DNA from: a virus
Reading direction: 5' to 3' (one strand)
IMG/VR virus record: IMGVR_UViG_3300045988_140928
Span: 64,001-128,000 of that record
DNA length: 64,000 nucleotides
Shown: in pieces, positions 1-64,000 of the stretch
Numbering within the stretch: the first letter of the stretch is position 1
Layout of the letters: each line of letters begins with the position of its first letter
The notes under the pieces: generated by a model
Database searches by the model: none
What the model was told of the DNA's origin: nothing
The model's input: the letters and a program-made list of their open reading frames with translations, nothing else
Program-made: the position numbers and the translations under genes

Positions 1-299
1 TTATTATTCTTATAAGGGGGTAATACACTATATTCATCTTTAGTTAATGACTTAACTTCATCTCTAAACTGCTCATATGACTTTCTTCTACCACGCTTTT
101 TATTACTACATTTCGGACAACGTTGACCACATAAAAAATTATGTGGTGTCATATCAAAAACAGTCCCACATTTGATATGCTTAAAAGTAGTTTTATCATG
201 AGTTCGAGTATATTCACCTTGAAGTTCATACTCACCTCCAGTCAATAAAGTAACTTTATCATTAAATGTTTTCGTATTCCAATATATTCTTTTAGTCAT
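1..299 (-). CDS. putative homing endonuclease, N-terminal part (C-terminus beyond left edge); probably encoded inside a second terL intervening sequence
   Basis: ATG at 299-297 with an AAAGAGGT SD 8 nt upstream. The frame stays open to nt 1, so it is absent from the ORF track because it is truncated. MTKRIYWNTKTF..GEYELQGEYTRTHDKTTFKHIKCGTVFDMTPHNFLCGQRCPKCS is a Cys-rich zinc-ribbon module like the N-termini of free-standing phage homing endonucleases. It follows directly on an interrupted terL exon. Confidence 0.4.
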   Translation of the reverse strand, partial: MTKRIYWNTKTFNDKVTLLTGGEYELQGEYTRTHDKTTFKHIKCGTVFDMTPHNFLCGQRCPKCSNKKRGRRKSYEQFRDEVKSLTKDEYSVLPPYKNN

Positions 300-345
300 T
301 ATAATTTACCTCTTTTCAAGATAAATTATAACATGACAAGCTTTA

Positions 346-568
346 TAATGCTATTAAATTCTCGATACGGTCATACTCATCCAGTGCAAGTCGATCAATT
401 TTTAGACCTTCCATAGAGCTACCTTGTGAACTAGTACGGAAAATCAAATTAGAGTCTCTAATTTTCATACCATTCATTGTAGTTGTCTTAGGATCTTTAA
501 TTAAAGACTTATAATATCCAGACTCAAACTCAGGTAGAATACGTTGCTTATAGAAGTCATTAAGTTGT
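346..568 (-). CDS. terL: terminase large subunit, internal exon (Walker B region)
   Basis: My minus-strand translation is RQLNDFYKQRILPEFESGYYKSLIKDPKTTTMNGMKIRDSNLIFRTSSQGSSMEGLKIDRLALDEYDRIENL. The Walker B-like IDRLALDEYD continues the ATPase begun in 778-1140. It has no SD or start of its own, and an in-frame TAA lies at 343-345. Confidence 0.6.
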
Positions 569-796
569 CTGTAGGTTTACAAATGTAAACGTAATTTATT
601 ACGCCGTAAGACTATATCCCTATCTATATAAGATAACCTGTATATAGTCGTTAGACCTTTTTTACTTGGTACGGGATTAACTCTACTCTATAAGAGCTTA
701 GTCTTTCTTACCAGCTTTTTAAGCTTTGCCCGTTTAGCAGGTTTATTTCAATTAACATTACTGTTAAAAGCCCCACCCTATCTAGGGAATGTATAT
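569..796 (-). ncRNA. group I self-splicing intron in terL (splice sites approximate)
   Basis: About 228 ORF-less nt between the two terL exons. The minus strand carries GGTCTAACGACTATATAC and GGGATATAGTC, which resemble core elements of T4 td-type group I introns. Hairpins CGTAAT/ATTACG and GTTTAC/GTAAAC precede a terminal ...CTACAG. Confidence 0.6.
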
Positions 797-1140
797 AAAC
801 CATTAGGCTTATCAACGCTATGTATATCAAGCCAATAAATCATCTGTTCAATTCCGACTTCCGAAAAACCCAACTGACGACTTTTAATTACGCACAGATC
901 TGGATAATTAACATCGTCAATAACCATTTTCTGCCAAGGACGATGTGAAAGCGCTTTCGTAGTATCGTGATCAGGAACACTAAACGTTAATGGTTTACCA
1001 TTTATCGTATGGTGTTGAAGTAAATAATTACTAGGTCTACTCATACCCAGCACATAATTTAATTGGTCAACCGTAATAGGATCTTTAGGACCCAAGTTAA
1101 ACATAGACCTAGCCAACTTTGTTAATTGTTTACCGTCCAC
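778..1140 (-). CDS. terL: terminase large subunit, first exon (the last few codons of this ORF are probably intron read-through)
   Basis: GTG start overlaps the upstream stop. ..DLCVIKSRQLGFSEVG is a TerL-type P-loop. The ORF ends at TAG 778-780 before any Walker B, which is found in 346-568. Confidence 0.7.
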   Translation of the reverse strand: MDGKQLTKLARSMFNLGPKDPITVDQLNYVLGMSRPSNYLLQHHTINGKPLTFSVPDHDTTKALSHRPWQKMVIDDVNYPDLCVIKSRQLGFSEVGIEQMIYWLDIHSVDKPNGLYTFPR

Positions 1141-1359
1141 TTAATTATCATCTTCCTCTCGAATCTCTTGTGCTAATCTACTAATCTTTACATCAATAGC
1201 AATACTAAGCTGTTCTAAGATCTTCATTTGTTGCTCTTTAGTTAGTCCTAAGTGCTTATACTTTAGCAAAATCCGATCAATATCAGGCAAAAACGTCTCA
1301 GCACTAGTATTATCAACAACTTTCTGTAAAGACTTTCGATAAATTGTTTTTAAGCTAAT
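1141..1359 (-). CDS. small helical acidic protein upstream of terL, apparently with a non-AUG (AUU or CUG) start
   Basis: 73 stop-free codons, (I)SLKTIYRKSLQKVVDNTSAETFLPDIDRILLKYKHLGLTKEQQMKILEQLSIAIDVKISRLAQEIREEDDN. GGTGGTGA SD at 1373-1366, then TAG, CTG, ATT. No ATG/GTG/TTG is available in frame. The stop overlaps the terL GTG. Confidence 0.35.
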   Translation of the reverse strand: MSLKTIYRKSLQKVVDNTSAETFLPDIDRILLKYKHLGLTKEQQMKILEQLSIAIDVKISRLAQEIREEDDN

Positions 1360-1438
1360 CAGCTATCACCACCTTTGCACCACTTAATTATAGCATAATA
1401 AAAAAGCCTAAGAACTTAATCCTAGACTTTTTCATTTA

Positions 1439-1852
1439 CTAATCTTCTGGATAATGTACATTTAATTCGTCAAACATACCCATAGAAACACTAATAAGAT
1501 AAGAGTCACTCTTTAGTAAATCATCATCTATGGTAACACTATAAATATTAACATCATAAAGATAACTAAAAATTTTAATAGCACTAACAAAGTAAGAATC
1601 AATATTATTTAGTGCTTCTACCTTAAACCGTTCTTCACCTAAATAACCTCTAAGATCCTTATAGGTAAGTTTGAATGTAAAGGTACCCCCTAAATTAACA
1701 TATTCTTTAGACAAACCCAGTAAACACTTTTCTAGTGCGTCTGAAAAAGGACCATAGACTGGATTATTCCTCATTGCACTTGTTAAAGCCTTCTGTTTTA
1801 CCTTAGCTACATGATCTTCTATCTCTTTAAATGTAAAAGTACAACCATCCAT
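1439..1852 (-). CDS. hypothetical protein
   Basis: 137-aa ORF tightly packed in the minus-strand operon; no motif recognised. Confidence 0.6.
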   Translation of the reverse strand: MDGCTFTFKEIEDHVAKVKQKALTSAMRNNPVYGPFSDALEKCLLGLSKEYVNLGGTFTFKLTYKDLRGYLGEERFKVEALNNIDSYFVSAIKIFSYLYDVNIYSVTIDDDLLKSDSYLISVSMGMFDELNVHYPED

Positions 1853-1854
1853 AA

Positions 1855-2133
1855 TTACAACTCCCTACCGCAAAAAGGACAAAACTTAATTTCAATCTGC
1901 TCCACAATATCAGCCAATAAATCCTCATCAAAGTTGCCCGTATGCTCTACAGATAGATAAGGCTGAATAACACCTAAGTCGTCACATTCGATTGATACTC
2001 CCATTCCACTATCAGGCAAATACTCTACCTTATGAGGATAATGACAATAAGGACAGCCAGTAGAAACAGCTACCTTAGCTAATTCTTCTTTTTTAGGACT
2101 TTCTTTTGTTTGCATTAGCCAAACTCTTTTCAC
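1855..2133 (-). CDS. zinc-ribbon protein
   Basis: CPYC...CPFCG pairs. Similar architecture to the 52627-52821 ORF (CPYC...CPKCG). Confidence 0.6.
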   Translation of the reverse strand: MKRVWLMQTKESPKKEELAKVAVSTGCPYCHYPHKVEYLPDSGMGVSIECDDLGVIQPYLSVEHTGNFDEDLLADIVEQIEIKFCPFCGREL

Positions 2134-2310
2134 AACAATTTAATACAATTATAATCTAAAAAGAGCAAAAAGAAAAGCCCACAGTCCATTGGAGATTGAT
2201 AATACTGTAGGCTTTTCAAACACTATAAATACTAATATTAATAAAGAGGATAGAATCTATTAAATAAATAGATCCTACAATTATTATATTAGACTCGTTC
2301 GCAATAGATG

Positions 2311-3195
2311 TCAATAATTTTTAATTAAAATTTCATCACTTTTACCAGATTTAGTATGATAAGTTGAATTAGAATAATCCATATTAAAATGAATAACTTT
2401 AAGATCTGGATTAGCTTTAATAAACTCTGCTAAAACTTTATTCTCTTTTCCACGATGTGATAGCACATTAGACATCGCAGTCTTGATTCCAGCTTGCGTT
2501 AAATCTCTAAAATAATTTACTAACTTAACATCGTCTTCCTCAGTCCAATTAAGACCTCGCTTACCATCATTATAAGTAGCCGTAGTTAGACTATAAGGCG
2601 GATCCATATAAACTAAATCATTATCATGAATAGTATTAAGATTAATAACCTTATCATAACTTTTACTGATAAAGCGAAAGGGGTCATTTTTAACTATTTT
2701 AATGAATTCACCAAGAATATTTAATTTATTACTTAAATAACGTTTATTAACCCGTTCAGAATTAGCATAAGGCATATTATACTCAAAAGCTTTATTGAAA
2801 CGAGGCAAACCATTAAAAGAAGCAATAATCAGCAAATAGAGAGAAATGGATTTATCAAAATCATATTCAAAATAATCAGAATTATAATCAGATCTTAGCT
2901 TCAAAAATTCGTCCTTACTGGTTAAAGCTAATGACATACTCTTTAGAGCCTCAAATTGCAAAGAATTTAAAGTAGATAAGTCTCTGAACATTTGAACCAA
3001 AGGAGTAGAAAGATCATTCCAAATATGAAATCGAGCCTTAACATTTAAAGAAACATTACCAGCACCTGCAAACAAGTCAAAGAAAGTATCAATATTATCT
3101 TGTTGTAGTTCTGGTAATAACTGAGGGAGTAAACGTCTCTTACTACCCATATAATTAATTGGAGATTTAATTATCTTTTGTTTTACCATTCGCAC
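2311..3195 (-). CDS. DNA adenine methyltransferase (Dam/D12 class)
   Basis: NYMGSKRRLL, FDLFAGAGNV (FxGxG) and MDPPY motifs in alpha-class order. Confidence 0.8.
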   Translation of the reverse strand: MRMVKQKIIKSPINYMGSKRRLLPQLLPELQQDNIDTFFDLFAGAGNVSLNVKARFHIWNDLSTPLVQMFRDLSTLNSLQFEALKSMSLALTSKDEFLKLRSDYNSDYFEYDFDKSISLYLLIIASFNGLPRFNKAFEYNMPYANSERVNKRYLSNKLNILGEFIKIVKNDPFRFISKSYDKVINLNTIHDNDLVYMDPPYSLTTATYNDGKRGLNWTEEDDVKLVNYFRDLTQAGIKTAMSNVLSHRGKENKVLAEFIKANPDLKVIHFNMDYSNSTYHTKSGKSDEILIKNY

Positions 3196-3562
3196 CCCGC
3201 TTAAAATGAAGATAACCTACCTGTACTATAAAAGTAGTTACGGTACTTAAAAACATATCAATAACAACAAAAATAAAAGAATTGTCTTTAATTCCTAAAC
3301 AGGTAAATATAATTCCATAAAAGAAAATAAATATAATAGATAACCATGCTTTTAACTTTATATTGAAAATATCATTAGCAATTACTAAACCTAACATAAA
3401 AATATAAGAGGCTAATAGGATTATCCAAAAGCTAACATGAGCAAAGATTGGCAAAAATGAGACAAGCCATGTAAACACCGCCGAAATAGTACCACATAAA
3501 AGAGTTGCAGTAATAATATGTAGCCACACATAACCCTTATTTTTCACTCCACATACCTCCAA
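3167..3562 (-). CDS. multi-pass membrane protein (about 4 TM)
   Basis: Hydrophobic segments run throughout. Lies between the two methyltransferase genes with overlapping stops and starts. Confidence 0.55.
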   Translation of the reverse strand: MEVCGVKNKGYVWLHIITATLLCGTISAVFTWLVSFLPIFAHVSFWIILLASYIFMLGLVIANDIFNIKLKAWLSIIFIFFYGIIFTCLGIKDNSFIFVVIDMFLSTVTTFIVQVGYLHFKRGANGKTKDN

Positions 3563-3743
3563 TTAGACTAAAGCAAACACAGGTTGCTCCACCAGCAAAC
3601 ACAGCATTTAAAAAGCTAAAATCAACAGTAATATGGAAAAGTGAAATTAAAAATAATACACTATAACCAACAATAGCAAAAAGAATAACAATAACAGCTA
3701 AAATTAACAAACTAAAAAGTATAGCTTTAACCCATGTTCCCAT
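3537..3743 (-). CDS. small membrane protein (2 TM), holin-like in size
   Basis: 68 aa with two hydrophobic helices. No other holin candidate lies next to the endolysin. Confidence 0.5.
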   Translation of the reverse strand: MGTWVKAILFSLLILAVIVILFAIVGYSVLFLISLFHITVDFSFLNAVFAGGATCVCFSLIGGMWSEK

Positions 3744-4437
3744 TAATTCTCTCCTCTGCTAACTTAAAATAATCTGGATCTTTTTCAATTCCAATAAAAT
3801 TACGATTTAGGTTCTTACAAGCAACTCCAGTCGAACCGGAACCCATTACGTTATCTAATACAGTCATACCCTCATTAGTATATGTTTTAATTAGATACTC
3901 TAATAGATCAACTGGTTTTTGGGTAGGATGCACTGTCTTTGCTAATTTATTAAAATGAATAGCGTTAACTGGATAACGAGTACCTTTATTATCTGTAACC
4001 CAACCGGTTTTATAAGAACCCCAATTACTACTCTTAGTATCATTTTTAGCTTTATATGGCTTTCCCTTAAGCATTTGTGGATTATAAAGAGGAAGCCTAG
4101 GGTAAAAAATAGAAATAGTTTCAACAGCTTTTAATGGCATTTTCTTAGCATTAAGAAAACCAGAACCTCGATTTTTAATCCAATACCAATCATAACGATA
4201 CCATTTAGGATTAGATAATCTTAAACTAGATGAAAAAGGTTCGTCACCAAACAAGGCAACCACCCCACCCGCTTTTAGTAAACGTTTATACTGTTTCCAA
4301 AGCTGGTCCATTGGAATAATATGATCCCACTCATTACGAGTCGTCTCAAAAGGTAAATCAGCTAAAACCATATCTACACTATGGTCTGGTAAAGTCGGTA
4401 AAATTTTTAAACAATCATTATTATACAACTTAATCAA
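3727..4437 (-). CDS. DNA methyltransferase, N6A/N4C beta class
   Basis: Motif IV variant DLPF (VLADLPFETT) lies N-terminal. VLDNVMGSGSTGVAC (motif I) lies C-terminal, followed by FIGIEKD. Confidence 0.8.
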   Translation of the reverse strand: MIKLYNNDCLKILPTLPDHSVDMVLADLPFETTRNEWDHIIPMDQLWKQYKRLLKAGGVVALFGDEPFSSSLRLSNPKWYRYDWYWIKNRGSGFLNAKKMPLKAVETISIFYPRLPLYNPQMLKGKPYKAKNDTKSSNWGSYKTGWVTDNKGTRYPVNAIHFNKLAKTVHPTQKPVDLLEYLIKTYTNEGMTVLDNVMGSGSTGVACKNLNRNFIGIEKDPDYFKLAEERINGNMG

Positions 4438-4503
4438 CTAAAATAACCACCTAACCTAAGATTTATTCCTAGTTTAAGTGGTTTTTCTGATTAATTAAAA
4501 ATT

Positions 4504-5085
4504 TTATAGAGGAGTAGCTAAATCTCCTACCTCTAATTTTAGTCCTTTATATACTGCCTTATTTCCTGCTGTAGATCCTTGCTCACCACAATAGATTAAA
4601 AATTTATAAGGACCTTTGGATAAATTTGTAGGATCACCATTAATTTCAATAGTAACAGCAAGATCATTTCCATATACAGAGGTTGAAGTACCAAAATTAA
4701 TACTTAGATTATCATTAAATATTCCTACAACAAAACGATTAGTTATACCATTATCTACTAATAGATTAGCCTCTTTAATACTAACAGTAAATCTATCGCC
4801 ATTCCTTAAAGTCTTAACATCAATATAATACTGATTAAAACACCAATTATTATAATTTCCAGTTTCCTTAGTACCGTCAACTAAATACTCATCTGGAGGA
4901 TCCTTAACAATGTTAGGATTCTTAATCAAAGATAAATGTTTTTGTAAGCCTATCATATCAAACAAGGATAATTGATTTTCAACCTTAGTTAAATCACGAT
5001 ACCCGTCTGCTAATGTTTTTAATTGACTAGAAACAGTTGTTAACTTAGATTTTAATTCGTCATTATTATAATGATATTCAGTCAT
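4504..5085 (-). CDS. tail fibre / receptor-binding protein paralogue (short)
   Basis: AAGGAG SD. The N-terminal L..LA...R........L.L..M module is shared with 6137-7192, 7245-7790 and 7795-10998. The C-terminus is beta-rich. Confidence 0.55.
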   Translation of the reverse strand: MTEYHYNNDELKSKLTTVSSQLKTLADGYRDLTKVENQLSLFDMIGLQKHLSLIKNPNIVKDPPDEYLVDGTKETGNYNNWCFNQYYIDVKTLRNGDRFTVSIKEANLLVDNGITNRFVVGIFNDNLSINFGTSTSVYGNDLAVTIEINGDPTNLSKGPYKFLIYCGEQGSTAGNKAVYKGLKLEVGDLATPL

Positions 5086-5251
5086 AATAAAAACTCCTTA
5101 TACTTTTTTATTCAGTATAAAGAGTTTGTTTTTTTTTTCTTTTTGTATAGCAAAAGGTAACTACTGTAATAGCTACCTCAAAAGAAAAACACCATACATA
5201 AGTTTGACCTACTTGCTATTATAATAGCATAATTATTTAATAAGTCAATAA

Positions 5252-5674
5252 TTAAGCTTCATTAGCTTTATAATTAAGCTTATTTTGTTCCTTAAATTGA
5301 TCTGATACCATTTTATCAATATCTTTAGAGGATAAATCAATTAAATCGTCTTGATCCACTCGTTTCTTATTTTCGTCCTGTGGATCTTTATAAACAGGGA
5401 TAGAGTCATTAAAAATATCACTCATACCAGCAGGGGCTTGTGGAGCACCTGTTTGAGTATCATCTCCAGCAGATGTTTGTTGTAATAATGTATAAACAGA
5501 AGCCAAGTCCTTTAAGTCTTTAACATCAAGTTCAGAAGTTCCACTCATTGCCTGATCTAAAAGCTTCTTAGAAACCAGCTCAATAGTCTGTTTAATATTA
5601 TCAGTTGCTTGTTCTTTATCAGCCGTCTCTCCTGCTGAAATCATTTGACGAATTGAATCTGTTAAACCAGACAA
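5252..5674 (-). CDS. hypothetical acidic protein
   Basis: TTG start 6 nt after an AAGGAAGTGA SD. 140 aa. Confidence 0.55.
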   Translation of the reverse strand: MSGLTDSIRQMISAGETADKEQATDNIKQTIELVSKKLLDQAMSGTSELDVKDLKDLASVYTLLQQTSAGDDTQTGAPQAPAGMSDIFNDSIPVYKDPQDENKKRVDQDDLIDLSSKDIDKMVSDQFKEQNKLNYKANEA

Positions 5675-5675
5675 G

Positions 5676-5942
5676 TTATTTCACTTCCTTTCTTAAATAA
5701 CGGTAACAGCTATGAGGACTATAGCAAACAGAACCAGAGAAAAAAGTCCCATTTACATAATAATGAATATGTTTAACAGAGGTAACAAACTCACCTGTTT
5801 TAAATACATAGGACGTAAGAGGACGACCACAAACAGCACAATAACGAGTTTCTGTATTATGTGATTTACGTTTAAATATTCTCTTACGATCTACATGCTT
5901 AAATAATTTCTTACGCTTAATAAGAATATCGTCATAAGTCAT
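5676..5942 (-). CDS. small basic Cys-rich protein
   Basis: Start trimmed to the ATG at 5942 (AGGTGA SD 5 nt upstream). MTYDDILIKRKKLF...YCAVCGRPL. Confidence 0.5.
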   Translation of the reverse strand: MTYDDILIKRKKLFKHVDRKRIFKRKSHNTETRYCAVCGRPLTSYVFKTGEFVTSVKHIHYYVNGTFFSGSVCYSPHSCYRYLRKEVK

Positions 5943-6136
5943 TCTTATCACCTGTAATGTAATATAGGGAATTAAACCTATACAAACAAAAAGATACAAA
6001 AGTGTAAAAGAAAAGCCCTAGCTCACAAATAGCATGAGTAGGACTTAGACTAGCCTTTAATGTACTTTGCAGGGATTTGTACTTACCCCTCGCAGTAGAT
6101 CCCGTAGGATTACTACCACTCTTATAATAGATTATA

Positions 6137-7192
6137 TCACAAATTACCAATCTTAGTAAGTCTCAAATTTCTAATTTGTAAAGTATAGGGATAGAATTTA
6201 CCATCATAAATATACTTTTTTTCAGTTCTTATAATCCAACTAGTACCTTTACCCAATGTTGTGTCATCTGGATCATATTTTATATCTTGAGTATATAAAG
6301 TCCAATTCTTATGGAGATAAAAAGTATTACGACTATCCTGATACCCAGAAGAACGATCATTCCAAGCAAACCAAAATGACTGTAAATAATCACTTGTCCG
6401 CTCTACATTAGAACGATACCAAAAAGATAAGCGATAAACACCTCTTGTAATAGACGTATCAATATTAGAATGGATTGCATCTACATAGGAGTCTGCTGTA
6501 TCACCAACCGCATCTTTAGATACAGTATAATCAGCATTATTATATCCTTGACCCCAAACAGAAACCCACGAACACCATGGAACATTATTCGTTATACCTA
6601 GAGCATAATTAGTAACATCAAGTATAGGGTTACGAACTATTTTAAAATTAGTTATCTTAACACTATCAACAGAAGCTTGAACATAGAAATTACTCGATAG
6701 TACCTCACCAAACTGCACCTTATCAATAGTGTAACTTTCAACCTGATGTTCTTTGCCACTTTCTTTATTCATATAAGTCCAGCAATCAATGTAATTATAA
6801 TTACTATTGGTAACACCATTAACATTTAATTCATATCCAATACGATCCTTACTAGAATTAATATCACTAGTAGGTTTAAAACCAGACCACTCAATATCAT
6901 AACTAATAGTAATCGTACTACGACCCTTCATAAAAAGTGAATTCAGTAGATCTGTATTCTGTTTAGCCGTTCTTGAACTAAATAAAGGAGTGGGCTTGCC
7001 AGAACTCATTAATAACATATCATCACTAGTATTACTAGGAAAACTAAACCCAGTAGTATCTAACTCAATAATATTTTTAGGGACAAGATCATTAATTAGG
7101 ATATTCATTTGATTAAACGTTAATTGATCTGTTATACCATAAGCATTTCTAAAACCATCTCCAAGAGAATTAAAAGTATCTTTTACAGTCAT
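6137..7192 (-). CDS. tail fibre / receptor-binding protein paralogue
   Basis: Has the conserved N-terminal module (MTVKDTFNSLGDGFRNAYGITDQLTFNQM), then a beta-rich C-terminus. AAGGGTGG SD. Confidence 0.65.
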   Translation of the reverse strand: MTVKDTFNSLGDGFRNAYGITDQLTFNQMNILINDLVPKNIIELDTTGFSFPSNTSDDMLLMSSGKPTPLFSSRTAKQNTDLLNSLFMKGRSTITISYDIEWSGFKPTSDINSSKDRIGYELNVNGVTNSNYNYIDCWTYMNKESGKEHQVESYTIDKVQFGEVLSSNFYVQASVDSVKITNFKIVRNPILDVTNYALGITNNVPWCSWVSVWGQGYNNADYTVSKDAVGDTADSYVDAIHSNIDTSITRGVYRLSFWYRSNVERTSDYLQSFWFAWNDRSSGYQDSRNTFYLHKNWTLYTQDIKYDPDDTTLGKGTSWIIRTEKKYIYDGKFYPYTLQIRNLRLTKIGNL

Positions 7193-7244
7193 ATTACCAC
7201 CCTTTCAAATAGACGAAAAAGTGACAACATAGGAAAAAGATAAT

Positions 7245-7790
7245 TTATTCTCCCCCCCCCCTAACTAGGGTATTAGGAGTATAAGGTAAAGGGAAAGTAC
7301 CTAAATTTAACATAGGATTAGAATAGCGAATTATTCCTTTAGTATAAGGATTACCAGATAAGCCAAACTTAACAGTATCTTCTACACCAAGCTGAAATGT
7401 AACGCTAACTAGTCCTTTATTACCAGCCAAAATCCAATTATTTGAATAGGCTCCCCAAACGGGGCAACTAGCATTTAAAGCTTTATTAGCCCCAGATATA
7501 TCAGTCCATTCTACTCGATTAGACGTAGAATTATGGTCATTAGTTAAGTCTACATAAATAGAATAAGTATAAATACCAGCAGGTAGCTTTACATTATCAT
7601 AAAGAATAGCAGACCACTGATTATAGTCTACTGATAAATCTTTTACCTTACTAGTAGTATTAGACAAAAGATTGTAAGTTGTCAGTCCTGTAGCCATACT
7701 ACTCATATCGGCTAAGGAAAGCTTATTTTGATAACCAGAAGCAGAGCGTAAATTATTAGCTAATGTACCTAAAGTATCTTGTATACTCAT
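7245..7790 (-). CDS. tail fibre / receptor-binding protein paralogue
   Basis: N-terminal module MSIQDTLGTLANNLRSASGYQNKLSLADM. Ends ..NPMLNLGTFPLPYTPNTLVRGGGE, with GGG encoded by a G10 tract. Confidence 0.65.
   Translation of the reverse strand: MSIQDTLGTLANNLRSASGYQNKLSLADMSSMATGLTTYNLLSNTTSKVKDLSVDYNQWSAILYDNVKLPAGIYTYSIYVDLTNDHNSTSNRVEWTDISGANKALNASCPVWGAYSNNWILAGNKGLVSVTFQLGVEDTVKFGLSGNPYTKGIIRYSNPMLNLGTFPLPYTPNTLVRGGGE
7252..7261 (-). repeat. G10 homopolymer (C10 on + strand) encoding Gly-Gly-Gly at the C-terminus of a fibre module
   Basis: Counted directly: 7252-7261 are all C. Confidence 0.9.
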
Positions 7791-7794
7791 GTTG

Positions 7795-10700
7795 TCACCT
7801 CCTTACATTGTTGTAAAGAAACGACAGCATAAGCAAACAATATAAAACTAAGGAGTTTATACCCCCCCCAAGCGTAATATCATCTAATTGAATTAAACTT
7901 GGGGAAGCAAAGTCAGCGTCAAGTTTACCATTTAACCCAAACGCAAAACTAACAGTTTTATCATTATAAAAACTATCAGTCTTAAAGGTATAAGTAAACT
8001 TAGTCCAATCTTTTGATTTAAGGGTAAACCACTGATACCAAGATTGTGTATTTGTACTCATAGACCACCCACGTAAAAAGATGGTTCCACCGTTACCAGT
8101 ATAATCTTGAGGTAAACGGGCATAAATAGACGCTTGATAAGTACCTTTTTGATAATTTACAGGGCGTTGACTAAAATCTCGATTACCTTGAATATTACCA
8201 CGCATTCTAAAGTAATTACCAACACCCAAAGAAGAATTACCAGTATCAAATGAAACACTTCCAGTCCCATTACCGCCAGAAGCTACAACCCAACGAGTAT
8301 CAGTAAAATCTTCATTCTTAGTAACAACAAAGACATCTGTAGAAGAAGGAGAAACGTGATTTAGAACGTTACGTCCAAGTCTCCTCCCCCCCTCAGTCCA
8401 AAAGGTAGGTTTATGACCTATTTCTAACTTCGGTAAGTAAATATAAGAAACTGTAGGTACATAGTCATTATTAATCTGAGTACCAAACAATCTAACAGAA
8501 TTCATTCCTTTATTACTATTATTTCTAAGAGTTATAGATTTACGTTTAGCTGATTCCAAAGGGGTTTCATCTGTAGATCTCGTACCAGATTGAATTTTAC
8601 ATCTAGTAATCTTAAAATAAGTACCACTATTAAATATTTTAAATACTTGATCATATCCACTCATATCAAATAGTCTAACTTTATAATCTTTCTTATTATT
8701 TAATTTATAGGTAGAAATAATCTTATAGTGCACTGCATCCAATTTAATTATTGTAGCAGGTTGTGTGTCATGACCATCACCTAAAGTAAACCAAGTAATA
8801 TTCATTGAGGAGTCAAGGTCTACATTACAGTCTGTCTCAACCCAAATCGTTTGAGTATATGATTTATCTGCACTTAAAAGAGCATACATAACTTTTGAAG
8901 TATTTGTATCTTGTGTTACCAACTCACCATTATTATATGTAGTAGGCAAACTAAGATAAGCACTATTTGTATTATCTTTCCACTCGGTACTAGGTGTTCC
9001 ATACCCAAACGTAAATGGGATATTAGAATCAGCAGTATCAACAAGCGTGTCAGAAACACTTATATCCAACATACTCGTATCACCATTATTTAATATTTCA
9101 CCATCAGCTCTAACTACGTTAGGTAAGAAAGAACCACCACTAGCATTTCTTAAATACCAATTCATACGAACTGGAGTAGTCAAATTATAGCTATAAGTAT
9201 AACGAGTACCCCTTAATAATAAATCTGTATCTTGATAAGCTTCTTGCCAAGCACCAGTCAATCTAATAGAATTATGTTCTTTACCATTGATAATACTTAC
9301 ACCAGAGTGGTTAGTATCTCCACCACCATCTAAAGTCCAATCTTTTAAAGTTTGTGTATTATGGAGCATGTTTACCCCAGTCATATCACAAAGTTTTTCT
9401 CCAGCTTGGCTGGTGTAATAAGGCGGAACATCTTGATTAGTGGAAAGTTGCAATCCACCATATCTAATAGTAGTACTTTGTGACCCATTATTAAGACTAT
9501 TTAGTTCAACTCTAGGAGTAACATATCCGTCTTTAGATACATTAAAATGATAACCAATCCGTCTAAAATGATCCATATTAGGGTTACCCTTAATATCAAA
9601 GTAAGGATCAGTTGTAAAATCATATTTAATTACTGCTCTTTCAATTGACCCACCAATTGGATCTGGCATATAAGGAGTAGTGTTATCTAATAACAAAGCT
9701 ACCTTAGCGTCATTATCAGTTTGTACATAAGCAGAAATAGTATAATCTACACCGTTTTGTAGATAAACTGGTTGCGCTCTACCTGTACCGGTATCTGTAA
9801 AGTAGTAAGAACCAATCTTATTATTAGATCCTTGAACTTTGATACTAGAACCGGTTACAGTTCCTATTTTGGTCCAGACACTATCATCAGTCATATTATC
9901 TGTATCATAAAGTAGATTCATAACAGGGGATAATTCCCAACCAATAGATTGACCTGTATAAATCCACGAATGACAAACCCCTACGTCAAGGAAACTAGCA
10001 CTCTTTAAGTCTAAATGATATAAATTGTACATATACAAATTAACAGTTTCTTCCGCTTCCCAACAAGCAGTTAAGCGATAAGTGTTTAAAGCTATCTGTT
10101 CAACCGTTGCTTGGTAAACATGAGATTGACCATTATAGAAGAAATCAAAACCAGCTTTCTTGATCTGGCTTGCATCAGTCGTAATAATAACTTCCTGTTT
10201 TACTTTTTCACCTGCTGGAATATTCTTTAGTCTATCAGCAGAAGGATAGACTTGTAAATTATGATCTCCTGTAGATGAAAAATTAAATCTATAAGCTTGT
10301 GCACTAATATTGTAATTTATTAAATGACTTTGTCTATAAGAATTATTAGTACCTCTAGCTCCATCTAAATCACGATAACTAAAAATAGATAAAGAACGGT
10401 CTAAAACAGAAGCAGTGAAAGTACCGTTTGAAGTTGTAGAGTCTACAGAATTGGGAGTCCAAACGCCGGGTTGCCTACCTTTATAAAGACGTTCATTCTT
10501 TACTTGTACTTGTTCTCCACTTACTGCTTTACCATCTTGAGCAATAAGATAACATCTCAAAGTATCAGCAGTACCACTTCTCTGAATATAAACAGTTACA
10601 TCTTTATTACATTCACCGGGATTAACTACTACAGAATGACCATTAATTGGGTAGCCAGCATCAGAAGTACCTTGAATAGGTGTAGTACCTCTGCAATTCC

Positions 10701-10998
10701 AAACTTCAAGATCAATAGGATGAGTACCATAATTAGAAATAGTAGCAGAATATGCAAACCAATCCCCTACTTTTTCATCATGATAGGTATAATAAGGAGA
10801 ATTAGCAGTGGTTTTACCAAACCAGACGCTATCTACATATAAGGTTTGATATTGATCAGAGGTACCCGAAAGGAGGTTGTGATTTACCCAAGATAATTCA
10901 TTAACATGATCTTTCATCTCAGGAACAGTCATTTTTTCTTTATAACCAGTACGGGAGCGGATATTATCAGCTAAACCAGTCAGCTCATCATTTAGCAT
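7795..10998 (-). CDS. large multi-module tail fibre / host-specificity protein
   Basis: Start placed at ATG 10998 (MLNDELTGLADNIRSRTGYKEKM, 5 nt after the G8 tract acting as SD). Contains 4-5 jelly-roll-like modules, each opening N.LL.gT and closing (K/Q)LE.G..pT.W. The tail after G8 (7862-7869) reads through the next gene's SD. Confidence 0.7.
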   Translation of the reverse strand: MLNDELTGLADNIRSRTGYKEKMTVPEMKDHVNELSWVNHNLLSGTSDQYQTLYVDSVWFGKTTANSPYYTYHDEKVGDWFAYSATISNYGTHPIDLEVWNCRGTTPIQGTSDAGYPINGHSVVVNPGECNKDVTVYIQRSGTADTLRCYLIAQDGKAVSGEQVQVKNERLYKGRQPGVWTPNSVDSTTSNGTFTASVLDRSLSIFSYRDLDGARGTNNSYRQSHLINYNISAQAYRFNFSSTGDHNLQVYPSADRLKNIPAGEKVKQEVIITTDASQIKKAGFDFFYNGQSHVYQATVEQIALNTYRLTACWEAEETVNLYMYNLYHLDLKSASFLDVGVCHSWIYTGQSIGWELSPVMNLLYDTDNMTDDSVWTKIGTVTGSSIKVQGSNNKIGSYYFTDTGTGRAQPVYLQNGVDYTISAYVQTDNDAKVALLLDNTTPYMPDPIGGSIERAVIKYDFTTDPYFDIKGNPNMDHFRRIGYHFNVSKDGYVTPRVELNSLNNGSQSTTIRYGGLQLSTNQDVPPYYTSQAGEKLCDMTGVNMLHNTQTLKDWTLDGGGDTNHSGVSIINGKEHNSIRLTGAWQEAYQDTDLLLRGTRYTYSYNLTTPVRMNWYLRNASGGSFLPNVVRADGEILNNGDTSMLDISVSDTLVDTADSNIPFTFGYGTPSTEWKDNTNSAYLSLPTTYNNGELVTQDTNTSKVMYALLSADKSYTQTIWVETDCNVDLDSSMNITWFTLGDGHDTQPATIIKLDAVHYKIISTYKLNNKKDYKVRLFDMSGYDQVFKIFNSGTYFKITRCKIQSGTRSTDETPLESAKRKSITLRNNSNKGMNSVRLFGTQINNDYVPTVSYIYLPKLEIGHKPTFWTEGGRRLGRNVLNHVSPSSTDVFVVTKNEDFTDTRWVVASGGNGTGSVSFDTGNSSLGVGNYFRMRGNIQGNRDFSQRPVNYQKGTYQASIYARLPQDYTGNGGTIFLRGWSMSTNTQSWYQWFTLKSKDWTKFTYTFKTDSFYNDKTVSFAFGLNGKLDADFASPSLIQLDDITLGGGINSLVLYCLLMLSFLYNNVRR
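7862..7869 (-). repeat. G8 homopolymer at the C-terminal module boundary of the large fibre gene
   Basis: C8 counted on the + strand. With G7 the ORF would end ..DDITLGGV*. As written, 22 extra codons run across the downstream SD. Confidence 0.85.
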
Positions 10999-11545
10999 AA
11001 GATCCCCCCCCTTCTTCGACTGTTCCACAATAAGGAGTCATTTCAGATCCACGCTCTAATTTAGGGCCATATTGACCAATTAAAAGATTACTATATTCTG
11101 AGGTATCACACTGAAAATCAATTTCAAAACGAGGTTTAATATAACCATCATTGAGAGCTTTAAACGTATAAGAAAACCGTTGCCAATTCTTAGTGACTTG
11201 AATTTGCTTGGCATTAGACCCACTTGCATCTTGAATATGTGCTAGTTTATGAGTAACATCAAATCCAAACTCATTATCAGAATTAAGTTCAATATAAAAT
11301 CTGGATAGGGGTAAACTATCGGGTCCTGAATATTCTTTAAGGTAAATACTAAAAGTATAAGTTTCCCCAGCACTAACTTTAGCATACTGAGAATTACCAT
11401 TCCATCTTTGAACTGGGGTAGTTATCAGAACATTAAAGTCTGGAAGATCTGGATCTTGGTAAAGATATTCACCACCTACAAATAAACCTAACCAATCTCC
11501 CGTAAAATATCTAGTACCAGTCAATAAATTAGGATTAATATTCAA
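10988..11545 (-). CDS. single-module fibre protein (CBM/jelly-roll-like)
   Basis: TTG start after a GGAAAGTGGTGAG SD. MNINPNLLTGT.. opening and ..GPKLERGSEMTPYCGTVEEGGGSYAK ending match the module grammar of 7795-10998. Confidence 0.65.
   Translation of the reverse strand: MNINPNLLTGTRYFTGDWLGLFVGGEYLYQDPDLPDFNVLITTPVQRWNGNSQYAKVSAGETYTFSIYLKEYSGPDSLPLSRFYIELNSDNEFGFDVTHKLAHIQDASGSNAKQIQVTKNWQRFSYTFKALNDGYIKPRFEIDFQCDTSEYSNLLIGQYGPKLERGSEMTPYCGTVEEGGGSYAK
11004..11011 (-). repeat. G8 homopolymer at the junction of 10988-11545 and 7795-10998
   Basis: C8 counted on the + strand. Removing one G fuses the 185-aa ORF in frame to the 1077-aa ORF. Confidence 0.85.
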
Positions 11546-11552
11546 ACACTAC

Positions 11553-13568
11553 TCACCACTTTCCGTTTAAGATTGCGTCATTTACATACGATTTAATTTC
11601 ATTTTTATCTGCGTCAGTCCAATAATCAGTACCACGTACGGGTGTTCTACCTTGCATATTACCAATAACAGCACCTATATCAAAGGTACCACCGCCTGTA
11701 GTAGCACTATTGTCAACTTTAATTCCAGTTACCTGCGTAATCATACCGTTAGTTTGGATAACTAAGTCACCAACCTGTGGACCAAATCCTATCTTAGTAT
11801 TATAAAGATCAGACCAGTATTGACCACCTAAATTACCACCTCTGGCATACTTACTAAACCAGATACTTAAACCACGATCACCTTTTGATCCCTGAGCACC
11901 AGTAGCCCCAGTTTCACCTTTAGGACCAGCAGGACCAATTGGGCCTTGGCTACCTGTAGCACCAGTATCACCTTTATCCCCCTTAACACCTTGGGGACCT
12001 TGAGATCCAGTATCACCTTTTTCACCTTTAGGTCCTTGAGCACCAGTTGCTCCAGTTTCACCTTTATCTCCTTTAGGCCCCTGAATACCTTGAATACCAT
12101 GCAAGTCAGCGAGTAGTTCACCAATTCCATAGGTCTTAGGAGAAGCATTATTATTAATCCCAGTAATTTGATAAACTTTTCCTGATGGCATAATAACATG
12201 TTCCCCAACACGTGGAGGATTAGCAGTTGGGTGTAGATCACTCCAAAACATCGTATTTTGGTTAGGGCTTGCTTCATATGTAGAATAATAAAAATTATAA
12301 CCTAGATCTCCTCTTTCACCTTGAGGTCCTTGGTCTCCTTTATCTCCCTTTGGTCCTTGGGGTCCGGTTAAACCCTGTTTACCTTGAATACCCTGAATAC
12401 CTTGTATACCTTGTGGTCCTTGAATACCTTGTGCACCAGATAAGTCAGAAATGTAAACAAACTTACTGCCATCCCAAACATAGAGTTTAGAATTATCAGG
12501 ATCATTAACATTGCTTGCAATCATTGTAAAGTCACCGTCAGTAAATCCAGCGCCTTTACTTGCATTCATTGCAGATACAGAGTCAAAAGTCTTCTTAATA
12601 TTAAAGTTCTTACCAGCAGGACCTACAGGACCTTGTGGACCAGTAGCCCCAGTATTACCTTGAATACCTTGGGGACCTTGTAAACCAGTAGCACCACGTT
12701 CACCACGAGGACCAGCCACACCAGCTAAATTAGCTAAATAAGGACCATAATTAAAAGTACCCCCACCAGCTTCGGGGACACCACCGTAGCTAACACCAGT
12801 TACTTGAACTAAATGACCACTACTTAAAACCACTAAGTCACTAACCTGTGGTCCACGGTCAGGAGCAGATCCCTTTAAGTCAGTCCAATAAGAACCACGA
12901 TAGTTTTCACCATAATCGTGAATATCAAACCAGATGTTATAACCTCGATCACCTTTTGGTCCAGTTGGTCCAACTAAAGTCTTTTCATAATCTTTAAAAC
13001 TACCAGTAAAACCAGCGTCACGTGCTAATTCATATAAAGACTTACCAGTTTCACCTTTAGGAATATCGAAGTGCAAAACATCGTATTGATCTAAATAAAC
13101 GTTAGCATTTTTATTAGAGTCAATAGTCGATACTTTAATATCTTTAATATCAATATCATGAACATGTAAAACTCGTCGTTCAATAATCTTGCTAGTATCA
13201 GGAGGAGTAATATTAGTAGCTTCAGGAGTAAAGATACTCTTAAAAACCAGTCTATTATTACTATAAGCCAAAGTAATATACTTTGCTGTATTGCTAGGAT
13301 AATACTCCATATGGTCTGAATAACGCATACTAAGGTAAAAAGCATATGTTCCTAGCCCTAATGAAGATAACTGGCTTAGCTTAAAGTAAACACCATCATC
13401 ATTAGCATTTACTGGAATAGTTAAACGACTATTACCACTAAGATCATAGAAGTGCATATTTAATTCCACATTAAAGAATTGAAGACTCTTTTGCGAATTA
13501 GTAGGCACTAAATAAATTGTTGTATCATTGTCACTAGGAATGCTTGAAATAAAGCTTAATTTATTCAT
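11553..13568 (-). CDS. collagen-like tail fibre with BppU-like N-terminus (three collagen blocks alternating with about 70-aa beta knobs)
   Basis: Start trimmed to [12 protein letters not shown] runs ([45 protein letters not shown]...). The knob is repeated three times: [12 protein letters not shown]../[12 protein letters not shown]../[12 protein letters not shown]... Confidence 0.75.
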
Positions 13569-13762
13569 TAGACCTTTGCATTCCCCTTTCATATCACATA
13601 GTTTCGCTATATGTAATATAGGGGATTTAGACACAAACAAAATAAAAACCTTTCCTGAATTATAACAAGAAAGGCTGTAAACAAGATTATAAGTATAGTG
13701 ACAATTAATATCCCATATTCAACTTAATTAAAGTATAACATAATTAACTAAATTATCAATAA

Positions 13763-15085
13763 TTATTTTTTAGGGACACCAAGAATAAATCCATAATATC
13801 TTAATGACGAAACATTAACTACCCCGTCTGCCCCTACATTTAATTTTTGAGGTTCTAAATTACTTAAATCAAAATAATACCAATCATGATTAGTTACTCC
13901 TAGTTTAAGCGTTACCTTAATATCTTGAGCTGGAGTAACACTACAATTAGCATTCGTATCTCGCCATTCGGTATTAGTGGTTCTGAGGTTAATTAAACTT
14001 AAACCTAAATAATCACTCTTATTACCACGACTAATCCCACAAACTTTACCAGATTGCAAGCTATCTACACTACCGCCATCAATAGTAGCTAAACCATCTA
14101 CCTGATAACCTAAACCTATGATTTCTTTAAAAGCAACAAAGAAATCATACATCATTGGTAAATAGCTATCTTTAAGCATTGAAGGAAGATTAAGATTACT
14201 ATTAGGGAAATACTCATTACAGAGCATATGCTCACCCATTTCTAGGTGCGTAGCACCACTAGCCATAATTACTAAGTCAGCCAGAATGATTCCGTCTGCA
14301 TTAAAATATTTACCAGCATTATTTTTAGCAAAGTCATAGTCCATATAACCAGCTATAATAACACCTTTCTTTTTCTTATTACTATCAAAAGATTCTGTTA
14401 ATCCTCGAACTAGTCTAAGCATATCGTCATAAGTCTTACGATTATCCCAGACCTCCGTGTAAAAGTATTTTAAAGAAGTAACTGGTTTCATATCATTAAT
14501 TCCATATTCACCAACAGAATTAACTCCAATATCCCAGCCCATGTTACCGGCTTTATTTAAGAAATAATGAATCCCACTAGCTAATAAAGAGCTAGATAAT
14601 TCATTACCATTATTATCATACTTATTACCGGGATCACCAAACATATCAATGTGCCAGCCGTCAAAAGGCATATTATCCTTAACTATCTTCATTTGATTAA
14701 CAATATAATCTTGCCAAGGACCATTCATCCAATTCATATTATAAAGATTATATTTACCCCAGCCTTTAGACTTATCTAATGTTTTATAAACATGATCTAA
14801 ATTCTTAGAATTATCGTCAAACAAAAACATTTCCGCAGAAAGACCGTGTACTAATTGGTTAGTATCTGAACCATTCATTGCCATATAAGCTAAAGGCTTC
14901 ATACCATAATCTTTAGCTAAATTACAATAATCATCAATAACTTTCTTTCTAGTCAAACGATTACCAATATCAGTCCAAGTATTTGAAACTTGCAAGCTAT
15001 CACCAACAGAAGAAACTGGTAGTGGCAATGAATGCAGGTCAAACCAATCGTAAAACTGTACTAAATTAATATGCAGACGCTTCAA
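13763..15085 (-). CDS. GH66-like (dextranase-family) TIM-barrel glycoside hydrolase domain; C-terminal part of a split fibre gene
   Basis: INLVQFYDWF and DGWHIDMFGDPG resemble the conserved GH66 blocks. No SD before the TTG listed as its start. The frame is open back into the A10 tract. Confidence 0.55.
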   Translation of the reverse strand: MKRLHINLVQFYDWFDLHSLPLPVSSVGDSLQVSNTWTDIGNRLTRKKVIDDYCNLAKDYGMKPLAYMAMNGSDTNQLVHGLSAEMFLFDDNSKNLDHVYKTLDKSKGWGKYNLYNMNWMNGPWQDYIVNQMKIVKDNMPFDGWHIDMFGDPGNKYDNNGNELSSSLLASGIHYFLNKAGNMGWDIGVNSVGEYGINDMKPVTSLKYFYTEVWDNRKTYDDMLRLVRGLTESFDSNKKKKGVIIAGYMDYDFAKNNAGKYFNADGIILADLVIMASGATHLEMGEHMLCNEYFPNSNLNLPSMLKDSYLPMMYDFFVAFKEIIGLGYQVDGLATIDGGSVDSLQSGKVCGISRGNKSDYLGLSLINLRTTNTEWRDTNANCSVTPAQDIKVTLKLGVTNHDWYYFDLSNLEPQKLNVGADGVVNVSSLRYYGFILGVPKK

Positions 15086-15698
15086 ATAGTCTAAGTTTTT
15101 TTTTTCTTTCTACCGAAGAGTCATTATCATATTTAGAAAGAAACCCCATAATAGGAAAATTATAAACATCATTACTTACGTTAATTGCAATCGTCTTTGT
15201 TGCTACATTATTACCAACATGATTTTCAATTACGACAGCATAACCAATATTATCGTCAGCAGGTAAAAACCATGACCAACTAATCTCAGAAGTTCCATAA
15301 TAAATTTCCTTAGTAGCAACTAAATTATTCAAATGATAATACTTAACTACTAAGTGACCATGACCAGAAACACTAGTAGCATGAAAAACTACTTTTTCAG
15401 ACGGATAATAAACAGCCTTATCAGTATTAAGATCTAACAAAGTAGCTGAGTCATCTTGATCCTTCATACCTACTGAATATTGAGTAATAGTGTTACCTAT
15501 CTTCCAATGACCATTACTATCAATCTGTGGAGTAAGCCCGTCATTACCCTTAGGTCCAGTATCACCCTTGTCCCCTTTAGGACCTTGAGGACCAGCAGAT
15601 CCGGTCTTTCCTACAGGTCCCTGAGGTCCGGTAGCACCAGTCTTTCCCACAGGCCCTTGAGGTAAAGATCCTAAATCTATATCAGTCTGTAAACTCAC
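15066..15698 (-). CDS. collagen-like stalk plus GH66 N-terminal beta-sandwich; N-terminal part of a split depolymerase fibre
   Basis: [33 protein letters not shown]..., then ..AINVSNDVYNFPIMGFLSKYD, which resembles the FPRYG block that precedes the GH66 barrel. Ends just after A10. Confidence 0.7.
   Translation of the reverse strand: MSLQTDIDLGSLPQGPVGKTGATGPQGPVGKTGSAGPQGPKGDKGDTGPKGNDGLTPQIDSNGHWKIGNTITQYSVGMKDQDDSATLLDLNTDKAVYYPSEKVVFHATSVSGHGHLVVKYYHLNNLVATKEIYYGTSEISWSWFLPADDNIGYAVVIENHVGNNVATKTIAINVSNDVYNFPIMGFLSKYDNDSSVERKKKLRLFEASAY
15096..15105 (-). repeat. A10 tract (T10 on + strand) at the junction of the two halves of the GH66 fibre gene
   Basis: Counted directly. The two frames differ by +1, and A9 gives ..SSVERKKKNLDYLKRLHINLVQFYDW. 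Confidence 0.9.
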
Positions 15699-15715
15699 CT
15701 ATAAACATCTCCTCA

Positions 15716-16471
15716 CTAATTCTGATAGTCCGTAACTAATTTCATATGTAAATGACCATCACTAGAAACGTAAGGAACATACACAGGTCCAGCAGAACCT
15801 CTATCACCCTTAGGACCTTGACTACCTACGTCTCCTTTATCTCCCTTGGGTCCTTGTATTCCTTGCGGTCCTCTATCTCCTGTATTACCTTTAGCACCCG
15901 TAGCACCAGTATCACCTTTAGGACCAGCAGGTCCCATTGGTCCAGTAGGTCCTTCAATTCCCTGCGGGCCACGTTCACCTTGAGGACCTTGAATACCGGG
16001 TTGGCCTTTCATAGCAATAACAAAATCAAGCTCAGAACCTTTATTACCATTGTCTAACCAAGATTGATAAGCTGATTTACCTGCTGAACCTTGTTCACCT
16101 TTATCTCCTTTAGGTCCTTGTGGACCAACTGGACCTTGACTACCCGTAGCACCAGTTTTACCAGCGGGTCCTTGAGGTCCTGTATCTCCTTTAGGTCCCT
16201 GAACACCTTTAAAACTTTCTACAAACTGAGCCTCTGTTCCTTTATTCCCTACGTTTAGCCAAGATTGATAGACTGAATATCCATTATCACCCTTGTCTCC
16301 TTTGGGTCCTTGATCTCCCTTAGGACCTTGAAAGCCACGTGGACCCATAGGACCAGTACTACCAGTATCACCTTTTGGACCAGCAGGACCTTGTGGACCT
16401 GTCTTACCTTGGGGACCCATTGGACCTACAGGACCTTGAGCTTTAACTTTTAAGTCAATATCTTTTTCCAT
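15716..16471 (-). CDS. collagen-like fibre protein
   Basis: MEKDIDLKVKAQGPVGPMGPQGKTG... Long G-X-Y blocks are separated by SVYQSWLNVGNKGTEAQFVESFKG / SAYQSWLDNGNKGSELDFVIAMKG repeats. Confidence 0.75.
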   Translation of the reverse strand: MEKDIDLKVKAQGPVGPMGPQGKTGPQGPAGPKGDTGSTGPMGPRGFQGPKGDQGPKGDKGDNGYSVYQSWLNVGNKGTEAQFVESFKGVQGPKGDTGPQGPAGKTGATGSQGPVGPQGPKGDKGEQGSAGKSAYQSWLDNGNKGSELDFVIAMKGQPGIQGPQGERGPQGIEGPTGPMGPAGPKGDTGATGAKGNTGDRGPQGIQGPKGDKGDVGSQGPKGDRGSAGPVYVPYVSSDGHLHMKLVTDYQN

Positions 16472-17109
16472 TAACTTAACTCACCTTGATCCGTTTCTTT
16501 AACGTGCCAATTACCGTCTGAACCAATGTAAGGAATATAACTAGTTCCGTCTCTACCATTAGTACCATCTAATCCTCTAGCACCTACAGGTCCCTGTGGT
16601 CCTTCATCACCTCTAGGACCAACTGGACCCTGTTTACCTTTAGGAATACCTATAATCAAGGTATTATTAATAATTCTGGAGTAGGCTTGCTTGTCCTCAT
16701 CTAAAGTAACTACTTGTACAGAATTAAAGGGCATATTACTATTACCTGTATCTAAATTCTTAAAATAATCAGCCGGAATATCTTTTAAAATAGATAGCTT
16801 TGCGTCTGTAGTCAAAATCAAATAAAGCACTTCCTGCCCCGGAAAATAATTACGCTCTGTACGAGTTCTAATCTCTAAATAAAGCCCATAAACTTTACCC
16901 GCAGACAAGCCAATCAAATTAATAGGATCAAAATAAACACCGTTACTGTCATAATTACCCGCAATAGTAGTAATCTTATTTCCCTCTAAGTCTATAAGAT
17001 GAAAAGTTAAAAAAGCATTATCATAACTTACTACTCCCGTAGAGTCTACAGGCAGAAAATAAACCTTAGAACGATCACTAATAGAGTCTAAAGTGTTTAA
17101 ATAGTTCAA
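16471..17109 (-). CDS. BppU-like N-terminal domain protein with a short collagen tail
   Basis: TTG start after an AGAGGTGA SD. The N-terminus is similar to those of 11553-13568 and 18468-20114. Ends GPVGPRGDEGPQGPVGARGLDG..YIPYIGSDGNWHV. Confidence 0.7.
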   Translation of the reverse strand: MNYLNTLDSISDRSKVYFLPVDSTGVVSYDNAFLTFHLIDLEGNKITTIAGNYDSNGVYFDPINLIGLSAGKVYGLYLEIRTRTERNYFPGQEVLYLILTTDAKLSILKDIPADYFKNLDTGNSNMPFNSVQVVTLDEDKQAYSRIINNTLIIGIPKGKQGPVGPRGDEGPQGPVGARGLDGTNGRDGTSYIPYIGSDGNWHVKETDQGELS

Positions 17110-17127
17110 TTACAATCACCTCTTTAA

Positions 17128-18234
17128 TTAAATACCAATATTTTTATTTGACTTATTACCGCCATCTTGAAATGCAGAACCCTCTGTAGTATAAACTACC
17201 CAATTATTGTTAGCTTCACCATTAATAATGACTTTACCATTCGTATTAGGAATGGTAATCACATTACTAGCTACTCGATTATAGTCTCCTTTTCTAATCA
17301 ATAAACCAGTAGTATCAGTGGGAGTATTATTAGCTAAAATATTATTACCAGTAATTGCATTATTAAAAGCTTGCAAGTGAACTATTCCCCACATTTTATC
17401 TTTACCGTCTGGATTATCTTTATATGACTCTAAAGCAATTACATTACCTGAAATAACATTACCATTTCCATAAGCTCCACTATCATTAGGTAAAAACTCA
17501 ATAATTCCATTATAGTAAGCCGAAATCGTATTACCTACGATAGAACCATGTACAGGATTTAATATCCTAATAGCAGAAGCACCGTCTGGGTAAATATTGT
17601 TTCCAGTGATATTAAACCTATCTGGATTTTCCATGTATATAGTTGTCCCGTTAGGTTGTGCACCTAGCGAATTGTTCTTAATTTCTGCTTGTTGACTTGC
17701 TCCAGTTAAAAGAATAGCCGATTGAGTTTCAGCAATCCATGAATTACTGATTTTAGGGGCGTCCGCACCATTAAGACGTACACCAATACCAACATTATTA
17801 ATAGTCATATTATCAATAACCGTACGATCAGTATTACTTATCCCATCAATTCCAACTCCCGCATTCGTGTCACCACGAAGATCAAACCCGCTGAAAGTAA
17901 TACCTGAAAGCCTATTACTGTTATGGGTATTTTCTAGTTTAAAAGCAGTAGTTGGATTTTGAACAGTAACTTTTGCCCCACCGCCTCCAGTCTGAGTAGA
18001 ACCGTCTGTAGCATCAATTCCGCTACGAAGTCCATTGTTAAAACCCATTATATGAACATAAGAACGATCAATAGTAACAGTAGATTTTAAAAAATAGTTA
18101 CCATTAGGAATAAAAACTGTCCCACCAACAGATGGTAAGGCTTGAATTGCTTTGTTGAAAGCAGGGGCACTATCAAAATTTACATTTTCAGGCTGAGCGC
18201 CAAAGTCTAAAACATTGACAAACATCGAACTCAT
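17128..18234 (-). CDS. right-handed beta-helix (pectate-lyase superfamily) depolymerase domain; C-terminal part of a split fibre gene
   Basis: VNVLDFGAQ...GGTVFIPNGNYFL plus repeated N..I.GN turns. No SD before its ATG. The frame is open upstream into the A10 tract. Confidence 0.7.
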   Translation of the reverse strand: MSSMFVNVLDFGAQPENVNFDSAPAFNKAIQALPSVGGTVFIPNGNYFLKSTVTIDRSYVHIMGFNNGLRSGIDATDGSTQTGGGGAKVTVQNPTTAFKLENTHNSNRLSGITFSGFDLRGDTNAGVGIDGISNTDRTVIDNMTINNVGIGVRLNGADAPKISNSWIAETQSAILLTGASQQAEIKNNSLGAQPNGTTIYMENPDRFNITGNNIYPDGASAIRILNPVHGSIVGNTISAYYNGIIEFLPNDSGAYGNGNVISGNVIALESYKDNPDGKDKMWGIVHLQAFNNAITGNNILANNTPTDTTGLLIRKGDYNRVASNVITIPNTNGKVIINGEANNNWVVYTTEGSAFQDGGNKSNKNIGI

Positions 18235-18265
18235 CTTAGACGTTATCTTAGCTATATCCTCAGTA

Positions 18266-18391
18266 TTAGTTCCTATATTTTTTTTTTATAACAGATACAT
18301 CAGGAACTTGTCCCGGATCTCCCTTATCTCCTTTATCACCCTTGGGTCCCTTTGGCAATAGCCCTAAATCTATATCCTTTAATAAATCCAT
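18266..18391 (-). CDS. collagen-like N-terminal stub of the beta-helix fibre
   Basis: Not in the ORF track (41 aa). GAAAGG SD, then [41 protein letters not shown]. The DIDLG.LP.GP opening is the same as 15698 and 16471. Confidence 0.6.
   Translation of the reverse strand: MDLLKDIDLGLLPKGPKGDKGDKGDPGQVPDVSVIKKKYRN
18278..18287 (-). repeat. A10 tract (T10 on + strand) separating the collagen stub from the beta-helix domain
   Basis: Counted directly. A9 gives ..VSVIKKKNIGTNTEDIAKITSKMSSMFVNVLDFG. Confidence 0.9.
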
Positions 18392-18467
18392 TGTCAATTA
18401 ACCTTTCATTCTATCCTTTTCTTGGTTTAATATAAAAAAGCCTAGCAATTAAGCTAGACTCTTTTTA

Positions 18468-20114
18468 TTACTTTTTTACTAAACCAAAAGGTTTTAAGTC
18501 TCCCACAGAAAAAATACCGAGTTCATACATAACTCTTAACATAACTTTTTGATGATCACATTGAAATTGTCCTTTTTTAGCTCTAGAGTCGTCATTAAAA
18601 TAAACATTACTCCAATCATAACCACCTGCGTCAGTCCTTATTGGATTAATAACTTTAGTATTAGGTCCCCAGTAGTCAGCACGATCAGTTATTTTTGAAA
18701 TAGCGTCTAAAGTCAAAGTCCCCCGACTTGCCGACATAATACCACCAATCAAAGGCCACATATCAAGGTTTGTATTCTGAACGTTCGCAGAATAACCATA
18801 GCCATAAATAGTTGCAAAGGTTCCATAATCAGGAATTTGTAACCCACAACCGTTATCAAACCAGATAGTCCAAGGAGTTGTAGTCCGATCTAAAGTATAT
18901 CCTGTAGGAGCATGGCGAACATTAGTCGCTTTTAGTGATTGAATCCACTGTGACTCAGTACCGTTAAAACCATTTGAAACAGCTAACTCATAAGCAGATC
19001 TTCCGTCTTTTCCAGTCTTCCCTGTAGGACCCTGTAAAGAAACTAAAACCTTACTAAAGTCCAAAGTTTCCGCTTCGTGGTCAATTTTAGCAACTTCAAC
19101 TAAGCTACCATTAGGTTGTAACAAATAATCTCCTACATTAGGTACCACATTAGAGTCAACTAATAAATCAGGGTAGCTAACAGAGGTTAAATTACCACCC
19201 AAAGTAAGTTTAGTTAAATATATTGAACGTCCTTGATCTCCTTTTGGTCCTTGCAATCCTCGTGGACCAGTTTTTCCAATAGAACCTTGAATACCTTGAG
19301 GCCCTTCTTCACCGTCAGCACCCTTAGGACCAACCGGACCTCGATCACCCTTAGAACCTTTAAGATAACTAAAGAAATCATCCTCCGTACCGGAATGACC
19401 ACTATTAAGCCAAACCTGATAAGCAGAAAGACCGTCAGAACCATCCTTACCAACAGAACCCTTATCTCCTTTGGGTCCAATAGGTCCTTGGTCTCCCTTA
19501 TCGCCCTTTGGACCTGCTGGACCCCGCTCACCTTGAGGACCAACCGGACCAATAGATCCGTCTTTACCATTTTCACCTCTAGGACCCTGTGGTCCAATTG
19601 GTCCTTGCTCACCCTTTGGTCCAGCAGGACCTATAGGACCAACACTACCAGTATCACCTTTGTCCCCTTTTGGTCCTTGTGGTCCAGCGGGTCCGGGAGG
19701 CCCTTGAACAGCAGTCGAACTACTAGACGCTATTTCCTTTCTAAGCTCATCAATAGTTATAGTACTAATTACCTTACCATTAACATTTTCAATATTATTA
19801 GCAAGATAAATACTCTTCGTACCATCATCAGGATAAATTGAATTCCTACCATTCTCGTCTGTTACCCACACCTCAAAATAGTAGTAATCAGATGGTAAGT
19901 CTTTAAACTGTTCACTACCAATATTAATTGCTTTATCCGTAACTTCACAGTCAACGTCTTTTAAGTAACCAGTTTTATTACCCATTTTTACAACAACGTT
20001 ATCACTATCGTTAAATGATACTTTATATCCTTGCTCATCCGTTAAGGTAAAGATATAAGTTCTACTTGTATCTCCCGATTTTTGCCAAATCGAATTTATA
20101 AATAAGTCTCTCAT
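18468..20114 (-). CDS. BppU-like baseplate/fibre protein with collagen stalk and C-terminal globular domain
   Basis: N-terminal Ig-like domain, then about 150 aa of G-X-Y, then a knob like those in 11553-13568, then a unique C-terminus. Confidence 0.75.
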
Positions 20115-21397
20115 TAGTAACTCAAGACCTGTCCGGGATAAATTAGGTTAGCATTTCTTAAACCATTAGTAGCTACTAAATGATTTACAGAAGTACCTAA
20201 GCGATAAGCAATTGTTGAAAGGTTATCGCCATAACGAACAGTATAAGATCTACGTTGTTGTACTTGAGCATTTCCACTAATCTTTAATACTTGACCGGGG
20301 TAGATAGTATTGTAAATACTCTTACCATTAATTTGTGCAAGAGTGTACATACTCATACCATGATCATTAGCAATCTTCCACCAGCTATCCCCGTAACGGA
20401 CAGTATAGGTTGAAGTTTGTTGAGTATTATTGTTAGCATTAGGAACTGGTTTTTGAACCTTGTTAGATACAGAATTACCTTCGCCCTTGTCAGCTACCCG
20501 AAGAACTTGTCCCGGATAGATAACAGAATTAATAGTGCTTCCATTAAGTTTAGCTAAGGCGTACATATCCATTCCATGGTCATTAGCAATCTTCCACCAG
20601 CTATCACCAGACTTAACTGTGTAATTATGGGTATCTTGATGAAGTTGCTTACCCTGTTCTGTTGCTGGAGTTTCAGTCTTAGGTTTTTGAGCATTACCGT
20701 TAGTATAACCATTATCAGTAATACCAGTTAAGTCAATATTCCGATCAAGGCCACCAGCAATCGCCGTTGAAGTAAATTGGAACATACCAATGTTCTCGAA
20801 ACTAGGGAAGAAGTTATAGTTTGGTTCTCTAGTTACGGCGTAGTTTGGATACTCAGCCAACCAGAGTTGGTACTTACTTGCTAAATAATGAAGATCAGTA
20901 TTGTTTACAAGATAGTTCTTATAGCCATAGACCATTGGAGTATATCCTGCATCTTTAATCCGTTGACAAGCATGGTCAATAGCTTGTGTATTCTGGTAGC
21001 CTGATTCTACATCCAGAGCAATAATTGAGCCTTTAGGTGTTTGTACCTTAGGTAAAAAGTAATTCAATACTTGATCTGCTTGCTGAGTAGTTGTAACATT
21101 TTGCCACCAGATGTAATTATGCGCCCGTTTACCTTGTGCAATTGCACTTCTTACTTGTGATCCATAAGTCCACTGATCATAGAGATTCCAACCGGTAGTA
21201 GTGCCACCCATCTGAATAATGGCAAACTTATCATCTGGGTAGCCAAAGATTCCATTTGCGCCCTGATATTTCGACCAATCGACACCATGGTCACCTTTGG
21301 CCGCCATTACTGTTCCAGAGGAAAGAGACATCGTTGCCCCAAGAGTTACTAAGGCTACTGTTGCAACAGCTAATTTCTTAAAATAATGTTTTCCCAT
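20114..21397 (-). CDS. endolysin: signal peptide + GH25 muramidase + 3 LysM
   Basis: MGKHYFKKLAVATVALVTLGATMSLSSGTVMA (Sec-type signal), GVDWSKYQG GH25 opening, and three YTV+GD+...IYPGQVL LysM repeats. Start set at ATG 21397. Confidence 0.85.
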   Translation of the reverse strand: MGKHYFKKLAVATVALVTLGATMSLSSGTVMAAKGDHGVDWSKYQGANGIFGYPDDKFAIIQMGGTTTGWNLYDQWTYGSQVRSAIAQGKRAHNYIWWQNVTTTQQADQVLNYFLPKVQTPKGSIIALDVESGYQNTQAIDHACQRIKDAGYTPMVYGYKNYLVNNTDLHYLASKYQLWLAEYPNYAVTREPNYNFFPSFENIGMFQFTSTAIAGGLDRNIDLTGITDNGYTNGNAQKPKTETPATEQGKQLHQDTHNYTVKSGDSWWKIANDHGMDMYALAKLNGSTINSVIYPGQVLRVADKGEGNSVSNKVQKPVPNANNNTQQTSTYTVRYGDSWWKIANDHGMSMYTLAQINGKSIYNTIYPGQVLKISGNAQVQQRRSYTVRYGDNLSTIAYRLGTSVNHLVATNGLRNANLIYPGQVLSY

Positions 21398-21488
21398 TGC
21401 TAGAGTTAGCACTAGGAGAAACTAGGTTACGGCTAGGCTATCCTAGTCTAACATTCTAACCTCCTTATATTGAATTCAATACAAGAAT

Positions 21489-21504
21489 AAGATTGTACAA
21501 TCTT
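21489..21504. promoter_or_regulatory. perfect 16-bp palindrome AAGATTGTACAATCTT upstream of the endolysin leader
   Basis: Read directly. It shares the TTGTACAA core with the palindromes at 46644-46655 and 51496-51507. Confidence 0.5.
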
Positions 21505-21524
21505 GTATCAATATTAATATAAGG

Positions 21525-21569
21525 AAATAAAAGAAAAACACCCTGCGCTGGAGATACCACAAGGTGTTT
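21525..21569 (-). terminator. rho-independent terminator of the tRNA operon
   Basis: Minus strand reads AAACACC-20 nt-GGTGTTT followed by TTTCTTTTATTT. Confidence 0.6.
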
Positions 21570-21659
21570 AACAGAAAAATAAGAAAAAGAAGTATAATAA
21601 TGACCAAACACTATTATACGAGGCTAAGAAGAATAAAATGAGAAAGACTTCTTAGCCAA

Positions 21660-21840
21660 TAGCAATTGCAGGAGTCGAACCTACCTAGATAGAAAACAGA
21701 TAAGATAAAGAAATTGAAAGGACTTAAGCCGTTTTATGAATATAACTCAGTCTTCTATGTATTACAGCAAAATTATTTTGAAATCCAATTTTATTGGAAG
21801 GAGGTGTTTATATAAAATCTATCTATACCACTAAATTGCT
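21660..21840 (-). ncRNA. 181-nt tRNA-capped RNA (acceptor stem + T-arm enclosing a large insert)
   Basis: 5' AGCAATT pairs perfectly with 3' AATTGCT. T-arm is GTAGG-TTCGACT-CCTGC and the D-loop-like segment is TAGTGGTA. An 8-bp helix TAGATAGA/TCTATCTA closes an insert of about 115 nt that contains CACCUCCUU. It starts 4 nt after tRNA-Arg. Confidence 0.6.
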
Positions 21841-21844
21841 ACAA

Positions 21845-21917
21845 TGTCCCGACCGAGACTCGGACTCGGATTTTCGGATTAGAAATCCGATGTTTTATCC
21901 AGTTAGACTATCGAGAC
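21845..21917 (-). tRNA. tRNA-Arg (anticodon UCU)
   Basis: Hand-folded. Acceptor GTCTCGA/TCGGGAC, anticodon arm TCGGA-TTTCTAA-TCCGA, T-arm CCGAG-TCCGAGT-CTCGG. One D-stem mismatch and no encoded CCA. Confidence 0.75.
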
Positions 21918-22057
21918 AAGTGTGCTATTAACACACATGGTTACACTTATACGTCCGAACACAAATTACAAACCAAAATAAGAAACCACTATTCAACATC
22001 AAATGTCATTAAGAAGGAAGGACCTAGTTACCATCACCCAAAGATAGCTAAGCCCAA

Positions 22058-22130
22058 TTGCGGAGACAGGACTTGAACCTGTGACCTCCAGATAATGAGT
22101 CTGGCGAGCTACCAACTGCTCCACCCCACG
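22058..22130 (-). tRNA. initiator-type tRNA-Met (CAU) with non-canonical anticodon stem
   Basis: CGTGGGGTGGAGCAGTTGGTAGCTCGCCAGACTCATTATCTGGAGGTCACAGGTTCAAGTCCTGTCTCCGCAA. It has the C1xA72 mismatch, A11:U24 and a CAU anticodon. The anticodon stem is CCAGA/TCTGG rather than 3xG:C. Confidence 0.8.
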
Positions 22131-22188
22131 ATAAGAAAGGATTGGTCATTTGACTAACATTTAATTAATGTATTTAACCAACAATTTT

Positions 22189-22217
22189 ATAATACACCTG
22201 TCTTATCATAAAAGCAA
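22189..22217 (-). promoter_or_regulatory. sigma-A-type promoter of the tRNA operon
   Basis: Minus strand reads TTGCTT-17 nt-TATTAT, about 55 nt upstream of the first tRNA. Confidence 0.55.
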
Positions 22218-22230
22218 GAGGAATCGTGAA

Positions 22231-22662
22231 TTAATTTCCGAAATCCATCTGATCTAACTCACTCATATCAAAACCCTGCCCGAAATCAAGGTTCTCTTGG
22301 CCGTTCGGAACCTTTTGTTCCTTTTTAAGTTGACCAATTAAACGCCCTGCGTCTTTCTTAGTTAAATTAGCTAGGTTTAGACTTTCAGGGTCTTTATTAG
22401 CCTTGTTAGCCAATTGGCGAATATAGTTAAGCTGGCGATTGGTAGCAGGCTCTCCTGCACGATTACGTGGTCTCATATCACCCAACTGTTTAGGCTGATA
22501 ACCTTGGTTAGCGATAGCCACTTTAACTAAGCAAAAAAGCACATTGTCTTCATCAAATGGAACAATATTAACTACTCGATATTCGTTCCCCGCATTAATT
22601 TTTTTAACCTTTTCTTCTACCTTATCTTTTTCAACTGTATAAGCTAAATCAATATAATTCAT
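22231..22662 (-). CDS. hypothetical protein
   Basis: 143-aa ORF. The C-terminal half reads ..ATNRQLNYIRQLANKANKD... No family assigned. Confidence 0.6.
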   Translation of the reverse strand: MNYIDLAYTVEKDKVEEKVKKINAGNEYRVVNIVPFDEDNVLFCLVKVAIANQGYQPKQLGDMRPRNRAGEPATNRQLNYIRQLANKANKDPESLNLANLTKKDAGRLIGQLKKEQKVPNGQENLDFGQGFDMSELDQMDFGN

Positions 22663-22663
22663 G

Positions 22664-23005
22664 TTAGTCGTCCTCCTCTGCTTCTGCTAATTGTGTTTCT
22701 AAATCAGCTACTTGATCTTCGTATTCAGCACGAACGTCATCAACAAAATTATCCCACTCATCGTCTTTTTGATCTAACTCGTTATCAAGGTTAGTAATTT
22801 GTGCAGTAGCCTCTCCAAGCAATTCAATTAAGCTGATAGCTAAGTCGCTGAAACGATCCTGTTCATTATCATAATATTTTGGATCTATATCTCGAAGGGT
22901 AGCATTAACATAATCAAGCCAACGGGTACGACCATTAGCAAGTCTAGCGTCTACATCAATGTTTTCGCCTGCATGAGCAATAAGCTCTTTAGTAGTAATT
23001 GCCAC
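22664..23005 (-). CDS. hypothetical acidic protein
   Basis: 113 aa, very acidic C-terminus, 1-nt gap to the next gene. Confidence 0.6.
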   Translation of the reverse strand: MAITTKELIAHAGENIDVDARLANGRTRWLDYVNATLRDIDPKYYDNEQDRFSDLAISLIELLGEATAQITNLDNELDQKDDEWDNFVDDVRAEYEDQVADLETQLAEAEEDD

Positions 23006-23115
23006 AATAAGTAATCCTCACATTCAACTAAAATTGGACTAATTAAGACAAAAATAAAAAGCCCTATGTATAACTTAAGTATAACATAAGACTAGTTGAT
23101 GTCAATTATTTAATT

Positions 23116-23718
23116 TTAATACCAACCATGTGATTGCCAGAATGATTGAGCATTAGCCCATGACCCATAGCGATTAGTAACGTATTGTTGAGCTACTCGT
23201 TCTTGGTTAGCTTCTGAATAGTCACCATTTAAGTAAGAAGCGTCTAATTGGTAACGTCCAATATAACGTCCATTAGTAGCTCCATAACTACCGCCAGACT
23301 CACGGTTAGCAATCCATTCTTTAGCTGATTGTTCTGAACCAGAAACAACTGGTGTAGCTGATTGACTTTGAGCTGGAGTAGTAGGTTGTTGTACAGGAGC
23401 TTGTGACTGTACTGGTTGAGTAGTTTGTACAGGTTGAGTATTAACAGTAGCTTGACTAGCTGGTTGAGCTTGGTTAGCTACTGGAGTTTGTACATTATTA
23501 GTAGTTGGTTGTTGCGCTTCTGGGGTAAGCACTAAAATATCACCAACGAAGATCTTGTTAGCATCGCTAAGTTGACTAGCAGATGCAATTGTTGATATAT
23601 CAGTTCCGTACTTGTTAGCGATGCTAGAAACAGTATCTCCAGCTTCTACACGTACATGAGTATCATCAATCTTAGTGTCAGCATTAGCTGTAGTAGCACC
23701 AAGTAAAGCACCAGCCAT
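23116..23718 (-). CDS. secreted LysM + APF-like (aggregation-promoting-factor C-terminal domain) protein; true start uncertain
   Basis: LysM (VEAGDTVSSIANKYGTDISTI..ILVL), a Q/P/T-rich linker, then ..KEWIANRESGGSYGATNGRYIGRYQLDASYLNGDYSEANQERVAQQYVTNRYGSWANAQSFWQSHGWY, typical of Lactobacillus APF/surface proteins. The frame continues upstream (..LLSKKNNIKFALAGAV) without a canonical start. Confidence 0.7.
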   Translation of the reverse strand: MAGALLGATTANADTKIDDTHVRVEAGDTVSSIANKYGTDISTIASASQLSDANKIFVGDILVLTPEAQQPTTNNVQTPVANQAQPASQATVNTQPVQTTQPVQSQAPVQQPTTPAQSQSATPVVSGSEQSAKEWIANRESGGSYGATNGRYIGRYQLDASYLNGDYSEANQERVAQQYVTNRYGSWANAQSFWQSHGWY

Positions 23719-23945
23719 AACAGCACCGGCTAAAGCGAATTTAATATTGTTCTTCTTAGATAATAAAATAAACCATCTATCCTTTCGTTTACATATGAAT
23801 TCTTTGTTTGTTCATATAAAATTCATATTTGATTACATCTTTACTATAGCACGCACCTATTACAGAACAACTACAGCAATGTTACAACAATATTACAGAA
23901 TTAAGGCAAAATAAAAAGACCTGTCAATTAGACAAGCCCTAATTC

Positions 23946-24281
23946 TTAATTATTATCTTTTGAACTGAGTAAACGTTTGAGGAATTCGATACTATCATCA
24001 TCTAAATCAATACCGTCAGAAGTAACTATTTCTAAGTCATCTTCATCTAATTCTTCATCAATATCATCGTCACTAGTAAGAATACCATTAATAATAGCAT
24101 TAGCTAATTCTTGAGGGTAACCATTAACTTCGCAAAGAGCGTCAACAGCTACACCAATTGAAAAGATGATGTCGTCAAAATTAACTCCATCCCAAGTATC
24201 ACCCATCTTTTCAATTAGGTCTTGGGCCATATCAATAGCATGTTCATAGTCTGCTTGTTGTTTCTTATTAAGTTCAGTCAT
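23946..24281 (-). CDS. hypothetical acidic protein
   Basis: Start trimmed to MTELNKKQ (GGAAAGGAAG SD 8 nt upstream). Confidence 0.6.
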   Translation of the reverse strand: MTELNKKQQADYEHAIDMAQDLIEKMGDTWDGVNFDDIIFSIGVAVDALCEVNGYPQELANAIINGILTSDDDIDEELDEDDLEIVTSDGIDLDDDSIEFLKRLLSSKDNN

Positions 24282-24314
24282 TATTATAACTTCCTTTCCT
24301 TTAATATGTTTCAT

Positions 24315-24343
24315 ATTTTAACTTCGATATTCTTGGAAGTCAA
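24315..24343 (-). promoter_or_regulatory. sigma-A-type promoter
   Basis: Minus strand reads TTGACT-17 nt-TAAAAT, directly upstream of 23946-24281. Confidence 0.55.
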
Positions 24344-25126
24344 TTAGTTTTTACTTTTAATTGCTTCTTTTGCTAAATCCATTAGCTTTCGATCTGGAGT
24401 AGTGTAAACAAATAATACGTTAGGGAAATCTGCTAATCGTCTAACAATATCTTCTAATAAATCTGCATTTTTAACTTTTTGCCCATCAGTTTTAAGAAAT
24501 CCGTTTTTAATCCAAGTAGCTAACCAGCTTTTTCTAGTAAAGATATTAATTAGGTACTGATTATTAGTTCTTATCAAAATATGTTTTCTTTTATTTCCTT
24601 TATAATCTTTAAGAAAATAGTCTAAAGCTTTAAGAGCTAATCTAGGAGTATTATCCATTGTAACTTTAGCTAACGACCTATTATTTTTCTTATCCTTATT
24701 ATGATTAATTGAATATGCAAAAGCACCATAAGACTTATTAGGTTTATATCCTAACAAAGCAACATTACAAGTGATATTAGTAGGAATAGATTCTACTACC
24801 TTTAAAGGGGCGTAATTAATATGTTTTAAACTCTTTAATTTTTGAGGTTTATTTCTACGTTTATAGTTATGAATGAATATTCCAGCCTGTCTTTTAGATC
24901 TGAACTTCCTAAAGACTGGATCAGGATAATTTAGAATTTCTTTTTCACATCTGTTCCAATTATTGTAAATCCCAGTATGCCACCCTTTAGCAACTGCATA
25001 ATAGTAACCATTATTAGAGCTATAATTATACCCATAATTATTTCTTTTCCTTCTTTTACGCTTTTTATTATTTTTGGACTTACTGCCGGACTTTCTGAAA
25101 AAGATCTCGTCAACATAATTTGTCAT
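24344..25126 (-). CDS. RNase H1-like protein with N-terminal hybrid-binding domain; catalytic residues look substituted
   Basis: YYAVAKGWHTGIYNNWNRCEKEILNYPDPVFRKFRSKRQAGIFI is the RNase H1 N-terminal domain. The C-terminus ..TNNQYLINIFTRKSWLATWIKNGFLKTDGQKVKNADLLEDI aligns to the E. coli TDSQY..W..W..GW.T..G..V.N.DL block, but TDS reads TNN. Start at ATG 25126 (AAGGAG SD). Confidence 0.6.
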   Translation of the reverse strand: MTNYVDEIFFRKSGSKSKNNKKRKRRKRNNYGYNYSSNNGYYYAVAKGWHTGIYNNWNRCEKEILNYPDPVFRKFRSKRQAGIFIHNYKRRNKPQKLKSLKHINYAPLKVVESIPTNITCNVALLGYKPNKSYGAFAYSINHNKDKKNNRSLAKVTMDNTPRLALKALDYFLKDYKGNKRKHILIRTNNQYLINIFTRKSWLATWIKNGFLKTDGQKVKNADLLEDIVRRLADFPNVLFVYTTPDRKLMDLAKEAIKSKN

Positions 25127-25639
25127 TATTACCACTCCTTATTCAAATTATCCATATGATAACTTCAAAAGTTGAAGAAGTAAATCACAAGTTCAATTAA
25201 TCGTCTCTTTTGACCTTTGTTAAATAATTCACAAGTACCTATAAAAATATAACTTATTATTTATTAGTAGTAAGCACTGAATCTATAACATTGAGCAATA
25301 TCTTATTTGTATTAAGACTAACTTTAGATAAGTAACTCTCCGTGTAATTTTAAACAATCTATTAATCTGAGTTAAATTATAACTTATTGTTACTTTTTTA
25401 CTGCTACTTAGATTATTCTTGGGGACGTACCTTTCCATCATAGGGAAAGGTAATTTCCCCAAACCCCTTTTGCCAAAGCTGTTAAATTCCAAGGAATTTA
25501 ATATTGTATATTTATTCTTAATTCTTATTTTTATACCTTAATTTTTTATTTCTTAAGTTAACATTATTTTTAATAATCTTAACTTAATTGATAAAGTAAT
25601 AATAAGGAATATGTTTAAATAAGATAATCTAAAGTATTG

Positions 25640-26890
25640 ATATTAAGTAAGACTAGTAATACCTTTCCAGAGGGAGTGAGAGAAGAATATTTATCCCTGT
25701 TGGTTTAGAGACAAATATAAGTTAAATATTGCAAGTATATAATAAGACTACTAGTAAGTATATACTAATAGCTTTAATATACAATTACAGATAATCAACT
25801 TATGACGAAAAGGTAAACCTTTCCATCAGTCGGTCGGTCATCATTAATCAATTTATTGACTATAGCAAGTCAAGCTATAGTCATGCGCTAAGCTTTTTAC
25901 ATTCCTGTTGTCATCCCAAGAATGCTTTGTCAAACAATGTTACTTGTTTAACAGAGGTAATGAATAGCACTCCCACAACTTTAACCTCATACACTGCTAG
26001 GTACCCTAAAGCACTGGGTATCAGGATTTTTCTATCTTTTCACATTGGTTTTTAATCTATGTATGAGTAGACTCGTTTTATTAATTGACATTTACAACCG
26101 TGTGCTAACTACTACCATAAGGATGTGAATCTTTTAAATTCGAGCATCTGAACCTTATGCTTCATTCTCAAGTGTGTATGTAAATTTTAATACTGTTGAC
26201 TAAAAAGCTTAGCTAAGAAATGACTTAACTAAGCTTTAAAGCACGAAATGATGTTCAATATCTCAATTAACAATTCTGCAATCTCAACAGAAGCTAACAA
26301 ATCAACCTCCAGACCGTTGGGTCGTGGCGTCATCCCACTCCAACACTACACGGCGAATCTGTCGCCAGATCCTTTTCCAGACCAGATTAATTTTGGTCCC
26401 CTCTTTGTAGCGAGTTCCCTCTGTGATATAAAGTGTGGTAAGGGCTACACCTAGTTGATAATTAACACCGGGATCTCACAACGACAATAGTGCTTATTGC
26501 CCCAGCTTGCCCCCTCTGCAAATCCACCTTCGTGAGGTTTCATCTTGTGGTGTCTTGTCTTATCGAGGACGGTTAGTAACATCTACTATACACCCCCGTG
26601 GAAAAGCTCTCCATGCCCTTTTCTCATTAGGCTGGCTTATGCTCCAATTTATATTTGTTTTTGGACTGATTTATTAGATCAATCAATAAACCGCCCTTAT
26701 ATTCAATAAAGAAATTTCAAGCGGATTGCTACTTGACTATCTTGTCTGGGAAACTTGATAGTCAAGCAACAACAATTGTCTTCTTGTTTAAGCTGTCCTA
26801 TTTCAGTCTAGGTGTATCCCGTTCCTATTTTAGGAAATAAGATTGAATCTTATTAAGACAAAGCTGTCATTTGCAGACAAATAGATTATA
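25640..26890. ncRNA. candidate large structured non-coding RNA (GOLLD/ROOL-like class?); strand and ends undetermined
   Basis: About 1.9 kb (25127-27024) has no credible ORF, and the centre is visibly GC-richer than the flanks. Local helices include GGCGA-atctg-TCGCC, a 10-bp CTTGACTATC/GATAGTCAAG, AATAAGAT/ATCTTATT and TTCCTA/TAGGAA. TGATATAAT (extended -10) lies on the minus strand at about 26890-26898. Confidence 0.4.
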
Positions 26891-34159: not shown

Positions 34160-34381
34160 GTGATAAATATTTATGAAGTTAATTACAGTTTACTCAAGGA
34201 AAAACGTAAGGAAAAAGGATTAACCTTAAATGATATGGCTAAAGTTTTAGGTTTAGGTAGTGAAGCGGCTTATTATTATAAGGAAACTGGTAAGAATGCT
34301 TTTTTAGATAGGGATATAGCTATAATTGTTCCTTTATTAGGTATTACGTTTGACGAATTTTTTAAGAAAAAGAAATTTTAG
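34160..34381 (+). CDS. XRE-family HTH protein; likely AUU start at 34169
   Basis: ..KEKGLTLNDMAKVLGLGSEAAYYYKETGKNAF.. HTH. The listed GTG lies inside the AGGAGGTGA SD itself. An in-frame ATT lies 8 nt after GGAGG. Confidence 0.75.
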   Translation: MINIYEVNYSLLKEKRKEKGLTLNDMAKVLGLGSEAAYYYKETGKNAFLDRDIAIIVPLLGITFDEFFKKKKF

Positions 34382-34476
34382 TAAGATGTGTGCAATTTTG
34401 CGCAGGTGTTTATTATATAAGATATAAAAAAGTAGACTGATAAATAATTCAGTCTACTTAGGAGGTTATATAAAGA

Positions 34477-35742
34477 ATGAATAAATTTAAATATGCTAAT
34501 AAAGATATTCATATCTTCGCTATTAATGATAACATATATTTAAATCTTAGGGAAATCTATAAAATTCTTAAAATAAGTAATTATCAGCAATACTTTAAGT
34601 CTATTAGTAAAGAACATACTAGATTACTGTCATACAGTAAGGCAAATAAGAATGTATTTGATGAGCTTAATTATAATAGAAAGCAAAGTGTGTATTTAGT
34701 AGATTTGCAATGGGTATTAGATAATAGTCTAAATGTTAATAACAAATTCAGGTCTACTTTGATTAAAGCTGGGTCTCAAGAAGATGAAGTCAGTAAGGAT
34801 AAAGCTATTATAGGTGTTCCAGAGAAAGTTATTTCTGAGTTAGATACTCATCTGGGTAAAATTTTTAACTACAAGAGTAATGATATTAGAACTGTAATTT
34901 TAGACAGCGAATTATGGTTTCTTGCGAGTGATATAACTAGGATACTAAATTATAGAAATGTTTCTGATGCTCTCTATAAACATGTAGAAAAAGATGACCT
35001 CAAGTCCTTGTCTCCCAAGGTTTATCGCGATTCGCTAACAACCTTTTGGAATAATGAGAATGATTATAGAAATAAATCTATTATTAATATATCTGGTCTG
35101 TTTTCTTTAATTATGGGAAGTCAAATGGAGGAAGCTAAGGACTTTAAGCACTGGGTTACTCATGAAGTTTTAGGTAGTATTTATAAAACAGGATCTTATA
35201 TTGACCCCACTCTTCAAAAGAAGCAACCTACAGCTCTTGTTTTAGAAAATCAAAAATTGAAAGAAGAAGTTGTTTCTTTAAAAGATGAGAATCTTAAATT
35301 ATTAAACGAAAGCAATGAGACGCTAAGAAAGTATGCTAAGATTCTTGAGGAGGGTAGAAATAAGCAGTTACAGGTAAATGAAATTAATAACAGCGATATT
35401 AACCATTTGTCCAATAATGATAATTCAAAATATCAATTATCGTTTTACGCAAAAGGTAGAACAGTTTATCTTAGTGAGTTTGCTAAAGCTTTTTCAGAAC
35501 TACATAATGTTAGTTTAGGTAGAAATAGTTTGTTTAAGTTTCTTAGAGACCATAAGATTTTCAGAGGTAAGAGAAGTCCTAAGTATAACCAACCTACTAA
35601 ACAGTATGAGGATAAAGGCTATTTTAAAGTAACTGATTCAAAAACTGGTGATTATAAAGTTACTAAGCTAACTTATAATGGTCAAGTTTGGTTAGATAAG
35701 TTCTTGCAAGGGAATAGAAAGTTGTCTAAGTATTTAAACTAA
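34477..35742 (+). CDS. antirepressor-like protein (Bro-N + KilAC domains)
   Basis: Central ..IRTVILDSELWFLASDITRILNYRNVSDALYKHV.. is Bro-N. A coiled coil follows. The C-terminus ..LSEFAKAF....GRNSLFKFLRDHKIF......YNQPTKQYEDKGYFKV is KilAC-like. Confidence 0.7.
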   Translation: MNKFKYANKDIHIFAINDNIYLNLREIYKILKISNYQQYFKSISKEHTRLLSYSKANKNVFDELNYNRKQSVYLVDLQWVLDNSLNVNNKFRSTLIKAGSQEDEVSKDKAIIGVPEKVISELDTHLGKIFNYKSNDIRTVILDSELWFLASDITRILNYRNVSDALYKHVEKDDLKSLSPKVYRDSLTTFWNNENDYRNKSIINISGLFSLIMGSQMEEAKDFKHWVTHEVLGSIYKTGSYIDPTLQKKQPTALVLENQKLKEEVVSLKDENLKLLNESNETLRKYAKILEEGRNKQLQVNEINNSDINHLSNNDNSKYQLSFYAKGRTVYLSEFAKAFSELHNVSLGRNSLFKFLRDHKIFRGKRSPKYNQPTKQYEDKGYFKVTDSKTGDYKVTKLTYNGQVWLDKFLQGNRKLSKYLN

Positions 35743-35832
35743 CTAGTTAAAAGGATAAGAATAAAAAAAACTTATCCTTTTACTATTGATTAAATGTAAT
35801 CACTGTGATAACATTAATATTGTTGAAGGAAG

Positions 35833-36048
35833 GTGTTAATTATTGAAAAGATAAATTTAGAAAAGATTAAGACTGCAAGAACTAAACAACATCTTACATT
35901 ACAGGACTTAGCTGATAGCTTAAATCTAAGCCATCGTGGTGTATATGCTTTAAAAGAGCAAGGTAAACGTTCTTTTAAGGTAGACGAGTTACCAATCTTA
36001 TGTAAGGTGTTGCACTTAACGTTAGACGAAATTTACACGAAAGAATAA
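35833..36048 (+). CDS. XRE-family HTH protein; likely AUU start at 35839/35842
   Basis: ..TKQHLTLQDLADSLNLSHRGVYALKEQGKRSF.. The listed GTG is part of the GAAGGAAGGTG SD. In-frame ATT ATT follow. Confidence 0.75.
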   Translation: MLIIEKINLEKIKTARTKQHLTLQDLADSLNLSHRGVYALKEQGKRSFKVDELPILCKVLHLTLDEIYTKE

Positions 36049-36061
36049 GGATAGGAAGTTT

Positions 36062-37024
36062 ATGTTTGAATTTAATTATCACGATACATACGTATATGTA
36101 GTTAACTATAATGGTAAATATTGGGTAGACTGGAAACTACTAGCCTCTCCAGTATTTGATGAAGTCAATTATCAAAAATCAATGAAAAATAATTTTGCAC
36201 TAGATTGTCGATTAATATTAAAAACATCTATTCACAAAGATGATCTACCGAACTTGTTTAAAATTTACTTAGGTAAGTCATGTTATTTAGTAGAATTAAA
36301 TGCTTTAACAGAATATTGTGTTAATTCTGGCCCAATGGAATTTATTGACTTTATCTTTGACGTAGTTATTCCAAAGATTAATAAGACAGATCATGTACAT
36401 ATTGATTGTAAAACAGATAAACTTGTTAAACGTAATTCTAAAAAAGAACAACCCGAAAAGGTAAATGTAGATCTAACTAAGGTTTTATCAAGTATCGAAG
36501 AATTAAAAAAACATCAGCAGATTATTGAAGAAAAACTAGATAAATCTTTAGCTAATACTCCTCATTTATCTGCTAATGACCAAGAACTAATTCGACTATA
36601 TCAAGAAAATCAAGCTTTATCATCTATTAATAATTATGCTCCAGTTTCTGAATCAAAATCATCTCATTCTCAACCTGTAAAGCGAGTTATGGTTGATCTT
36701 AGTAAGGAAACAAGTAAAAGCTTAAAAGACGATAACTCCATGACTATTGCTGATTTCCTACAATCTTTTAATGCTATTTATAATTTATTCTATACAGAAG
36801 AAGAAGTTATTAAGATTTTAAAAGATAGTAAGCAATTAGGAAGCAGTAACAGGATGCCTACTTATAACCAGCCTATTAATAATGCAAAGTATCGTCATTA
36901 TTTTGTTAATGGTAGTGCGCCTAAAGGCCAAGTACCTAAGCTTTCTACAGCCGGTCAATTGTGGCTAGAAAAGAAGTTATTAAGATTTGCTAAGTTTAAT
37001 AGTATGAAGGAGTTGCCAGACTAA
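36062..37024 (+). CDS. antirepressor-like protein (KilAC-like C-terminus)
   Basis: C-terminus ..MTIADFLQSF..EEVIKILKDSKQLGSSNRMPTYNQPINNAKYRHYFV..GQLWLEKKL parallels the C-terminus of 34477-35742. Confidence 0.55.
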   Translation: MFEFNYHDTYVYVVNYNGKYWVDWKLLASPVFDEVNYQKSMKNNFALDCRLILKTSIHKDDLPNLFKIYLGKSCYLVELNALTEYCVNSGPMEFIDFIFDVVIPKINKTDHVHIDCKTDKLVKRNSKKEQPEKVNVDLTKVLSSIEELKKHQQIIEEKLDKSLANTPHLSANDQELIRLYQENQALSSINNYAPVSESKSSHSQPVKRVMVDLSKETSKSLKDDNSMTIADFLQSFNAIYNLFYTEEEVIKILKDSKQLGSSNRMPTYNQPINNAKYRHYFVNGSAPKGQVPKLSTAGQLWLEKKLLRFAKFNSMKELPD

Positions 37025-38160
37025 TGAAAGCTTTAGTATGTGGAGACGTACACTTAACTAATTATGGAATGTTTAATGAACCAACAGATGATCCAGCAGT
37101 AGGTTCTCGTTTATCTTATATCTTAGAGGCGTTAGATGATTTCTTTACTTATGGTAAGGAAAATAACATTAATACATATATCATTAATGGAGACCTATTT
37201 GACTCCCGCCAAAGTGATAATCCAACTACGTTAGCTCATATCCGTAAGCATTTTATTACTAGTTTTAGAAACTTAACTAACCTTAATGGGGTTACGTTAT
37301 ATCTAAATTCTGGTAACCATGATCAACTTACCCGTAGCGTTACTCCAAACAGCCTAGAGGATTTTGAGCTATATTCTACTGATACTCATAAGATTAAAGT
37401 AATTAATGCAGTTACTCCTATTCAGGTAGATAACAATACTGAATTGTTCTTTGTTCCTTATGATGAGGATATTAAGAATACTAAAGAAGCTATTAAAGAT
37501 TATCTTTATAATCATCCTTTCAATGGCTCAGTTAATGTTTTCGCTCACTTAGGTGTAACAGGAGCTACCCAAGGACGCTGGAACCATCGTTTAGGGGGAT
37601 CATTTAACTTGGACGATTTAGGTTGGAATGCACCTAATGTAAAGTCAATTACTTTGTCACATTATCATACTCGCCAGAGTCTTAAAAAAGAGGGTACTAA
37701 AGACGCTTATTATATTGGTGACTTAACTGCTCTTAATTTTAATGATATTGGTAGCAATGGGTTAGGCGTATCTCGTGGATTTGATGAAATTGATTTAGAT
37801 ACAGGAGAGCATAAGTTTATTGACTTAACAGAAGCCCCTTATAATATCCCTACTTTTAATCAAATTAATTTAGATACAGATGATACTTTTGACTTAGCTA
37901 CACAAGTAGATGGTCATTCTTATTATAAGGTTAGTTGTAAGTCAAAAGATACTTATGAACGTCTATCTAAAGAATTAACAGATAATCCTATTGCTCCTCG
38001 TGTGCAATTAATCCTTTTGCCTCAAGAACAACGTGTTACAATTGATGTAGACGCTAATGCTACTGATACTGAATTAGTATCAAAATATTGTGATTTGAAT
38101 TATCCAGAAGTTAAGGATAAAGCATTAGACTACTTAAGAAAGGCAAAAGAAGCAGAGTGA
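37024..38160 (+). CDS. SbcD/Mre11-like metallophosphoesterase nuclease
   Basis: CGDVHL, NGDLFD and SGNHDQ motifs in the canonical order. Confidence 0.7.
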   Translation: MKALVCGDVHLTNYGMFNEPTDDPAVGSRLSYILEALDDFFTYGKENNINTYIINGDLFDSRQSDNPTTLAHIRKHFITSFRNLTNLNGVTLYLNSGNHDQLTRSVTPNSLEDFELYSTDTHKIKVINAVTPIQVDNNTELFFVPYDEDIKNTKEAIKDYLYNHPFNGSVNVFAHLGVTGATQGRWNHRLGGSFNLDDLGWNAPNVKSITLSHYHTRQSLKKEGTKDAYYIGDLTALNFNDIGSNGLGVSRGFDEIDLDTGEHKFIDLTEAPYNIPTFNQINLDTDDTFDLATQVDGHSYYKVSCKSKDTYERLSKELTDNPIAPRVQLILLPQEQRVTIDVDANATDTELVSKYCDLNYPEVKDKALDYLRKAKEAE

Positions 38161-39974
38161 TTACTTTAGAACTAGGAAACATTTTCGTTAAGTTAGTTTT
38201 TGAAAATGTGAATGATAAAACAATTGAATGGGTTTGGAGTCAAATACATACTACCTTTGATCCATTAGACCCTGAAAGATTTAGGAAACGCCTTTATAAC
38301 CTTCGGAAAAGTGACGGAAGTCGGGTATGGGATGGAAGAGTTAACTTATGTGAGGAGAAAGATCATTTAGTACCATTAGGGTTTTATGATAGATTAATGG
38401 TACTTATGAGAAGTATTGAACAATCTTCTGGAATTGTAGTTAAGGTAGTAGATAAACGAGGATTTGCTTTACACTTTGAACTTCCTCGGGAAGTGAATTT
38501 AGATGGTCATGGAAAAGAAAAAGATTTAACTTTGCGTGATTATCAATACGAAGCAGTACAGCAAGTTAATATTGAGCAATCTGGAATTATTCTAAACGCT
38601 GTGAACGCAGGTAAAACCGCATCTGCCGTCACTCTATTTAAATACTTATTACCTAAGATTAATGAGGGACAGCATTTACTTTTTATTGCCCCTAATAAGA
38701 GTATTATGAATCAGATCTACCTTAAATATCAGCACTATTTATCAGAAGATATTGTTGGTATCTGGGGTGATGGTAAAAAAGATATTAACCGTCCTATTAT
38801 CTGTGCTACTATTCAGACTTTATCTTCTGCAATTAAAGAGCCAAAGACTAAGCCTACCAGAAAGAGAGATAAGTTATTAGGTCGTTTTGCTGAACGCTAT
38901 GCACCTGCTATTTTAGAGTCTGGTGATCCTCGATCTAATCTTGAGTTATTAGCTAGGAATTTTCATCCTAACTATAAGTATGAACAAGACGATATTGAGG
39001 AATTACGTAATCTTTATATGAATTTACAAACATCTGATGATGTAAAGGATTACTTTGAGGGTGTACAAAAGCGTTATAAGAAATTACTTTATTCCTTAAA
39101 TGAAGAGGCTTATGAAAAGTATTATGATGCTATTGACCTCTTGAATAATACTAGAGCAGTAGTTTGTGATGAAGCTCATCGTGCTGGTGCAGAGTCTTAT
39201 TGGAAGGTATTTCATTACTTAACTAATGCAAGAGTTAAGGTAGGTCTAACGGGTACTTTAGATAAGACTAAGAAAATTAGTATGGCTCACATTCGTGGAT
39301 TGTTTGGAAAAGACTTAGTAAAAGTCACTAATAAACAGATGATTGAACGGGGCGTGTCTGCTAGACCTCATATTCGTTTAGTACCAATTGATAAGCCAAC
39401 AGATCTCGAACCTCGTATTCAAGCTACAATGATGGCTAAGGGCTATTCCCAGCTACCTACTGCTGATTTGATGTCTTATCAGATTGCATATGATCTAGGA
39501 GTAGTTCATAATGAGTACCGTAACCGTATTGTTGCTGAACTAGCTTATAAGGCTTCTTCTAAGCTAGATAAGCAAGCCGTGTTGATTATGGTTACATCTA
39601 TTGAGCACGGAGAATTGATTGGAGAACAATTAGATAAATTAGGTGCAGAATACCAATTTTTACAGGGTAAAGATAATAGTGATACCCGAGAAAAAGCAAT
39701 TGATGATATTGTTAGTGGTAAGCTTAAGATTGTAATTGCTACTAAGATTTTTGAAGCTGGGATTGATATTCCAAACTTAAAGGTACTAATCCTTTGTGAT
39801 GCCTTAAAGTCTTATATTTCTGTTATTCAAAAGATTGGACGTGTATTGCGGGTAATGCCTGATAAGCGAGACGTGTTTATCTTTGATATAGTAGATAGAA
39901 CACAAAACTCATTATTTAAACACGCCCAAGATCGGGTGAGGTATTATAGAGACGAAGGTTTTGAAGTTAAATAA
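38157..39974 (+). CDS. superfamily-2 DNA helicase (DEAH)
   Basis: AVNAGKTASA (Walker A), VCDEAHRAG, GLTGTL, ATKIFEAGIDIPNL and QKIGRVLR motifs. Confidence 0.8.
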   Translation: MITLELGNIFVKLVFENVNDKTIEWVWSQIHTTFDPLDPERFRKRLYNLRKSDGSRVWDGRVNLCEEKDHLVPLGFYDRLMVLMRSIEQSSGIVVKVVDKRGFALHFELPREVNLDGHGKEKDLTLRDYQYEAVQQVNIEQSGIILNAVNAGKTASAVTLFKYLLPKINEGQHLLFIAPNKSIMNQIYLKYQHYLSEDIVGIWGDGKKDINRPIICATIQTLSSAIKEPKTKPTRKRDKLLGRFAERYAPAILESGDPRSNLELLARNFHPNYKYEQDDIEELRNLYMNLQTSDDVKDYFEGVQKRYKKLLYSLNEEAYEKYYDAIDLLNNTRAVVCDEAHRAGAESYWKVFHYLTNARVKVGLTGTLDKTKKISMAHIRGLFGKDLVKVTNKQMIERGVSARPHIRLVPIDKPTDLEPRIQATMMAKGYSQLPTADLMSYQIAYDLGVVHNEYRNRIVAELAYKASSKLDKQAVLIMVTSIEHGELIGEQLDKLGAEYQFLQGKDNSDTREKAIDDIVSGKLKIVIATKIFEAGIDIPNLKVLILCDALKSYISVIQKIGRVLRVMPDKRDVFIFDIVDRTQNSLFKHAQDRVRYYRDEGFEVK

Positions 39975-39998
39975 ATTTGAAAGGTTCTAGGTTGGTTA

Positions 39999-40523
39999 AT
40001 GGCAGTTAAAAATTATGAACAATATACAGTTACCGAACACGCTAAGAAACGGATTTTAACTCGCTTTAATATTACTAATAAAGAATTTGATGAGTGGTTA
40101 GCCCGTTTACTTTCTCAGTGCACCTATTTAGAAACGCAGGATAATAAGCGAGTACGTTATCGTTTAAATGATATTATTGTAGTTACTGATCCAAAACAGC
40201 ATACAGTGGTAACTGTTTATTCACAAAATGAAAATGAGATTGAGATCTCATCAGCACCAACGAACCCAGAAATACAAACTGTAATTAAAGACGCATTAAA
40301 TGAATATATGAATAAGAAGAAAGTGTCATTAGCTATTAAACTTCAAGAGTCCTTACAACAGGCTTATGACGCTAACCAGCGAATGGTTAATCCTTATTCT
40401 AATTACCGTTATACAAATAAATCTTGGGACGAGTTTTGTAAGGCTTATGAAACTATTACATCTATTGTTGAAAGTGGTAAGTCTTTACTAAAAGAAGCGG
40501 AGTCTAAGATTAAGGAAGGATAA
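39999..40523 (+). CDS. hypothetical protein
   Basis: 174 aa, helical, between the helicase and the polymerase. Confidence 0.6.
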   Translation: MAVKNYEQYTVTEHAKKRILTRFNITNKEFDEWLARLLSQCTYLETQDNKRVRYRLNDIIVVTDPKQHTVVTVYSQNENEIEISSAPTNPEIQTVIKDALNEYMNKKKVSLAIKLQESLQQAYDANQRMVNPYSNYRYTNKSWDEFCKAYETITSIVESGKSLLKEAESKIKEG

Positions 40524-40529
40524 AGTTAT

Positions 40530-43529
40530 ATGAAAAGAATGTTAGTTGTATTGGATCATTATGACGCTGATATGTTTAAAGTAGTTAATAAAAAAGCTGA
40601 GGGTAACTTTTTACATAGCGTAGTAGGTTCAATTATTTCTAATAAAATTATTGGTCACCCAAAGACTGGTTTAGATACTAAAGACACGACAGTAGATTTA
40701 AAGTTTTTTTATACTGATAAGGTACCGCCTCGTAATAAGTACACTAATGCAGTAGTTAAGCCCCCTGCTAGTATTTTGCATAAGAAGCGTGACGAGATGG
40801 TTCAATACATTTTAGATACTAAACCAGATATTGTAGTCTCCTATGGAAGCTGGTTTAAAAATGAATTAACCTCTTTATATAAGCTCCCTAAGGATATGTT
40901 TGAATTAATTCCGTTTAAGCTACCCCAAAGTGACTTTACTACTTATCTAGTATTTAATCCGTCATTGAAACAACAATTCTTCTTAGGTAGTTATGAACGA
41001 GATAAGATGATTATTAGTAATCGAATGGTTAATCGGTTTTTAAAAGGCGGAATTGAAAATACTAAACCACAGTTTGGTAAGTATCGTTTAGTTACTAATT
41101 ATCATGAGGTAGAACGTATTTTTAATGAAGTTTTACCTAAGTACCCAATCATCGCACTAGACTTTGAAACTAATACCCTTGAAACCTATCGTAAAGGTGC
41201 TAAAGCTATTATGGTAAGTATGAGTTGGGAGGAGCACCAAGGGGTTTCAATCCCACTTAACCACCGTCTTAGTCCTAATTTGTGGACTAAGGAACAATTC
41301 GATAATATCATTAATATGATTAAAGAATTAATGATGAAAGATCAGCGTAAGGTTTTGCATAACTGTATCTATGATATTCATATGATGATGGATATTTACG
41401 GACTAGAGTATGCTACTAATTGTGTTGATACCATGCTTATGTATTATGAGACAGTAGACGAAAACCAAGGTGCTCAGCGTGGGTTAAAGCATTTAGCTTA
41501 TAAGTATACTGATATGGGTGGTTATGAAGACGAACGTGACCGAGCTATTGAGCAGTATTTAAAGAATGATTATGACCGTTGGTATTCTACTGAGATGGAG
41601 AAGTACGAAAAAGGCGAACGTAGTCGTAAGCCAAGTAAGACCCAGTATACAGCTCCTACTAACCAAGTAGATGGAGGTAAAGTAGACTTCGAATGGTTAC
41701 CTATGGAAACTATTTATAAGTATGCTTCTGCTGATACTGATGTTACGCTCCAGCTTTATCACATTTTCGATAAGAAGGTTAAGTCCCGTCCTAAGTGGAT
41801 TAAGTTCTGCTATGAATTCTTCCCACAATTATGTGATACTTTAGCTTATATGCAACATACTGGTTTTCAAATGGATATGGATAAGATGGAGAAGTACAGA
41901 AAGCACTTCACTAAAGATATTGAAGAAGTTACTAAAAAGATGTACGAGGTCTCTCCTGAAATTCAAGAATATGAAAATCATAATTTAGCTCTTTTGCAAG
42001 AACGGGAACAGATTAAGACTATTAAACCTGCTAATCGGACACCGGAGCAGAAAGAAAAGTTTAAGGAATATGGTAAATTACGTGGTGAAGATACTAATGG
42101 TATTCCTAAGTATAAGTTTAACCCCGGATCTAGTGAAAAGATTGGTTATGTTTTATATCATATGCTAGGTTACAAACTACCTGCTGATAAAGAGTATTTA
42201 AAGCCAAAAGCTGTCCAGTCTCGTAAGTTAAGCCACCCAGAGAAGCTCACGTGGAAAGATTATAAGACTGATCGTAATTCAGCCCTACCTTATATTAAAA
42301 AGACTTATCATGCTCCTTTAGTAGATTTATTATTAACTTATTCCAATGATAAGAAGATGATTAGTTCTACTATTGAGGGATATAGTAAGTTGGCTGATGA
42401 TACGGGCAAGCTTCATACTACATTTCACCCTACTGGAACTGTGACTAGTCGACTTGCATCTAGTGGACCAAATTTACAGAATGTGAAAAAACCTACAAGC
42501 AATGTAAATGATCCTAATTATAATTACTCGGCTAAGGGATTATTTAAATCACGTTTTAAGGATGGATATATTTTTAATATTGATTATAAGTCACTAGAAA
42601 TTTTTGTATCGTCTTTAATTTCTAAGGATATTGGTATGATGCAGGCTTTAATGGATGGCGCAGATATACATAAACGTAATGCCAGTTTAGCCTTTAACAT
42701 TCCTATTGATGAGGTAGATTCCGAACATAGATACCTTGCGAAAGCGGTTTCATTCGGACTTCTATATGGCGAGTCTCCACAGGGGCTTTCAGACTCTCGT
42801 GGATTAACTTTAGAAGAAGCTCAACAAGTTTATGATAAAGTGCTAAGTGCGATGCCACAAATGCAAAAGGCGATTGAAGTTACCGAAGACTTTGTAGAGC
42901 AACGAGGATATGTAGAGACGATTGCAGGGCACGTAAGACGTTTGCCAGAAGCTACTCAAAGCTTAGACTATGGTAAGAAATCTCGTGCTATACGTCAGTC
43001 CTTTAACGCAGTGGTACAAGGTAGTTCTGCCTATTGTACTAATACTGCTTTGATTATTATTCGTAATATGATACGTAAATTTAAGCTAAAGTCTCGTATT
43101 GCTATTACAGTTCATGATTCGATCGTTTTAGACGTACACCCAGATGAGATTGATATTGTCCCTAAGATGGTTAAAAGAGTAATGGATCATTTACCTATCC
43201 AAGACTTTATTCTTAACATAAAAGATTACCCTAATTTGAAAATTGCTGATAAGTATAAGATTAACGATACTCAGTTCCGTTTTCCGTTGTTTGGTGAACT
43301 TGCTTTTGGTAAGACTTATGGTGATGACCTTGACTTTGACTTTGATGATTATGAAGCTTTAGGAATTGCTAAATATTATGAGTTTAGCATGAAGTGTAAG
43401 TATATTGAGGATAAAGCTAATACTGATTTAAGCAATGAAGACGATAATGATAAGAAAGCCGAGATTGTTAAACAACGTGATAAAGATATTAAAGAATTAA
43501 GGTCTAAGTACTTTGAGAAGGAGAATTAG
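40530..43529 (+). CDS. family A DNA polymerase with 3'-5' exonuclease domain
   Basis: ALDFETNTL (Exo I), NCIYDIHMM (Exo II), DYKSLEIFV (motif A), RYLAKAVSFGLLYG (motif B) and TVHDSIVLD (motif C). Uninterrupted 999-aa ORF. Confidence 0.95.
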   Translation: MKRMLVVLDHYDADMFKVVNKKAEGNFLHSVVGSIISNKIIGHPKTGLDTKDTTVDLKFFYTDKVPPRNKYTNAVVKPPASILHKKRDEMVQYILDTKPDIVVSYGSWFKNELTSLYKLPKDMFELIPFKLPQSDFTTYLVFNPSLKQQFFLGSYERDKMIISNRMVNRFLKGGIENTKPQFGKYRLVTNYHEVERIFNEVLPKYPIIALDFETNTLETYRKGAKAIMVSMSWEEHQGVSIPLNHRLSPNLWTKEQFDNIINMIKELMMKDQRKVLHNCIYDIHMMMDIYGLEYATNCVDTMLMYYETVDENQGAQRGLKHLAYKYTDMGGYEDERDRAIEQYLKNDYDRWYSTEMEKYEKGERSRKPSKTQYTAPTNQVDGGKVDFEWLPMETIYKYASADTDVTLQLYHIFDKKVKSRPKWIKFCYEFFPQLCDTLAYMQHTGFQMDMDKMEKYRKHFTKDIEEVTKKMYEVSPEIQEYENHNLALLQEREQIKTIKPANRTPEQKEKFKEYGKLRGEDTNGIPKYKFNPGSSEKIGYVLYHMLGYKLPADKEYLKPKAVQSRKLSHPEKLTWKDYKTDRNSALPYIKKTYHAPLVDLLLTYSNDKKMISSTIEGYSKLADDTGKLHTTFHPTGTVTSRLASSGPNLQNVKKPTSNVNDPNYNYSAKGLFKSRFKDGYIFNIDYKSLEIFVSSLISKDIGMMQALMDGADIHKRNASLAFNIPIDEVDSEHRYLAKAVSFGLLYGESPQGLSDSRGLTLEEAQQVYDKVLSAMPQMQKAIEVTEDFVEQRGYVETIAGHVRRLPEATQSLDYGKKSRAIRQSFNAVVQGSSAYCTNTALIIIRNMIRKFKLKSRIAITVHDSIVLDVHPDEIDIVPKMVKRVMDHLPIQDFILNIKDYPNLKIADKYKINDTQFRFPLFGELAFGKTYGDDLDFDFDDYEALGIAKYYEFSMKCKYIEDKANTDLSNEDDNDKKAEIVKQRDKDIKELRSKYFEKEN

Positions 43530-43532
43530 ATA

Positions 43533-44228
43533 GTGTACGCTAAAGATTGTTATACAGGTTTAAAAGTTGGCAGATTAACTTTAATTAAACAAATATCTTG
43601 GGTTCCCCGTACAGTAAAAGTTAATGGTTGGTTATGCCGATGTGATTGTGGTAATTTAGTTAAAGTTAGAACTAATTCTATAGGTAGCCCAACGATTTCA
43701 TGTGGTTGTTATAATAGAGAAAAAGCATCTAAAGGTTCTAAAGCTTATTCACAGAAAGGTAATCCTTATTATAGACTGTATCGTGTATGGTGCGCTCTTC
43801 GGGAGCGTTGTGATAAGCCATCGTCTAAAGATTATGCTAACTATGGGGGTCGAGGTATAAAATATGACCCCTCATGGTCAAAGTTTGAGAACTTTTTAGA
43901 CTGGTCTATTGATAATGGGTATGATTATCATAAAACAGGCGTAGAACAATCTTTAGATCGAATTGATGTTAATGGTGATTACTCATCTAGTAACTGTAGA
44001 TGGGTTGATGACTGTATACAGGCAAATAATAAGAGAAATAATGTTTTAATATCTTATCATGGTGTTACAAAAACGATTCGAGGATGGTCTGATTATTTTA
44101 ATCTACCCTTTGATTTAGTTCGTAGTAGATATAAAGAAGGATATACCGGAGATGATCTTTTTAGGCCTAAAGGTAGTAGGAGTAAAAAGTTTAAAAATAA
44201 ATATTTTAAAAAGGTTGACAATAACTAG
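43533..44228 (+). CDS. free-standing DNA-binding / homing-endonuclease-like protein (Cys cluster + YGGRGI motif)
   Basis: GTG start 9 nt after GAAGGAG. ..WLCRCDCGN...CGCY.., YRLYRVWCALRERC, and YANYGGRGIKYDPSW. Function not established. Confidence 0.5.
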   Translation: MYAKDCYTGLKVGRLTLIKQISWVPRTVKVNGWLCRCDCGNLVKVRTNSIGSPTISCGCYNREKASKGSKAYSQKGNPYYRLYRVWCALRERCDKPSSKDYANYGGRGIKYDPSWSKFENFLDWSIDNGYDYHKTGVEQSLDRIDVNGDYSSSNCRWVDDCIQANNKRNNVLISYHGVTKTIRGWSDYFNLPFDLVRSRYKEGYTGDDLFRPKGSRSKKFKNKYFKKVDNN

Positions 44229-44517
44229 TAATTAGTTTATTATAATAAATGTTGACAGGAAGTGTTAACGAATCTGATTTTAACAAGTTGTACCTAGCAT
44301 AAAGGCGTTCCTATTTTATTAAAAGTTTAATATGGGTTATTGTTACGTCCAGCTAGAAATTACAGCTAATCGCATAAAACAGTTCCTATTTAAGTTTGAT
44401 TTGAAATCAATCTACAGTTTACTGTTAGCGATTAATGAAAGTTCCTTATAGCGGGTACATAGCGTGCACAGCCCGTTGTAGGGAACTTTTTACATATACA
44501 GGAAAGGAAGTATAATA
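44229..44517 (+). promoter_or_regulatory. structured 290-nt leader with three GTTCCT(A/T)AT repeats and a terminator-like hairpin just before the SD
   Basis: GTTCCTATTTTA (about 44305), GTTCCTATTTAA (about 44383) and GTTCCTTATAGCGGG...CCCGTTGTAGGGAAC+TTTTT (about 44444-44493). Nested helices TAATCGC/GCGATTA, AACAG/CTGTT and TTGATTT/AAATCAA. Confidence 0.45.
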
Positions 44518-46605
44518 ATGAAAAACTTTTCATATAATACGTTAAATTCAATTAATAATAAAACTATTCGCTTGTTTAAGGGAGTAGATATGGATGTTCA
44601 GGGGGATAAGATTTCTCGTTCTGTTGCAGAAGTTCAAAACATGGCTAGATATGCTATGAATTACGGAATTATGTTTGATACTGAAATCTTAAAGTCTATT
44701 TCTGTAAAGGTATTAAACAATATTATTAATACAGCAGAAAAATATTATGGAATTAGTAATGGTATGGTTAATTCAACCTTTTTCCAAACATTAGACCAAA
44801 ATATTAATACACCTACTTATATGCGAATGTATATGCAAGCTCTTAATTACTTGCAAACATACGGTGGAGTTAATGTAACTAGTCACGAAACTGTTCAGTT
44901 TAGTTCTAACCGTCAATTAGATGATAGTGTTAAATTGGACTTACAGCAGAACTTTACAATGATTTCTGCTTTTACAACCGAGGAATTAGAACAAAAGGTT
45001 CAATCCTTGCTTTATAGTGGTATGGCTTTAGAGTCTAAGGATGTTGAGGACTTAATTTATTTAATTAGTAAGTTAAGCCTAAAGATTGAAATTAGCAAAG
45101 TTAAGAACCGTGAAGCTATGATGAAGCTTAGTAAGGAATTAGATCTTTATCCAGCAAATCCAGATATGTTTATGAATTACATTTACAGTCTAGTTACTGG
45201 TGACACAATGCTGGTAAAGAATGAACAAACCTACCTTAAGTTTAATGCTAGGCTTGACTCTACTAATGATTTTGTCTATTCATTAATGCACGAATATGAC
45301 AATAACCCTGCAACACCTTCGTTAAGATCTTTGGTTAACCGTTATCACAAGATGTTCTTAATCTTACGTAAGAATGCTTCTTCAAAGGAAGAAAGACGTT
45401 TTTACAATCGTATTATGCGCCAAGGTAAGAACACTAAGAAAAATTATCGCCAAAGAGGGATTTTAGATCAGTTGCCAGAATACATTAAAGGCGAAGTATC
45501 TTTTACTGAAAAGCAGATTTTAGATGCTTTATCTAATGCTAGTACTTACAAGTTAGCTCGTATTTACACTTATTTAGTTAACCTAGATAAGAAAGATAAG
45601 AATGGATCATTATATCGAATTCGTAATGGTAAATCTTATTACGTACCTAGTAAGCACGATCTTGATGAGCTTCTTAACTCATTTATTTCTTTTAAGAGTG
45701 TTGTTAATAATAAAGCAATTAAAGATTTAGTTTCTAAGATTGTTGAAGAGCTTTTCCGGCGGGGGAAAAACGCTTTTGCTGATAATGATAATAAAACTGT
45801 CTACTATATTCCGGGTGGGTTGTACTACAGTATTCCTACCTCTGGTAAGCAGTTTACTGGTAATATTCCAGACTACACTAGCTTTGATTTTCAATTAATT
45901 GGTGACGAACGACTCGGTGTGGGTATTCACTGGGATAAGCAAGCAGATATTGACCTACATGCTGTTACTTTAGATGGTGACACGTTTGGTTGGAATACTG
46001 ATTGGTTGAATGATGATACTAAAGTTGTTTATTCTGGTGATATGACACACTTAGACGATAGTGGAAACGCTAGTGAAATCATGTCTATTTCTAAAGACTT
46101 AGATAAACCAATTTTATTATCTGTCTCTCCATACTACGTTAATGAGATTTACAAAGACTTTAATTTTGATTTATTTGTAACTCGCTTTAACCAAGGGAAA
46201 CTTAATTCAGATTTAAATTTAGATACGCCTGAGGTCTATGTTAAGTCTATCTCTAAAGATGCTTTTAATATTAATAAGTTATCCTTTAAGAACCGAAGTA
46301 CTATGACTATTGGGGTGATCATTCCTCGTGGAGATGGCAAATTTAGTTTCGTACTTACTAACTTTAACTTCGGAAGAGTACACGTTCCAGACCAAGATCA
46401 GAACAAGCAGTTATTAAGTTATCTTAGTGACTATACTGAAAACGTCCCACTATTAAACAACATTTTAGGCGGTAAGTTAGTTGATGATAAAGACTTATTA
46501 CCACGTTATACAGAACACGGTTATGATGTAGTGGATCTATCTCCAGCAAACGTTACTGTTGATACCTTTACTGATTTAATTAATAAGTTAGACGAGAATA
46601 AATAA
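44518..46605 (+). CDS. large protein with a C-terminal TerD-like domain
   Basis: GGAAAGGAAG SD. The N-terminal 450 aa or so are helical with no motif. The C-terminus GVGIHWDKQADIDLHAVTLDGDTF...VVYSGDMTHLDDSGNASEIMSISKDL..PILLSVSPYY fits the TerD pattern (GlgWD..DlDl.a....v.hsGDn..G...E.i.vdL). Confidence 0.6.
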   Translation: MKNFSYNTLNSINNKTIRLFKGVDMDVQGDKISRSVAEVQNMARYAMNYGIMFDTEILKSISVKVLNNIINTAEKYYGISNGMVNSTFFQTLDQNINTPTYMRMYMQALNYLQTYGGVNVTSHETVQFSSNRQLDDSVKLDLQQNFTMISAFTTEELEQKVQSLLYSGMALESKDVEDLIYLISKLSLKIEISKVKNREAMMKLSKELDLYPANPDMFMNYIYSLVTGDTMLVKNEQTYLKFNARLDSTNDFVYSLMHEYDNNPATPSLRSLVNRYHKMFLILRKNASSKEERRFYNRIMRQGKNTKKNYRQRGILDQLPEYIKGEVSFTEKQILDALSNASTYKLARIYTYLVNLDKKDKNGSLYRIRNGKSYYVPSKHDLDELLNSFISFKSVVNNKAIKDLVSKIVEELFRRGKNAFADNDNKTVYYIPGGLYYSIPTSGKQFTGNIPDYTSFDFQLIGDERLGVGIHWDKQADIDLHAVTLDGDTFGWNTDWLNDDTKVVYSGDMTHLDDSGNASEIMSISKDLDKPILLSVSPYYVNEIYKDFNFDLFVTRFNQGKLNSDLNLDTPEVYVKSISKDAFNINKLSFKNRSTMTIGVIIPRGDGKFSFVLTNFNFGRVHVPDQDQNKQLLSYLSDYTENVPLLNNILGGKLVDDKDLLPRYTEHGYDVVDLSPANVTVDTFTDLINKLDENK

Positions 46606-46610
46606 TTAAT

Positions 46611-46640
46611 AAGAGACTTTCGGGTCTCTTTTTATTTTAT
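46611..46640 (+). terminator. rho-independent terminator
   Basis: AAGAGAC-tttcgg-GTCTCTT followed by TTTATTTT. Confidence 0.7.
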
Positions 46641-46710
46641 CTTTTTGTACAAAAGTAGTTGAATATTTAACTAAAAGTGTTATACTTATAATTGAAATAA
46701 GGAAAGGAAG
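46628..46710 (+). repeat. 84-bp terminator-tail/promoter/SD cassette, copy 1 (promoter TTGAAT-16-TATACT at 46659-46686)
   Basis: Identical to 51479-51562 except at 2 positions. Contains the TTTTGTACAAAA palindrome, a TGnTATACT extended -10 and a GGAAAGGAAG SD. Confidence 0.85.
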
Positions 46711-46717
46711 GGATAAG

Positions 46718-47266
46718 ATGAGTTTATATGGCAATTATGTTCCAGAAAACATTGAAATGACTTATAATAAGTTTCAAGAACTAGAGGGCAAACAAAAAGC
46801 TTTACAAGAAGAATATGAAGATAAAGCTAAATTTATGATGGGCGATTATAACCTATATGACCCTAATATCAAAACTTTAGTAACTGGTTATTCTTTGGGT
46901 GAAGTTATTTTTAGTGCTTGGAAACATGATTTGTACGAGAATGTTACAGGTATTTTTTATGACTTAGTTGCAAGTATTGAGAAAGCGATTTATAAGAATA
47001 AGGGTAAAAAAGTTGCTAAGGACGTTGACCTTGTTGGTAACTTTGTAAAGTACTTTAGTAAGTCTGGGGATAAGGAATCAGCTAAACTCGACATTGAGAA
47101 CTTTTGCTTAGACCTTGACGAGTGGGTTGAAGAATTAAAGATTGAACATGATAGTCGATACTTCTATGTTCCAGACCCTCTGCTTATCTTACAGAATACA
47201 GACAATAATGATATAAAAGGACTTGCTGAAATTATTTATGAAGGTGGGGTTAAGAAAGTATGCTAA
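46718..47266 (+). CDS. hypothetical protein
   Basis: 182 aa, downstream of cassette copy 1. Confidence 0.6.
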   Translation: MSLYGNYVPENIEMTYNKFQELEGKQKALQEEYEDKAKFMMGDYNLYDPNIKTLVTGYSLGEVIFSAWKHDLYENVTGIFYDLVASIEKAIYKNKGKKVAKDVDLVGNFVKYFSKSGDKESAKLDIENFCLDLDEWVEELKIEHDSRYFYVPDPLLILQNTDNNDIKGLAEIIYEGGVKKVC

Positions 47267-47514
47267 GCTTACAAACAGTTAAACTGGTTAAGATATTAAA
47301 GGAACGTCCTTTACCAGAAAAGATTGCTAAAGAGCTTGAAAGTTTAAAACTAAACCCTAACAATTATGTGTTTGTTGACTATGATATTACTTGTCATATT
47401 GGTCACCGTCGTTATACAGACCGTATTTGTCTTAGAGAAGAATGGGAAGCTCTTAAAGCAACTGGTTATGAGTTAGAGTATGTAGATCATGACAAGATTA
47501 TCCCTAACGATTAA
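47260..47514 (+). CDS. hypothetical protein
   Basis: 84 aa, with a 7-nt overlap with the upstream gene. Confidence 0.55.
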   Translation: MLSLQTVKLVKILKERPLPEKIAKELESLKLNPNNYVFVDYDITCHIGHRRYTDRICLREEWEALKATGYELEYVDHDKIIPND

Positions 47515-47524
47515 AAAGTATGTT

Positions 47525-47749
47525 ATGATTTTTAATCAACTTTTAGGTAATGAGATTGTAGTTAAGTCTTACGATAATTGGATTATGTTCTATTATCAAG
47601 ATAATATCATTGCTACAATTTGTTATGTTAATGATGTTTTTAAATTTAGTGTGGCAGACTGGGAAGTAAATGATAAAATACTTGCTAAGCTAGATCCAAT
47701 TATTGGTAAAGTTAGTTTAATGAATTTAGAAGTTAAAGGATTGTTGTAA
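47525..47749 (+). CDS. hypothetical protein
   Basis: Frame of ORF 47489-47749, with the start moved to the first ATG beyond the upstream stop. Start uncertain. Confidence 0.45.
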   Translation: MIFNQLLGNEIVVKSYDNWIMFYYQDNIIATICYVNDVFKFSVADWEVNDKILAKLDPIIGKVSLMNLEVKGLL

Positions 47750-48345
47750 TGTTTAAAGTATATTTTAATTATGGTTGTATGAAATCTGGCAAAACCGCTG
47801 ATTTATTAATTACTGCTCACAATAACAAAGAAAAGGGAGTACCTGTTTATATCCTTTCACCTAAGATTGATACTCGTAATGGTGAAGGTGTGATTTCTAC
47901 TCGAATTGGTATTTCAGCTAAAGCTGATTTTATCTTGGATAGATATGATAAAGAATTACATGAATTTATTGCTAAAGTCTATAATGAGGACGGAATGATT
48001 ATTATTGACGAATGCCAATTTGTTGACCCACTTACGGTTCATTCAATGTGTCAATACTGTCGAGATCTGGACTTTGGTATCACAAGACAAAAGAATAACT
48101 TTAGCATTATTGCATATGGTCTTTTAACTGATTATCGTTCTAGTTTATTTGACGGTACGATTGCTTGGTTAGACGAGGCAGACTCAATTAATAAGATTAA
48201 ATTTAGTTGTGCTTATTGTTCAAGACAAGCTACCCGTAATCTTTTAGTAAATAAAGTAGATCATGACGGTAATGTTTTAATTGGTGATAGTGAATACAAA
48301 CCTGTCTGTTCTTATCACTATTGGAAATATAATAATAATAATTAG
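47749..48345 (+). CDS. tdk: thymidine kinase
   Basis: GCMKSGKTADLL P-loop, IIIDECQFV, and the C-terminal Zn site CAYCSRQATRN...PVCSYHY. Confidence 0.9.
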   Translation: MFKVYFNYGCMKSGKTADLLITAHNNKEKGVPVYILSPKIDTRNGEGVISTRIGISAKADFILDRYDKELHEFIAKVYNEDGMIIIDECQFVDPLTVHSMCQYCRDLDFGITRQKNNFSIIAYGLLTDYRSSLFDGTIAWLDEADSINKIKFSCAYCSRQATRNLLVNKVDHDGNVLIGDSEYKPVCSYHYWKYNNNN

Positions 48346-48366
48346 TTTTATATGGAGTGGGAGTAA

Positions 48367-48519
48367 ATGAATAAGTATGTTGGAATAGGTTTATTGATTA
48401 TGTTTTTAATTGTTTTGAAAATGTTTTCAGTTGCAATTGCTAGTGCAATTACAATTACAGTAGTATTAGGGGTTGCATTAATTTGTGATCTATTAGAAAG
48501 GAATAATTTAGATGAATGA
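48367..48519 (+). CDS. small membrane protein (50 aa)
   Basis: Below the ORF-track cut-off. GGAGTGGGAG SD. MNKYVGIGLLIMFLIVLKMFSVAIASAITITVVLGVALICDLL... The stop overlaps the next start. Confidence 0.45.
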   Translation: MNKYVGIGLLIMFLIVLKMFSVAIASAITITVVLGVALICDLLERNNLDE

Positions 48520-48709
48520 TTTAGAAAAAGCTTATTGGCTAGTTTTTGATAGCGGGATTACGCCTTATGAATTAGCAAAGAAATTAGGTGTTTCTACTAC
48601 TTTAGTTTATCGTTGGCAGAAAGATAGTGATACCTTACGCCGTATACAACGTAAAACATTAGATAAGTTGGTAAGTGTCTATGACTCGATTAAAAAAGAA
48701 GAAGATTAG
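48512..48709 (+). CDS. small HTH protein
   Basis: ..ITPYELAKKLGVSTTLVYRWQKD.. helix-turn-helix. Confidence 0.6.
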   Translation: MNDLEKAYWLVFDSGITPYELAKKLGVSTTLVYRWQKDSDTLRRIQRKTLDKLVSVYDSIKKEED

Positions 48710-48839
48710 TTTTAATAAAGTAGTAGGTTGGCTAACTGTAGCTGAAGCCTTATTGTTTTTAACCTACTTTGATTGGTTTTTATATTTGTTTCCTGTGTGG
48801 ATAATTTTAGGTGGATGGTGGGTGATGAAAAATGCCTGA
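48681..48839 (+). CDS. small membrane protein (52 aa)
   Basis: Below the cut-off. MTRLKKKKISFNKVVGWLTVAEALLFLTYFDWFLYLFPVWIILGGWWVMKNA. Overlaps both neighbours. Confidence 0.4.
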   Translation: MTRLKKKKISFNKVVGWLTVAEALLFLTYFDWFLYLFPVWIILGGWWVMKNA

Positions 48840-49353
48840 GAGTACGAAAGAGATTTTAGATACATTAGATCAAGCATATGTTAATGAGTTTAGAAAACAT
48901 CATATTCTTTATAAGAAAATAGATGATTATAATTACTTATTAATGCACCAAGGAAAGTTTTGTTATCTGTTTTGTGCGAGTATCGCCCGCCCGTTCTTAG
49001 CTTATTATCCATTATTAGAAAGTTTTAGATCTGAGGTTTTTGATAACGTCTTAGAACAGGTCATTACTAAGGTTTCTAATTCAAATACTAAAGAATATGG
49101 TTTTAATACCATACTAAGTTGTTCTGGGTATCCGAATTATGAAATGGTAATTGGAAATGCTAATTTTTATCATAGTAGGTGCAAAAATTATGAGAAGGCA
49201 ATTGATAAAAAGAAACGTGCTTATCATTGTAGAATTCAGAATGGGTATCTTGATGAGTCTAATCGTATCTTGTTGGAGGAGATCAGATTATCCCTAACAG
49301 GTTATAAGAATTTTAAGGAAATGCGACAAAAGGTTTATGGTGACTTATTATGA
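48832..49353 (+). CDS. hypothetical protein
   Basis: 173 aa; no motif. Confidence 0.6.
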   Translation: MPESTKEILDTLDQAYVNEFRKHHILYKKIDDYNYLLMHQGKFCYLFCASIARPFLAYYPLLESFRSEVFDNVLEQVITKVSNSNTKEYGFNTILSCSGYPNYEMVIGNANFYHSRCKNYEKAIDKKKRAYHCRIQNGYLDESNRILLEEIRLSLTGYKNFKEMRQKVYGDLL

Positions 49354-49526
49354 AAAGATTTTTAAGCGAGTGTGGTGTAATTCTAGGTGTTGTAGCTATT
49401 GGTGTTTGCTATACCTTGTATCTTTATTTGATTTTCTCAGTTCTAACTGGGTTAATCAGTGTGGTTGTAGCTCTAATTCCAGCAATTCTAGTTTTAATAT
49501 TATTAGGGGTACATTCCGTTGAGTAA
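49350..49526 (+). CDS. small membrane protein (58 aa)
   Basis: Alternative frame to listed ORF 49337-49522. MKRFLSECGVILGVVAIGVCYTLYLYLIFSVLTGLISVVVALIPAILVLILLGVHSVE has two clean TM helices, versus the Cys/Ser-rich nonsense in the listed frame. Confidence 0.45.
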   Translation: MKRFLSECGVILGVVAIGVCYTLYLYLIFSVLTGLISVVVALIPAILVLILLGVHSVE

Positions 49527-49776
49527 AGATAAAATTGTGTATGCTTTAGATGACAAATATAAGTTAATCTTAATCCGTGATAACGTTGAAGACGATGCTG
49601 TATTTTATATTACAAGTATAAATAGTAATATCTATCTGCGTCAATTGTCTAAGAATGATTTACATATTTTGATTAAATCAATTACTGATGACTTGCCTAC
49701 TTGGATTCATGCTGTTTATATTGATAATATGTTAATGTGGTGGAAATACGATCACATAAAGCCAATTACGTTATAA
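49519..49776 (+). CDS. hypothetical protein
   Basis: TTG start. 85 aa. Confidence 0.5.
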   Translation: MSKDKIVYALDDKYKLILIRDNVEDDAVFYITSINSNIYLRQLSKNDLHILIKSITDDLPTWIHAVYIDNMLMWWKYDHIKPITL

Positions 49777-49789
49777 AGGAGGCTTTTAA

Positions 49790-50362
49790 TTGGTTTACTT
49801 TATTTCTCCTTATATTACTGCTGTTAGAGCAAAGAAATATAAGCGCAATGTATTACGACAAATTAATCATACGTATAATACAACCCGTTATTTAATCTAC
49901 ATTCCAGTTTTTATTGCTGGTTTAATTCCTAATGATTTAAATAATTCTAAGCAGTATTTTTATTATGTAGGAGCAATGGTTTTAGTCTGCTTGTTAGCTT
50001 ACTTATGTATTCGCTTGATTGCGTATTACTTTAAGTATTCGATTAATAAAACTTCAATTGATTTACTTGATTATGTAATTTTATATGAGACTAAAGACGA
50101 TTTGCCCTTGGATACAGTTAATCCATTAATTCCAACTTTTGAGTATAATCGTACACACCCTAAGAATAAGGTATATTTTGGTGGCTATACGCTAGAGGAG
50201 TTTCAAAAGGCTATGCAAGAAGTTTATGAGGCTAAGAATGATCGGCAGTATGGAGAAGATACTCATCATTATCTAGCTTTACTGTTCCATGATATGGAAG
50301 ATTATTACATCCATACTTTGTCTGATCCAGCAGTAGAGCAAGAGGTAATTAAGCATGATTAA
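49790..50362 (+). CDS. membrane protein (2 TM) with a cytoplasmic domain
   Basis: TTG start 7 nt after GGAGG. 190 aa. Confidence 0.6.
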   Translation: MVYFISPYITAVRAKKYKRNVLRQINHTYNTTRYLIYIPVFIAGLIPNDLNNSKQYFYYVGAMVLVCLLAYLCIRLIAYYFKYSINKTSIDLLDYVILYETKDDLPLDTVNPLIPTFEYNRTHPKNKVYFGGYTLEEFQKAMQEVYEAKNDRQYGEDTHHYLALLFHDMEDYYIHTLSDPAVEQEVIKHD

Positions 50363-50876
50363 TGATAATTTAGAAAAAGTAGAACAATCTTTAAATGAAT
50401 TAAGAAAATCTTTATATACACATGATAATAGCTATCAGTATGTTCCTAACTATTATCCTTTTTCAGAGGCAAGACAGACTTTTGAAAAGAATACTAGGGA
50501 TTTACTTGACGTTAGTTATTCTCTACTTTATCAAGTAAAAGAACAGCAATCTGAAATTAAAAAATTAAAGGAAGACTTAGCTAAAAAAGATTTAACGGAT
50601 GACGACTATGTAGTTATCTGGATTGATAATAAATATTATTTAAGTATGACTTTATTAACTACTAATGTATCTCTTGCTTTAAATGAGCCTGAGCATACTT
50701 TTATAGGTGCTTATCCTTATAAGGAAGTTAAAGATATTTTCTATACTGAATATACTTATTCTTCTTTGAAACTTTTAGATAGTCATGAAGTTGTAATTGT
50801 ACCCGCAAAAGATTTTAATGGAAAGTTTAATACTAATTATAATTTTATGGAATTGGGTATAACTAATGAAAATTAA
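50355..50876 (+). CDS. hypothetical protein
   Basis: 173 aa, with an N-terminal coiled coil. Confidence 0.6.
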   Translation: MINDNLEKVEQSLNELRKSLYTHDNSYQYVPNYYPFSEARQTFEKNTRDLLDVSYSLLYQVKEQQSEIKKLKEDLAKKDLTDDDYVVIWIDNKYYLSMTLLTTNVSLALNEPEHTFIGAYPYKEVKDIFYTEYTYSSLKLLDSHEVVIVPAKDFNGKFNTNYNFMELGITNEN

Positions 50877-51459
50877 ACGAATTATAGTTTATTCGGCTTT
50901 AGGTATTTTGTTCTTTGCTGTTCTTTTAATCTTTATTCCAATTAATATTAAAACGGTTCGGACGCAAACTATTAATGTTTCAGATTCTGCACCAATTAAA
51001 GTAGATCATATTAATGCAACGGTTGACTATTATGGTATGCCTAGTAGTTGGGCTGATCCAGACTCCAGTGTTGATTGGGACTCCTTATATAGTTTTGACG
51101 CTGATCTAATGGATAGTTCTGATAATTACTTAACAGATGGAAACAGAGTCGTAGACGAGTCTGTAATTCAAAATCTTAACGCTGTTCCAGCCTATGACTA
51201 TTACGCTCATACTAAACATAGCTATCAAAAGATTACACAGCAGGTTACTGATGTTTACGGTCTGCATTGGGATTACAGTGATAATAATGACCATGATACG
51301 TCTAAGATTGTGCAGTCTAAAGATAAGTCTTATATTCCTATTTACCTAGATATTGATTGCCATTATAAACAAGGTAAGTATTCTCGTTCTAGGGATTTGT
51401 ATTATAAGCTTGTTCCTAATGGAAATAAGTATGCAATGGTTACAGATGATGATAATTAA
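50866..51459 (+). CDS. N-terminally membrane-anchored protein (paralogue of 31658-32239)
   Basis: ..ATVDYYGMPSSWADPD..YDYYAHTKHSYQKITQQVTDVYGLHWDY..DHDTSKIV.. aligns with 31658-32239. Confidence 0.65.
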   Translation: MKIKRIIVYSALGILFFAVLLIFIPINIKTVRTQTINVSDSAPIKVDHINATVDYYGMPSSWADPDSSVDWDSLYSFDADLMDSSDNYLTDGNRVVDESVIQNLNAVPAYDYYAHTKHSYQKITQQVTDVYGLHWDYSDNNDHDTSKIVQSKDKSYIPIYLDIDCHYKQGKYSRSRDLYYKLVPNGNKYAMVTDDDN

Positions 51460-51463
51460 ACTG

Positions 51464-51492
51464 AAGTCCTTTATAGGGCTTTTTTATTTTAT
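51464..51492 (+). terminator. rho-independent terminator
   Basis: AAGTCC-tttata-GGGCTT followed by TTTTATTTT. Confidence 0.6.
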
Positions 51493-51562
51493 CTTTTTGT
51501 ACAAAAGTAGTTGAATATTTAACTGAAAGTGTTATACTTATAATCGAAATAAGGAAAGGAAG
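51479..51562 (+). repeat. 84-bp terminator-tail/promoter/SD cassette, copy 2 (promoter TTGAAT-16-TATACT at 51511-51538)
   Basis: Near-identical to 46628-46710. Confidence 0.85.
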
Positions 51563-51570
51563 TTTTAATA

Positions 51571-51726
51571 ATGATATTGTATTTAGTTTATATTGCTTTT
51601 TGTTTTGCCTTTCTATGGGGTATTACTCAAGCGTTCCCAGATTTTAAGCATTCTATCTATTTGGGTGGATGGGTATTTTGTACAGCAGTTTACTTATTTC
51701 TAGTGTTTTACAATCCGGGGTATTAA
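51571..51726 (+). CDS. small membrane protein (51 aa)
   Basis: Below the cut-off. Occupies the same position after the cassette SD as 46718 does. MILYLVYIAFCFAFLWGITQAFPDFKHSIYLGGWVFCTAVYLFLVFYNPGY. Confidence 0.45.
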   Translation: MILYLVYIAFCFAFLWGITQAFPDFKHSIYLGGWVFCTAVYLFLVFYNPGY

Positions 51727-51814
51727 TAATGGTAATTCTATTAGTTTTGCTTTTAGTGATTACGTTTGATTTATTAACTTTGTTGGTTGTCAACAATATT
51801 AAGCATGGAGGTTT

Positions 51815-52132
51815 GTGATGAGTAAAGTATGTGTAGTAACTTATGTCTATCGTGATTTTTCAATTCTGTATGGTGAAAAAGGTAGCATTAATCTAATGGG
51901 AGTTTTTGACTCTTTAGAATTAGCTAAAGATAAGATTAATCAATGGTATAAAGATAATCCAGATCATTGGATTGCTAAAGATATTAAAGAGTATATTGCT
52001 TCAAACAAACATTATAATAAAGATGTCGATCCTACTGATCTTTTCCAGTTTAATGGAATAGAGACTAATAAAGTTAGTAAAAATTATACAAACTGTGGTT
52101 ACTTTTTAGCGGATTGGTGGTATGAAGAATGA
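51815..52132 (+). CDS. hypothetical protein
   Basis: 105 aa; GGAGG SD. Confidence 0.6.
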   Translation: MMSKVCVVTYVYRDFSILYGEKGSINLMGVFDSLELAKDKINQWYKDNPDHWIAKDIKEYIASNKHYNKDVDPTDLFQFNGIETNKVSKNYTNCGYFLADWWYEE

Positions 52133-52626
52133 GTAGTAATACTTTAGAGTCTATGTTTAGTGACTTTATTAAAGATAATATGATTGGACTTTCAGATTCT
52201 GCAACTAAGGAATTGTTTACTGATGTTCAATTCTTTTATAAATATTGTTCTGAGGTTAGCTATGTTGATATTGACTTAACTGAGATCAACTCAGCCCAAA
52301 AAGAAGTTTGGTCTAAATTTCACTATTGGAATGAGAAGTATAATTATTATATGAATGGTAAAGGTCATTATACGGATCGGTCTATGCTGGTTCATGATAT
52401 TGCAGTTTACTTCTATCAAGTATCTAACCAAAAGAAGTTAAAAGATCCTAAGTTTTTAGATCATGTTTGGCAGTCTTTTATCTGGAATAATACATATGAT
52501 TATTGGTTAAGAACATCTTTAATTAAAACATATGGAATGGTATTTGACTTTGAATTGACTTTTGAAGGCAAGAACATATATAGTCCGTTGTTGGTAGTAA
52601 ATAAAGTTTATAGGGAGAATAATTAA
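52129..52626 (+). CDS. hypothetical protein
   Basis: 165 aa, with a 4-nt overlap. Confidence 0.6.
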   Translation: MSSNTLESMFSDFIKDNMIGLSDSATKELFTDVQFFYKYCSEVSYVDIDLTEINSAQKEVWSKFHYWNEKYNYYMNGKGHYTDRSMLVHDIAVYFYQVSNQKKLKDPKFLDHVWQSFIWNNTYDYWLRTSLIKTYGMVFDFELTFEGKNIYSPLLVVNKVYRENN

Positions 52627-52821
52627 ATGGAATTAACTGAAAAACAGAAGAATTGTCCGTACTGTCAAGAACCCAAGATGACCTTTATTGGAGAAGATGG
52701 AGTTCTTTATCAAGTTAGTGAAGACGCTTTCACAACACCAAAGCTAATTACGATAACCAATGGTCAAACTCACATTGTTGAGATTGAATATTGTCCTAAA
52801 TGTGGCCGTTCTCTAAAATAG
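52627..52821 (+). CDS. zinc-ribbon protein
   Basis: CPYC...CPKCG, the same architecture as 1855-2133. Confidence 0.6.
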   Translation: MELTEKQKNCPYCQEPKMTFIGEDGVLYQVSEDAFTTPKLITITNGQTHIVEIEYCPKCGRSLK

Positions 52822-52832
52822 GAGGAAGAATA

Positions 52833-53318
52833 ATGAAAATTAATGAATTTATTAAAAGAGTAAACAGACTATTTTATGCGGAATATTCTTATGACAGCAA
52901 TACCATTTACGTATATAGAACAGAGCAAGATATGTGTGATGAGAATAAATATGATGATACGTATTACTTCATGAGTGTTAAGGCCTGCGATAACAGATTT
53001 TATCCACTCTTTGATTCTGATTGGATGCCAGAGGATGTCAAGGGATTGTCTTTGCTTTTTGGCTTACTTCGAGAGTTAGAAGATACACCCGTTAAGGATC
53101 GTTTCCCAGAGAAGAAATACCGTTTACGCTGGATTAATAATAAGGATGGTAGCTCAAAATATATAGATCGTGGCTCTAATGGTAATTGGGATATGTGGGG
53201 TGTTAAAAATTCCGTAAAGACCTTTACTGAATCAGAAATAGAGCAATTAAAGAAAGACTATCCACACTTTGCATCCGTAATTGATATAATGAAAGAACCA
53301 GCAGAGGAGGAAGAATAA
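52833..53318 (+). CDS. hypothetical protein
   Basis: Start moved to the ATG after AGGAGGAAGAATA. The same SD string recurs at 53318 and 53668. Confidence 0.6.
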   Translation: MKINEFIKRVNRLFYAEYSYDSNTIYVYRTEQDMCDENKYDDTYYFMSVKACDNRFYPLFDSDWMPEDVKGLSLLFGLLRELEDTPVKDRFPEKKYRLRWINNKDGSSKYIDRGSNGNWDMWGVKNSVKTFTESEIEQLKKDYPHFASVIDIMKEPAEEEE

Positions 53319-53668
53319 TGGTATTTGATAAGCAAGAACTAAGAAAAATTATTCAAGCACCTATTTCGGTTGATATGAAGATTGATTTGCTTAATCAACT
53401 TCACCATCAAGACGCTCAAAAAACTGTTAGTGAGATGCAACAATCAATTCTTGAAGCAATAGAGAAAGTACTTAGTTCTGAAAGAGTGAAAGGTAATACA
53501 ATGCTTGACTCTGAACACGCTGATCAATTCTTACCTGATGCATTGGCATTTTCAAAGAAAAAAGAATTAACTGTTCAATCTCTCCAACGTACTTTTAAAA
53601 TCGGATACAATCGGGCAAATCAATTATTAGCACAATGCAAGCGAGTAATGAATGAGGAGGAAGAATAA
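53318..53668 (+). CDS. FtsK-gamma-like winged-helix protein
   Basis: ..LTVQSLQRTFKIGYNRANQLLAQ.. matches the FtsK gamma pattern (LQR.f.IGYNRA..l.d.l). Confidence 0.55.
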   Translation: MVFDKQELRKIIQAPISVDMKIDLLNQLHHQDAQKTVSEMQQSILEAIEKVLSSERVKGNTMLDSEHADQFLPDALAFSKKKELTVQSLQRTFKIGYNRANQLLAQCKRVMNEEEE

Positions 53669-53931
53669 TGACCAACGAAGAATTTATAACGATGGCGAAA
53701 CTAAAGGTTAAGAAATATACATATAAAAACGTTGCTAAAGACGGTACCTCACTCTTTCATGTTTATGTAGTGTGGCAGGCTAAGATTTTACAAAATTACA
53801 AAGCTCTATTAGCCACTGATATTGAAGGCGACCAGCATTATTACGAAGCAACTTATAATGGAGATAAGAAGCAACTCTACTTAGACGTTTATAACAAACA
53901 AGAAAATAAATGTTTTGAGGTGGACGACTAA
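53668..53931 (+). CDS. hypothetical protein
   Basis: 87 aa. Confidence 0.55.
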   Translation: MTNEEFITMAKLKVKKYTYKNVAKDGTSLFHVYVVWQAKILQNYKALLATDIEGDQHYYEATYNGDKKQLYLDVYNKQENKCFEVDD

Positions 53932-54125
53932 TGTTAACAACACAAGCACGTTTAGCGATGAAGAACAAACAACCTGTTAGATTAGTCGGTGACTTATATA
54001 ATATCTTAGAGATTAAACATGTTAATGGTACAAAAAAGATGGTTGCTACAATTAAGAAAGTAGGGCTGGCAGAATATAGGTATAAGCCAATAGATGTCGA
54101 TGTTGATTATTTAGAACTAGCATAG
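53931..54125 (+). CDS. hypothetical protein
   Basis: 64 aa. Last gene of the plus-strand block. Confidence 0.5.
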   Translation: MLTTQARLAMKNKQPVRLVGDLYNILEIKHVNGTKKMVATIKKVGLAEYRYKPIDVDVDYLELA

Positions 54126-54158
54126 TCATGATTAGAGTTATAATGAATAGCATATTGG

Positions 54159-54200
54159 AGACCAAAAATTTTATGATCAGATTTTGGTCTTTTTTATTTT
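54159..54200 (+). terminator. rho-independent terminator ending the plus-strand block
   Basis: AGACCAAAA-loop-TTTTGGTCT followed by TTTTTATTTT. Confidence 0.7.
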
Positions 54201-54504
54201 GCTTTCTTATTCAAATTAACACATATTAAGAAGATGGGGGTGTACTATGGGAGCTATTGGTTATTGGTTATCAGTTCATGAATCGACAGTTCTTGAAACC
54301 AAGCCCTTTTTTATTTTTGGTAACTAATAAGATTAAGACTAAATAGTGTTCATGAATTGGTAGGAAACGTTAGAATTTACAAAATATTTTTCTTATGACC
54401 CTAGGCAGAAGAATTGACCACCCTGCCAGTACCTAGCCTTCAAGATTAACGGGGGTGAGGTCTTAACTACCTAACCTAGACACCGAAACCAGAAATCCTA
54501 CTCA

Positions 54505-54546
54505 GCAAAATAAAAAAGCTCCTTCGGTAAAATTACCAAGGGAGCT
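54505..54546 (-). terminator. rho-independent terminator ending the minus-strand early block
   Basis: Minus strand reads AGCTCCCTTGG-loop-CCGAAGGAGCT followed by TTTTTTATTTT. Confidence 0.7.
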
Positions 54547-54557
54547 AAAATCAAGTT

Positions 54558-54770
54558 TTAAATTAGATTAAATTTTAATTTTAAGAATAGGACAAGCAAG
54601 AATACAAACGCACCAGCAAAGCTGAATAGTATAGTACAAATACCAGCGCAAGCAGTCGAGTAGTCAATATTGAGTAGTTTAGCAGTAGTTTTACAAGTTA
54701 GCTCAAGCAAGCTAACCAAAGCACTAGCAAGCAAATAGAATAAGTTATAAACACCAATTAATAAAGTCAT
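54558..54770 (-). CDS. small membrane protein (2 TM)
   Basis: GAAAAGGAAG SD and its own consensus promoter. 70 aa. Confidence 0.6.
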   Translation of the reverse strand: MTLLIGVYNLFYLLASALVSLLELTCKTTAKLLNIDYSTACAGICTILFSFAGAFVFLLVLFLKLKFNLI

Positions 54771-54804
54771 TTTAATATACTTCCTTTTCTTTATCTTACA
54801 CCAT

Positions 54805-54833
54805 TATAATACAATAAGCATTTTATATTGTCA
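54805..54833 (-). promoter_or_regulatory. early sigma-A-type promoter
   Basis: Minus strand reads TTGACA-17 nt-TATTAT. Confidence 0.65.
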
Positions 54834-54853
54834 ATATATAATAATAAAAATAA

Positions 54854-56290
54854 AGCCTAATTATTTATATAACCTTAATTCTTTATATAAGCCATTCTGA
54901 TCCGTTTTAATCTAATAAGGTATAATTAACCATTAGCATATAAAAGCAAGCTGAGACAAGCTAACAGGCTTAAATAAGCATAGATTGAGTTAAATAGATA
55001 AGGATAAAGGGGATGAAATAAAATAATGTTGCAATTGCAACAATCCATCCACTGCATAGATAAGGTTAATACAAGGCTAGATAAATAAGACAATAAGCAA
55101 GCTAACTCAGACTAATAAGATAAACAATGTATTAGCTAATATTTAGCTTAGCTTGTTATATAGTAGCTAGAATAGCCCTAATTTCTGTTTTAAGCCGTTC
55201 TAAGGAGTTTTATCGTGGTTTAGGTATAATTTATCATTAAAGCACTTAAACGAGCTTATACGAGCTGATATAAAGAAATAGATTGAATAGATAAATAGTA
55301 GCTTGAATAAGACAAGGAATAAGGATATATCAGATAATACATAATAGATTAATACAGTATTAAGCTAGTCTTATATAAGCTAATACAAGTAGATAATAAG
55401 TTAATTATTAGGAAGCAAGCCTAGTTGTTAAATTGGTCTAATTTTTGTGAACGTTGATATAAAAGCATTTTTTATTTTGTAACCCTATGATTTTTTAACT
55501 CGAAAATAATTGGTCTATGTATTGACTATTTAAGCTATCTATGTTATTATAATATTGAAAGATAAATAGCACTAGCCCAGATAGCTGATAAGGGAAACAA
55601 GTTAATTTAACTTGTTGTTGATAGCTAGATATATTTAGAGTAGTAGATACTTTCTTAGAATTTAAGTATAGATCTCCCTCGAACCTATACATCCACCGTA
55701 TAGCCCTAATCAATTCAAGCTATATTCTGTCCTTAATGTTACAGCCCATTTTATTCAGTTGTTTAGCTAGTCTTATTATCGCTTCACTTCCTTTCCTTAT
55801 CTTTCAGTTATATTATAGCACAATGTTATCATTTTGACAACGGATTTATAGAAATAATTGGACCGATCCACTTGTTGAGAATGCTATTATGCCAGCCTTT
55901 ACAAGCCTTTTTTGCCCTTAAAATTTATCAACTGTTAAAATATTTTTATTAATTTATTTATATGTTTTTAGCTTCATTATGTATTGCCCCTATATAGCTA
56001 GTATTGAGTTGTTCTAGTTCTATATGGGGTTATTATTCTTCATTATTGTTATTAATAGTCTGCATTAGCTTATATTAGGCTTGTTTTGAACTTGTTTTAG
56101 TCTAATTAAGGCTTTTTATTGCTGTTTTTAAGTCTTTTATTAGGCTTTTTCTTGTTTTAGTTAGTGAAATTTGTCACTAATTCCTCTCTTTGCCCTTATC
56201 TTTTATATATAAAATATAAAGGGTAAAAACCCGTTAAACGCTGGTATTACAACGTTCCTTGTTTTTACCCTTATTTGTGAAATATTTAAC
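54854..56290. other. 1.4-kb ORF-free, repeat-rich spacer with a strand-composition switch
   Basis: The + strand is purine-rich over 54.94-55.48 kb and pyrimidine-rich over 55.9-56.2 kb. AGCC(C)TAAT-type words occur at 54854 and 55174 (+ orientation) and at 56074, 56105 and 56139 (inverted). Two degenerate units of about 320 bp lie at 54860-55170 and 55175-55480. Confidence 0.5.
55812..55840 (-). promoter_or_regulatory. orphan early-type promoter (no ORF downstream)
   Basis: Minus strand reads TTGTCA-17 nt-TATAAT with TGn. It is followed by a GGAAAGGAAG SD, but only GTG-AAG-CGA-TAA. Confidence 0.55.
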
Positions 56291-56299
56291 TTTTTTTCT

Positions 56300-56626
56300 T
56301 TATTTCTGAAATAGCTTGAATTCTTTATTCAATCGTTGTGTTAATTCAAACAATATACCAGATAACTTATTGTTTAATTCCTTGTATTCTGCATTATCAT
56401 ACTTTAACAAGGTAGAACTTAAATTGTGTAAATCTCGATAGTATACACTGTCAATATAATAAAGCTCGTCTTCTTTCACTAGTGCTAAATCACCTGTCTT
56501 TAAGTTATTATAGTTTTGACTAATATAATAGTTATTAGTGTTTTTAAAGTAATTAACCTTTACTTTGTCTTGATTGTTGTTAATTCCAATAACAGTTACT
56601 TCTTTCTGTTCCATTTCTTGTTTCAT
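56300..56626 (-). CDS. hypothetical early protein
   Basis: Start trimmed to MKQEMEQKE (AAGAGG SD). Confidence 0.6.
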   Translation of the reverse strand: MKQEMEQKEVTVIGINNNQDKVKVNYFKNTNNYYISQNYNNLKTGDLALVKEDELYYIDSVYYRDLHNLSSTLLKYDNAEYKELNNKLSGILFELTQRLNKEFKLFQK

Positions 56627-56657
56627 TGTTATACCTCTTTTCTTTATTTTCAATTAT

Positions 56658-56686
56658 ATTATACCGTGTTTTATTTACTTTGTCAA
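56658..56686 (-). promoter_or_regulatory. early sigma-A consensus promoter
   Basis: Minus strand reads TTGACA-17 nt-TATAAT. Confidence 0.7.
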
Positions 56687-57043
56687 CTCTCAATTATAGT
56701 GTTTATTTGGATCACAATAGCATAAGGAAGTCAAGGCTTTTGCTTGATAAAGTTATAAAGTTATGCTTGGTTAAATTATGTTGTATTTGCAACAATTTTA
56801 ATTTCTATTATTTGACTTTGCCAGCGAAAAGAGGTAGGGCTGAAAAGTATTTTTATTTATGCTTTGTGTTTTATGCTTTATGCTTAATACTAACTTATGT
56901 ATCTTTTTGACCTATCATTTTTAGCTTATCATTTTAAGGCTGGACTGATATAATTTTTCTAGCTTATACTCTTAAAAGCTGAATATATCTTTAGGGCTGA
57001 ATAATGTTTTTATACTTCCCTTTTATCTTTATTAATACATACT

Positions 57044-57070
57044 AAAAAAGAGTTGAACTCAATCAACCCT
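57044..57070 (-). terminator. rho-independent terminator
   Basis: Minus strand reads AGGGTTGA-ttgagt-TCAACTCT followed by TTTTTT. Confidence 0.6.
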
Positions 57071-57073
57071 TTA

Positions 57074-57364
57074 TCAACTAAATACCTTTTGGTAATAAGC
57101 AAGTAAATTATCTACTTGTTTATTATTATAACAATCTAGTATTAGCTTATTTTTACCACTAACATAAAATCCCTTACCATTAATAATTGTGTTGTGTCCT
57201 TGTAAAGTGAGTTTTGCTTTGGTCATATCTTTAACAACGATTGTTAATTTACAACCGGGAACAACTTCACCGAATGAATTCCGTACACGATATTCTCCCC
57301 GTTCTACTGCTAATTCAGTTGTGGGGTCAAACTTTACAAGTTCAAATTTAATTACATTATTCAT
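57074..57364 (-). CDS. hypothetical early protein
   Basis: 96 aa; AAGGTAGG SD. Confidence 0.6.
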   Translation of the reverse strand: MNNVIKFELVKFDPTTELAVERGEYRVRNSFGEVVPGCKLTIVVKDMTKAKLTLQGHNTIINGKGFYVSGKNKLILDCYNNKQVDNLLAYYQKVFS

Positions 57365-57389
57365 TTTATTTACCTACCTTTTTTTCTTA

Positions 57390-57698
57390 TTAATAGTCAT
57401 ATTCTGCACGTTGTAAACCAAGATAAATACAAGTATTATCTTTTGTTTTAGCAAAACTCTTGTATAAATAATTGTCTTGGTTATCCATTGTATAGGCTTC
57501 GCCCATGCAAAAGGATTGAATAAAGCTAGTATTTAATTTATTTTCTAGCTTCTTTTCTACTTCTTCCTTTAATGGTAAAGGTGGTAGAACTTCATACATT
57601 TGAGAATAGATTTCATACTCAACTTGTTGGAATTGCTTTGGTTTTAATTCTCCAGTGGCTTCGTTGTCCCAGTCTTTAACAGTGTATACATTAGTCAT
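57390..57698 (-). CDS. hypothetical early protein
   Basis: 102 aa; AAGGAAG SD; starts MTN. Confidence 0.6.
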   Translation of the reverse strand: MTNVYTVKDWDNEATGELKPKQFQQVEYEIYSQMYEVLPPLPLKEEVEKKLENKLNTSFIQSFCMGEAYTMDNQDNYLYKSFAKTKDNTCIYLGLQRAEYDY

Positions 57699-57717
57699 AA
57701 TTATTACTTCCTTTTTC

Positions 57718-58011
57718 TTAATCTTGTGCTTCTAGTTTATTAACCCGCTCAGCTAACTTTTTAGCTAACTCTTGATTAGGACCATTGAAAATAACTTCTT
57801 CTTGTTCCCTTGGGGTTAATAGTTGCCAACCGCCTTTTTGATAAGGCTTGTGGGTTACAATCATATTATAAGGGGTAAGGTTAGCGATGTCGTCAATTTT
57901 CCTCCACTCAAAAAATGCTTTTACCTTAAGATAAGATGAAACCATTCCAGCTAATTTATGGTATTTATCACAAACGAACAAATCCATTGTTTCTTTTTCT
58001 GTTAACGTCAT
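57718..58011 (-). CDS. hypothetical early protein
   Basis: 97 aa; first gene behind cassette A copy 1. Confidence 0.6.
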   Translation of the reverse strand: MTLTEKETMDLFVCDKYHKLAGMVSSYLKVKAFFEWRKIDDIANLTPYNMIVTHKPYQKGGWQLLTPREQEEVIFNGPNQELAKKLAERVNKLEAQD

Positions 58012-58176
58012 AATTATTACTTCCTTTTCTTTATTCCTTATTACATTATTATAATAACATTGATTGTTAAGGTTGTCAACCCTTATTTCTAAATAATTAA
58101 GGATTTAAGCTCAATCCTTGAAATAACCTTTGCTTCATTACATTATTATAATAACATTGAATGTTATTATAGTCAA
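58007..58176 (-). repeat. early cassette A, copy 1: P1 (58148-58176) - hairpin - P2 (58051-58079) - SD - ATG
   Basis: 170 bp identical to 59623-59792 as far as I can read. Both promoters are TTGAC(A/T)-17 nt-TATTAT. Hairpin AAGGATT-gagctta-AATCCTT lies between them. Confidence 0.85.
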
Positions 58177-58189
58177 CGGATATTACATA

Positions 58190-58579
58190 TTATTTTGCAG
58201 GAATTTGAAAATCTTTATCTTTTAGGAACTCCAAAGAGTCATACAGATTATAAGAGTGTCCGTATTCCCGTTGGTTAGTTAGTAAATCAATAAATACATT
58301 ATCAATAAAGATATAATTATCAAAGATTGTTAGCATTCTCTTATAACGGGGTTGCCAAACTAGTAGACAACTGGAAAAGTTAGGTGCATAAATCTTAATA
58401 GTGTCAATCTTAATCACTTGTTTTAATTCATAGTCAAGCCCCTTGAAAGTAATTAAGTTAGTTTCTGAATCTGGCTTTGTGTAGTCGTCCATTTTAATCA
58501 TGTATGAACGGTAAAAGCTATACATAGATTTAGGCTTGTTTTGTGGCTTGATTTTGAAAAAGTCTTTTAATGTTAGCAT
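58190..58579 (-). CDS. hypothetical early protein
   Basis: Start at the second ATG, which has better spacing to the AAGGGGG SD. Confidence 0.6.
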   Translation of the reverse strand: MLTLKDFFKIKPQNKPKSMYSFYRSYMIKMDDYTKPDSETNLITFKGLDYELKQVIKIDTIKIYAPNFSSCLLVWQPRYKRMLTIFDNYIFIDNVFIDLLTNQREYGHSYNLYDSLEFLKDKDFQIPAK

Positions 58580-58592
58580 AGTCATACCCCCT

Positions 58593-58790
58593 TTATCTTC
58601 TCATCCAAAGTGGTGTCATAATCGTTATAAAAATAATAATCCACCAGTTAGCGGGGTCAAGCATAGACAAAACAACAATAGGAACGGCAAGAATTAACAA
58701 ACAGATAATAATTAGCTTCTTAGCCTTTTTATAGGCTTCGGGTATTTGTTGGTCGTGTACGTATTTACGGCGGTTGTCCCTCTCATTCAT
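58593..58790 (-). CDS. small membrane protein
   Basis: 65 aa, two hydrophobic segments. Confidence 0.55.
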   Translation of the reverse strand: MNERDNRRKYVHDQQIPEAYKKAKKLIIICLLILAVPIVVLSMLDPANWWIIIFITIMTPLWMRR

Positions 58791-58806
58791 AATTACACCT
58801 TCTTAA

Positions 58807-59097
58807 TTATCTACTTTCAATTAATGATTCTACTGTGTTAAGGCTGTCAGTAATTACTTGACTAACCTTTTTTAATTCTTCTTCAGTAGGGTTATTACGA
58901 TTGATTAGCAACTTGTGTGCCCCGTTGTTGTTAGTCGTATAAATTAATACATCGTTTTGGTCGGCGCTGTCATAATCAAAAAGCCAGTGACCTTCATAAT
59001 AAACATTTAACAAATCAAGGTCGATTGTAATATCATCGCCTTCAAGTGCAAAGTCTACAAGTTCCATGATTTTATTAGTTAGCTCTACATTAGTCAT
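58807..59097 (-). CDS. hypothetical acidic early protein
   Basis: 96 aa; behind cassette B copy 1. Confidence 0.6.
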   Translation of the reverse strand: MTNVELTNKIMELVDFALEGDDITIDLDLLNVYYEGHWLFDYDSADQNDVLIYTTNNNGAHKLLINRNNPTEEELKKVSQVITDSLNTVESLIESR

Positions 59098-59222
59098 TTT
59101 ATTTACTTCCTTTTCTTAATTAATAAAGTCTAAACAATTAAGAGTTTAAGCTTAACTCTTGAAATAATCCTTGTTCCTTATTACATTATTATAATAACAT
59201 TGAATTGTTATTAAGTCAATAG
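59090..59222 (-). repeat. early cassette B, copy 1: promoter (59191-59219) - leader hairpin - SD - ATG
   Basis: 133 bp matching 60198-60330. TTGACT-17 nt-TATTAT. Leader hairpin AAGAGTT-aagctta-AACTCTT. Confidence 0.85.
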
Positions 59223-59228
59223 ATAAGG

Positions 59229-59627
59229 TTAAAAATTAGCTACTGCATTAACTAAACTAGACAATAATTCTTCTCCAGTTTTTGCGATTGTAATGGTTTT
59301 GTCCTCTACTTCTACAACTCTCCACCATTCATCTTTAGCTAATGAATCTACATTAACTTCATAGATTCCGAGGGCGTTTGCTTGCACTTTATCATAGTTA
59401 ACTTTTAGTTCCCATTTTTGGGTATATTGTGAAATATAATCAAGCGCAATCTTTGAACCAACCTTGACACTTGTAACAATATCCAAGGCCTTATCATATT
59501 CAGCTTCAGAAGCAAGGTCAAAGGCTACTGCTAACCAGTCTAGTTGCTTCAATGCTTTTACATTGTCTTTGTATAATTCTTTTTTAAGTTCCAAGTTTTG
59601 GTTAAATGCTTTTGTAGTGTTAGTCAT
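59229..59627 (-). CDS. hypothetical early protein
   Basis: 132 aa; behind cassette A copy 2. Confidence 0.6.
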   Translation of the reverse strand: MTNTTKAFNQNLELKKELYKDNVKALKQLDWLAVAFDLASEAEYDKALDIVTSVKVGSKIALDYISQYTQKWELKVNYDKVQANALGIYEVNVDSLAKDEWWRVVEVEDKTITIAKTGEELLSSLVNAVANF

Positions 59628-59792
59628 AATTATTACTTCCTTTTCTTTATTCCTTATTACATTATTATAATAACATTGATTGTTAAGGTTGTCAACCCTT
59701 ATTTCTAAATAATTAAGGATTTAAGCTCAATCCTTGAAATAACCTTTGCTTCATTACATTATTATAATAACATTGAATGTTATTATAGTCAA
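59623..59792 (-). repeat. early cassette A, copy 2: P1 (59764-59792) - hairpin - P2 (59667-59695) - SD - ATG
   Basis: See copy 1. Confidence 0.85.
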
Positions 59793-59809
59793 TAGATATT
59801 TATAAAAAA

Positions 59810-60205
59810 TTAACTTAAAATGTTAGTGACGTAATTATCCCTTAAAGTTAGGATCTTATTGCGTTGATACAAATTGATCCCATTGACACCGATATAATCA
59901 TGTAAGATTACAGAATCAGCGTCTTCTAAATAGATGTACTTCTCACTTGCGTTATTCCAGTTATATAACCATAAAATAATAGGCGTTTCATCATTGTCAT
60001 GGTTGTTGTACCAGTCTTCGAGTTTAGTCCAGCACTCATGAAGTCCAGTTTCATCTTTTTCCATGAATTCATCGAAATCATCATCATAGATGTCCTCAAC
60101 TGTAGCATGCGCCCAGCACTCCAGACCATCAGCACTTAAGGCCTCAACTTGTGAGCTTTTTAATTCCATTTGATTAATAGCGTTCATAATTCCATTATTA
60201 GTCAT
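59810..60205 (-). CDS. hypothetical acidic early protein
   Basis: 131 aa; behind cassette B copy 2. Confidence 0.6.
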   Translation of the reverse strand: MTNNGIMNAINQMELKSSQVEALSADGLECWAHATVEDIYDDDFDEFMEKDETGLHECWTKLEDWYNNHDNDETPIILWLYNWNNASEKYIYLEDADSVILHDYIGVNGINLYQRNKILTLRDNYVTNILS

Positions 60206-60330
60206 TTTATTTACTTCCTTTTCTTAATTAATAAAGTCTAAACAATTAAGAGTTTAAGCTTAACTCTTGAAATAATCCTTGTTCCTTATTACATTATTAT
60301 AATAACATTGAATTGTTATTAAGTCAATAG
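60198..60330 (-). repeat. early cassette B, copy 2 (promoter 60299-60327)
   Basis: See copy 1. Confidence 0.85.
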
Positions 60331-60335
60331 GTTAA

Positions 60336-60704
60336 TTAAACATTTTTGACCCAAGTTAGATCAGAATCCCAGTAACTTAATAGTACTTTGGCAGTTTCAA
60401 TCGCTTTATTATGAATGTTGATAAACCATAGATATTGACCACTAGGCAATTCAGAATATGCAAAATCACCCCTCAAATAGTTACCATGATTTTTTGATAC
60501 TTCTTTAATCATTTCATTGGCTAAACTAACTTTATTCACTGTTTCATCTTCTGCAAGTGTAACAAAATCATTGAAGAACGTATCTTCTCGGTCGGATTCG
60601 TCAATGTGTGATAGTACTACTTTACAAGCGTTTTTCATTGCTGAAACGTAAGTATTAACTGCTAACTTTTGGTCCTTGCTAAATTCAACATATTTGATAA
60701 TCAT
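60336..60704 (-). CDS. hypothetical early protein
   Basis: 122 aa. Confidence 0.6.
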   Translation of the reverse strand: MIIKYVEFSKDQKLAVNTYVSAMKNACKVVLSHIDESDREDTFFNDFVTLAEDETVNKVSLANEMIKEVSKNHGNYLRGDFAYSELPSGQYLWFINIHNKAIETAKVLLSYWDSDLTWVKNV

Positions 60705-60743
60705 AATTATTACTTCCTTTTCTTTATTCCTTATTACATTATT

Positions 60744-60772
60744 ATAATAACATAGATAGTTATTACAGTCAA
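60744..60772 (-). promoter_or_regulatory. early sigma-A-type promoter
   Basis: Minus strand reads TTGACT-17 nt-TATTAT. The leader and SD are shared with cassette A. Confidence 0.65.
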
Positions 60773-60989
60773 TAGGTTAATTTAATTTTTAAGTGATTAA
60801 TTTATAATCACTTATTAAATACGCCTTATTTGATTACACCTATATAATAACATAAGATTGACAATTTGCAATCATTATTTTTATTTATTATTTAGTTTGG
60901 GAACTGTAACACTTACTCGCCCAGTTAATACATAGATTTTTATTTTCTTTTCTTCATATAATAGCAGTAATCCAAGTAAGACACGCCTT

Positions 60990-61018
60990 TATATAACACT
61001 GCTGAATAAGGAAGTCAA
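60990..61018 (-). promoter_or_regulatory. early-type promoter with no ORF before the next promoter
   Basis: Minus strand reads TTGACT-17 nt-TATATA with TGn. It lies inside the CCTTGACTTCCTTAT word that also occurs at about 56727-56741. Confidence 0.5.
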
Positions 61019-61061
61019 GGAAATAATACACATTATTTTACCTGTCTTTTTCTTAAAAAAT

Positions 61062-61141
61062 CTCTGGTACTCGAAAATTAATATAATATAAAAAGAACCC
61101 ATTTTACTGGATTCTTTCTGGTACTCAAAAATTAATATAAT
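61062..61141 (+). repeat. two copies of the 26-nt motif (C/T)TCTGGTACTC(G/A)AAAATTAATATAAT flanking a terminator
   Basis: Copies at 61062-61087 and 61116-61141. A minus-strand terminator, GAATCC-agtaaaat-GGGTTC+TTTTT (61089-61116), lies between them. Confidence 0.8.
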
Positions 61142-61142
61142 A

Positions 61143-61946
61143 TTAATCTAGTTCATTGGTAGTGGTTAACATACTAACAGCCATTGTTAGGCTACCATAC
61201 TTACCACGTAATGTAATCATTGTTCTAAGTGCACTATCCCCTTTAATAAAAGCATTTAAAGATTCTTCTGAATTAAATCCTTCTAGGCTCCCCCAAGCTT
61301 CTGAACCACACTTAACTAATGTTAGGGGCTTCGTATCTAGGTACATACGATAATCGTTTCTAATACCTGCACCATAAGCATTAAAGTAAGTAGTTCTAAT
61401 TACATTAGAGTCTAGGTCTTTAACTTCACTAAAGAAAATTGAGGCACTGCTATACATTATCATAGCGACTCGCCCTAACAATCCTAGATTAATTAATTCA
61501 AATAAGTTGTAAAAACTAATATCCTGTTCAGTCCAACTAGGTTTAATTAATGGTGTAATTAAATATTCCCGTTCACCCATTAACAGATTGAACACATATT
61601 GGTCATAGTAAAGTTGAACAATCGTATAATTATGATCTGCTACTTTAAATTCTCGATACTTGTAATAACGGGGTACCTTATTTAAGAAGGTCCATTCGTG
61701 AGGGTCTCCCTCCTCAAACAAACCAGATGGGTCATTCCTTAAATCCCATTCTAACATTTCTTGGCTTGAAAAAGTGCTGAACTGCAATAATTCAAAATTT
61801 TTACTAAAACGAGGCTGTGCAACTAAATACGTAAAGCCGTGTTGACCTACATCTTTAGCTTGGCTAATACTCATACTAATTAAATGATAGTTCTTTAGGT
61901 GGTTAGCCATAGCCCGAGATGTTTTTAATTTCTTATACGTAATCAT
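61143..61946 (-). CDS. hypothetical protein
   Basis: 267 aa. Confidence 0.65.
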   Translation of the reverse strand: MITYKKLKTSRAMANHLKNYHLISMSISQAKDVGQHGFTYLVAQPRFSKNFELLQFSTFSSQEMLEWDLRNDPSGLFEEGDPHEWTFLNKVPRYYKYREFKVADHNYTIVQLYYDQYVFNLLMGEREYLITPLIKPSWTEQDISFYNLFELINLGLLGRVAMIMYSSASIFFSEVKDLDSNVIRTTYFNAYGAGIRNDYRMYLDTKPLTLVKCGSEAWGSLEGFNSEESLNAFIKGDSALRTMITLRGKYGSLTMAVSMLTTTNELD

Positions 61947-61947
61947 A

Positions 61948-64000: not shown

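Follow-up and report, generated by a model that had tools for sequence, protein, structure and literature searches.

What kind of gene lies four nucleotides beyond tRNA-Arg in a phage tRNA unit, looks like a tRNA at its ends and holds a long insert where the anticodon arm should be? For 50 years it has been known that phage tRNA clusters carry extra stable RNAs; in T4, two of them, RNA D and RNA C, lie directly after tRNA-Arg and still lack an assigned function, as RNA C (species 1 RNA, rnaC) has since the 1970s (PMC3014915, PMC9697503). The element described here comes from the window, the whole 64-kb stretch of DNA that was analysed, and provides an independent example of such extra tRNA-cluster RNAs from a Gram-positive phage, again beside tRNA-Arg. 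We conclude from sequence comparison that it is a real, conserved, unannotated tRNA-like RNA gene in uncultured Lactobacillus-type phages, distinct from both tRNAs and tmRNAs.

The gene occupies 181 nt of the minus strand (21840 to 21660) and does not encode CCA. Its ends form an acceptor stem of seven Watson-Crick pairs, in which AGCAATT (21840-21834) pairs with AATTGCT (21667-21661); the discriminator A (21660) follows, with TTGG next rather than CCA. The 5' strand leads into an 8-nt D-loop analogue, TAGTGGTA (21833-21826), which has its GG at 21829-21828 and lacks a D-stem. An 8-bp helix, TAGATAGA (21825-21818) with TCTATCTA (21693-21686), replaces the anticodon arm, and a 1-nt linker, G (21685), joins it to the T-arm GTAGG-TTCGACT-CCTGC (21684-21668), whose TTCGA loop is canonical. 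The first-pass annotation had claimed each of these parts, including the closure of a large insert by the 8-bp helix, and our reading of the minus strand agrees. The insert (21817-21694) is longer than first estimated, 124 nt and not about 115, with a G+C content of about 25%.

Within the insert, a conserved 5' part (21770-21817) runs from an A/U-rich linker through the motif CACCUCCUU (21798-21806) and a hairpin to AUUUCAAAAUAAUUU. The hairpin, UCCAAU-AAA-AUUGGA (21784-21798), lies directly 3' of the motif and was found by RNAalifold. The centre and 3' part of the insert (21694-21769) are a swappable module with pi of about 0.27. Two small insert hairpins had been proposed at the outset. The first, CCAAT-AAA-ATTGG, is invariant in the relatives; the second, CAAAA-TAA-TTTTG, is not conserved and is disrupted in the longer variants (CAAAATAATTTAG). 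The folding energy of the complete element is ordinary (z = -0.49), so that thermodynamics by itself does not mark it out.

The surroundings resemble a promoter-to-terminator tRNA unit, as had been proposed. On the minus strand a promoter-like TTGCTT-17 nt-TATTAT (22189-22217), seen by eye and missed by a consensus scan, precedes the first gene of the unit, tRNA-Met(CAT) (22058-22130; ARAGORN and Rfam, 56.3 bits); a distant relative, L022, has TTGACC-17-TATTAT at the position of this site. The 1:72 pair of tRNA-Met is mismatched (C x A), and the Rfam alignment marks a non-canonical pair at model 1:71. A gap of 140 nt separates tRNA-Met from tRNA-Arg(TCT) (21917-21845; ARAGORN and Rfam, 58.5 bits), and 4 nt (TTGT) lie between the tRNA-Arg discriminator and the start of the element. 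All three genes share the same 3' context, A followed by TTG, and none of them encodes CCA. Downstream, a conserved trailer (minus strand, 21531-21657; pi 0.018-0.04) contains two strong hairpins, GGCTAAGAAG..CTTCTTAGCC (21657-21622) and GTATAATAGTG..CATTATTATAC (21619-21592), and then a terminator-like hairpin, ACACCTTG..CAGGGTGT, with the T-run TTTTTCTTTT (about 21569-21531). The loop of this last hairpin exceeds the range of the terminator scanner.

Two encoded proteins indicate the kind of phage. The endolysin (GH25 plus LysM), which flanks the element as the next gene downstream, most resembles those of Limosilactobacillus fermentum phages, and the DNA polymerase shares 54% identity with its counterpart in L. 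fermentum phage LfeInf (Herelleviridae). On these similarities, the window belongs to an uncultured Herelleviridae-like phage of Lactobacillaceae. A flanking protein of 143 amino acids has no homologue among GenBank phages.

Other tRNA-related loci of these phages have histories of their own. In the window a TnpB IS element has cut short the tRNA-Asp gene, which L019 carries intact. In L014, a cassette with an HNH endonuclease and a replacement tRNA-Arg interrupts the anticodon loop of tRNA-Arg. The window also contains a second conserved tRNA-like RNA, at 31519-31577, with an acceptor stem, a D-arm and a T-arm and without an anticodon arm. Rfam scores it as a tRNA with 43.9 bits and a 13-nt deletion, and one of its pairs changes from G.U to A-U in L019.

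The element belongs to a gene type that standard annotation tools (ARAGORN, Rfam) overlook. With default settings ARAGORN reports the two tRNAs alone. Nothing credible comes from its intron (0-300 nt), metazoan-mitochondrial (D-armless) or tmRNA modes, and relaxed thresholds produce junk, the relaxed tmRNA calls being spurious ones that borrow the end of tRNA-Met. All models of Rfam 15, applied at the gathering threshold and at E <= 10 to the window copy, the long variants and an IS-bearing variant, leave the element without a match. The comparisons with ARAGORN and Rfam that the first-pass annotation had envisaged thus ended with no model recognizing the element. Compared by blastn with GenBank phages, the region matched only at tRNA-Met and showed no homology to T4 rnaC or rnaD.

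A pattern scan for a T-arm with a TTCRANN loop, abutting a perfect 7-bp Watson-Crick terminal helix and with 60-300 nt enclosed, finds a single match on both strands of the 64-kb window, and this match is the element. Dinucleotide-type shuffles yield 0.055 matches per shuffled window (11 of 200 shuffles have one), a rate that leaves aside the 4-nt spacing from tRNA-Arg and the conservation in relatives.

Could the element be a miniature tmRNA? Its cap would then be aminoacylated and would enter stalled ribosomes with SmpB, and the insert would supply a short reading frame for a translated tag. Comparison with E. coli ssrA upholds the earlier remark that the topology is that of the tRNA-like domain of tmRNA (SsrA): in both, the acceptor stem has 7 bp, the D-loop analogue is unpaired and contains GG (positions 13-14 in E. 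coli, 12-13 in the element), a long helix stands in for the anticodon arm and almost abuts a canonical T-arm, and the internal domain is large. Moreover, most variants have a stop-free frame after the A/U-rich stretch. However, the resemblance ends with the domain. The element is about half the size of a tmRNA and has neither an encoded CCA nor detectable pseudoknots, and its 3:70 pair is C:G in all 17 variants, in line with the lack of G3:U70 observed at first. The tmRNA mode of ARAGORN and the tmRNA models of Rfam are negative even with relaxed ARAGORN thresholds or at E <= 10. The short tag-like frame that had been pointed out does exist (GCU GUA ... GCU UAA in the window, encoding AVIHRRLSYIHKTA before the stop), but it is not conserved as a tag: it measures 6-22 codons, is lost in L038 and truncated in L041, and is shifted between L018 and L002, which read the shared nucleotides CAAAGTTCCTTT in different frames. 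The encoded peptide has no hydrophobic or Ala-Ala end. A tmRNA of this kind is highly improbable. Coding of a tag or a small protein in the insert was likewise rejected, as neither the length nor the phase of the frame is conserved.

Group I introns occur in phage genes and in bacterial tRNA genes, and the insert lies at the site typical of tRNA introns, so an intron-containing tRNA, from which splicing would release a working tRNA, also has to be weighed. Removal of the insert would leave no D-stem, an 8-bp stem and a 1-nt variable region, instead of the D-stem, 5-bp anticodon stem, 7-nt loop and variable loop of at least 4 nt of a canonical tRNA; the ordinary tRNA that the first-pass annotation had named as a possible product of splicing does not result. 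A group I core would not fit in the insert, which has 124 nt and a G+C content of about 25%; the insert centre is not conserved, and no Rfam intron model (group I or group II core) matches at E <= 10. The intron mode of ARAGORN (0-300 nt) is negative by default and yields junk when relaxed. We consider this reading scarcely credible.

Relatives supply further evidence that the element is a gene. We gathered 17 distinct full-length variants from related contigs (IMG/VR, JGI, ENA and Logan) by pattern scans and protein-anchored look-ups, and every related contig long enough to include the site carries the element there. The variants fall into four size classes (180-183, 195, 222-229 and 343 nt). 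Common to all of them are the acceptor stem, the 8-nt loop with GG, the 8-bp helix, the T-arm, the first 48 or so nucleotides of the insert and a looser block at the 3' end of the insert; the insert centre is exchanged wholesale between size classes. In L038 and L039 the centre holds a 107-nt module derived from TnpB/IS605 DNA, which is 91% identical to positions 30955-31061 of the window, just 3' of a TnpB (IS605-family) gene.

These relatives are close, with flanking proteins that are 85-97% identical. LfeInf, the nearest cultured relative, lacks a tRNA at the syntenic site; within the first 50 kb of this phage the frame pattern matches only its two tRNAs and one chance sequence, leaving no counterpart of the element there. 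L022, whose flanking protein is 49% identical, has the promoter and tRNA-Met, and its contig ends before the element; its tRNA-Met sequence, used as a query, found no match in IMG/VR. P0018/L049 (35% identical) lacks the tRNA operon.

Variation across the locus is strongly uneven. We counted variable columns across 16 distinct operon haplotypes. In the upstream 143-aa ORF, 71 of 143 third codon positions are variable (pi 0.196), and in the spacer between tRNA-Met and tRNA-Arg 39 of 138 columns (pi 0.112), as compared with 3 of 75 for tRNA-Met itself (pi 0.012). The frame of the element (acceptor, helix, T-arm and discriminator) has 6 variable columns in 48, significantly fewer than the third positions (Fisher, p = 3e-6). 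The first 48 nt of the insert, which hold CACCUCCUU and the hairpin, are the best-conserved stretch of the gene, with 2 variable columns in 48 (pi 0.015; p = 1e-9 against the third positions and p = 2e-4 against the spacer). At the other extreme, the D-loop analogue is variable at 5 of its 8 positions (pi 0.255) and occurs as TAGTGGTA, TAATGGTA, TTACGGAA, ATGTGGAA and ATATGGAA, all of which keep the invariant GG and the 8-nt length.

The boundaries between these zones are sharp. The acceptor stem has no variable columns, its seven pairs being identical in all 13 distinct frames; the adjacent loop has 5 in 8, and the next helix strand 1 in 8. Synonymous sites 400 nt from the element are variable in 50% of columns. 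Such a mosaic is what would be expected of purifying selection on a folded RNA, and it is hard to obtain by recombination alone, though recent recombination among close relatives could account for part of the low diversity.

The pairings themselves are conserved. RNAalifold, applied to the variants, recovers the acceptor stem, the 8-bp helix, the T-arm and the hairpin, and 99.6% of cells in the stems pair. Four pairs vary, each on one side only and each to or from G.U or C-G. In the 8-bp helix, 100% of cells are paired and three pairs are variable, with changes only to G.U. Pair 2 of the T-stem is U.G, C-G (in L017 and L026) or U.U (in the widespread L027/L028 type). The stem of the hairpin beside the anti-Shine-Dalgarno motif is invariant, and its loop has 3 or 4 nt. 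Covariation of the acceptor, T and 8-bp helices had been suggested as a test at the start: the pairings hold throughout, but no compensatory double change occurs among the available relatives, and shuffle controls do not separate structure from plain conservation. The direct pairing test is weak because the relatives are too close. All told, we regard the element as probably a selected, expressed tRNA-like RNA.

The alternative to selection is decay. The element could be what remains of a tRNA gene, with a top half like that of tRNA-Met, that mobile DNA struck in the anticodon region, its conservation being due to a young clade and recombination. A tRNA broken by an insertion would share the gross topology of the element; the tRNA genes of these phages have been struck by mobile DNA repeatedly (tRNA-Arg in L014, tRNA-Asp in the window), and in L038 and L039 an IS-derived module lies within the element. 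The missing compensatory changes, the common U.U variant and the ordinary MFE all suit a relic, as does the finding that the only cellular tRNA to share the 3' 22-mer is tRNA-Met(CAT). Nevertheless, a remnant of a standard tRNA would be expected to keep its D-stem and a variable loop of 4-5 nt, and the element has neither. Decay also fits poorly with an acceptor stem that is perfect in all full-length copies, with diversity that shifts so abruptly within a few nucleotides, and with conservation equal to that of tRNA-Met alongside adjacent unpaired positions that vary at the neutral rate. We disfavour a decayed relic and rate it as rather improbable.

The 3' 22-mer was also considered as an attP fragment, and this was rejected: in 185,579 species genomes it occurs only in a CPR tRNA-Met(CAT) and in one chance coding match. 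The CPR match hints, from sequence likeness, that the cap may descend from a tRNA-Met-like gene.

If the element is an RNA gene under selection, which part of it acts? The best candidate for an effector in the insert, as judged from predicted structure, is the unpaired CACCUCCUU beside the small hairpin. We take this motif to match the anti-Shine-Dalgarno (anti-SD) tail of 16S rRNA. It is invariant across variants and is predicted to be unpaired in all of them, with a mean probability of 0.73-0.89. The first-pass annotation had drawn attention to an anti-SD-like sequence at 21795-21803; the motif is real and falls within the most conserved 48 nt, although CACCTCCTT sits at 21798-21806. The element thus has the accessible, conserved seed complementary to ribosome-binding sites that would be expected of a small RNA that occludes Shine-Dalgarno (SD) sequences. 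As to a specific target, no mRNA in the 64-kb window pairs with the motif beyond the generic SD, so that the motif would have to act either generically or on host mRNAs.

Our preferred reading is that the element is a phage small-RNA gene with a tRNA-like cap, in which the conserved unpaired anti-SD segment is the candidate effector; we hold it with somewhat less than even confidence. A counterpoint to this reading is that the insert tolerates IS-derived DNA as a replacement for its centre. A kissing interaction of the hairpin loop AAUAAAAU with the loop AUUUUAUU of the trailer was considered as well, and dropped, as it is not kept in variants of the L001 type.

Conservation of the motif might instead reflect a feature of the DNA or of the plus strand, with AAGGAGGTG serving as the ribosome-binding site of a micro-ORF (MKFYL...) antisense to the element and tRNA-Arg. 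An ATG does lie 4-6 nt past AAGGAGGTG in most variants, but it is ATA or ATT in the window, L001, L016 and L017. The length of the micro-ORF ranges from 7 to more than 20 codons, it crosses the 8 most variable nucleotides, and it would run antisense to a block of minus-strand genes, with no plus-strand promoter seen. We think a plus-strand feature very unlikely.

We propose the following course of events for a small RNA with a tRNA-like cap. The element would share a transcript with tRNA-Met and tRNA-Arg, started at the putative promoter that precedes tRNA-Met. In the transcript the acceptor stem would stack on the T-arm and the GG loop would dock on the T-loop, forming an elbow. The cap would then be a substrate for tRNA-processing enzymes, with RNase P cutting before A21840 and RNase Z after A21660 and with CCA added next. 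It would also stabilize the RNA, and the product would be a stable RNA with defined ends in which the 8-bp helix, in place of an anticodon arm, presents the modular insert.

What the insert would do is more speculative. C-rich seeds of Gram-positive small RNAs block or retune translation initiation. The anti-SD segment might similarly pair with SD sequences (AAGGAGGUG) of mRNAs and so block, retune or retime initiation. As a mode of action for the element, SD pairing strikes us as a tentative suggestion, open to real doubt. An abundant anti-SD RNA that competes with 30S subunits for the SD sites of mRNAs, in other words a natural tRNA-scaffolded regulator, is an idea we put forward as unlikely but consequential. 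If true, it would mean that translation initiation is controlled globally or in a timed manner during infection, and by analogy it would offer the first mechanistic lead on the T4-type tRNA-cluster RNAs. Against this mechanism, an abundant anti-SD RNA would also strike the phage's own SD sequences.

A different division of labour is conceivable, in which the cap is the functional part and the insert is cargo. The acceptor stem, T-arm and elbow would act as a decoy for the top half of tRNA, soaking up or recruiting a protein that binds there. AbiEii/MenT nucleotidyltransferase-type abortive-infection toxins, which modify the acceptor end and are common in lactic acid bacteria, are candidate targets; SmpB, EF-Tu and the CCA-adding enzyme are others. 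The division between frame and insert centre suits a decoy: the frame is conserved (6 variable columns in 48) while the centre has been swapped four ways, including for IS-derived DNA. So does the topology, since the tRNA-like domain of tmRNA that it reproduces is the one that SmpB binds. The reading gains weight because the same genome encodes the anticodon-armless tRNA-like RNA at 31519-31577, which is also conserved and shares with the element an A1:U72 pair and a discriminator A. However, the target protein is purely hypothetical, and the best-conserved part of the gene, the first 48 nt of the insert, would be superfluous for a pure cap decoy. We see the decoy as an outside possibility that deserves attention. 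The small-RNA reading, which we prefer, has the further merit of supplying a testable effector candidate, the invariant and predicted-unpaired anti-SD motif, together with a natural series of insert swaps.

RNA C of T4 is the closest known analogue of the element. It has been detected by Northern blot as a discrete stable RNA (PMC9697503). Each belongs to a phage tRNA cluster and follows directly on tRNA-Arg(TCT), which in T4 is adjoined by the homing endonuclease gene segB. RNA C (139 nt) has a canonical T-arm, CCGGG-UUCGAAU-CCCGG, that abuts a terminal helix, with larger hairpins in between, and the element likewise combines a T-arm with a terminal helix. Thus the element has the location in a tRNA unit and the terminal helix abutting a T-arm that mark RNA C-type RNAs, a class that is descriptive and not a curated family.

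The two RNAs are nonetheless very different. They have no sequence similarity, the likeness being one of architecture and position only. The terminal helix of RNA C has two U.U mismatches, whereas the acceptor stem of the element is perfect; RNA C has two closed hairpins, whereas the element has one helix with a long open insert; and RNA C is very stable (z = -4.6, against -0.5 for the element) and lacks the anti-SD motif. T4 has a Gram-negative host, and the phage of the element a Gram-positive one.

Other RNAs resemble the element in part. The 3'ETS-leuZ sponge of E. coli and the tRNA-miRNA chimeras of MHV68 are non-tRNA RNAs released from tRNA units by tRNA-processing enzymes. They are spacers or hairpins beside a tRNA, whereas the insert of the element lies within the tRNA-like fold. 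YrlA and other bacterial Y-RNA-like RNAs contain a tRNA-like module and occur in phages. Their topology is permuted, with ends that form the Ro-binding stem, whereas the ends of the element form the acceptor stem, and the search of the Rfam library gave no Y-RNA match on the element. In the literature on phage tRNA-like RNAs and anti-SD small RNAs, we found no described family to which it belongs.

An engineered counterpart follows the same plan. Ponchon and Dardel are said to have devised a tRNA scaffold in which a recombinant RNA is placed instead of the anticodon arm. As in the element, cargo is mounted on the anticodon stem of a molecule that retains its acceptor stem, T-arm and elbow; tRNA enzymes process and stabilize the engineered product (see also PMC3753655). 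If the element is expressed and processed, phages would be using the tRNA fold as a carrier of regulatory RNA, a design that bioengineers reached independently. The two versions differ in that the scaffolds are artificial and retain the D-arm, whereas the element is natural, does without a D-stem and carries a cargo that is partly conserved.

Mobile elements have left marks in both the tRNA-like gene and the tRNA genes of this phage group. In contigs L038 and L039 (3306-3648 in each, with a partial copy in L040) the 181-nt element (window 21660-21840, minus strand) is replaced by a 343-nt version, whose centre has been swapped for about 200 nt of other sequence. This centre includes 107 nt with 91% identity to window 30955-31061, the stretch directly 3' of tnpB. 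The swapped centre looks like a miniature IS605-derived module, PATE or omega-RNA-like, lodged within a tRNA-like gene. The tnpB gene itself lies within window 29763-31157 (plus strand) and encodes a 389-aa IS605-family protein with Pfam OrfB_IS605 and Cas12f1-like TNB domains. Adjoining its downstream end is a remnant of tRNA-Asp(GTC) (31093-31150) that lacks the 5' acceptor strand, whereas the same tRNA is whole in contig L019 (3409-3484). It follows that a mobile element cut short a tRNA gene of the phage.

A second kind of cassette interrupts tRNA-Arg(TCT) in contigs L014 (3730-4600) and L007. Here about 800 nt split the anticodon loop, and in L014 they carry both an HNH endonuclease gene (3878-4585) and a second, intact tRNA-Arg(TCT) that differs from the split one (3786-3859, 70.8 bits). 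The arrangement looks like intron-less homing in which the cassette supplies its own replacement tRNA. It has a parallel in T4, where segB adjoins tRNA-Arg.

The window also encodes a second tRNA-like RNA, of 59 nt (31519-31577, plus strand). Its acceptor stem (AGGGUAG/CUACCCU), D-arm and T-arm are all present, and the anticodon arm is entirely absent. The RNA scores 43.9 bits against the Rfam tRNA model with the 13-nt anticodon stem-loop deleted; ARAGORN did not call it. It is kept in contigs L004 and L019 with a single T-stem change, G.U to A-U, and shares an A1:U72 pair and a discriminator A with the 181-nt element.

Within the insert of the 181-nt element, a 4-bp hairpin, CUGU-AAUAC-AUAG (21760-21772, minus strand), is where the element family has its one two-sided change: C-G in the short forms and U-A in the long forms. 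In contig L018 a G.U pair of this hairpin becomes A-U. The hairpin contains UACAU, the cleavage motif of Bacillus and Staphylococcus MazF-type toxins. In the variant of contig L041 (1661-1889), 7 nt of this small hairpin region are duplicated in tandem (ATAATAC ATAATAC), which cuts the putative 'tag' frame of the first-pass annotation to 6 codons.

Hairpins also occur on either side of the element and tRNA-Arg. The 3' trailer after the element (21531-21657, minus strand) comprises two hairpins of 10-11 bp and a terminator; with pi of 0.018-0.04, its conservation matches that of the tRNAs. Hairpins are likewise present in the 138-nt Met-Arg spacer (21919-22056, minus strand), and tRNA processing could release either region as a further small RNA. 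Phage tRNA-Met(CAT) (22058-22130, minus strand) shares the C1 x A72 mismatch of bacterial initiator tRNAs, but its anticodon stem lacks their three basal G-C pairs. The 181-nt element has the same T-stem (GTAGG/CCTGC) as an Enterococcus initiator tRNA found in contig L021.

Further downstream, in the endolysin start region (21395-21470, minus strand), neither candidate start (ATG 21397-21395 or GTG 21412) comes with its own Shine-Dalgarno sequence. The strong AAGGAGG at 21466-21460 serves not the endolysin but a 3-codon mini-ORF, ATG TTA GAC TAG (21454-21443). The CTAG-rich stretch between these and the endolysin start could fold, UUAGACUAGGA with UCCUAGUGCUAA, moving the Shine-Dalgarno sequence near that start. 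Contig L027 has the same arrangement, which may represent translational control of lysis. Directly downstream of the endolysin gene, a 548-aa ORF (18468-20114, minus strand) with long collagen-like Gly-X-Y repeats probably encodes a tail fibre.

Follow-up and report, generated by a model that had tools for sequence, protein, structure and literature searches.

Conserved phage initiator-type tRNA genes with a remodeled anticodon arm

Few features of translation are as conserved as the three consecutive G:C pairs and the A at position 37 in the anticodon arm of initiator tRNA, and to our knowledge nearly everything learned about relaxing them comes from engineered Escherichia coli mutants. The 64,000-nt stretch of viral DNA analyzed here (the window) contains a tRNA gene with a CAU anticodon, tRNA(CAU), that departs from both features, which raises the question of whether it specifies a working initiator and, if so, what its unusual arm is for. 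The window belongs to a phage, as its genes for tail fiber, endolysin, helicase, and DNA polymerase indicate, and the phage genome has a G+C content of 33%. The polymerase is 54% identical in amino acid sequence to that of Lactobacillus phage LfeInf, the closest isolate by this protein; a megablast search of the region for close relatives among isolated phages returned matches to LysM domains only. ARAGORN found no initiator tRNA in 100 of the 106 kb of LfeInf, only tRNA-Ser and tRNA-Thr. A TnpB element in the window has as its sole match a Limosilactobacillus reuteri plasmid (76% identity), a clue to the host that we take as suggestive only.

Table 1 Features of the window that bear on the initiator-type tRNA, with the basis of each assignment
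Feature	Coordinates	Strand	Basis and remarks
tRNA-Arg(UCU) gene	21845..21917	-	ARAGORN; Rfam, 58.5 bits; 140 nt downstream of tRNA(CAU)
Initiator-type tRNA(CAU) gene, 73 nt	22058..22130	-	ARAGORN; Rfam tRNA, 56.3 bits; fold; 96-99% identity in six relatives
Anticodon arm, tRNA positions 27-43, CCAGA CUCAUUA UCUGG	22088..22104	-	Sequence; U37 = 22094, U39 = 22092
Promoter-like site: TTGCTT (22217-22212), 17 nt, TATTAT (22194-22189) with TG before it	22189..22217	-	Identified by hand
LysM secreted-protein gene, apparent AUU start (23769)	23116..23769	-	Signal peptide, Shine–Dalgarno (SD) sequence, conservation, Pfam LysM
PgpA-like gene, apparent AUC start (27980), possibly AUA (27977), TAATC stop/start overlap	27980..28486	+	Comparison
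Small membrane-protein gene, apparent AUC start (32725), TAATC overlap	32725..33186	+	Conservation, SD sequence

ARAGORN called the gene tRNA-Met(cat) (22057-22131, minus strand), Rfam likewise recognized a tRNA, and the minimum-free-energy fold of the RNA, CGUGGGGUGGAGCAGUUGGUAGCUCGCCAGACUCAUUAUCUGGAGGUCACAGGUUCAAGUCCUGUCUCCGCAA, is a perfect cloverleaf. The acceptor end has a C1xA72 mismatch followed by G2:C71 and U3:G70, together with A73; CCA is not encoded. The D stem, GAGC/GCUC, provides A11:U24 and G12:C23, which have been described as the "complete discriminators" of bacterial tRNA-fMet (PMC1635315). Because all of these elements are present, we assign the tRNA, with its anticodon C34 A35 U36 at 22097-22095, to the initiator type, in agreement with a reading of the window made from its sequence alone (hereafter the sequence-only reading), which had recognized a phage-encoded initiator-type tRNA from C1xA72, A11:U24, and CAU. 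The formylation determinants at 1:72, 2:71, and 73 are those of an initiator; 3:70 is a U:G wobble rather than C:G, keeps G70, and is also seen in 17 further phage initiator-like tRNAs. In E. coli, the gene matches only the metZWV initiator genes. The sequence-only reading had noted a near identity of acceptor and D arm to E. coli tRNA-fMet. In comparison with annotated metZWV, the acceptor strand is CGUGGGG versus CGCGGGG, the D stem is the same in both, and the D loop is 1 nt shorter in the phage; the differences from metZWV are concentrated in the anticodon arm.

A CAU anticodon would also suit an elongator tRNA-Met or a tRNA-Ile2, which carries lysidine at C34 and reads AUA. The gene adjoins tRNA-Arg(UCU), a classic AGA supplement with which it is probably cotranscribed and which differs among relatives through compensatory changes; AGA accounts for 31% of arginine codons and AUA for 13% of isoleucine codons, so that a rare-codon partnership could be imagined. 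Such a noninitiator identity is nevertheless very improbable. The features expected of tRNA-Ile2 are a paired 1:72, frequent C4:G69 and C5:G68 pairs, G3/A3 or C70/U70, A37 (carrying t6A), and Y11:R24 (PMC1635315), whereas the phage tRNA has C1xA72, G4:C69, G5:C68, G70, U37, and A11:U24; U37 by itself excludes t6A37. An elongator tRNA-Met has a Watson–Crick 1:72 pair for EF-Tu, Y11:R24, and a purine at 37, and at these positions the phage tRNA again has C1xA72, A11:U24, and U37, of which the first two, like G12:C23, are initiator discriminators. Moreover, most relatives carry C33, otherwise known from initiators only (PMC8887486), and a 1:72 mismatch is maintained in about 77% of phage initiator-like tRNAs among the matches listed.

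The anticodon stem consists of C27:G43, C28:G42, A29:U41, G30:C40, and A31:U39 and closes the loop C32 U33 C34 A35 U36 U37 A38. The sequence-only reading had noted that just 30:40 is left of the three G:C pairs at 29:41, 30:40, and 31:39 and that position 37 is U, and both observations stand: the stem CCAGA/UCUGG gives A:U, G:C, and A:U at these pairs. It also lies outside the relaxed consensus R29 G30 G31/Y39 C40 Y41 (PMC1635315). The canonical loop, CUCAUAA with U33 and A37, is replaced by CUCAUUA in the window and one relative (L215) and by CCCAUUA in five relatives. A canonical Firmicute-type initiator whose D and T arms are the same (L194) differs from the phage tRNA in 10 places, 7 of them within the 17-nt anticodon arm (binomial P = 0.002), and the acceptor, D, and T stems, all rich in G+C, remain canonical. 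Comparison with cellular initiators showed that the arm differs from that of E. coli metZWV and from the Lactobacillales-type arm, UCGGG/CUCAUAA/CCCGA.

In the free initiator, A37 forms a base triple with the G29:C41 pair and also touches C39 (PMC2528185). Our comparisons show that the three elements that build this initiator-specific conformation have all been replaced, by A37 to U, G29:C41 to A:U, and G31:C39 to A:U. Those elements comprise the triple of A37 on G29:C41, its contact with C39, and the stack that C32-A38 forms on G31:C39. The same comparisons show G30:C40 kept within an arm that otherwise appears deliberately remodeled.

Six syntenic phage contigs carry the gene at 96 to 99% identity to the window, alongside 93 to 95% for the tRNA leader; identity is about 83% in the neighboring ORF and 80% in the spacer and ranges from 75 to 100% in tRNA-Arg. 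Only 3 of the 73 tRNA(CAU) columns vary among the seven phages, one of them by a change that keeps pairing (G6.U67 to A6:U67). The survey of related phages that had been suggested thus found the same stem in all seven, and the whole anticodon arm is invariant apart from position 33, where five of the seven have C instead of the universal U. Since the tRNA is 96 to 99% identical across contigs whose adjacent ORF is only about 83% identical, this is not a decaying gene; it is, as judged from this comparison, under strong purifying selection, variant arm included, and the description of the stem as "degenerate" has to be given up.

It is accordingly hardly credible that the gene is a pseudogene in decay or resembles a tRNA by chance. 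U37 is highly unusual in any tRNA, and tRNA remnants do occur elsewhere in the window (31093-31150, 31519-31577, and about 21668-21684), but the gene is full length, scores 56 bits, folds perfectly, retains a conserved leader, and has undergone a stem change that preserves pairing. One of the remnants, an Asp-like element at 31093, had been put forward as a second example of U37. It does have a U after GUC, but it is a truncated remnant beside TnpB that cannot be called as a tRNA, and we set it aside. The 100-nt leader, conserved as above, contains the candidate promoter listed in Table 1; a consensus promoter scan did not call this site, and because its −35 element matches at only three of six positions we regard it as a weak, putative promoter.

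In E. coli, the middle G:C pair is enough for initiation. Initiators of the 1st-AU, 3rd-AU, au/GC/gu, and even au/gu/au types sustain growth, although those with a single 1st-AU or 3rd-AU change do so poorly in the cold; the au/GC/au combination of the phage is absent from the mutants tested (PMC5389676). E. coli tRNA-fMet also tolerates A37U, a change that increases translation of those mRNAs that have a complement to position 37 at −1 (PMC10018350). Because G30:C40 suffices and A37U is tolerated in E. coli, the phage tRNA(CAU) is most likely a working initiator, possibly one of reduced efficiency, given the poor growth of the single-AU mutants in the cold. The earlier idea that loss of two G:C pairs might let the tRNA escape start-codon proofreading finds no direct support: with G30:C40 as the pair that matters in this mutagenesis, the phage stem would be expected to pass the P-site check, not to evade it.

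On this basis, the tRNA would be transcribed from its own leader together with tRNA-Arg, and host enzymes would trim it and add CCA. Host MetRS would charge it by way of the CAU anticodon and A73, and the host formyltransferase would act on it through C1xA72, G2:C71, and A11:U24. The tRNA would then be set straight into the ribosomal P site, with G30:C40 as the essential contact. Pfam and PHROGs searches detected no genes for a nuclease, RNA ligase/kinase, formyltransferase, or initiation factor in the 64-kb window of this phage of ~130 to 145 kb.

The variant arm recurs in unrelated phages: U37 initiator-like tRNAs were found on 71 viral contigs and have several distinct backbones. In bacteria they are very rare: a search of 185,579 bacterial species genomes gave 48 matches, about 28 of them tRNA-like, mostly on MAG contigs and several identical to tRNAs of viral contigs; none came from Lactobacillales. 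In the open-access literature, we came across no report of phage initiators with U37 or an au/GC/au stem. Among the phage initiator-like tRNAs in the matches listed, G30:C40 is retained in 236 of 242, G2:C71 in >90%, and A11 in 100%, C33 is very common, and 29:41 is G:C in just ~40%. A31:U39 is present in 17 of 43 unique U37 tRNAs versus 6 of 197 unique A37 tRNAs (Fisher P = 5e-10), the A37 set being taken from the matches listed, so that these ratios are not population frequencies. The association may stem in part from common ancestry of the sampled tRNAs.

These frequencies bear on a neutral explanation, according to which nothing beyond G30:C40 and the anticodon is required and the flanking G:C pairs and positions 33 and 37 have drifted in an AT-rich phage. 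The tRNA would then be a plain extra copy, lifting initiation capacity late in infection. The scarcity of G:C at 29:41 beside a near-invariant G30:C40, the abundance of C33, the low G+C content of the genome, and the dispensability of the flanking pairs for E. coli viability (PMC5389676) are all consistent with drift. We nonetheless consider it unlikely: A37 to U is neutral with respect to AT content yet tightly associated with A31:U39, the arm stayed frozen while coding DNA diverged by 17%, the changes are concentrated in this arm while the G+C-rich stems elsewhere in the tRNA are canonical, and cellular genomes of similar AT content (Enterococcus-type operon) keep the canonical arm.

Another explanation, which refines the idea of the sequence-only reading, places the role of U37 on the mRNA, where it would pair with the base before the start codon and favor A (or G) at −1, in line with the effect of A37U in E. 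coli. Weak A-AUC starts would be steadied through A-1:U37, A1:U36, and U2:A35, giving the phage an initiation preference of its own. The sequence-only reading had pointed to several genes that seem to start at AUU, AUC, or AUA. Three genes whose apparent AUU or AUC starts are conserved bear this out in part; most such sites are ATA-ATG or ATT-ATG, which are ordinary ATG starts, and the bulk count of SD plus ATH sites was discarded as a measure of AUH initiation.

The signal peptide of the LysM protein, MLLSKKNN.KFALAGAVMAGALLGATTANA, is complete solely when read from ATT at 23769; an SD sequence, GAAAGGA, lies 10 nt 5′ of this codon, which is kept in four relatives. The first canonical start of the PgpA-like gene in the window, TTG at 28007, is replaced by TTA in two relatives (L217 and L219). 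The stretch from the ATC to the TTG codon has six substitutions, every one of them synonymous, and the N terminus lines up with the annotated start of PgpA from phage 3-521. The ATC of the small membrane-protein gene is invariant in five phages, among which the upstream context takes two forms; a GGGG(A) SD sequence lies 8 to 10 nt before the ATC, and the first canonical start is 60 codons beyond it.

Both AUC genes have A at −1 (TA-ATC), but the AUU gene has U. In the window, A occupies −1 more often than any other base (53-59%) but is equally common at −3, and LfeInf has a −1 A/T ratio that is not significantly different (P = 0.26). Upstream extensions with SD and AUH were not enriched in U37 loci (17 candidates versus 62 control triplets) over A37 loci (18 versus 65). 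In pooled counts, tRNA position 37 looked as though it might covary with mRNA position −1, but this was dropped as evidence after dereplication (odds ratio [OR] 1.2, P = 0.40; low power). Across phage loci, then, a link of the U37 tRNA to AUH starts or to A at −1 has no statistical support, and the tie between the tRNA and the three genes, raised in the sequence-only reading, is one that we infer only. Retargeting of start sites would, in addition, leave the stem changes and C33 unexplained, and we hold it to be doubtful.

The explanation that we favor, with a probability of roughly one-half, is that the gene encodes a functional phage initiator tRNA whose remodeled arm evades a factor that reads the canonical arm: the tRNA would work on the ribosome and go unrecognized by that factor. 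The arm change would also preclude any modification of position 37. Counting against evasion, we know of no initiator-directed nuclease in lactobacilli. The best precedent would be VapC-type nucleases, which cleave tRNA-fMet between A38 and C39 (PMC4105405), with the changed bases 37 and 39 sitting around the cut bond. The phage differs at these two positions from E. coli and Enterococcus-type initiators, the cellular initiators compared. Phage tRNAs have been proposed to dodge anticodon nucleases by loop mutations, but where VapC acts phages generally avoid encoding tRNA-fMet rather than mutate it, which also counts against evasion (PMC10264068).

A broader proposal, distinctly unlikely in our estimation, is that private phage initiators have evolved repeatedly, both unseen by host arm-reading factors and able to read A at −1 through U37. 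CAU, G30:C40, and the formylation signals would have been kept and positions 33, 37, and 31:39 rewritten. If true, such an initiator would make A-AUC-type starts usable and bias initiation toward phage messages after depletion of the host initiator.

A natural, selected initiator with G30:C40 as its sole hallmark pair and a pyrimidine at 37 would bear on what an initiator arm minimally requires in nature, on whether position 37 makes a fourth base pair with mRNA, and on whether initiator tRNAs are targets in the conflict between phage and host, as elongator tRNAs have been shown to be. Standard annotation rules that require all three G:C pairs would label such genes elongator tRNA-Met.

Bacterial tRNA-fMet (E. 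coli metZWV/metY and Firmicute-type) shares with the phage tRNA the CAU anticodon, C1xA72, G2:C71, A73, A11:U24, G12:C23, G30:C40, C32/A38, the 5-nt variable loop AGGUC, and an identical D stem; the phage tRNA differs in A29:U41, A31:U39, U37, U3:G70 (versus C3:G70), and, in most relatives, C33. The natural variants of α-proteobacteria, chloroplasts, and some mycoplasmas (au/GC/GC, GC/GC/gu, and au/GC/gu; PMC5389676, PMC1635315) likewise have lost the first and/or third G:C pair while keeping G30:C40 and the purine:pyrimidine order. The conservation of R29 G30 G31/Y39 C40 Y41 in the cellular survey (PMC1635315) nonetheless leaves the phage A31:U39 outside, and these variants have not been described with a pyrimidine at 37, in contrast to the phage U37. 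Engineered E. coli tRNA-fMet A37U (PMC10018350) and chloroplast position-37 mutants change the same base, but they are laboratory constructs with a canonical stem, whereas the phage U37 occurs naturally, is fixed, and goes together with stem changes. Phage tRNAs proposed to evade nucleases (PMC10264068) are similarly phage copies of a host type with changes near a known cleavage site; theirs are loop substitutions, and the phage initiator described here has the stem changed too. Finally, the initiator of multicellular eukaryotes has C33 (PMC8887486), as do five of the seven clade members and many other phage initiator-like tRNAs, but unlike the phage tRNA, eukaryotic initiators have three G:C pairs, A37 (t6A), and A1:U72 and are unformylated.

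Two tRNA genes, both on the minus strand, were called in the window by ARAGORN. The sequence of tRNA-Met (CGUGGGGUGGAGCAGUUGGUAGCUCGCCAGACUCAUUAUCUGGAGGUCACAGGUUCAAGUCCUGUCUCCGCAA) has a cloverleaf as its minimum-free-energy fold, with C1xA72, G2:C71, U3:G70 and A73 in the acceptor, a D stem (GAGC/GCUC) that yields A11:U24 and G12:C23, an anticodon stem of C27:G43, C28:G42, A29:U41, G30:C40 and A31:U39, and a CUCAUUA loop that places U at position 37; no CCA is encoded. Among 457 bacterial tRNA-fMet genes, A11:U24 and G12:C23 fully discriminate initiators from elongator tRNA-Met and tRNA-Ile(CAU), and C1/A72, G2/C71 and C3/G70 are nearly invariant, whereas tRNA-Ile(CAU) is marked by C4:G69 and C5:G68, or by G3, A3, C70 or U70 (PMC1635315). 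Judged by these identity elements, the phage tRNA is of initiator type, and not of Ile2 or elongator type, because it combines both discriminators, the 1:72 mismatch, G70, and G4:C69 with G5:C68. Cellular initiators conserve R29 G30 G31/Y39 C40 Y41 (PMC1635315), a range outside which the phage A31:U39 falls. An earlier, sequence-only reading had described each element correctly (initiator type, C1xA72, A11:U24, CAU, stem and U37), to which we add the strand, and its proposed likeness to E. coli tRNA-fMet was checked against the annotated metZWV genes between mltA and amiC: the acceptor strand differs by one base and the D stem is identical. Relative to metZWV, the phage D loop is one nucleotide shorter, and the differences are concentrated in the anticodon arm.

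Features of the window discussed in the text
Feature	Position	Strand	Remarks
T-arm-like hairpin	21668-21684	minus	GTAGGTTCGACTCCTGC; downstream of tRNA-Arg; also in L023
tRNA-Arg(tct)	21844-21918	minus	ARAGORN; Rfam tRNA model 58.5 bits, full length
tRNA-Met(cat)	22057-22131	minus	ARAGORN; Rfam tRNA model 56.3 bits, full length
LysM protein gene	ATT 23769 (apparent start)	minus	Signal peptide complete only from this ATT
PgpA-like gene	ATC 27980, or possibly ATA 27977 (apparent start)	plus	Conservation and alignment with phage 3-521
ORF adjoining the Asp-like element	29763-30932
Asp-like element	31093-31150	plus	GUC, U at 37
59-nt tRNA-like element	31519-31577	plus	Rfam tRNA 43.9 bits
Small membrane-protein gene	ATC 32725 (apparent start)	plus	MKVFAIILLLVWLISFG...; ATC invariant in five phages
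Four small genes	~57698-60735	minus	Each behind nearly identical leader AAGGAATAAAGAAAAGGAAGTAATAATTATG

The arrangement of ORF, tRNA-Met and tRNA-Arg is common to six syntenic contigs from two metagenomes. Across the seven phages only 3 of the 73 positions of tRNA-Met vary, namely 6 (G or A, both of which pair with U67), 33 (U or C) and 47 (U or C). Nucleotide identity of the relatives to the window is 96-99% for tRNA-Met, 93-95% for the 100-nt leader upstream of it, 83% for the adjacent ORF, 80% for the spacer between the two tRNA genes and 75-100% for tRNA-Arg, which shows many compensatory changes. This pattern marks a functional RNA kept by purifying selection rather than a decaying gene. 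The stem had previously been called degenerate, and a survey of related phages proposed; CCAGA/UCUGG and U37 proved invariant in all seven. Conservation and identity elements together contradict both the proposal that the gene is a pseudogene and that of an elongator or Ile2 role.

The change is focused on the anticodon arm. The initiator of viral-collection contig L194 has the same D and T arms with a canonical arm (UCGGG/CUCAUAA/CCCGA); seven of the ten positions at which it differs from the phage tRNA (27, 29, 31, 37, 39, 41 and 43) lie within the 17-nt anticodon arm (binomial P = 0.002). A canonical arm is also found in an Enterococcus-type tRNA operon, in a record labelled phage and flagged unverified, and a Lactobacillales-type cellular initiator therefore lacks the phage stem. 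For this operon, the nearest available proxy for the window's host, the proposed counter-case, a host initiator with the same stem, does not hold. The record (OR846591.1, 1-1320), labelled 'Enterococcus phage Efs 1-1-1' (UNVERIFIED_ORG), holds 14 tRNA genes in 1.3 kb at its start, the canonical initiator included, and resembles a host tRNA operon more than phage DNA.

A scan of viral contigs for GCUCG-N5-CUCAUUA-N5-AGGUC returned 71 contigs with ~40 distinct U37 tRNAs on several unrelated backbones; the control pattern had CUCAUAA instead. A31:U39 was present in 17/43 unique U37 tRNAs versus 6/197 unique A37 tRNAs among the matches listed (Fisher P = 5e-10, which ignores kinship). The 29:41 pair was G:C in just ~40% of either class among the matches listed. 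G30:C40 was retained in 236 of 242 pooled unique phage initiator-like tRNAs, with A37 counted among the matches listed; neutral drift under a requirement relaxed to G30:C40 alone is a rival account of the arm, to be weighed beside the coupling of A31:U39 to U37. Among the listed phage initiator-like matches, A11 occurs in all, G2:C71 with C3:G70 in >90%, and the 1:72 mismatch in ~77%, with U1:A72 in most others. With U or C allowed at position 33, the U37 pattern matched just 48 times across 185,579 species of bacteria and archaea, never in Lactobacillales; ~28 matches were tRNA-like, most lay on MAG contigs, and several were identical to viral-contig tRNAs. The arm is selectively remodelled, conserved, recurrent in phages and rare in cells.

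C33 is widespread in phage initiator-like tRNAs, with at least 114 tRNA-like matches and at least 106 with CCCAUAA (viral contigs L268-L384), and it replaces the universal U33 in clade relatives L214 and L216-L219. U33 is reported for bacterial initiators, and C33, shared with many of the phage tRNAs, is otherwise known from initiators of multicellular eukaryotes (PMC8887486). A 3.3-kb Saccharibacteria MAG contig (L246, Candidatus Nanosyncoccus, 1238-1264), for which cellular and viral origins are both possible, carries a U37 initiator-like tRNA with a ua/GC/GC stem (pairs 29:41, 30:40 and 31:39 in order) and an encoded CCA.

The window is phage DNA that encodes collagen-like tail fibres, an endolysin, a helicase, a DNA polymerase, an anti-repressor-like protein, a PnuC transporter, a nucleoside deoxyribosyltransferase, a thymidine kinase and a PgpA-like protein. 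The host is probably a member of the Lactobacillaceae, because its phage's polymerase shares 54% identity with the enzyme of Lactobacillus (L. fermentum) phage LfeInf (Herelleviridae) and ~40% with its counterparts in L. plantarum phages, and a TnpB element has 76% likeness to one on a Limosilactobacillus reuteri plasmid. The four small genes with a shared leader look like a co-regulated family, probably early. Several tRNA-like remnants were also seen. The 59-nt element has an acceptor stem, D arm and T arm and lacks an anticodon arm; of its relatives (L215:127-185, L218:642-700, L219:2451-2536), it is nearly identical in two phages, and the third shares the acceptor and T arms with ~30 extra nucleotides at the expected anticodon-arm site. 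The Asp-like element has GUC and the U37 ascribed to it, but is a truncated remnant with no ARAGORN call; it abuts the right end of the TnpB (IS200/IS605-type) element, with homology to related phages only from about 31110 onward. The hairpin near tRNA-Arg may be what is left of a third tRNA gene.

Several genes had also been thought to start at AUU, AUC or AUA. This was not without basis: three have conserved AUU or AUC starts; most ATA/ATT sites are ordinary ATG starts, because an ATG follows directly at normal Shine–Dalgarno (SD) spacing. The LysM gene has the SD GAAAGGA 10 nt upstream of its ATT, which is kept in four relatives, where a downstream ATT is GTT. Across five phages, with upstream contexts of two kinds, the membrane-protein ATC follows a GGGG(A) SD; TTG directly precedes it in one relative, and the first canonical start is 60 codons downstream. 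For the PgpA-like gene, the first canonical start in the window, TTG 28007, reads TTA in two relatives, 6/6 substitutions between ATC and TTG are synonymous, and the annotated start of the homologue in phage 3-521 lines up with the N-terminus. In the latter two genes, stop and start overlap as TAATC, analogous to the common TAATG.

Could U37 retarget initiation by pairing with mRNA position -1? In E. coli, A37U is tolerated in tRNA-fMet and boosts translation of mRNAs with a complementary -1 base (PMC10018350). In low-power tests, however, AUH-start candidates were no more frequent in U37-bearing than in A37-bearing loci, the -1 base did not differ between these loci after dereplication, and A at -1 in the window (53-59%) was not significantly above LfeInf, in which 100 of 106 kb scanned held no initiator tRNA. 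Retargeting, like the previously inferred link between the tRNA and AUH starts, is a possible but unsupported reading.

The phage tRNA-Met is most likely a working initiator. From its identity elements and published mutagenesis, host enzymes would charge and formylate it, and the P site would accept it through G30:C40, the essential middle pair in E. coli (PMC5389676). There, growth is supported by au/GC/GC, GC/GC/au, au/GC/gu and even au/gu/au, with defects in the cold or on minimal medium, but not by mid-AU, mid-CG, 3AU or ua/cg/au initiators; the exact au/GC/au combination lies outside that mutant set (PMC5389676). We favor the explanation that the remodelled arm lets the initiator escape a factor that reads the canonical arm. 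The closest precedent is the cleavage of tRNA-fMet between A38 and C39 by enteric VapC toxins (PMC4105405). Loop mutations have been proposed to let phage tRNAs escape anticodon nucleases, although by the same account phages mostly avoid carrying tRNA-fMet (PMC10264068; see also PMC12482277). The remodelling also precludes modification of any kind at base 37. A U33C substitution prevents the E. coli enzymes from making t6A37 in vitro (PMC8887486).

In the E. coli tRNA-fMet crystal structure, A37 is joined to G29:C41 in a base triple, aided by a C39 contact, and C32-A38 stacks on G31:C39 (PMC2528185). Precisely these interacting positions (37, 29:41 and 31:39) are substituted in the phage tRNA, which fits the coupling of U37 to A31:U39. 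These observations should interest specialists in translation initiation and phage-host conflict, and all the proposed mechanisms are directly testable. Phage-encoded initiators, natural 3GC variants (au/GC/GC, GC/GC/gu and au/GC/gu; PMC5389676) and engineered A37U are already known; new relative to the literature searched is an au/GC/au arm that has become fixed in nature together with U37, in many cases also with C33, and that recurs in phages and is nearly absent from cells.
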